Shown: piece by piece, positions 1 through 25,921 of the stretch
How positions within the stretch are numbered: the first letter of the stretch is position 1
Layout: each line of letters starts with the position of its first letter
Source of the DNA: Candidatus Bathyarchaeota archaeon
Lineage (GTDB): Archaea > Thermoproteota > Bathyarchaeia > 40CM-2-53-6
Length of the DNA stretch: 25,921 nucleotides
Assembly: GCA_005882905.1 (NCBI GenBank)
Contig: VBBG01000024.1
Span: 1-25,921 of the forward strand
Reading direction: 5' to 3'
The notes under the pieces: generated by a model
The model's input: the letters and a program-made list of their open reading frames with translations, nothing else
Databases searched by the model: none
What the model was told of the DNA's origin: nothing
Program-made: the position numbers and the translations under genes

Positions 1-2
1 GG

Positions 3-575
3 ACCAGACCCCTCGCCACGCAGATCTCTAGTTTCTTGAAGGAACTGCACAGTATCAGAGTCCGAGGAAACAGTCTCAAGAGCATCCTCAGGTATTCGCC
101 TGAAGAATGGCTCAAGTCGATCAGGCAACACCATAACAAGATCCGAAGAATCATCTACCCCCTGCTGGACTCTGGACTCCGTGCACGATCCGAAGAATTC
201 TGGCGTGCACTCTTGGCGGATTTTGCCAACGCGAGTTTTAGCCCGACACTGATACATGGAGACCTTGGCACAGAGAACATCCTCATTGACCCTGCCTCTG
301 CTAAGCTAACAGGAATCCTCGATTGGGGCTACGCGCAAGTGAGCGACCCGGCCCTCGAATTCGCGCACATATTCATGCACGAATCCGAGCTTGGAAAGGA
401 GGTTTTGAGATTCTACGGTGACCAAGGATCAGGTTTCAAGGGACGCGTGCAATGGTATGTGGACTCCGAGCCTTTCTATGACATTATGTGGGGAATCAGT
501 CACCGCTGGCAAATAGCCAAGAGGCAAGGATTGAGCCAGCTCGCGAAAACGTTGAGAGCAAAGACTGAGAAATGA
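3..575 (+). CDS. Aminoglycoside phosphotransferase/choline-kinase-like (APH family) protein, 5'-truncated by the window
   Basis: HGDLGTENILID catalytic-loop motif followed by GILDWG (DFG-equivalent). The frame is open from position 3, so the true start lies upstream of the window. Confidence 0.85.
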   Translation, partial: TRPLATQISSFLKELHSIRVRGNSLKSILRYSPEEWLKSIRQHHNKIRRIIYPLLDSGLRARSEEFWRALLADFANASFSPTLIHGDLGTENILIDPASAKLTGILDWGYAQVSDPALEFAHIFMHESELGKEVLRFYGDQGSGFKGRVQWYVDSEPFYDIMWGISHRWQIAKRQGLSQLAKTLRAKTEK

Positions 576-668
576 TCGAAGCGGGAGACAGTGTAGCCTC
601 CTTGAACCGCATACTCATGCTGAGTGGTCTGCAGCGAAGACTAATTCTCGGTAACGAGCCGCATAGAA

Positions 669-1295
669 CTACCAATGTTTGTGGCCGGCTGCGAGGAACA
701 TCGGAATGTTGATCTGACCTTCTTCTTTCGTCTCTGAGCAGCAAGAACTCAACGACTCGACGCTGACGTCTTCTAGTCCGGCCTCGTGCATTATCCCACT
801 TACATAGCTCATCTTGAAGCCCATCCAGAGATCCGCGTGCTCCTTTCGCAACGAGTCGTGGTTATGCTCCTGAAGATCCGATAGCACTAATCTTCCTTTG
901 GGCGCCAAGACCCTTGTCATTTCCTTCACTGCAGTCTCAGGGCGCGGACAATGATGTAGGACCATGTTGCCGATGACCGCGTCTACCGACGCGTCGGGCA
1001 AAGGAATCTGTTCTGCGCTTCCAATCCTAAATTCTACGTTCCTCCCAGCCAGCTTGGTCCTAGCTTCAGCGATCATGGATTCCGAAAAATCGAGAGCTAT
1101 GACCTTGCGCGCTTTCCTAGATGCGGCCTCGGTGAGGAAGCCTGTTCCAGCTCCAACGTCTAGTACCGTTTGATCTGGCAGTATTCGGGCCGCCATCAGG
1201 ACTGCCTCTCGGACTTCTTCGCCATAGAAGCCCCGTCTAATCGTGTCCCACTGGGACGATACTTGCTCGAAGTATTCTTTTACTTCGCGAGACAA
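669..1295 (-). CDS. Class I SAM-dependent methyltransferase (UbiE/ArsM-like fold)
   Basis: VLDVGAGTG motif I, ALDFSESM motif II, GSAEQIPLPDASVDAVIGNMVLHH. Probable start is TTG at 1295 (LSREVKEYF). The longer track ORF from 1622 overlaps the divergent gene at 1350. Confidence 0.88.
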   Translation of the reverse strand: MSREVKEYFEQVSSQWDTIRRGFYGEEVREAVLMAARILPDQTVLDVGAGTGFLTEAASRKARKVIALDFSESMIAEARTKLAGRNVEFRIGSAEQIPLPDASVDAVIGNMVLHHCPRPETAVKEMTRVLAPKGRLVLSDLQEHNHDSLRKEHADLWMGFKMSYVSGIMHEAGLEDVSVESLSSCCSETKEEGQINIPMFLAAGHKHW

Positions 1296-1320
1296 TATGC
1301 ACGGTTGATCCTGTTCCGGG

Positions 1321-1325
1321 TTAAA
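1321..1325 (+). promoter_or_regulatory. Putative TATA box (TTAAA) for a leaderless transcript of the 1350 gene
   Basis: GGTTAAAGA with 24 nt between the box and the ATG at 1350, the usual archaeal leaderless geometry. Confidence 0.5.
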
Positions 1326-1349
1326 GAACATGTCTGAGCAGAGAGTAGT

Positions 1350-2054
1350 ATGACCGTCAGATCCGACTTCTACCAAATAGTGCTCCGGTTTCCACGATTG
1401 TTTCCAGATCCCGCTGTCTTCGAAGATCCGATCCATCTCGCTAATCGATACTTGATGGGAAATGGCATTCCTAGGGAGAAGGCGGATCTTGTCCATCAGA
1501 CCACAGATGAAATAGTTCCCGTCGATGATCGCGGAAATCCATCTACCGCGTCCGGGACTGCAAAGTATCCGTTCGAGGGCCGAACAATACTGGCGGAGTA
1601 TATGACCAACGCAAACATTCACTTGGATTATGCTGATTTCGGAACGGGCCTAACTCCCAGCGACCATTCGAGACTCTGGACCAAGGGCAAGCTGGGAGGC
1701 TTGAGATTCGAGCTCCGCGATTTCAAGCATCAGTCCCAGACTCTCACCATTCCGGACGTTTCAGAGCTCTACAGGATGTTGAAGGAGCGTGCTACTCCGA
1801 ATACGCTGTCGACCATCGAACTGGACAATGTTCCGGAACGTATGTTCAGAGCCGGGCTCGCCTACATTGAAGGAAGGTTGAGAGCCGACGCGAAGGCCGA
1901 TGGTCTGGAGGTAGAGGTCTACGCGGCATCGGACCTCTCCGCATCCGAGAAGGCGGCTCTGGAGCGGCGGCTGACTCGTGAGTCGAGCAAGTCTACAATC
2001 GTTGTCATTCTCTCCCGCGAGCCGGTTTCGAAATCCGAGCTAACAGTCGAATGA
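1350..2054 (+). CDS. Hypothetical soluble protein (234 aa), family not recognised
   Basis: Long ORF with globular composition, fills the gap between neighbours, and has a TATA box about 25 nt upstream. Confidence 0.8.
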   Translation: MTVRSDFYQIVLRFPRLFPDPAVFEDPIHLANRYLMGNGIPREKADLVHQTTDEIVPVDDRGNPSTASGTAKYPFEGRTILAEYMTNANIHLDYADFGTGLTPSDHSRLWTKGKLGGLRFELRDFKHQSQTLTIPDVSELYRMLKERATPNTLSTIELDNVPERMFRAGLAYIEGRLRADAKADGLEVEVYAASDLSASEKAALERRLTRESSKSTIVVILSREPVSKSELTVE

Positions 2055-2161
2055 TCTCAGCCGGACTGTAACCATTCGCTCCTCCTACAGGTAATGCTAG
2101 GGATAAGCAGGATTCCGGGCGCTAGTCTCGATGAGGAACCTGTTACTCCGGTTGAAGAGGG

Positions 2162-2725
2162 TTGGCCAAGGCTAAAATCGCGACTGTCCTGGCAATCCTG
2201 ATCGTCGGTGGAATAGCGGGCTACTTCTTCTGGCACGACTATGCCCAAGGAACGGTTACTCTGAGAATTAGTGATCCCCCGCAGCTCCAGAACGGCAACA
2301 ATCCGCACTACGACCCGAGTATTCTGCACATCTACATCACGTTCACCGAAATCGACGTTCATCAGGCCGGATTTGGAAGCACGAACAGCACCGGCTGGCA
2401 TGCACTGGTGAGATCTCCGACGACTGTAGACCTGATTTCTGTCCTGAACACTCCTAGGACGCTGGCCAGCACAAACCTAGCTACTGGAACATATGATCAG
2501 CTGAGGTTCCCAGTCTCAACAGCAATCGTCACATTCTCCTCGACCGGAAACGTGACGTATACGATACCCAGTAGCTCGTTCAAGGTCTCTATCACAGGCG
2601 GAGGCTTCCAGAGTAGCCCGGGCGCAAGGGTCAACTTGTTGCTGACGATCTCCTTCAGTGATAATGAGATTCTGGCGATGAACGGATATCTTACTCCCCA
2701 CGCCTCGGCCCAAGTAGTAGGCTGA
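2162..2725 (+). CDS. DUF4382-like membrane-anchored/exported beta-sandwich protein
   Basis: N-terminal basic plus hydrophobic helix (KAKIATVLAILIVGGIAGYFFW), then GTVTLRISDPP...IYITFTEIDVH and LATGTYDQLRF, which match DUF4382. TTG start preceded by GAAGAGGG. Confidence 0.7.
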   Translation: MAKAKIATVLAILIVGGIAGYFFWHDYAQGTVTLRISDPPQLQNGNNPHYDPSILHIYITFTEIDVHQAGFGSTNSTGWHALVRSPTTVDLISVLNTPRTLASTNLATGTYDQLRFPVSTAIVTFSSTGNVTYTIPSSSFKVSITGGGFQSSPGARVNLLLTISFSDNEILAMNGYLTPHASAQVVG

Positions 2726-2748
2726 CGCGGCGGCCAGAAATCTTTTCT

Positions 2749-3126
2749 TCACACGACCCTCTTGTAGGACTCTACGAATTCCGGGTCTATGACGCCCGAC
2801 ATGACGTGTTCAGTTCCGTCGGGAAGAATTATCGGAGTCCCGGCTGCATGGTAGGGCAGGTCGAACCTCTCCAGCTTGTCCGGAGCGTCAACCTCAAACA
2901 GCTTGTAGCATGCCCCATTCTCATAATGGAACGCATAGAGCTTCTCCAACCGTCGTTCTCCGAACCCTCCAGCACGGCCCCCGGCTGCCGTGGACCCTTC
3001 TGGAAGCTGAAGTATATACACGGAGTTTCCGCCCTGAAGATTCTGCAGGTCCACAGGGTTTTCCGCGACTAGGATCTTTCGACCCTTCTCGACGAGGAGT
3101 TTGGTAAGCTCTTCCAGGGGAGTCAT
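2749..3126 (-). CDS. Hypothetical protein (125 aa) with a Gly-rich AAGGRAGGFGERR loop
   Basis: ATG start, protein-like composition, 44 nt downstream of a co-oriented gene. Confidence 0.78.
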   Translation of the reverse strand: MTPLEELTKLLVEKGRKILVAENPVDLQNLQGGNSVYILQLPEGSTAAGGRAGGFGERRLEKLYAFHYENGACYKLFEVDAPDKLERFDLPYHAAGTPIILPDGTEHVMSGVIDPEFVESYKRVV

Positions 3127-3170
3127 GGCTTCGGCCTCGGCGTGGTGCGTGTAGAAATCTCTATCGTCTC

Positions 3171-3539
3171 CTAGAGGAAGCTGATCAGGGCGTCCTTCCG
3201 GCCCATTCGGAGCTGCTTCTCGACTTCGCCCTTCTCCTCTTCAGTTAGAGGCGTGTAAAGCCTAGAGTCGTCTTCGAACTTGGAGTATCGTCCCGCGACG
3301 AGATAGATCTCTTTCCCGATCTCCTTCAGAACAGTCACCCGGTTCAGACTATCCTTCTCAGTGTAATAGTAAAGGGGCGTCGTGTCGTATTTAGCTAGTT
3401 CGAGCTTCGAGATTCGTTTCTTCGCGGGAACCTGCTTCTGTATAGATCCTTCCTGTTCGGGCAATTTTTGGCCTCTCGACGCATCTGCCGCCAGCCCTTC
3501 TCGATTATCGAGATGGCTAAGCGGCCCGTTTTCCTTCAT
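3171..3539 (-). CDS. Hypothetical protein (up to 122 aa; alternative TTG start at 3464)
   Basis: The C-terminal ~85 aa look globular (YDTTPLYYYTEKDSLNRVTVLKE...YLVAGRY). The N-terminus is low-complexity, so the start is uncertain. Confidence 0.72.
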   Translation of the reverse strand: MKENGPLSHLDNREGLAADASRGQKLPEQEGSIQKQVPAKKRISKLELAKYDTTPLYYYTEKDSLNRVTVLKEIGKEIYLVAGRYSKFEDDSRLYTPLTEEEKGEVEKQLRMGRKDALISFL

Positions 3540-3696
3540 ACCACTGGCTAGTTAAACCTTGGAAGACGGAATTCAGCAAATCCTGCGAGACACGTTTTGC
3601 AACATGAAGAACAGCTCAGCTTGATTACACCATTGAGGGTCCGGTTTCTTGGTAGAGCTTAAGAGTCTGCCTCACGTAGGTCCAGACTGAACTGGC

Positions 3697-3981
3697 GTGA
3701 ACAGAACATTCCTCATTCTCGGCTCGGTTTTGCTCGCCTTGGGAGTTGCCTCCTACGTCGTCTCCTCCTACACCAGCCTCATCGGAGGCCGCACTCACAG
3801 CATCATCCCGCTCGGAGGCATCGGCTTAGCCGTCCTCGGAGCCTTGATCGCAGTCGGTGGAGTGATGATGGGGAAGGCGGGAGCAAAGACCGGAGGCCAG
3901 TTCAAGTGCGCCAAGTGTGGCGCAGTCTTCGGTTCCCAGACCGCTCTGGACCAGCATACAAAAGACAAGCACGGCAAGTAG
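3697..3981 (+). CDS. Small two-TM membrane protein with a C-terminal C2H2 zinc finger
   Basis: Two hydrophobic segments followed by FKCAKCGAVFGSQTALDQHTKDKH (F-x-C-x2-C-x3-F-x5-L-x2-H-x4-H). Confidence 0.82.
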   Translation: MNRTFLILGSVLLALGVASYVVSSYTSLIGGRTHSIIPLGGIGLAVLGALIAVGGVMMGKAGAKTGGQFKCAKCGAVFGSQTALDQHTKDKHGK

Positions 3982-4050
3982 TCCAGGTCTACCACGAAAT
4001 AGAGTATATTCTTCTGTTAGCCAATTTACTCTCTGGGACTGCTTCTTCTA

Positions 4051-5658
4051 TCATTCAAGACGGTCGTAGGCTAGCAGAGTCATGAAGTCGGGAAACTGTC
4101 TGTCTGTCGCAAGCTGATCGAGAATTATTCCAGCGGTATCCAGACTATTGTCTGGTCTTCGTGCGTTCTCTAGCCTAGCCTGCTCGATTTCGCTGTTGAG
4201 AATCGTGCGGAATATTTCCGGACTGAATCTTCTACCATCCTCTAGGAGAGCATCATTGCGTATCCACTGCCAGAGCTGCGCGCGGCAAATCTCTACCGTT
4301 GCAGCATCTTCCATCAGGTTCTTGATGGCGACGCAGCCGTTGCCGTTGAGCCAAGAGCTGAGGTATCGTAGGCTGACACTTATGTTCGCCCTGATCCCCG
4401 CTTCAGTGATCGGGCCCTTAGGAACGTGCAGGAGGTCTCTCGAGGTTATTCTCATGCCTTCGTGCTTGACATCGAGCTGGTTGGGTCCCGTCATGTGGTC
4501 GTTGAAGACTTTCATGACGACCGGAACCAGGTCGGGATGGGCTACCCACGCGCCGTCGAAGCCTTGTTCGACTTCGCGGGTCTTGTCTGCGATGACCTTG
4601 TCTATCGCCAGCTTCTGCGCTTTCGGATCGTTTCTGGTCGGCACGTTTGCCGCCATTCCCCCGATAGCGTAGGCTCCCCGTTTGTGGCAGGTCTGGACTA
4701 GCAGCAGAGCGCATGATGTGAGGAAGTGTGTCGTCATGGCTAGAAGCGCCCTATCTGGAAGGAGAAAGTCAGGGTTCCACCCAAGCTTCTTGATGAAGCT
4801 GAAGATATAGTCCCACCTTCCAAAGTTGAGCGCTGTTATGTGGCCCTGAAGCTCGTGGAGAATCTCGTCCATCTCGAATGCGGCGAGGATGTTCTCGATC
4901 AGTACGGTGCACTTTATGCTGTTCGCTGGAAGCCCGAGGATCTGCTCTGACATGTCGAAAACATCGTTCCAGAGTCGAGCCTCCAGATGGTTCTCCAGCT
5001 TCGGGAGATAGTAGTATGGTCCCGTGCCCTGTTCTCGAAGTTTCTTGTGATTGTGATAGAGGTAGAGTCCAAAGTCGAAGAAGGCTGCAGGGATAGCCTC
5101 GCCCTCCATCAAGACATGTTTCTCGGGTAGATGGAGTCCGCGCGGCCGGACGCAGAGGGTCGCGACACTCTTGTTGAGCCGGTAGGTCTTGCCCTCAAGG
5201 CTTGTGTGCTCTATGCTCCGGTTCACAGCGTCTCTCAGATTGATCTGGCCCTGGATCGTGCCGCGCCACGTTGGAGAGTGCGAATCCTCAAAATCAGCCA
5301 TGTAGACATCGGCTCCAGAGTTGAGGGCGTTAATCATCATTTTCCGATCCACTGGACCCGTAATCTCTACTCGGCGAAGGGTCAGATCAGATGGTGGGGG
5401 TCCGATCTTCCACGAATCTCTCCGCACATTTTCTGTTTCAGAAAGGAAACTCGGGAGGATGCTTCTTCCGATCTTCTCACTGATTCTGAGCCTTCTCTCA
5501 AGGAGTTCGCGGCGTCTCTGTTCGAAGATGGTGACAAGTGTGCCGACGAAATTCATCGCGTCCTTGGTGAGTACTGTCTCAAAGCCCAGGTCGAGCGGGC
5601 CGAGAATGTCGAGCTGGTGAAACTCGGACGGGACATGCTGCGAGTTCAGCTTCGCCAA
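4051..5658 (-). CDS. aceB: Malate synthase A
   Basis: 535 aa. RRVEITGPVDRKMMINALNSGA, VRPRGLHL, YYYLPKLE, LNFGRWDYIFS, GFDGAWVAHP and LMEDAAT motifs of MSA-type malate synthase. Confidence 0.97.
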   Translation of the reverse strand: MAKLNSQHVPSEFHQLDILGPLDLGFETVLTKDAMNFVGTLVTIFEQRRRELLERRLRISEKIGRSILPSFLSETENVRRDSWKIGPPPSDLTLRRVEITGPVDRKMMINALNSGADVYMADFEDSHSPTWRGTIQGQINLRDAVNRSIEHTSLEGKTYRLNKSVATLCVRPRGLHLPEKHVLMEGEAIPAAFFDFGLYLYHNHKKLREQGTGPYYYLPKLENHLEARLWNDVFDMSEQILGLPANSIKCTVLIENILAAFEMDEILHELQGHITALNFGRWDYIFSFIKKLGWNPDFLLPDRALLAMTTHFLTSCALLLVQTCHKRGAYAIGGMAANVPTRNDPKAQKLAIDKVIADKTREVEQGFDGAWVAHPDLVPVVMKVFNDHMTGPNQLDVKHEGMRITSRDLLHVPKGPITEAGIRANISVSLRYLSSWLNGNGCVAIKNLMEDAATVEICRAQLWQWIRNDALLEDGRRFSPEIFRTILNSEIEQARLENARRPDNSLDTAGIILDQLATDRQFPDFMTLLAYDRLE

Positions 5659-5677
5659 GAATGCCCCGTCCTCGGTT

Positions 5678-7057
5678 CTACTCTTTTAGAGCTTGTCTCT
5701 TCTGATCCGCTGGGACCGAGACCTCGACCTTCCGTCGAAACTGAGCCGCCTCGGTCGAATCCTTCATCGCGACTGTCGCGGATTCTCCTTCGGAGATCAC
5801 TTGGGCGACCTGGTCGAAGTATCCTGTTCCCACGAAGCTCTGGTGTTTGACCGCCCCGTACCCTGCTTTCTCAGCCTGGAATTCTCGCTTCTGGAGACGC
5901 ACGTAGGCGGGCATTCCCTGTTGCGCGTATGTGCTGGCGAGCTCGAACATCGACTGGTTGAGAGTGTGGAATCCTGCAAGCGTGATGAACTGGAACTTGT
6001 ATCCGAAGGACGCTAGCTTCTGCTGGAAGGCTGCGATCTCGTCGGGGGTGAGATGTTTTTCCCAGTTGAAGGAGGGCGAGCAATTGTACGCTAACGCCTT
6101 TCCCGGAAAGGCGGAGTGTATTCCCTCTGCGAATCTTCTCGCCTCGTCTAGATCTGGGGTGGGAGTCTCGCACCAGACTAGATCAGCGTACGGGGCATAG
6201 GCTTGTCCCCTGGCTATCGCGGCTTCCATGCCGCCCTTGAACAGGAAGTGGCCTTCAGTAGTTCTCTCTCCAGTTATGAATGGTTGGTCTCTCGGATCCG
6301 CGTCGCTTGAGATGAGCTTGGCCGCTTCCGCATCTGTTCGGGCAACCAATATAGACGGGACGCCCTGGATATCAGCGGCCAGCCTAGCGGCTACTAGCGT
6401 TCTGATGAAATAGCTTGTAGGGACAAGCACCTTGCCTCCCAAGTGCCCGCACTTCTTCTCCGAGGTCAGCTGATCTTCGAAGTGGACTCCCGCCGCACCC
6501 GCTTCGATCATCTCTTTCATCAACTCGAACACGTTAAGGTGTCCGCCAAATCCGGCTTCCCCGTCCGCTATTATCGGGACATACCAGTACGCGCCGTTCT
6601 CTCCTTCAGCATGATTGATCTGGTCAGCTCTCTGAAGCGCCCTATTGATCCTCCTCACGATCTGTGCACCGCTGTTTGAAGGGTACAGCCCAAGGTCGGG
6701 GTAGGTGTTTCCAGACAGGTTCGCGTCTGCGGCGACCTGCCATCCGCTTACGTAGATAGCCTCCAGTCCCGCCTGGACCATCTGGACTGCCTGGTTACCT
6801 GTTAAGGCTCCCAGCGCTGGAATGTAGGGTCTACTGTTCAGTAGTTGCCAGAACCTGTTTGCCCCCATCGAGGCTAGTGTGTGTTCGATCCTTACTGATC
6901 CTCGGAGCTTCTCCACGGCTTCGGGAGTATATGGCCGGGTGATTCCCTTCCATCTTCCGAGTCTCCACTCTTCCTCAACCTGTCGTGTGTCCAAGGAAGG
7001 CCGCGCCCGTTCCGGTCTTGTAGAGCCGGGTATGTAAAGCGCCCGGTTTTGTGGCAT
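5678..7057 (-). CDS. aceA: Isocitrate lyase
   Basis: [25 protein letters not shown], catalytic [29 protein letters not shown] and [11 protein letters not shown]. Ends 20 nt before the aceB start. Confidence 0.98.
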
Positions 7058-7128
7058 AGTTGAAAATCTTCCGCTACAAACAGCTATCTTTGGAGATAGA
7101 GCTAGCCCATGCCCGCACGAGCTATTGT

Positions 7129-8580
7129 CTAAGGGTGGAGAATGGGTTTGAGGAACGGACCAGTGTCGAGCCTTGAGAACTCGTCGAGGTCAATGTTGGC
7201 GCCAGGGCGCATTATCTTCCTCAGGTAGTCGCCCGTCTTTGGTGAGTCCCACCACTCTTCGCCCAGTCTGCTCTGCAGCCTCTTGATCAATTCCGACTTT
7301 CTCACGGCCGCTATGAGGTAGCTAGGCGAGTAGAGATCATAGTCGGGCATTACGTGGTGGAGTTGCCAGTACTCGCCCGGTATCTCGAAGCCGACGTACT
7401 CCTTGTACAGTTTCGCATAGAGTTCTGACGCCTGGTCCATCGTGAGCTTCTTTTCCTGGAAGCTGATCTTCATGAGACTGTTCGCCGCGTAGAAGGCGAC
7501 GAAGAAGAGTTCCATGAACCTGCGTCGCTCCGTCACCTCTCGTATCTGATCGTCCGACAGTCCAAACTTTTTGCGCAAGTATCTCGGGTCCTCAACCAGA
7601 CTCTCGAGGAATGTTGAGAATATCTCCGCGACGCCGTGTGAGAGGGACTCTCTGTCCCAGAGCGATAGGTTGGGGTCGACGGAGATGCAGTGCATTGCAT
7701 GGCCGAACTCGTGATAGGCCGCTTCCATATCGGTGTACGGGCTGATCGGCTTGACCAGGACCCGCGCATCGTTTGGAATCTGTACGAAGAAAGCTACCGC
7801 AGATGGTGTCTTCTTGGGCCGGTCCTCGACGTCAACATGGATCCTCCTCGTGTCAAAGCCAAGCCGCTTCAATTGCCTCACGGGCATCTCTGCAGGATCA
7901 AACTTCGAGAAGATCTTGTCTAGAGGACGGAAGATTCGTCCCCGGAAGTAGTAGAAATCGTCGTAGTATTCGGCAGGAGCCCTCTTGATCTGCATCGCGA
8001 AATCCTGTAGAGCTTCTCTGAACGGCTTCCTTACCGCCGCCCCAAGCTTCTGGACCAGCTCCTTCAGGTCCGCCAGCGTTATCCTCTCGCTCTCAAGGTA
8101 ACTCCGCAACGGCGTAGTGCCGTATTTTCTGTGGACACTCCAAGACTTTTCGAACATCGCCCGTATGAGGGGCCGTATCACGGGGGTCTTCTTGACCAGC
8201 TCGTCGTAGACCTGCTTCCTGCTGTCCGCGTCGGCTACAGCACTGAACTGGCGCCAATTCTTCCAGTTGACCCGGCGACCGTGGAAGCGTTTCGTCCGTG
8301 AGACAATCTTCTCGGCGCGTGCTTTGTCCAGTTCGAGGCTGAGAGGGGTCTTCTTCGACTCGGAGACGTCGGTCACGCACTTGATGAAGAGGCGTCTCGG
8401 GCGGCGTGACGTTGATAGGAAGAGTTCAGCGTGTCGCGCCTTCTGTTCGGCAATGTTCTTCATGAACTCCTCGTCGAACTCTAGCCCGTTGTACATCTTC
8501 CAGTTCTCGTGTCCCGACAGAATTGAGAAGGACTCGTCAACTATAGCCCAGGAGCTGAGCGGGTAGGGAAGACCCTGCAT
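7129..8580 (-). CDS. M3/M32-like gluzincin metallopeptidase (oligoendopeptidase F-like)
   Basis: HEXXH in [11 protein letters not shown], downstream third ligand in GVAEIFS, and [11 protein letters not shown] preceding the motif. Confidence 0.8.
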
Positions 8581-8627
8581 AGGCCGCTGGTCTAGAAGAG
8601 GTAGGGGGATAAGTTATTCGGAGCGTT

Positions 8628-8930
8628 CTACATCTTTAGCTGGCCCGAGCGCCTCAGCGACTCGACCTGCCCGGCAGTGTAGCGGAACATGATGTCGCCC
8701 CTCTCCTGCTGAAAGTCCCACGGGGCAACAAGGACAGTGTCACCCATCTTGATCCAGACCCGGCGCTTCATCTTTCCCCGAATCCTGCAGACCCGCGTAA
8801 CCCCATCAGAACACTCGACTAGGACTCTATCGTAGCCAAGGAGGTTCTTGACTATCCCGTACATCTGGCCGGGACCCGGAGTAAGCATCTCACTCAGGTT
8901 GGCCTCGCTGAGAACCTTGCGCTTTCCCAT
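8628..8930 (-). CDS. eif1a: Translation initiation factor aIF-1A (eIF-1A)
   Basis: CSDGVTRVCRIRGKMKRRVWIKMGDTVLVAPWDFQ..RGDIMFRY is the archaeal/eukaryotic IF-1A signature. Confidence 0.97.
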   Translation of the reverse strand: MGKRKVLSEANLSEMLTPGPGQMYGIVKNLLGYDRVLVECSDGVTRVCRIRGKMKRRVWIKMGDTVLVAPWDFQQERGDIMFRYTAGQVESLRRSGQLKM

Positions 8931-8958
8931 CTTCTCCCTCTCCTAGCGCGTCCCTTCC

Positions 8959-8966
8959 ATATTAAA
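8959..8966 (-). promoter_or_regulatory. Putative TATA box (TTTAATAT) of the aIF-1A gene
   Basis: Minus-strand TTTAATAT about 29 nt upstream of the ATG at 8930, with purine-rich GGAGAGGGAGAAG directly before the start. Confidence 0.55.
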
Positions 8967-9004
8967 GCTCCAAGATACTGCGCTGGTGAAAGCGTCGCCT
9001 GTAT

Positions 9005-9562
9005 CTAGTGCTTCCATTTGATGGAACAGCCGAAGGGCCTAGTCTCCTGCACCAAGGGTTTCCGTCCGGCTAGGATCGCGTCAAGTGCATTCCTGAGATC
9101 ATGAGTCTTCACATCGGCCGCGTTGCGATTATCATCAATCCGCCCCTTGTACTGGAGAGTCTGCTTTGCATCAAAGGCGAAGACCTGGGGCGTGCAGATC
9201 GCACCGTACTTGCGAGCCACATCCTGCGTCTCGTCCCGCAGGTATGGAAAGTTGAAGCCCTTGTCCTTCGCCCGACGAATCATATTCTCGAAGCTATCCT
9301 CCGGATAGTCATGATCGTCATTACTGTTGATCGCAACCAGTGTAACGCCTTTTCCTGAATAGTCTCGCTGCATCCGAACCATCCGATCCTCGTAAGCCTG
9401 AACATAGGGGCAATGATTACAGCTGAAAACAATGACCAACACCTTGCGATCCCCGAAATCTTTCAAACTGTACGACCTGGCGTCTACGGCCTTTAGATGA
9501 AAGTCAACGGCCGGGCTACCGAGCGCTAGTCCTACTGAACCAAGCGTCGTCGAGGATGACAT
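9005..9562 (-). CDS. Thioredoxin-family redoxin (AhpC/TSA-like, CxxC)
   Basis: FSCNHCPYV active site, VAINSND and CTPQVFAFD...YKGRIDD...PFGCSIKW. Probable start is ATG at 9562, not 9622. Confidence 0.9.
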   Translation of the reverse strand: MSSSTTLGSVGLALGSPAVDFHLKAVDARSYSLKDFGDRKVLVIVFSCNHCPYVQAYEDRMVRMQRDYSGKGVTLVAINSNDDHDYPEDSFENMIRRAKDKGFNFPYLRDETQDVARKYGAICTPQVFAFDAKQTLQYKGRIDDNRNAADVKTHDLRNALDAILAGRKPLVQETRPFGCSIKWKH

Positions 9563-9639
9563 GATCGGTCTGACGATGGAAGGCCTTAGAAAGCTTTCGC
9601 GGGTCCCACAAAACAAGCACAAGTGTTCTGGGATTTGTT

Positions 9640-10353
9640 ATGGTAAGAAGCCTGTATGTCGGCGTATCAGGATTCAGCTATCCGGGGTGGAAGGGAAACT
9701 TCTACCCTAAAGATCTGAAGAGCGAAGACTTCCTCGGATACTACTCCCAGAAGCTGAACAGCGTGGAGATCAACAGTTCCTTCTATGCCCCACCGAGCGC
9801 GATGATGGTCAAGTCTTGGTCGGGAAAGACCCGGGACGACTTCCGGTTTTCGGTTAAATCGCCTCGCCAGATAACCCACATCCTCAAGCTGGGAGAGGGA
9901 TCAGCCGATTCGGCCAAACGGCTCGGCGAAACCCTTAACCTGTTAGGCTCCAAGCGCGGTCCAATCCTCTTTCAGCTTCCTCCCTTCATGCGGCAGAATC
10001 TGAAACTCCTAGAGTCCTTCTTGCGGGACACGTCGGGATTGAAGGAGAGGGTCTTCGAGTTTCGCCACGAATCCTGGCTGTCAGACCCTACCTACGCTCT
10101 TCTAGACAAGTATCAGGCCGGATTCTGTATTGCCGAGACTGAAGACATGAAACCAGTTCTGAAAGTCATTGGAGAAGTCGCATATTTCAGGCTTCGAAGA
10201 GACTCATATGATCGCAACAGTATCGATGAGTGGTCGACCCGGATCAGAGCTCTCGTCAAGGATGCCAGAGAAGCCTACGTGTACCTACGTCATGACGAGA
10301 CCGGGGAGAATGCTTCGCACGCCGTCCGTCTAAAAGAAGAGATAAAAAACTAG
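9640..10353 (+). CDS. DUF72 (YecE/UPF0759) TIM-barrel protein
   Basis: GVSGFSYPGWKGNFYP, SVEINSSFY, FRFSVKSPRQITH, LFQLPP, FEFRHESW and AYVYLRHD. Confidence 0.93.
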   Translation: MVRSLYVGVSGFSYPGWKGNFYPKDLKSEDFLGYYSQKLNSVEINSSFYAPPSAMMVKSWSGKTRDDFRFSVKSPRQITHILKLGEGSADSAKRLGETLNLLGSKRGPILFQLPPFMRQNLKLLESFLRDTSGLKERVFEFRHESWLSDPTYALLDKYQAGFCIAETEDMKPVLKVIGEVAYFRLRRDSYDRNSIDEWSTRIRALVKDAREAYVYLRHDETGENASHAVRLKEEIKN

Positions 10354-10363
10354 ATCGGATTCG

Positions 10364-10840
10364 TCAGGCGGTCTTCGCGACAGCCTTCTTGAGCTCTTCA
10401 TAGTTGGGCTCTTTGCTCGGGTCCTCTGTGACCCACTTGTAGGTCACGACGCCGTTCTGGTCGAGTATGAAGACGCTCCTCTTCGCTACCGTGTAGCCTT
10501 TCAAGTTTCCAAAATTCTCATGATACACGTTGTACTGGTGGACGATGTCCCGGGTGTAGTCGCTGAGGACTGGAAAGTTTAGACTGTTCTTCTCCACGAA
10601 CGCCTTGTTTGTCCAAGGATCATTGACGTCTATTCCGACGACTTGAGCGTTTAGTTTGTTGAACTCTGAGAGGCTGTCTCTCAAAGCGCACATTTCCTTG
10701 GTGCAGACGCTAGTGAAAGCTCCGGGGAAGAATGCCAGTAGCGTTGCGCCTCTTGGTTTCAAGAGTTCTTGGAGACTATGCGGCTTCCTCTCATGATCTG
10801 GAAGTGTGAAGTTCGGTGCCTTTTCTCCCTGGTTGACCAT
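10364..10840 (-). CDS. Peroxiredoxin (BCP/AhpE-like, single peroxidatic Cys)
   Basis: FFPGAFTSVCTKE (P-x3-T-x2-C), FPVLSDY and resolving-side Arg in AKRSVFILD. Probable start is ATG at 10840. Confidence 0.92.
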   Translation of the reverse strand: MVNQGEKAPNFTLPDHERKPHSLQELLKPRGATLLAFFPGAFTSVCTKEMCALRDSLSEFNKLNAQVVGIDVNDPWTNKAFVEKNSLNFPVLSDYTRDIVHQYNVYHENFGNLKGYTVAKRSVFILDQNGVVTYKWVTEDPSKEPNYEELKKAVAKTA

Positions 10841-10976
10841 TTCTGACCCAAGGTCCGCGGTCTTCTCGATGTTTCTAAACCTTACACCAATCCGGTCACA
10901 CGTTTCAGCGAGTATTCTAGACACGGGACTCGAGTCTTAGAAAAAAGGATTGGGGAGTAGAATTGGTTGTCCTAGT

Positions 10977-11447
10977 CTATTCCTGCTCGTGCTCTTCTTC
11001 GGCGGTTGCGCATGAAGAGTCGTGATCGCCGTGACCGTGGACGCCCGAATGGCCGTGTGTCGTGTCATTGTCGCTGTCCGTGTCGTGGTGTAAGTGGAAG
11101 GCCGGGTTAGAGCCGCCCATGGCCTTGACCAAGGCGACTGTAGTGTGCAGCTTGTTCTTCATGACTCCAAGGGCGTTGCCGATGCCATTGCCATTACCGT
11201 TTGCGTTGTCGTGCGAGCTTGGACCGTGAGACTTTGCTTCGCTACAGGAAGCCCCGCTACCGCTATTGTCGCCACCAGATGGTGTCGTGGGAGTCGTGCC
11301 GCCGCCACCGTTTCCTCCAGGCGTTGGTGGCGAAGGGCTGGTCCCTTGTGGTGAGGGCGAGTGGAGTAGAAACGGCACGAGGAAGGCGCCGATTCCCGAT
11401 ACGATGAGCGCTGCAGCTCCCAGTCTACGTCTGCTTGGGATGTTCAT
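10977..11447 (-). CDS. Membrane-anchored low-complexity protein with Pro/Gly/Thr linker and His/Asp-rich tail
   Basis: N-terminal RRR plus hydrophobic helix, PSPQGTSPSPPTPGGNGGGG linker, and HLHHDTDSDNDTTHGHSGVHGHGDHD. Upstream AT-rich TATA-like tract near 11506-11514. Confidence 0.7.
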   Translation of the reverse strand: MNIPSRRRLGAAALIVSGIGAFLVPFLLHSPSPQGTSPSPPTPGGNGGGGTTPTTPSGGDNSGSGASCSEAKSHGPSSHDNANGNGNGIGNALGVMKNKLHTTVALVKAMGGSNPAFHLHHDTDSDNDTTHGHSGVHGHGDHDSSCATAEEEHEQE

Positions 11448-11599
11448 TCTTTTTTTCTATCCCCTTTTGCTTGGGGGCGCCATTCCTCGGGAGAGTATAT
11501 TATTCAACGAATTGAACACCAAAGAACCTGTCAATTTGTGACGACTGGATGTTGAAATCTTTCAGGAGCTGAATGTACATATCGGAAACCGATATAGCG

Positions 11600-12898
11600 T
11601 CACAGGATTCTGAGGAAGAGGTAGAGAATCAGAATATTCGGGATAGTCACAAGCAGGCCAATCTTCGAGAATTCCAGCGAACTGAAACCCGAGCCTCGGA
11701 CCTCTGCCGCTTCCAAAATGATAACATTGCTTGCCGCTCCCAGCAGACTGAGTCCTCCTGCCAGAGTGCTCGCGCCGGCCAAGGCAACCCAAGCTTTGAC
11801 ATTGCTACCTGTGAACCCAGCGCTCTGCATCACTCTAATGTAGACGGCGACGAATGGCACGTTGCTTAGCAATTGGCTGAAGATCAGACTGATCAGAATT
11901 ATGACACCGAGAGAGACGACTATCTCCGATGTGTTGAGTGCTGGCAGGTACAGCAGCAATGATTGGAGAGCGTTCGAATCCCAGAAGCCCTGGACCACGA
12001 TGAAGAGGGACATGAAGAAAATTACGATGCCCCAGTCTACCGATGCGAGAATTTCTCTCCGCCTACCGCTCAACAGGTAGACGATCGTCGCACCAAGAAG
12101 CGACACGGTCCCAAGGTTGAGATTTCCCTGCACCCCAAACAGCCGCGCAATCCCCACAGAGAAGAAGCCAACAACGACTATGCCGCCGGCCCACGCTGAC
12201 AATCTCGCGAGCCTTCCGTCTCTGACTGGTGGCAGCGGAATGGACCCGAAGCTCTCTGCTGATTCTGCAAGGTCCTTTCGATAGTAGAACTTGAGGATCA
12301 GAAATGTGACTAAGAGTCCTATGATCGTGGGTGGGACCAGGAAATAGAGAAAGTCGAGCATCGGGTTTGGAATGCCGCTCGACAGGGCGATGAGCAGATT
12401 CTGGGGATTACCGACGGGAGTCATCACGCTGCCGATTGTCACGCCCAGTGCGAGAGTTATCAACAGGACACTCGGCCTGATCCTCATCTGTTTGGAGAGC
12501 CCTAGCATTATGGGCGTTGCGGTGAGTGCTAGGGTGTCGTTGACTAGAAAGGCTGAGAGTAGACCCATCCCGAACAGTACCATAGCCAAGGCTCGCTGTG
12601 GCGTCTTGGAGAGCCGGACCATTCTTGCTGTAAGGTATTCGAGGAGCCCTGAAAGTTCCATGGCCGCGACGATCGAAAACATTCCGAGTAGGAAGAATAT
12701 CACGTCCAAGTTGATGGCGCTGTAAGCCGTCTGGAGTGGTATGACCCCTGAAAGGATCATGGCGACAGCTCCGGTGAGCATGATGGTCCAGATCGGGATC
12801 TTGAACCAACGCAGGTTGCGGAGAGCGATGAGGAGGTAGACTGTTACGAAGATGGCTATGGAGAGATAGTTTAGCGACAACCAGCCGCGCCAGATCAT
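11600..12898 (-). CDS. ArsB/NhaD/SLC13-superfamily ion (anion/carboxylate) permease
   Basis: Many TM helices. LSAFLVNDT, TIGSVMTPVGNPQNLLIA, SQLLSNVPFV and STLAGGLSLLGAASNVII are IT-superfamily repeat motifs. Confidence 0.9.
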   Translation of the reverse strand: MIWRGWLSLNYLSIAIFVTVYLLIALRNLRWFKIPIWTIMLTGAVAMILSGVIPLQTAYSAINLDVIFFLLGMFSIVAAMELSGLLEYLTARMVRLSKTPQRALAMVLFGMGLLSAFLVNDTLALTATPIMLGLSKQMRIRPSVLLITLALGVTIGSVMTPVGNPQNLLIALSSGIPNPMLDFLYFLVPPTIIGLLVTFLILKFYYRKDLAESAESFGSIPLPPVRDGRLARLSAWAGGIVVVGFFSVGIARLFGVQGNLNLGTVSLLGATIVYLLSGRRREILASVDWGIVIFFMSLFIVVQGFWDSNALQSLLLYLPALNTSEIVVSLGVIILISLIFSQLLSNVPFVAVYIRVMQSAGFTGSNVKAWVALAGASTLAGGLSLLGAASNVIILEAAEVRGSGFSSLEFSKIGLLVTIPNILILYLFLRIL

Positions 12899-12959
12899 GT
12901 ATCACGGGAAAGCTTCGGCGAGTTAGTCGTCTTGGCCCGTTACGGCTCTTGGAGTCTCG

Positions 12960-13346
12960 CTAGAGCTCTTCGAGCATCTTCCGGGACCAGAGCAATGACG
13001 CTTGTGGCTTCTTCAAGACTTTCTGGGGCTTCGATTTTTTGGGAGCGGCTGCCGCTTTGATCGCCTGCGGAATAAGTCCCTTGTTGGGGAGGACGGGATG
13101 GGGTCCTATTGGATCTTTTCCTAGTCCTACGACCGAGCCCTCTGGATCACGCATTATCCCATTCTCATAGAAGGCCATGTGACGTCCATCATAGTCGATG
13201 ACGTTCCCCTGCTCGTCGAGCCAGGCTAGATTGTGTCCGTCGAAGTCGACGATTCTGTTGTCTTTGAGAATCCGGTATCGAGCGGTACCATTCTCGTCCC
13301 ATATGACGTCGATCTCTTCTTCCTCAGCTTCGCGCGCTGGTTCCAA
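12960..13346 (-). CDS. Small beta-hairpin repeat protein resembling the '4-fold beta flower' family
   Basis: Repeated hydrophobic-D-x2-G units (IWDENG, IVDFDG, VIDYDG, MRDPEG), then GPHPVLP and a Lys/Pro-rich tail. TTG start. Confidence 0.6.
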   Translation of the reverse strand: MEPAREAEEEEIDVIWDENGTARYRILKDNRIVDFDGHNLAWLDEQGNVIDYDGRHMAFYENGIMRDPEGSVVGLGKDPIGPHPVLPNKGLIPQAIKAAAAPKKSKPQKVLKKPQASLLWSRKMLEEL

Positions 13347-13463
13347 ACCGGTTCGCTACGCCCTCTACGCGTCAAGCTAAGAAGGTTATCCACACACTTA
13401 CGAGTCAAACAGGTAGAGTTCTAGGCGTGCCTGAAATCAACCCTTTTCTTAAAATAGCAGATA

Positions 13464-13670
13464 CTGTCTATCAGCTCTAGAGGGGCGTTCGCGGCGGAAA
13501 CTCATACTTGTCCCGTCTGCGGTCACACTGGTCCATGCACTCGGTCCGCTGGTGAGACTGGCCAATATCGGTATCACAACTGTCACGTGTGTGGCTCTAC
13601 TTGGAAAGAACAGAGGACCCAAGGGGAGCCTGGTGACAAGGATTCGAAGGCCACTCTCCAGACCGCATAG
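13464..13670 (+). CDS. Zinc-ribbon microprotein (CPVCG-x19-CHVCG), TFS/TFIIS C-ribbon-like; start codon non-canonical or mutated
   Basis: Manual translation, absent from the ORF track: ...AAETHTCPVCGHTGPCTRSAGETGQYRYHNCHVCGSTWKEQRTQGEPGDKDSKATLQTA*. Open from 13458 to TAG 13668-13670, with no ATG/GTG/TTG before the first Cys. CTG at 13464 is used as the nominal start. Confidence 0.6.
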   Translation: MSISSRGAFAAETHTCPVCGHTGPCTRSAGETGQYRYHNCHVCGSTWKEQRTQGEPGDKDSKATLQTA

Positions 13671-13912
13671 TCTCTAGTCGGACTCTAGTTCCAACTCTGA
13701 AATACTAGTGCCTAGGCTGTGGCCGTCGATCTACATTGCCACGGGCCGGCCAGCACTCAAGCAGTAATCGTCGACAGAGGAAGAAGAACAGGATGAGAAA
13801 GCGGACTCGGAATAGTCGGAAGCCCAGCAGGGTCAGATAATCCTCTTAGAGATCACTTGAAAAATGGTTTCTCAACGGCCGTTTCGGGGAGCGGGATTTG
13901 CTACAACTACTC

Positions 13913-14227
13913 CTACAGCATCGATGAGGTAAACCGGTACGACTGGTGTAGAAGCCTCGTAAGTGTCGGGAACTGAGGGTTCGGGCCCAGCTTCAATGCC
14001 ACCCAGCCCTCTCTATCGTGAGGGTCTGGCGAGCGAGTCGCCATACCCCGAGCCAACACGTTCTCTTTGATGTCAGGAGGGAGCCGGATGTCGATTCTGT
14101 CGGGTTTGTGGACATGAGCGAAAGCTTTCCCTCCCACACGCAGCTCGAAATCGTCCTGGCCACTATCGTCTGCTTCTACGCCCGGCACAAGCAGCATCTC
14201 GGCGACGATTATGTCTAGAAAGCCCAT
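13913..14227 (-). CDS. DUF5519/'luciferase-like' (YjbR-like fold) small protein
   Basis: FELRVGGKAFAHVH..DRIDIRLP...GMATRSPDPHDREGWV matches the pattern I recall for this family. Confidence 0.65.
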   Translation of the reverse strand: MGFLDIIVAEMLLVPGVEADDSGQDDFELRVGGKAFAHVHKPDRIDIRLPPDIKENVLARGMATRSPDPHDREGWVALKLGPNPQFPTLTRLLHQSYRFTSSML

Positions 14228-14371
14228 CTCGGCTCAACTCTTCGTGAGGCCCAGTCTTATGTCCCTTTCCGGGTTCACTACAGCAGAAGTTGAGCCCAAA
14301 TTGTTATGGGCGACATGGCTGGACTCAGCAGAACCGAACAGCGATGCTCGGGCATTTGATCTCGATCTCGT

Positions 14372-14875
14372 TCAGCCAAGCCTCATGTATCTCTTCAAGC
14401 GAGGCCATCCAGTCTTCGCAAGCCTCAGCCTATCAGGATCGCTCTTGACCCAGCGAAGCATGTGGAAGAAGCTGCGAGCCCTCTTCTCGTCTCTATCAAC
14501 AAGTGGTTTGTAGCCCAAGTTTCTGATCTCATCAAGATAAGCTGTCTCCACGTTGTCCTGGGCTCTTCCAGATATCACTGATACGTGCACTCTCTCCTTG
14601 CCGTATTGTTTCATGAGCTCTGGCCGGGTCTCGTCGAACAGGAAACTGCCGCAGATCTCGATCTCTTCTCCCTCTCCGAGCTTCATCTGCTGGAGGAGAC
14701 GTAGAGTCAGCTCAGTCGCTTTCTTGAGGTAGAGCTTCCTTCGAAAGTCGGGGGGCTGAAAATAGCCAACGGGTATGACATCATAGTGGAACTCGCCGGT
14801 CTCCTTCCGGTGGGCTCCGACAATCGCTCCGAATAGAAGGTCGCCCACACCCGCGTCGTCAACTTGAATTGTCAG
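14372..14875 (-). CDS. Uncharacterised protein with an RNase HII-like N-terminal motif; probable CTG start
   Basis: Extending the track ORF (GTG 14848) upstream gives CTG-T-I-Q-V-D-D-A-G-V-G-D-L-L-F-G. The frame is closed by TAG/TAA at 14885-14890. Confidence 0.7.
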   Translation of the reverse strand: MTIQVDDAGVGDLLFGAIVGAHRKETGEFHYDVIPVGYFQPPDFRRKLYLKKATELTLRLLQQMKLGEGEEIEICGSFLFDETRPELMKQYGKERVHVSVISGRAQDNVETAYLDEIRNLGYKPLVDRDEKRARSFFHMLRWVKSDPDRLRLAKTGWPRLKRYMRLG

Positions 14876-14966
14876 AGATGTTCCCTATTACTAAGCTAGC
14901 CATCTAGCTATAGGTTGGTCGTGGTCCTTAAGTCTGAGGCTGAGACAGGCCACGTTCGACAGTTGA

Positions 14967-16118
14967 TCAAAGCTGTTCTAGAGTCTTCAAGCCTGACCCT
15001 GTTGCGATAACAACCAGAGTGTCGCCCCGGTCGACTGATCCTGTCTCGTATAGACGGGGAATTGCCGCGAACCCTGCGGCGCTGGATGGTTCCATTAGCA
15101 TTCCTTCCTTCGTTGCGACCTGACGCATTGCCCTTCGGATTTCTGTGTCCCTGACTTTCAACGCTATTCCCTTTGACTCTCGGATACTCTTGAGTATCCA
15201 CTTGCCGGCTAGAGGCTTAGGAATCTTTAGCCCGTTTGCGATCGTCCGGGGAGACTTCCACTCCTCCACATCCTCCCTTCCTCGGTTGTAGGCTTCAACG
15301 ACTGGTGCGCATCCTGAAGGCTGAACGGCGACAATGCGTGGGTTGCTCCTTGTCCAGCCAATCTTCTCTAGAATCTTGAACATTTTCCACATACCAACCA
15401 GCCCGACTCCGCCTCCGACCGGATAGACGACATAATCTGGACTCTTCCACTCGAACTGCTGCGAGATTTCGAGTGCCATCGTCCCTTTACCATCGTGACG
15501 GAAGGGTGTCACGAATGTTGACGCGTTGTATCGACCTGCCGCCTTAGCAGATCTGGCCGCGTATCGGCCCGCGTCTGCGATTGTGCCTGGCACCTGTGTA
15601 AGGTGGGCTCCAAGCTTTTTTGTGAGCTGGATCTTTGCGGGGTTCGATTGTCTTGGAAGATAGACGTGACAGCCGATTCGTGCCATCTGGGAGTACAGGG
15701 CGAAGGAGCAGCCAGCATTCCCTTCTGAGGCGAGAACCAATTGTTGAACCTTCAGTTGAGAGAGACGAGTGACGGCCACCGAGGCCCCGCGGTCTTTGAA
15801 AGTTCCCGTCGGGTTCCGGGTCTCATCCTTCACCCAGACGTTCTTCGAAAACGACTTGGCTGGACGGAGAGGCGTACCTCCTTCCCCAGCCGTTACCGGG
15901 ATTGATCCCCGACGAACAGGGAGAAACATGCTGAACTTCCACATCGATCGACCCCCCTCATCGAGCCTCTTTCTAGAATACTCGGTCAGTGTGTCTTCAT
16001 CGAGGACAGTGTCCAAGAGACCGCTGCATTTCGGACACCTCTCAAGGGGCTCTTCGCCTTCAAAGAAGGAGCGGCAATCATTGCAACGCAGACCCTTGTA
16101 GGGCTCCGAACGTGCCAC
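14967..16118 (-). CDS. thrC: Threonine synthase (fold-type II PLP enzyme with N-terminal zinc ribbon)
   Basis: CNDC...CPKC ribbon, KDETRNPTGTFKDRG PLP-lysine motif, ASEGNAG, YPVGGGVGLVG, EPSSAAG and VIATGSGLK. Confidence 0.9.
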   Translation of the reverse strand: MARSEPYKGLRCNDCRSFFEGEEPLERCPKCSGLLDTVLDEDTLTEYSRKRLDEGGRSMWKFSMFLPVRRGSIPVTAGEGGTPLRPAKSFSKNVWVKDETRNPTGTFKDRGASVAVTRLSQLKVQQLVLASEGNAGCSFALYSQMARIGCHVYLPRQSNPAKIQLTKKLGAHLTQVPGTIADAGRYAARSAKAAGRYNASTFVTPFRHDGKGTMALEISQQFEWKSPDYVVYPVGGGVGLVGMWKMFKILEKIGWTRSNPRIVAVQPSGCAPVVEAYNRGREDVEEWKSPRTIANGLKIPKPLAGKWILKSIRESKGIALKVRDTEIRRAMRQVATKEGMLMEPSSAAGFAAIPRLYETGSVDRGDTLVVIATGSGLKTLEQL

Positions 16119-16184
16119 TCGAAGCTTTTCCTCAGCTGGACAGGCCGGTAGGGGTTAATCAGCTTCCTGACCCGACCGCTGTTT

Positions 16185-16209
16185 CTCTCGAAGCGGCGGG
16201 TTTCGAGAG
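16185..16209. promoter_or_regulatory. Perfect 8-bp inverted repeat CTCTCGAA-N9-TTCGAGAG (candidate operator)
   Basis: Arms at 16185-16192 and 16202-16209, within the divergent thrC/PadR intergenic region. Confidence 0.5.
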
Positions 16210-16218
16210 GTAGGGTTA

Positions 16219-16249
16219 TATCGAAACGCGATATTCTCGTATTTCGATA
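16219..16249. promoter_or_regulatory. Perfect 8-bp inverted repeat TATCGAAA-N15-TTTCGATA overlapping the PadR TATA box (candidate operator)
   Basis: Arms at 16219-16226 and 16242-16249. TTATA at 16216-16220 and the PadR ATG at 16262. Confidence 0.55.
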
Positions 16250-16261
16250 GATTCTGGGACC

Positions 16262-16585
16262 ATGAGCAAGGCTGTCTCCGATCGATTCGTGAAAAGCTTC
16301 CTCGACCTGTTCGTTCTCGACTTGCTCGACGATGGCCCGAAGCATGGTTATGAGATAATGCGCGAGCTGAAGAACAGAACCGGCGCCAGAATCGGAGCCG
16401 GGACCCTATATCCACTCCTCTACGAGTTGGAGGACCAGAAACTAGTTGCAGGGGAATGGAATTCTCCAAACCGACGGAGCAGAAGGATTTACAAGATTAC
16501 GGAGCCGGGGACGAAGCACAAGAAGCAAGGCTTCAAGAGCATAGGACTCCTCGTCCAGCCTTCAAGCACAACCCCTCGTTCCTAA
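16262..16585 (+). CDS. PadR-family transcriptional regulator
   Basis: LDLLDDGPKHGYEIMREL...IGAGTLYPLLYELEDQKLV...RRIYKITEPG. Confidence 0.95.
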   Translation: MSKAVSDRFVKSFLDLFVLDLLDDGPKHGYEIMRELKNRTGARIGAGTLYPLLYELEDQKLVAGEWNSPNRRSRRIYKITEPGTKHKKQGFKSIGLLVQPSSTTPRS

Positions 16586-16709
16586 CCGGTCCAAAACCTG
16601 TCCAGAAGCTCTTCATCTCAGCGGCGCAGACCGCCGATACAGCGATGCTGTGCGGATCTCCCCTAGATCTGTGGTCACACTGGTCGGAAGCTGCGCAGAC
16701 CGACCGCGT

Positions 16710-17090
16710 CTACTTGGCCTGGGGACGGCTGGCATTCTCAGCCGCGCGCGCTTTCACAATGCGTGTCACCAGTCCAGAGGGCAGAGGTCGATCGGGCGTG
16801 AAGCGGAGGGTCCCCTTCCCAGTCTCGAACGGCTTCAATTCGGCGGAAAACTGGCGACGGACCTTGGCACTTGCTATGAAGAAGCTGCAATGATCCTTAA
16901 ACGCGCCATAATAGACGAGCATCCCGTTGTCTCGAAACGCGGGCATCTTGTAGCTGATAATCTCCTCTGCTCCGGGTGCAGCGGCCTTGATGGTCCTCCG
17001 TAGCTGTTGTAAGGTGGCCCGGAATCTGGGTGGGACGCGCGCCAGGTAGTCGTCTACCTTCTTCGGAGAAGCGTTCTGTTGGGGAGCCAT
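16710..17090 (-). CDS. DUF1801 (YdhG-like) domain protein
   Basis: VDDYLA...LQQLRRTIKAAAPGAEEIISYKMPAF...YYGAFKDHCSF...KGTLRFTPDRPLP. Confidence 0.9.
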   Translation of the reverse strand: MAPQQNASPKKVDDYLARVPPRFRATLQQLRRTIKAAAPGAEEIISYKMPAFRDNGMLVYYGAFKDHCSFFIASAKVRRQFSAELKPFETGKGTLRFTPDRPLPSGLVTRIVKARAAENASRPQAK

Positions 17091-17125
17091 GAAAATCGAC
17101 GGGTCGGAGGGTTCTGATGGCTCCT

Positions 17126-17692
17126 TTACCTTATGGTGTCGGCTAGACGATTGATCTCTCTCGGTTCGCCTATAATCGCCTCGCAGAACTTGTCGCCCTT
17201 CCCCTGACAGGAGACCTCTATCGACTCACAGCTACTCCTGAGAATCGCTGCGACGGCTCCCGTGAGGATTCCACGTCCAAAATGGCAGACGTGTGTTTTG
17301 CCCGTCCTGTTTCTAACTGAAACCCCGTTCTTCCATCTTATCCTGGTAGACTTCTTAGAGAAATCGAAATCTACGACATCTATTTTTCCCCAGCCGCTCA
17401 TGGTCCCGAGGACATCTGCAACGCGCTGAATCTCTTGGGCGGTCTTGATTCCGAGACCTGCCTTTTGGGCTAGTTGAATGAACTTGGAGCCTCCTTCTCT
17501 GCCAATCTCGTATTCGAAACTGGTAGCCGTAACCGATCCGAGGCTCTCAGTCAACCTATCTTCTATAGAGTGGATCAGCTTGACAGGTATGAGGAGGAAC
17601 CTCTCACCATACGCGTTCAGAGTCCCTTTCTTCTGGTCGAGAATTAGATCTTTGACAGCGATTGCACTCTTTTTCTGAGCCTTCGTCTTCAT
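17126..17692 (-). CDS. Stand-alone V4R (4-vinyl reductase) ligand-binding domain protein
   Basis: GERFLLIP, GWGKIDV and CHFGRGILTG...EVSCQGKGDKFCE with the V4R Cys/Glu metal ligands. Confidence 0.9.
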   Translation of the reverse strand: MKTKAQKKSAIAVKDLILDQKKGTLNAYGERFLLIPVKLIHSIEDRLTESLGSVTATSFEYEIGREGGSKFIQLAQKAGLGIKTAQEIQRVADVLGTMSGWGKIDVVDFDFSKKSTRIRWKNGVSVRNRTGKTHVCHFGRGILTGAVAAILRSSCESIEVSCQGKGDKFCEAIIGEPREINRLADTIR

Positions 17693-17787
17693 CGAGAGAT
17701 CCGTGTTCGAGTGTTCAAAGACTGCTACTAATAGTCTAACTTTGTAGACGATCGGACCTTTGAGAGAAGGTCTTCTGAAGCTTGTCG

Positions 17788-18474
17788 CTAACTGGCGACG
17801 GAGGCAGATTCGCTGGTCTGCTCCCTCGAAAAATAGCCCCGGAGTCTTGTAATGATTCTGTTGCGCAGAGTATCCTTTCGTCCCAACAGACGGTTCTCCC
17901 AGTCGATGCCCACCAAGAAGTAAGCAATGGGAATCAGGAGTGCAACCGAGAGAATGCTGGTGTAGGTACCTGCTCCAAAAGACTGAACGATCGACTCGCC
18001 AAGTTGCCGAGCAAAGTAGAGAACGGTCAATATCCAGATGAATTTACCAGTGTAAAGGGAGAGGAGGGTCTTGGGCAGACTGTACCGAATCATGCCAAGA
18101 GGAATGAAGGCTGTGTCCACGAGTGGAGAAGCTGCGAAGACCAAGCCGACGAGAAACGTGCTTCCTCCAAGAAATTTGCGGAGGGAATCGAATCTCTCTG
18201 TCTTACCGATAGCTCGTCTCGATCCATAGCCCAGCGCGTAGCTCGCAAGCTTTCCAATGCAAGCCCCCAGCGCAGTTATTGATGCAATTTCGACGATTCC
18301 AAGTCCTTGAAAGGAGGATCCGGGGCTTGCTACAAGTCCCACTATTATGAGAAGCGATGGGGTCGGAACAAAGGGGAGAATGTTCCCTACGAGTCCGAGT
18401 ATGAAGACGAGGAGCAGTGGGTTGCCGGAGAATAGCGTTACAATCCAGTTGATCCAGTCCACAAGGAAGAACAT
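17788..18474 (-). CDS. DedA/VTT (SNARE-associated) membrane protein
   Basis: GNILPFVPTP, GACIGKLASYALGYG, FAASPLVDTAFIPLGMIRY and LYTGKFIW. Confidence 0.82.
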   Translation of the reverse strand: MFFLVDWINWIVTLFSGNPLLLVFILGLVGNILPFVPTPSLLIIVGLVASPGSSFQGLGIVEIASITALGACIGKLASYALGYGSRRAIGKTERFDSLRKFLGGSTFLVGLVFAASPLVDTAFIPLGMIRYSLPKTLLSLYTGKFIWILTVLYFARQLGESIVQSFGAGTYTSILSVALLIPIAYFLVGIDWENRLLGRKDTLRNRIITRLRGYFSREQTSESASVAS

Positions 18475-18591
18475 GATGACAGTAGCATCTTTTAGCCCAG
18501 CTCATGTTAGAAAAGCTATCTGAACTTGTCAAGGATGTACGGTGGCACGGCGTAGGCTTCAAAAACAAGGTTCCGAACCTGGCGGCAGAGT

Positions 18592-18906
18592 TTGATGCAG
18601 AAGGACGTCTACTCGAAGAAGATAACCTCAGAGGAGGAGCAGAAGCGCTTTGTGCTGATCTTGAAAGACCGTCTCTCGTTCTTCCCACTCGACGGGAAGG
18701 CATTTCGGCTAATCCACAACGGGCAGCCAAAGAAGGCGAGAGTCGAGTCATATCCATGCACTTGCAGAGGACCCGACCAGCCCCATTCCCACTACTTCGT
18801 CCGGACACCGGGTCTCAGAGCAGGGGACAGAGTCATCATTCAGAGAGATGTGAAAGGAGCTCCTCGCTACTTCCTCCAGGTCAAGCATCACCCCCGCAGA
18901 GCCTAG
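18592..18906 (+). CDS. Hypothetical basic protein with a CxC-x6-HxH motif
   Basis: 104 aa. YPCTCRGPDQPHSHYF and GLRAGDRVIIQR. Occupies the gap between the DedA gene and the MBL gene. Confidence 0.7.
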   Translation: MMQKDVYSKKITSEEEQKRFVLILKDRLSFFPLDGKAFRLIHNGQPKKARVESYPCTCRGPDQPHSHYFVRTPGLRAGDRVIIQRDVKGAPRYFLQVKHHPRRA

Positions 18907-18946
18907 CTCATTAATCAGCCTCCACAATCCGCGAACTGGTCGCATC

Positions 18947-20197
18947 ATGGTGAATATCCAGCTTCTCGGCGGGGTCGGAGAGATTGGCGGAAACAAGTTT
19001 CTCATACGAGACGGAGACTCCAAGCTACTGCTAGACTTCGGAATGAGCCTCGGACTACGAGGCCGGTTCTTCTCCGAGCCCTTCCTCGCCCCGAGGGACG
19101 GGCAAGGACTCATCTCTCTCCTCAGCCACTCACATATCGACCATGCTATGTGCATCTCACTCTTGAACCGGAAGATTCCTGTTTACTGCGGCGAGACCAC
19201 ACTCGCGATCCTACGAACACTCTCGGAGATGCGACAGAAAGGATTCGAGAATGATCTCGATGGGCTAGACTTCAGAACTTTCAGGACCGGGGACAAGATC
19301 AGCCTTGGAAACATTCAGTTGGAACCGATACATGTGGACCACAGCGTGCCGGGATCCTACGGGTTCCTGGTTCACACCTCGAGCGGAACCATTGCCTATA
19401 GCGGGGACTTTCGAGCTCACGGCTCGAAATCGACACTAACTACCGACTTTGTTGACAACGCCAAGAAATCGCCCCATGAAATCTTTCTCTGCGAAGGAAC
19501 AAACCTCGTAAGAGGAGACCTCCGGACAGAACAAGAAGTCCTCGAGAAATCAGAACATGTTATCAGAAAGACCACGGGACTAGTTCTAGCCAGCTTCTCG
19601 TCGGCAGACATTGACAGGCTTAGAACGTTCCATGAGATCGCCGAGAAGAGCGATAGGATCCTAGCATTGTCAATGAAGCAGGCGTATCTTCTCCGGTCCC
19701 TATCCAAGGACAAACACTTGGAGGTTCCCGATGTTCTGAAGGATCCTCACATCACGGTCTATCAACGGACAAAGAAGACTTACTATCACTGGGAGAAAGA
19801 CATCCTCGGACAAGCCAGCGTGAAGACGTCAAAGGATATTCGCGAGATGCAGGACAAAGTGATCCTTGCCTCAAGCTCCTACGACATGAACGAGGTCCTG
19901 GATATCCAACCGGGTCCAGGCGGTGCTTTCATCAACAGCAGCTCCGAACCGTTCAATGAGGAGATGGAGATTGACCATGAACGGTTCATCAACTGGCTAA
20001 ACCATTTTGGGCTTCCAATGTACCAGATACACAGCTCGGGCCACATGATGCCCACAGAACTCCGAGAAACAATCGGACAGATCCAACCCAAGCGACTGGT
20101 TCCGATCCACACCGAACAGCCCGAACTCTACAGGCTATTCGTAAAGGATTTGACCAAGGTCGAGCTGGGAACCAAAGGCTCAACCGTCGAACTATAA
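18947..20197 (+). CDS. Metallo-beta-lactamase/beta-CASP hydrolase (RNase J-like)
   Basis: GGVGEIGGNK, LLDFG, HSHIDH, PIHVDHS, YSGDFR, CEGT, HSSGH and LVPIH motifs. Confidence 0.88.
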   Translation: MVNIQLLGGVGEIGGNKFLIRDGDSKLLLDFGMSLGLRGRFFSEPFLAPRDGQGLISLLSHSHIDHAMCISLLNRKIPVYCGETTLAILRTLSEMRQKGFENDLDGLDFRTFRTGDKISLGNIQLEPIHVDHSVPGSYGFLVHTSSGTIAYSGDFRAHGSKSTLTTDFVDNAKKSPHEIFLCEGTNLVRGDLRTEQEVLEKSEHVIRKTTGLVLASFSSADIDRLRTFHEIAEKSDRILALSMKQAYLLRSLSKDKHLEVPDVLKDPHITVYQRTKKTYYHWEKDILGQASVKTSKDIREMQDKVILASSSYDMNEVLDIQPGPGGAFINSSSEPFNEEMEIDHERFINWLNHFGLPMYQIHSSGHMMPTELRETIGQIQPKRLVPIHTEQPELYRLFVKDLTKVELGTKGSTVEL

Positions 20198-20269
20198 CAC
20201 TTCACTCCACAACTGTTTTAGTTCTTGGATGAACATTAAGCCAGAGAATTCCATCTAAGCTGAGAGTTA

Positions 20270-20809
20270 ATGAAGAACTTGGAAACTACGACGAAAACAG
20301 AGCCAGTTGTTCTCAAGGATGGGCGGAGAGTCGGGATTCGACTCTACCGTCCGGCCGATAAGGAGGGACTGATTTCGATGTACGCTGGCCTGTCGCAGGA
20401 GGCCCTTCGGTGGAGTATGCCCCCATACAACCGTCAGAGGATTGAACGTTGGACCTCCAATTTGGAAAACACGATAGCGCTGATCGCGCACGATAAGAAT
20501 AGAATTGTGGGACATCTACAAATATCCATCGGGACTAGCCCAAGATTTCGAGAAATGGGCGATCTGTTCGTCTACATCCATCAGGAGTATCAGAATGTGG
20601 GATTAGGAGCGGCGCTAATGAGTCAGGCTATTGCCTTGGCTCGCGAACGACGACTGCATAGAGTCGAACTTACGGTCGTAGCGGATAATCACCGTGCCAT
20701 CCGCCTGTATGAGAAGGTCGGATTTCAGCGGGAGGGTTTGAAGAGAGAGAACTATCTGGGAGAAGATGGGAAGTACCATGATGAAATAATAATGGGTATT
20801 CTCCTATGA
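20270..20809 (+). CDS. GNAT-family N-acetyltransferase
   Basis: VYIHQEYQNVGLGAALM acetyl-CoA motif, VELTVVADNHRAIRLYEKVGF. ATTAAG TATA-like element about 27 nt upstream. Confidence 0.93.
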   Translation: MKNLETTTKTEPVVLKDGRRVGIRLYRPADKEGLISMYAGLSQEALRWSMPPYNRQRIERWTSNLENTIALIAHDKNRIVGHLQISIGTSPRFREMGDLFVYIHQEYQNVGLGAALMSQAIALARERRLHRVELTVVADNHRAIRLYEKVGFQREGLKRENYLGEDGKYHDEIIMGILL

Positions 20810-20947
20810 TTCCTGCACGGAGCGAAGGTTTGAAGCTGATCCGAGCCCGTTTTGAGTCTATTCTCCGGGTTTTGGCCTTGCCCGCGAGTTAGACGATTAC
20901 TCGCCCAAGGAGACGTGTGCTTGTTCGATAGTGCGGGACCGGAGTCG

Positions 20948-21139
20948 CTAGTTGTGGCGACGCTGTCTCTGAGCGTGGGCCTTTCCATGCTTCCTTCGAG
21001 CCTTGGCCCGCTCCTCCTCGATGGTAACAAGGAGAGTGTCGCCTCTCTCGAGGCCAAGTTGCTGCAGATACGACCTGGGAACGACTAGTCTGACCTTGTT
21101 GGCTTCGTCGATCATCTTTACTTCTAACACACTGCTCAT
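20948..21139 (-). CDS. AbrB/MazE/SpoVT-family DNA-binding protein
   Basis: RLVVPRSYLQQLGLERGDTLLVTIEE swapped-hairpin signature and a basic tail. Probable start is ATG at 21139. Confidence 0.75.
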   Translation of the reverse strand: MSSVLEVKMIDEANKVRLVVPRSYLQQLGLERGDTLLVTIEEERAKARRKHGKAHAQRQRRHN

Positions 21140-21142
21140 AGA

Positions 21143-21169
21143 ATAGCTTCTGCTATCCGGCGGTATAAG
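21143..21169 (-). promoter_or_regulatory. Leaderless promoter of the AbrB-like gene: TATA (CTTATA, 21164-21169) plus ATAGC-N4-GCTAT palindrome (21143-21156)
   Basis: The TATA box ends 25 nt before the ATG, and the palindrome lies between box and start. Confidence 0.45.
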
Positions 21170-21301
21170 AACTGTGGATTTGTAGAGTTGCATAAGAGCC
21201 CGAGATCTAGTAGAGGGTTGTCATTGGAAGCGTCGATACTCAGAGGAGGTAAAATGGTAGTGAAGTTACCTTGCGGAGTAGAAATGGTAGAAAGCGGAAA
21301 G

Positions 21302-22009
21302 CTACTCTGATGGCTTTGACCCGAAGTACAAGCCGCGCCCCATAAGCCCCTCGCGGTCATGCCTAACCTCTAATCCAGCGTCCTTGAAGGCATTCCGATA
21401 CTCTCTATCGGGAAAGAGCCCGAGCTCAAGACGTTCCACGAAGTATTCAATCCCTCCAGGCGAAGCCACGAGATGATGTTCGTCGTTGATTGAAAGTCCG
21501 CGTCTGCGTTTGCCGATACTCATGCGGGCGAGTTTCAGATCGGGCTGATCCACAAAGTTGGCCGAAATGTGTCTTACGATCCACTGATCAGGTGTGATCC
21601 ATGGTTCAAGCACCAGTAATCCTCTGGGCTCGAGGTGTTGAGACATTCTTTCTACCGCCTTTCGTAGCCTCGTCTTGGTTTTGACGTGTCCGATGGCACT
21701 GAAGAGGCATGTGATAACCGCGAATCGTTTCCTCAGAATGAAGCTACACATGTCTCCCCAGTGGAAGGTTATTCTCGGATGCTTCTTTTTCGCCTGTTTC
21801 AGCATCGTGAGGTTGATGTCGAGGCCTTCGACATCATACCACTGCTTGAGATATTTCAGATGGTTTCCGGTTCCACAGGCTACATCGAGTAGCGTATTGC
21901 CCGTTGCCTTCTTGTAACGTTCTATGAACTGGTGGAGCTTGTTGCTTTCCTTCTCGTAGTTCTTCCGGCTATAGATCGCGTCGTAATAGACGGCGGATCT
22001 TCCGTACAA
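21302..22009 (-). CDS. Class I SAM methyltransferase, TylM1/DesVI-like N-methyltransferase group
   Basis: MY..SAVYYDAIY..KNYEKE, LLDVACGTGNHL, GDM..F, FAVITCLFSAIGH and LVLEPW. Confidence 0.85.
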   Translation of the reverse strand: MYGRSAVYYDAIYSRKNYEKESNKLHQFIERYKKATGNTLLDVACGTGNHLKYLKQWYDVEGLDINLTMLKQAKKKHPRITFHWGDMCSFILRKRFAVITCLFSAIGHVKTKTRLRKAVERMSQHLEPRGLLVLEPWITPDQWIVRHISANFVDQPDLKLARMSIGKRRRGLSINDEHHLVASPGGIEYFVERLELGLFPDREYRNAFKDAGLEVRHDREGLMGRGLYFGSKPSE

Positions 22010-22052
22010 TGTCGAGGAACATCACAGCTACGAGGTTGACTGCTCGCAGAAT

Positions 22053-22676
22053 CTATTGGTGAAGAGGCAAGACAAGAGCTTCTTCAGGTCTCAGAAGGCC
22101 GATCGTAATGAGTTGCGTAACAACTTCCAGAACCTGGTTTCGAATCTCGGTAGGCGCTAGTTTCTTCTCTCCGGCAATGTCGACAATGACCTCCTCCAAA
22201 GTCTTCTCTCCGTTGCTTCTCTCCCAGAGATTCGCGATGTCATCGCTTCCTAAATAGCGAGCATTGGCCTCGTTGATCAGAACGATTTTCCCGTCCGGGG
22301 TCTTGGCAATGTGTCCCTTCTTCTTCGGCTTGAAGGTCGCGGGGTTGAACTCGATTGTGACTGGTTCCTCTCCAGCCTCTAGCCGTTTCCTGGCTTCGGG
22401 ATTCATCTTGTCGGGAGTCCACGGTGGGTCCCAGACAATCTCGACTTCTGCTTTCTTCACCCCGGGTATCTTCTCGATTTCCGTCTGTACCTGGTGCATG
22501 AGGTAGGCGTGGGCTGGGCAACCCATGGTGGTAAGTGTCATCCGGACTTTGACACTGTCCTCGTCTATCGCGACATTGTATACCAGCCCGAGGTCTACGA
22601 TGTTGACTGGTATCTCGGGGTCGTAGCAGTTGCGGAGGGCGTTCATCACGCCATCCACCGTGAGAGAGTCAGCCAT
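22053..22676 (-). CDS. DUF59/FeS_assembly_P (SufT/MIP18-like) domain fused to a C-terminal PqqD/RRE-like domain
   Basis: YDPEIPVNIVDLGLVY, MTLTTMGCPAH and VWDPPWTPDKM, then IVLINE..RY....ANLWERSNGEKTLEEVI...VLEVVTQLITIGLL. ATG at 22676 (TTG at 22679 in the track). Confidence 0.88.
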   Translation of the reverse strand: MADSLTVDGVMNALRNCYDPEIPVNIVDLGLVYNVAIDEDSVKVRMTLTTMGCPAHAYLMHQVQTEIEKIPGVKKAEVEIVWDPPWTPDKMNPEARKRLEAGEEPVTIEFNPATFKPKKKGHIAKTPDGKIVLINEANARYLGSDDIANLWERSNGEKTLEEVIVDIAGEKKLAPTEIRNQVLEVVTQLITIGLLRPEEALVLPLHQ

Positions 22677-22757
22677 CAAATACCGACCTTGATCGTATTT
22701 GCAGCTTGGGACTAATAGATATGTCCTAACCCTTGGCCCTGAGACTGTCCACAGATT

Positions 22758-23060
22758 CTATGAGCTCGACCCGATTTGGCCTAGTGAGTCATTTTCGCCA
22801 GTTGGCTCGTGTTCTGATCGGGTTTTCTTGCGCTCATCCGGGTCAATGCCAGTTTCTCCTCTTCCAGCTTGACCTCTCTCACCCTTGAAGGAGTCTGCCG
22901 TCTTCGCGGTTGCTGGAGGCTCATGTTCAACGCACCATTTTGTGAGAGCCGCCTCTGCAGCCTTGCTAATCGATCCTCGGTCATAGCCATAGATGCTCAT
23001 GGCTACCCGCCTGAACTTCTCGTTCAAGCTGTCTGAAAGGTAGACCTTCAACTCTGCCAT
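22758..23060 (-). CDS. Ribbon-helix-helix (CopG-like) DNA-binding protein with a disordered tail
   Basis: ELKVYLSDSLNEKFRRVAM..YGYDRGSISKAAEAALTKW: a beta-strand followed by two helices. Confidence 0.75.
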   Translation of the reverse strand: MAELKVYLSDSLNEKFRRVAMSIYGYDRGSISKAAEAALTKWCVEHEPPATAKTADSFKGERGQAGRGETGIDPDERKKTRSEHEPTGENDSLGQIGSSS

Positions 23061-23186
23061 ATCGCTTGGACCTTTCCTCCCTTGCCACTAAAGGGACGAC
23101 GCCTAACTGGATAGTGTAACAGGAGTTGACCTTGGAGTAGTTCCGTCACGTGTAATTCCTGACGAGCCTCCATAGCCTATGGAAAA

Positions 23187-23675
23187 GTGTTCGTGATGTC
23201 AAGGCAGTCAAGCATGATGGACAATTTCCGACCCATAATGCCTCCACTCATACGACTCCTCGCAGGAATCATCGTACTCATTGTCATACAAGCAACAGTC
23301 CTCGGCTTCCCAGGCATAACCCAGTTCATTCCAGGCACAAGCCTAACCATTGCCAGCATGATACTCTTCACACTCGGGCTAGTCGTAGCAGGCATCGTCC
23401 TCAAGTTCGGCACACAACTCGCCGAATCCCTAGGCGATGCATACAAGCGCTACCGGACATGGACACCACTACTCGCCTACCTGTTCCAGATCACCGCCCT
23501 ATTCATACTCTACACGGTCTCCAAGCCAGTCACCAGCAGCTTCTTTGCAAGCGTCCCCTGGGCCTATCCATTGCTATTCCTGCTCATAGCTCTAGCACCA
23601 ACCATCAAGGTCGTCCTCAGGTTAGTCAACGGCCTTGAAGGTCGAAACGCTCCAAGACGCCTCCAGACCAACTAG
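23187..23675 (+). CDS. Four-TM hypothetical membrane protein (start may be ATG 23214/23217)
   Basis: Four hydrophobic segments and a basic C-terminal tail. Strong C/A third-position bias supports coding status. Confidence 0.8.
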   Translation: MFVMSRQSSMMDNFRPIMPPLIRLLAGIIVLIVIQATVLGFPGITQFIPGTSLTIASMILFTLGLVVAGIVLKFGTQLAESLGDAYKRYRTWTPLLAYLFQITALFILYTVSKPVTSSFFASVPWAYPLLFLLIALAPTIKVVLRLVNGLEGRNAPRRLQTN

Positions 23676-23775
23676 CGTCCGCTGACAAATAGCTAGAATT
23701 GTACAGTTTATGCCCAGCCGGGTCGGATGATAGGATAAACCCCCGTTTTTGATGTCGTCACGATTTCTCCGAGAA

Positions 23776-24168
23776 CTAAGCGCCCGGGCATTTGCACAGG
23801 TCATTGAGTCCAAGCTTGATGAGGATAATCGCAACTATCATGGCAGTAGCAATCGGGACACCTACGGCGCTGGAGACAAGCGGAGCGACTGCGTTGGCCA
23901 GAGCTTGAAAGTTGACATATTGATTCCTCTTGTCGCAGTAGTGCCAGTCGACACATATCTTTGTCCTCAGCTTATCTAAGGAGCCTGAGACAAAGGCTCT
24001 TCCGCGCTGTGTTGCGACCTGCTTTGTAACTACGGCGGTCCCTGGATACTCGGGGGAAACAAGAGAACGTCCCAGTACCTCGTAGAGATCATCGATATTT
24101 TTCGAGTGAAGTTGCTCGAAATTGGGTGATGACATATCGACTGCTCTTGGGCGGGGATTTTGTGCCAT
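23776..24168 (-). CDS. Hypothetical protein with a C-terminal hydrophobic helix flanked by Cx5C and CxC
   Basis: KICVDWHYC...VGVPIATAMIVAIILIKLGLNDLCKC. Probable start is ATG at 24168. Confidence 0.65.
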   Translation of the reverse strand: MAQNPRPRAVDMSSPNFEQLHSKNIDDLYEVLGRSLVSPEYPGTAVVTKQVATQRGRAFVSGSLDKLRTKICVDWHYCDKRNQYVNFQALANAVAPLVSSAVGVPIATAMIVAIILIKLGLNDLCKCPGA

Positions 24169-24290
24169 AATTAGGTTCCTAGTTGAGACGAGTCGAGACC
24201 GCAGGGACGAGAAATCTGGGACTCGACGCACTCGATCATTGCTCTAAATATGCCATGCACTGACGCACGAAACAGAGTTGGGATGGTTCT

Positions 24291-25797
24291 TTGAAAGGGT
24301 CCGACTTGCTCGTAGAGTGTCTTGAGAACGAGAAGGTTGAATTCGTCTTCCAAGTTCCTGGCGAAGAGACCCTCGCCCTTACCGATTCTCTTGGCCGATC
24401 GAAGAGAATCAAAATCATCACCGTCCGTCACGAGCAGGCTGCAGCGTTCATGGCCGGAGTCTACGGACGGTTGACCGGTCGGCCTGGGGTCTGTGCCGCG
24501 ACGCTGGGACCCGGCGCGACAAACCTCGCCACGGGAATAGCAGATGCAAACGTAGACAGGGCACCCCTGTTGGCATTGACCGGGCAGGCCGCCCTGGAGC
24601 ACTTTCACAAGGAGTATCACCAGTATGTTGACGTGGTGAGCATTCTTAGGCCCATCACGAAGTGGAATACACGGTTGTACAAGGCGGATACGATCCCGGA
24701 AGCGATCACGAAGGCGTTCAGGACAGCTGAGGCCGAAAAGCCGGGATCTTGCCATCTGGAGATCCCAGAGGACATCGCCGATCAAGCATCGCGCGCGACC
24801 CCTATTCCGAGGATCGCCGGCCCTGAACAGCCTCGTCCCACCACGAGCCAGATAGAACAAGCGGCTCAGCTCCTAAACAAATCCAAGGCTCCTCTGATTC
24901 TAGCCGGCAACGGAATAATCCGCGCGAGAGCCACGGGACCTTTCCGAAAGTTTCTCGTCGAAGCGAAGATTCCCGTAGCCCACACGTTCATGGGCAAAGG
25001 CGCACTCCCGGACAATGATCCTCTAAGCCTCTACGCGATCGGTCTCCCCTCACAGGAGATTGTAAGCAAGGCCTTCGAACTTGCAGACCTCATCATTGCA
25101 ATAGGCTACGACCTGGTCGAATATGCTCCATCGATTTGGAATCCTCACAATGACAAAACCATAATCCATGTGGACAGTACGAACGCTGAGGTGGACATGA
25201 ATTATCAGCCGAGCATTCAGCTGGTTGGCCACATAGGCGAGACACTCACAATTCTCACTGGCCAGATCAAGGCGCGCTCAACCAACTTTGCCAAGTCAGT
25301 AAGGGATAGCATACTCGCTGAAGCCTCAGCAAGATCAGAAGACGAGGCTTACCCGTTAAAGCCCCAGAGGATTCTTCACGACCTCCGCGAGGCAATGAAT
25401 CACGAGGATATCGTCGTGAGCAAGCATGGGCATCGGAATCCCAGGCGCAATAGCCGCGAAACTGGTCCACTCGCAACGCCGAGTTGTCGCCGCTTGCGGC
25501 GACGGTGGATTCCTGATGACAGCACATGAGCTGGAGACCGCGCACCGCCTCGGAGTTAACCTCGTAGCTGTTGTCTTTCATGATAACGCGTATGGGTCTA
25601 TCAAGAGGAAGCAGCTGGCTCGTTTCGGCAGAACCTCAGGAGTTGACTTTGGCAACCCGGACTTTGTGAAGCTGGCAGAAGCCTTCGGCGTCCAAGGATA
25701 TCATACTCAAAGAGCGTCAGAGTTTCTCCCACTGTTGGAGTCTGCGCTTGAACAGCGAGAGACTTCTGTGATAGATGTGCCCGTTGACTATTCCTGA
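24291..25797 (+). pseudogene. ilvB: Acetolactate synthase large subunit-like ThDP enzyme, frameshifted by an internal deletion at about 25421/25422
   Basis: VPGEE, VRHEQAAAFMA, ATLGPGATN and TFMGKG in frame 1. MGIGIPGAIAAK...CGDGGFLM...HDNAYG (ThDP motif) continues in a different frame from 25426. The usual DVGAHK...SNG segment between them is absent. Confidence 0.85.
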
Positions 25798-25831
25798 AGA
25801 CGATCTCCAGCATTTGGCGCGAGGCTGGAAA

Positions 25832-25921
25832 CTATGATTTGCCCTTGATTCCCAGTTTGCGTAGAATCACCCAATACGATAATGCTCCCAGGACTGCTAG
25901 TGGTAGCGATGTGGCGAACAG
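25832..25921 (-). CDS. 3' end of a membrane protein running off the window
   Basis: Manual translation from 25921: LFATSLPLAVLGALSYWVILRKLGIKGKS*, a TM helix plus a basic stop-transfer tail. Confidence 0.55.
   Translation of the reverse strand: MFATSLPLAVLGALSYWVILRKLGIKGKS

Follow-up and report, generated by a model that had tools for sequence, protein, structure and literature searches.

The 25,921-nt stretch of bathyarchaeotal DNA analysed here (the window) carries at positions 13458-13670 of the plus strand a genuine protein-coding gene which is under strong purifying selection and is transcribed. On balance, this gene probably encodes a Cys4 zinc-ribbon microprotein of about 55-60 amino acids that belongs to a lineage-specific C(P)XCG family and not to the TFS family. 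The family was previously undescribed and was found only in soil Bathyarchaeia. An earlier note on this DNA, based on its letters and open reading frames, had proposed an unannotated zinc-ribbon gene behind a TATA promoter, the product being a catalytically disabled, stand-alone relative of the TFS/TFIIS C-terminal ribbon. The gene itself proved to be real and to be missed by default gene callers.

The frame extends from TAG 13455-13457 to TAG 13668-13670 and contains the cysteine motifs quoted in the earlier note. The same note was right in placing a TATA-like string, ttcttaaaata, at 13446-13456, in finding no in-frame ATG, GTG or TTG ahead of the first Cys codon (13509-13511), and in listing ATA 13461, CTG 13464 and TTC 13488 (following agaggggcg) as alternative codons; ATC 13470 is a further near-cognate codon in frame. 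The translation includes THTCPVCGHTGPCTRSAGETGQYRYHNCHVCGSTWKE and is ordered as C-P-V-C-G, another Cys five residues later, T-R-S-A-G-E and Y-R-Y-H-N-C-H-V-C-G-S-T-W-K-E, with at most 17 residues ahead of the first Cys (Table 1). An RNA gene at the locus was ruled out by the Rfam search at gathering cut-offs and the ARAGORN scan, neither of which detected an RNA gene anywhere in the window. The intergenic region also contains a conserved 34-nt element approximately 27-60 nt upstream of the TTG/ATG start of the Bflower gene (12960-13346, minus strand), for which it probably serves as promoter.

Table 1. Coordinates of the ribbon gene and of the elements around it in the window.
Feature	Position	Strand	Basis or remark
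Stop-to-stop frame, 70 codons and stop	13458-13670	+	Frame reading; public gene call P0002 begins at ATA 13461
Promoter element with TATA-like box ttaaaata (13449-13456)	13440-13457	+	Near-identical in all syntenic orthologues
Predicted transcription start, equal to the ATG site of the orthologues; reads a-g-a-g here	13479-13482	+	DNA alignment
Zinc-ribbon core	13500-13610	+	Family profile match, E 2.3e-20; dN 0, dS saturated
Knuckle 1	Cys 13509-13511, Cys 13518-13520	+	Family alignment A1
Invariant fifth Cys; invariant His	13536-13538; 13575-13577	+	Family alignment A1
T-R-S-A-G-E, predicted hairpin	13539-13556	+	AlphaFold2 loop S-A-G-E-T-G-Q with flanking strands
Knuckle 2	Cys 13581-13583, Cys 13590-13592	+	Family alignment A1
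G-S-T-W	13593-13604	+	Family alignment A1
Metatranscriptome contigs X19 (13494-13745) and X20 (13515-13762)	13494-13762		Each at least 99% identical to the window
Conserved 34-nt element between divergent genes	13372-13405	-	Kept in 7 of 7 aligned syntenic loci, including the distant L027

When 40 related genomes were searched in six frames, the orthologous frame was detected in every one of the 21 that belong to the same genus, and each genome also gave several weaker matches to paralogues; in four genomes two family copies were located 12 kb apart. Within the 37-codon core the window's copy shows no amino-acid change relative to its closest orthologues, L010 and L011 (dN = 0), at saturated dS, and a parsimony comparison with four relatives assigned seven synonymous and no nonsynonymous changes to its own branch. 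Since the frame is conserved in all 21 genomes of the genus that were searched and the differences are nearly all synonymous, its preservation goes far beyond chance. Two other frames are likewise open over 13449-13677; variation restricted to third positions fits the ribbon frame alone, and a chance ORF or another coding frame was therefore rejected.

The locus was found in many soil metagenomes, and RNA contigs over the ORF were recovered from two soil metatranscriptomes (X19, X20), so that both homologues and expression, on which the earlier note had made its proposal depend, were found. The only variant within the ORF in the comparison with the metatranscriptome contigs, 13565 A>G, is synonymous. 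Over 13297-13493 the depth was zero in both RNA runs and flat in the DNA runs. No other family copies were detected in the window's own genome, a 79%-complete MAG in which the weak hits were unrelated ribbons.

Family members are 45-70 aa long, the orthologues 54-61 aa if counted from their start codons, and were seen only in soil Bathyarchaeia MAGs with one to six paralogues per genome. All 46 named genomic loci derive from MAGs of this type (BA_x, 13_1_40CM, UBA185 and Centralia assemblies, and in addition two records that bear evidently wrong phylum labels). In an alignment of 22 diverse copies (A1) the residues C4, P5, C7, G8, C13, H26, C28, C31, G32, S33, T34 and W35 are invariant and H2 is nearly so, the family signature being H-x-C-P-x-C-G-x4-C ... 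H-[ND]-C-x-x-C-G-S-T-W-[KR]-E with 14-21 residues between the Cys pairs. The window's CPVCG and CHVCG agree with the definition of the archaeal C(P)XCG microproteins (PMC11241148), and CPxCG and CxxCG are invariant throughout the family. At E<=0.001, a search of 1.84 billion cluster representatives with the family profile returned just 20 proteins, none of them a TFS; the only one that is not short, a repetitive protein of 3,179 aa, matched the first knuckle alone.

Between the fifth Cys and the His lies a segment of 6-14 residues, which is wholly different in sequence between the subfamilies. In the window's orthologue group it reads T-R-S-x-G-E-T; other subfamilies have I-Y-A-G-x-D-D-G-D-D, I-Y-S-G-P-x-S-N-A, I-Y-P-Q-S-E-S or F-T-V-D-G, and several further loop types occur among the metagenomic representatives. 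Within the orthologue group the loop [TS][RQ]SxGE is kept in 18 loci, with synonymous variation in the codons for Arg, Ser, Gly and Glu; no other subfamily has it. Purifying selection thus acts on the RSxGE hairpin in about 19 species, so that the hairpin has a specific role. Conservation of RSAxE...W, which the earlier note had proposed as a test, is thus confined to the orthologue group, where RSxGE...W is kept, whereas at the level of the family the cysteines and CGSTW persist and the paralogues and wider homologues have the loop types listed above in place of TRSAGE; at that level the outcome is the one that the note had named as a refutation.

None of the family members reached the cut-off of any Pfam or NCBIfam model, and the best sub-threshold Pfam models differ by member, FdhE_central (PF24859) being found for all 22, followed by the IS1595 ribbon, TFIIS, Elf1 and L37ae. 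Zn_ribbon_TFIIS (PF01096) scored 17.9 bits with the full ORF and 20.4 bits with the core, below its gathering cut-off of 21; 15 of the 22 members matched this model at E<1, and none scored above the window's copy. The NCBIfam model TFS_arch matched two paralogues only, at 13.6-15.8 bits against a cut-off of 64.75. FdhE_central reached 14-23 bits in the per-member scan (cut-off 27), and the NCBIfam FdhE models 14-20 bits over the same segment (cut-offs 187-426). The TFIIS_C model, put forward in the earlier note as a check, therefore did not single out the TFS assignment, FdhE_central, Elf1 and the IS1595 ribbons doing equally well.

AlphaFold2, supplied with the family alignment, predicted a four-strand ribbon with a disordered tail (mean pLDDT 69) in which the loop S-A-G-E-T-G-Q would form a hairpin tip with a strand on each side; it has been pointed out that AlphaFold2 is no guide to real metal binding by cysteines (PMC11241148). 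Foldseek against the PDB gave no match at E<=0.001, the top entries being Elf1/ELOF1, Rpb9, NrdR and HVO_0758. With VIA-align over 48,161 chains the best Z was 3.8 for assorted zinc ribbons, NrdR and L44e among them, compared with 3.2 for TFS of T. celer, 3.0 for TFS4 on RNAP (rmsd 1.8 Å over 37 residues) and 2.6 for TFIIS. The sequence profile retrieved no TFIIS, TFS or Rpb9 from the PDB and matched Nop10, rubredoxin and L37Ae at knuckle level only, and the closest clusters by ESM Atlas features were unnamed small proteins. The fold matches are thus generic and say nothing beyond "zinc ribbon".

The genome encodes one ordinary TFS of 111 aa on contig C227. Its CxxC pairs are separated by 24 residues compared with 20 in the microprotein, as the earlier note had expected, and its loop reads QTRGADESSTQFFRC (Q-T-R-G-A-D-E-S-S-T-Q-F-F-R-C) in place of the QTRSADEP which the note had given. 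A BLASTP comparison with the tail of this TFS yielded 10 identities in 24 positions, spanning T-R-x-A-x-E and CxxCGxTW[KR]E, and hhalign of the family against the C-ribbons of the lineage's TFS gave a probability of 96%, an optimistic value from a single pair of short Cys-rich profiles. Five genomes belonging to other families have no copy of the microprotein family; in these the TFS C-ribbon ranked first or second among the hits of the family profile (E 0.19-0.64) and first among those covering the whole profile. The hhalign result and the full-length hits may reflect a distant common origin of the family with TFS. The likeness to TFS that the earlier note had seen in the sequence thus exists in a consistent but weak form in sequence, profile and fold; membership of the TFS family does not follow from it.

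The ribbon has the four cysteines of PF01096 (CxxC...CxxC), while the acidic D-E pair of the conserved loop is absent, the window reading G-E. Neither the 70-codon frame nor the orthologues of 54-61 aa contain an N-terminal Rpb9-type ribbon and linker ahead of the C-ribbon, the parts by which TFIIS and TFS are anchored on the polymerase. Furthermore, the positional orthologues at the same syntenic locus (L083, subfamily B) read C-I-Y-A..D at the loop, and in a tree of 61 cores one origin of RSxGE suffices, nested among I-Y-type members with weak support from 35 columns; most forks are not settled in this rooting, which agrees with a single derived origin and does not prove it. Because positional orthologues and paralogues alike read I-Y-type, the TFS-like loop is most likely derived, having arisen within the genus from an I-Y-A-type loop, and was not inherited from TFS. 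If so, the simplest reading of the resemblance between T-R-S-A-G-E and T-R-G-A-D-E would be that it is convergent or fortuitous.

It is against this background that a TFS-derived function of the RSxGE group has to be judged, in which a stand-alone, catalytically disabled TFS C-ribbon would enter the RNAP secondary channel with its G-E hairpin and modulate or inhibit the polymerase like Sulfolobus TFS4. The Zn_ribbon_TFIIS match extends over the whole 39-position model, and together with the BLASTP identities, the hhalign probability, the full-length TFS hits in genomes lacking the family and the Z values for T. celer TFS and TFS4 it speaks for this reading, as do the position of G-E in the predicted hairpin loop and the purifying selection on the loop within the orthologue group. 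There is also the precedent of TFS4, in which a shortened, non-acidic tip makes the cleavage factor an inhibitor (PMC5715097). However, TFS4 has kept both ribbons (PMC5715097), whereas the microprotein lacks the N-terminal one with its linker; every score lies below its cut-off and is equalled by other ribbon models; the family profile recovers no TFS from either the cluster representatives or the PDB; the loop varies in paralogues and positional orthologues and looks derived; TFS has nothing corresponding to the invariant fifth Cys and His; this genome's copy has no start codon; and the genomic context points to thioredoxin instead. We therefore regard a TFS-type function as very unlikely. 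Equally slim is the chance of a bolder combination in which the RSxGE group converged on, or retained, a TFS-like hairpin and plugs the secondary channel as an unanchored ribbon and, separately, the window's copy is still translated although its leaderless promoter is followed by neither a canonical nor a near-cognate start. If this were true, the RSxGE ribbon would be the smallest known secondary-channel regulator, and translation of the window's copy would mean that initiation in this clade of Bathyarchaeia can follow an unconventional mode.

The closest orthologues begin with M-G-R-... or M-S-R-..., and their ATG is located 23-26 nt past the 3' end of a near-identical cttaaaatag box; the box of subfamily B is similar (ttcaaatag). 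In the TATA-to-start geometry of archaea such spacing implies a leaderless mRNA, so the orthologues are considered leaderless genes. The true start, which the earlier note had hoped to obtain from homologues, was thereby located in the closest orthologues and found to be replaced in the window's copy: the DNA alignment pairs gtaATGgggcgt of L010 and L011 with ctaGAGgggcgt of the window, a 1-nt gap comes next, and the orthologues' ATG is aligned to g-a-g in the window (a-g-a in frame). A base error at 13488-13493, suspected in the earlier note, and an assembly error at 13479-13493 were excluded by two independent soil assemblies (X3, X6) with zero differences over 13425-13564. The start-less state was seen in at least three independent assemblies, and since X3 and X6 agree, the loss of the ATG is real and fixed in this population.

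Between the predicted transcription start (about 13479-13482) and the first Cys no canonical or near-cognate start codon occurs. Transcripts from the TATA box cannot include the near-cognate ATA, CTG and ATC at 13461-13470, which are too near to it; their use would need a different promoter further upstream, for which a weak, non-conserved AT-rich octamer at 13432-13439 is the sole candidate. The ends of the RNA contigs, at about 3x depth, are compatible with a transcription start at 13479 or with an upstream one near 13463. Across the family, 6 of about 42 copies have a non-canonical codon at the conserved start site (three ACG, one CTG, one TTA and the window's AGA), whereas none of 50 unique loci has an internal stop or a frameshift, which suggests that odd starts are tolerated. 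The copy with CTG at this site (L059) has accumulated five synonymous and no nonsynonymous changes on its own branch. In a neighbouring gene of the window (14372-14875, minus strand), CTG likewise occupies the exact site at which the orthologues carry ATG, GTG or TTG, and this CTG recurs in the orthologue of a second species with an in-frame stop two codons upstream.

There is nearly an even chance that the window's copy was recently silenced at translation, i.e. that it is a fresh pseudogene whose leaderless ATG has been destroyed and whose RNA is still made but yields no ribbon protein, a scenario compatible with the family identity. Leaderless translation requires a 5'-terminal AUG or, more weakly, GUG; the alignment of the ATG to GAG/AGA with the 1-nt indel immediately behind it, the lack of any canonical or near-cognate codon from the predicted transcription start to the first Cys and the fixation of this state in the independent assemblies all fit such a loss. 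The seven synonymous and zero nonsynonymous changes on the copy's own branch, on the other hand, would confine silencing to at most about the last sixth of that branch by a rough estimate; the frame has suffered no frameshift, stop or lost Cys, the locus is still transcribed, and both the excess of odd starts over internal lesions in the family and the CTG kept by the neighbouring gene in two species argue against it. Unconventional initiation, for example at CTG 13464 or ATA 13461 on a transcript beginning further upstream, is supported since the neighbouring gene keeps its CTG start and paralogues carry ACG or CTG, and represents a serious possibility with somewhat less than an even chance.

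The ribbon gene of the window's subfamily lies in a conserved synteny with a CitMHS permease, the Bflower gene, a YjbR-like gene and a "DDAGVGD" gene, and the order CitMHS-Bflower-ribbon-YjbR-like is common to the orthologue group, L083 and subfamily B. These neighbours are conserved and uninformative on function, and the window's own subfamily is not adjacent to thioredoxin. In 16 unique loci of subfamilies C and D the ribbon start was detected 2-5 nt behind a thioredoxin stop, with the same upstream coding string in all 16; the upstream gene was assigned to Pfam Thioredoxin (E 1.5e-29 and 2.8e-33), and a divergent ArsR-type regulator (HTH_5, E 1.2e-10) and an MFS transporter are located beside these loci. 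The ribbon of subfamily A2 is found downstream of an M24 peptidase gene. No formate dehydrogenase or other redox enzyme was noted adjoining the inspected loci.

A role of the family in thiol-redox processes or metal handling is a tentative and rather doubtful proposal, which is nevertheless the most economical one because of the thioredoxin coupling, the invariant extra Cys, the conserved His and the precedent of Trx2, whose zinc finger is thought to mediate target interaction (PMC8615215). In this mechanism the metal-thiolate ribbon would serve as a rigid scaffold, a shared partner or a second metal might be contacted by the conserved face made up of His, the fifth Cys and S-T-W, and the variable hairpin could confer its own specificity on each paralogue. 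The 16 paralogues presumably translationally coupled to thioredoxin, with the ArsR-type regulator alongside, would then resemble the zinc finger of Trx2 but be supplied in trans. For the window's own subfamily such a role would be an extrapolation only.

The thioredoxin coupling of the paralogues would also suit a rubredoxin- or FdhE-like redox module in place of a structural zinc site, the Cys4 centre carrying iron and shuttling electrons. FdhE_central is the sole Pfam model that matches all 22 aligned members (best E 2.6e-6), the NCBIfam FdhE models cover the same segment, and the pattern CPVCGS...RY.HC..C..(T/E)W presumably resembles the central knuckles of E. coli FdhE, a likeness taken as a lead only. 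Metals other than zinc have moreover been reported in some haloarchaeal C(P)XCG proteins (PMC11241148). All of these matches, however, remain under the 27-bit cut-off and are driven by the two knuckles, no redox enzyme or formate dehydrogenase was noted beside the inspected loci, and the identity of the metal is not readable from sequence. An iron redox module thus seems unlikely.

The microproteins are a new, lineage-restricted addition to the archaeal C(P)XCG zinc-ribbon microproteins (PMC11241148, PMC10716476) and extend the small proteome of uncultured soil archaea, which is poorly charted, by a clearly defined family with evidence of selection and expression. Default gene callers miss or misplace the genes of this family. 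The thioredoxin partner at 16 paralogue loci offers a testable functional lead. The TFS likeness of the gene is most likely shallow and its loop recently derived, and the case advises caution, as the striking motif match to a famous catalytic loop did not survive comparison with paralogues and positional orthologues. A modest question on the start-codon rules of this lineage arises from the window's copy, conserved and transcribed but lacking a start codon, and from the ACG and CTG at the start positions of relatives.

Among the known systems, the central rubredoxin-like domain of FdhE (PF24859) shares with the family the sub-threshold match of 22 out of 22 members over model positions 1-36 of 39; FdhE is, however, a bacterial protein of about 300 aa with more Cys clusters, whereas the ribbons are stand-alone proteins of 45-70 aa. 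With the C-ribbon of TFS/TFIIS (PF01096) and TFS4 they have in common a CxxC...CxxCGxxW[RK]E ribbon with a hairpin tip, and the orthologue group has T-R-S-x-G-E where the TFS of the lineage has T-R-G-A-D-E. They differ from it in having one acidic tip residue instead of two, the shorter distance between the Cys pairs, no N-terminal ribbon or linker, the additional invariant Cys and His that TFS lacks, and a tip which is not conserved in the family and apparently derived.

The N-terminal zinc finger of bacterial thioredoxin-2 (TrxC) is likewise a small zinc module with two CxxC motifs that is tied to thioredoxin (PMC8615215). In the soil archaea the ribbon is a separate polypeptide encoded downstream and not an N-terminal fusion, the likeness drawn here is one of context, and the window's copy has no thioredoxin link. 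The closest parallel in kind is provided by the archaeal C(P)XCG microproteins (PMC11241148, PMC10716476, PMC2253796), such as HVO_0758 and HVO_2753 of Haloferax volcanii and Brz of Halobacterium, which are also shorter than 70 aa, form a single small ribbon from two C(P)XCG knuckles, are often missed by gene callers and are numerous in each genome, be they paralogues or unrelated copies; HVO_0758 is among both the Foldseek matches and the weak Pfam hits of the family. Beyond the knuckles a sequence relationship to these proteins is not detectable, and the family of the soil Bathyarchaeia is set apart from them as a new one by its invariant fifth Cys, the H-x-C and G-S-T-W-[KR]-E motifs and the coupling of some of its paralogues to thioredoxin.

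Three overlapping open reading frames of 70-74 codons each, two on the forward and one on the reverse strand, occupy positions 13449-13677 of the window, and only in the frame encoding the zinc-ribbon microprotein (13458-13670) is the variation limited to third codon positions. A 34-nt element located immediately upstream of the divergent Bflower gene was found to be near-invariant in every syntenic locus, even in a distant one, and is probably the promoter of the Bflower gene.

Besides the copy in the window, the conserved start position is occupied by a non-canonical codon in five further members of the ribbon family, whose frames are all intact and conserved. The ACG codon was detected three times, immediately 3' of a thioredoxin stop codon. 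Furthermore, the "DDAGVGD" gene in the neighbourhood of the ribbon gene carries a CTG exactly where ATG, GTG or TTG is located in its orthologues. A CTG occupies this position also in a Centralia MAG, in which an in-frame TAG precedes it by two codons; the CTG appears to be a conserved start codon in this clade.

Ribbon paralogues of subfamilies C and D are located 2-5 nt downstream of a thioredoxin gene. An ArsR-type HTH gene in divergent orientation lies beside them, as does an MFS transporter. The thioredoxin and the zinc ribbon may represent a two-gene module.

The disordered C-terminal tail ends with K-A-T-L-Q-T-A in the group of the window (13647-13667) and with P-T-L-E-Q-Q-A-x-Q-I-A in the syntenic subfamily B (L029-L034). 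The tails of both share a short terminal motif, which is lacking in the A2 copies and possibly constitutes a short linear motif linked to the locus. In four genomes A2 copies (RSxGE loop) and B copies (acidic loop, D-D-G-D-D) were found on opposite strands. No B copy is present in genomes whose syntenic locus carries the A1 type.

Typical loci of the Bathyarchaeia genus of the window were also detected in DASPWZ010000049.1 (L071/L103) and JAJPJY010000080.1 (L068), entitled "Candidatus Dormiibacterota bacterium" and "bacterium", respectively; both are probably mislabelled MAG records.

Features of the ribbon family and its surroundings (L, stretches of related genomes; G, genomes; C, their contigs; G000, genome of the window)
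Feature	Location	Position	Remark
ACG at conserved start position	L038/L096, L045/L101, L058/L105		
CTG at conserved start position	L059		
TTA at conserved start position	L017/L072		
"DDAGVGD" gene	window	14372-14875 (-)	downstream of ribbon gene; also at L010
Locus with thioredoxin-adjoining ribbon paralogue	L092	2609-3129	
Locus with thioredoxin-adjoining ribbon paralogue	L103	2572-3132	
Thioredoxin-adjoining ribbon paralogues	14 others (L035-L047, L058-L060)		
34-nt element	window	13372-13405	aagctaagaaggttatccacac...
A2 and B pair	G007:C11; G008:C10; G011:C55; G021:C18		11-12 kb apart
59-codon frame	L113, G000 contig C139	465-644	CPRCG...CEYC
ORF, 181 codons stop to stop	L003, G000 contig C88		C-terminal CPKCGST...FRCDNCANDW

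The genome of the window additionally encodes small ribbons unrelated to this family, among which the ORF in L003 also grazes the TFIIS model with 16 bits.
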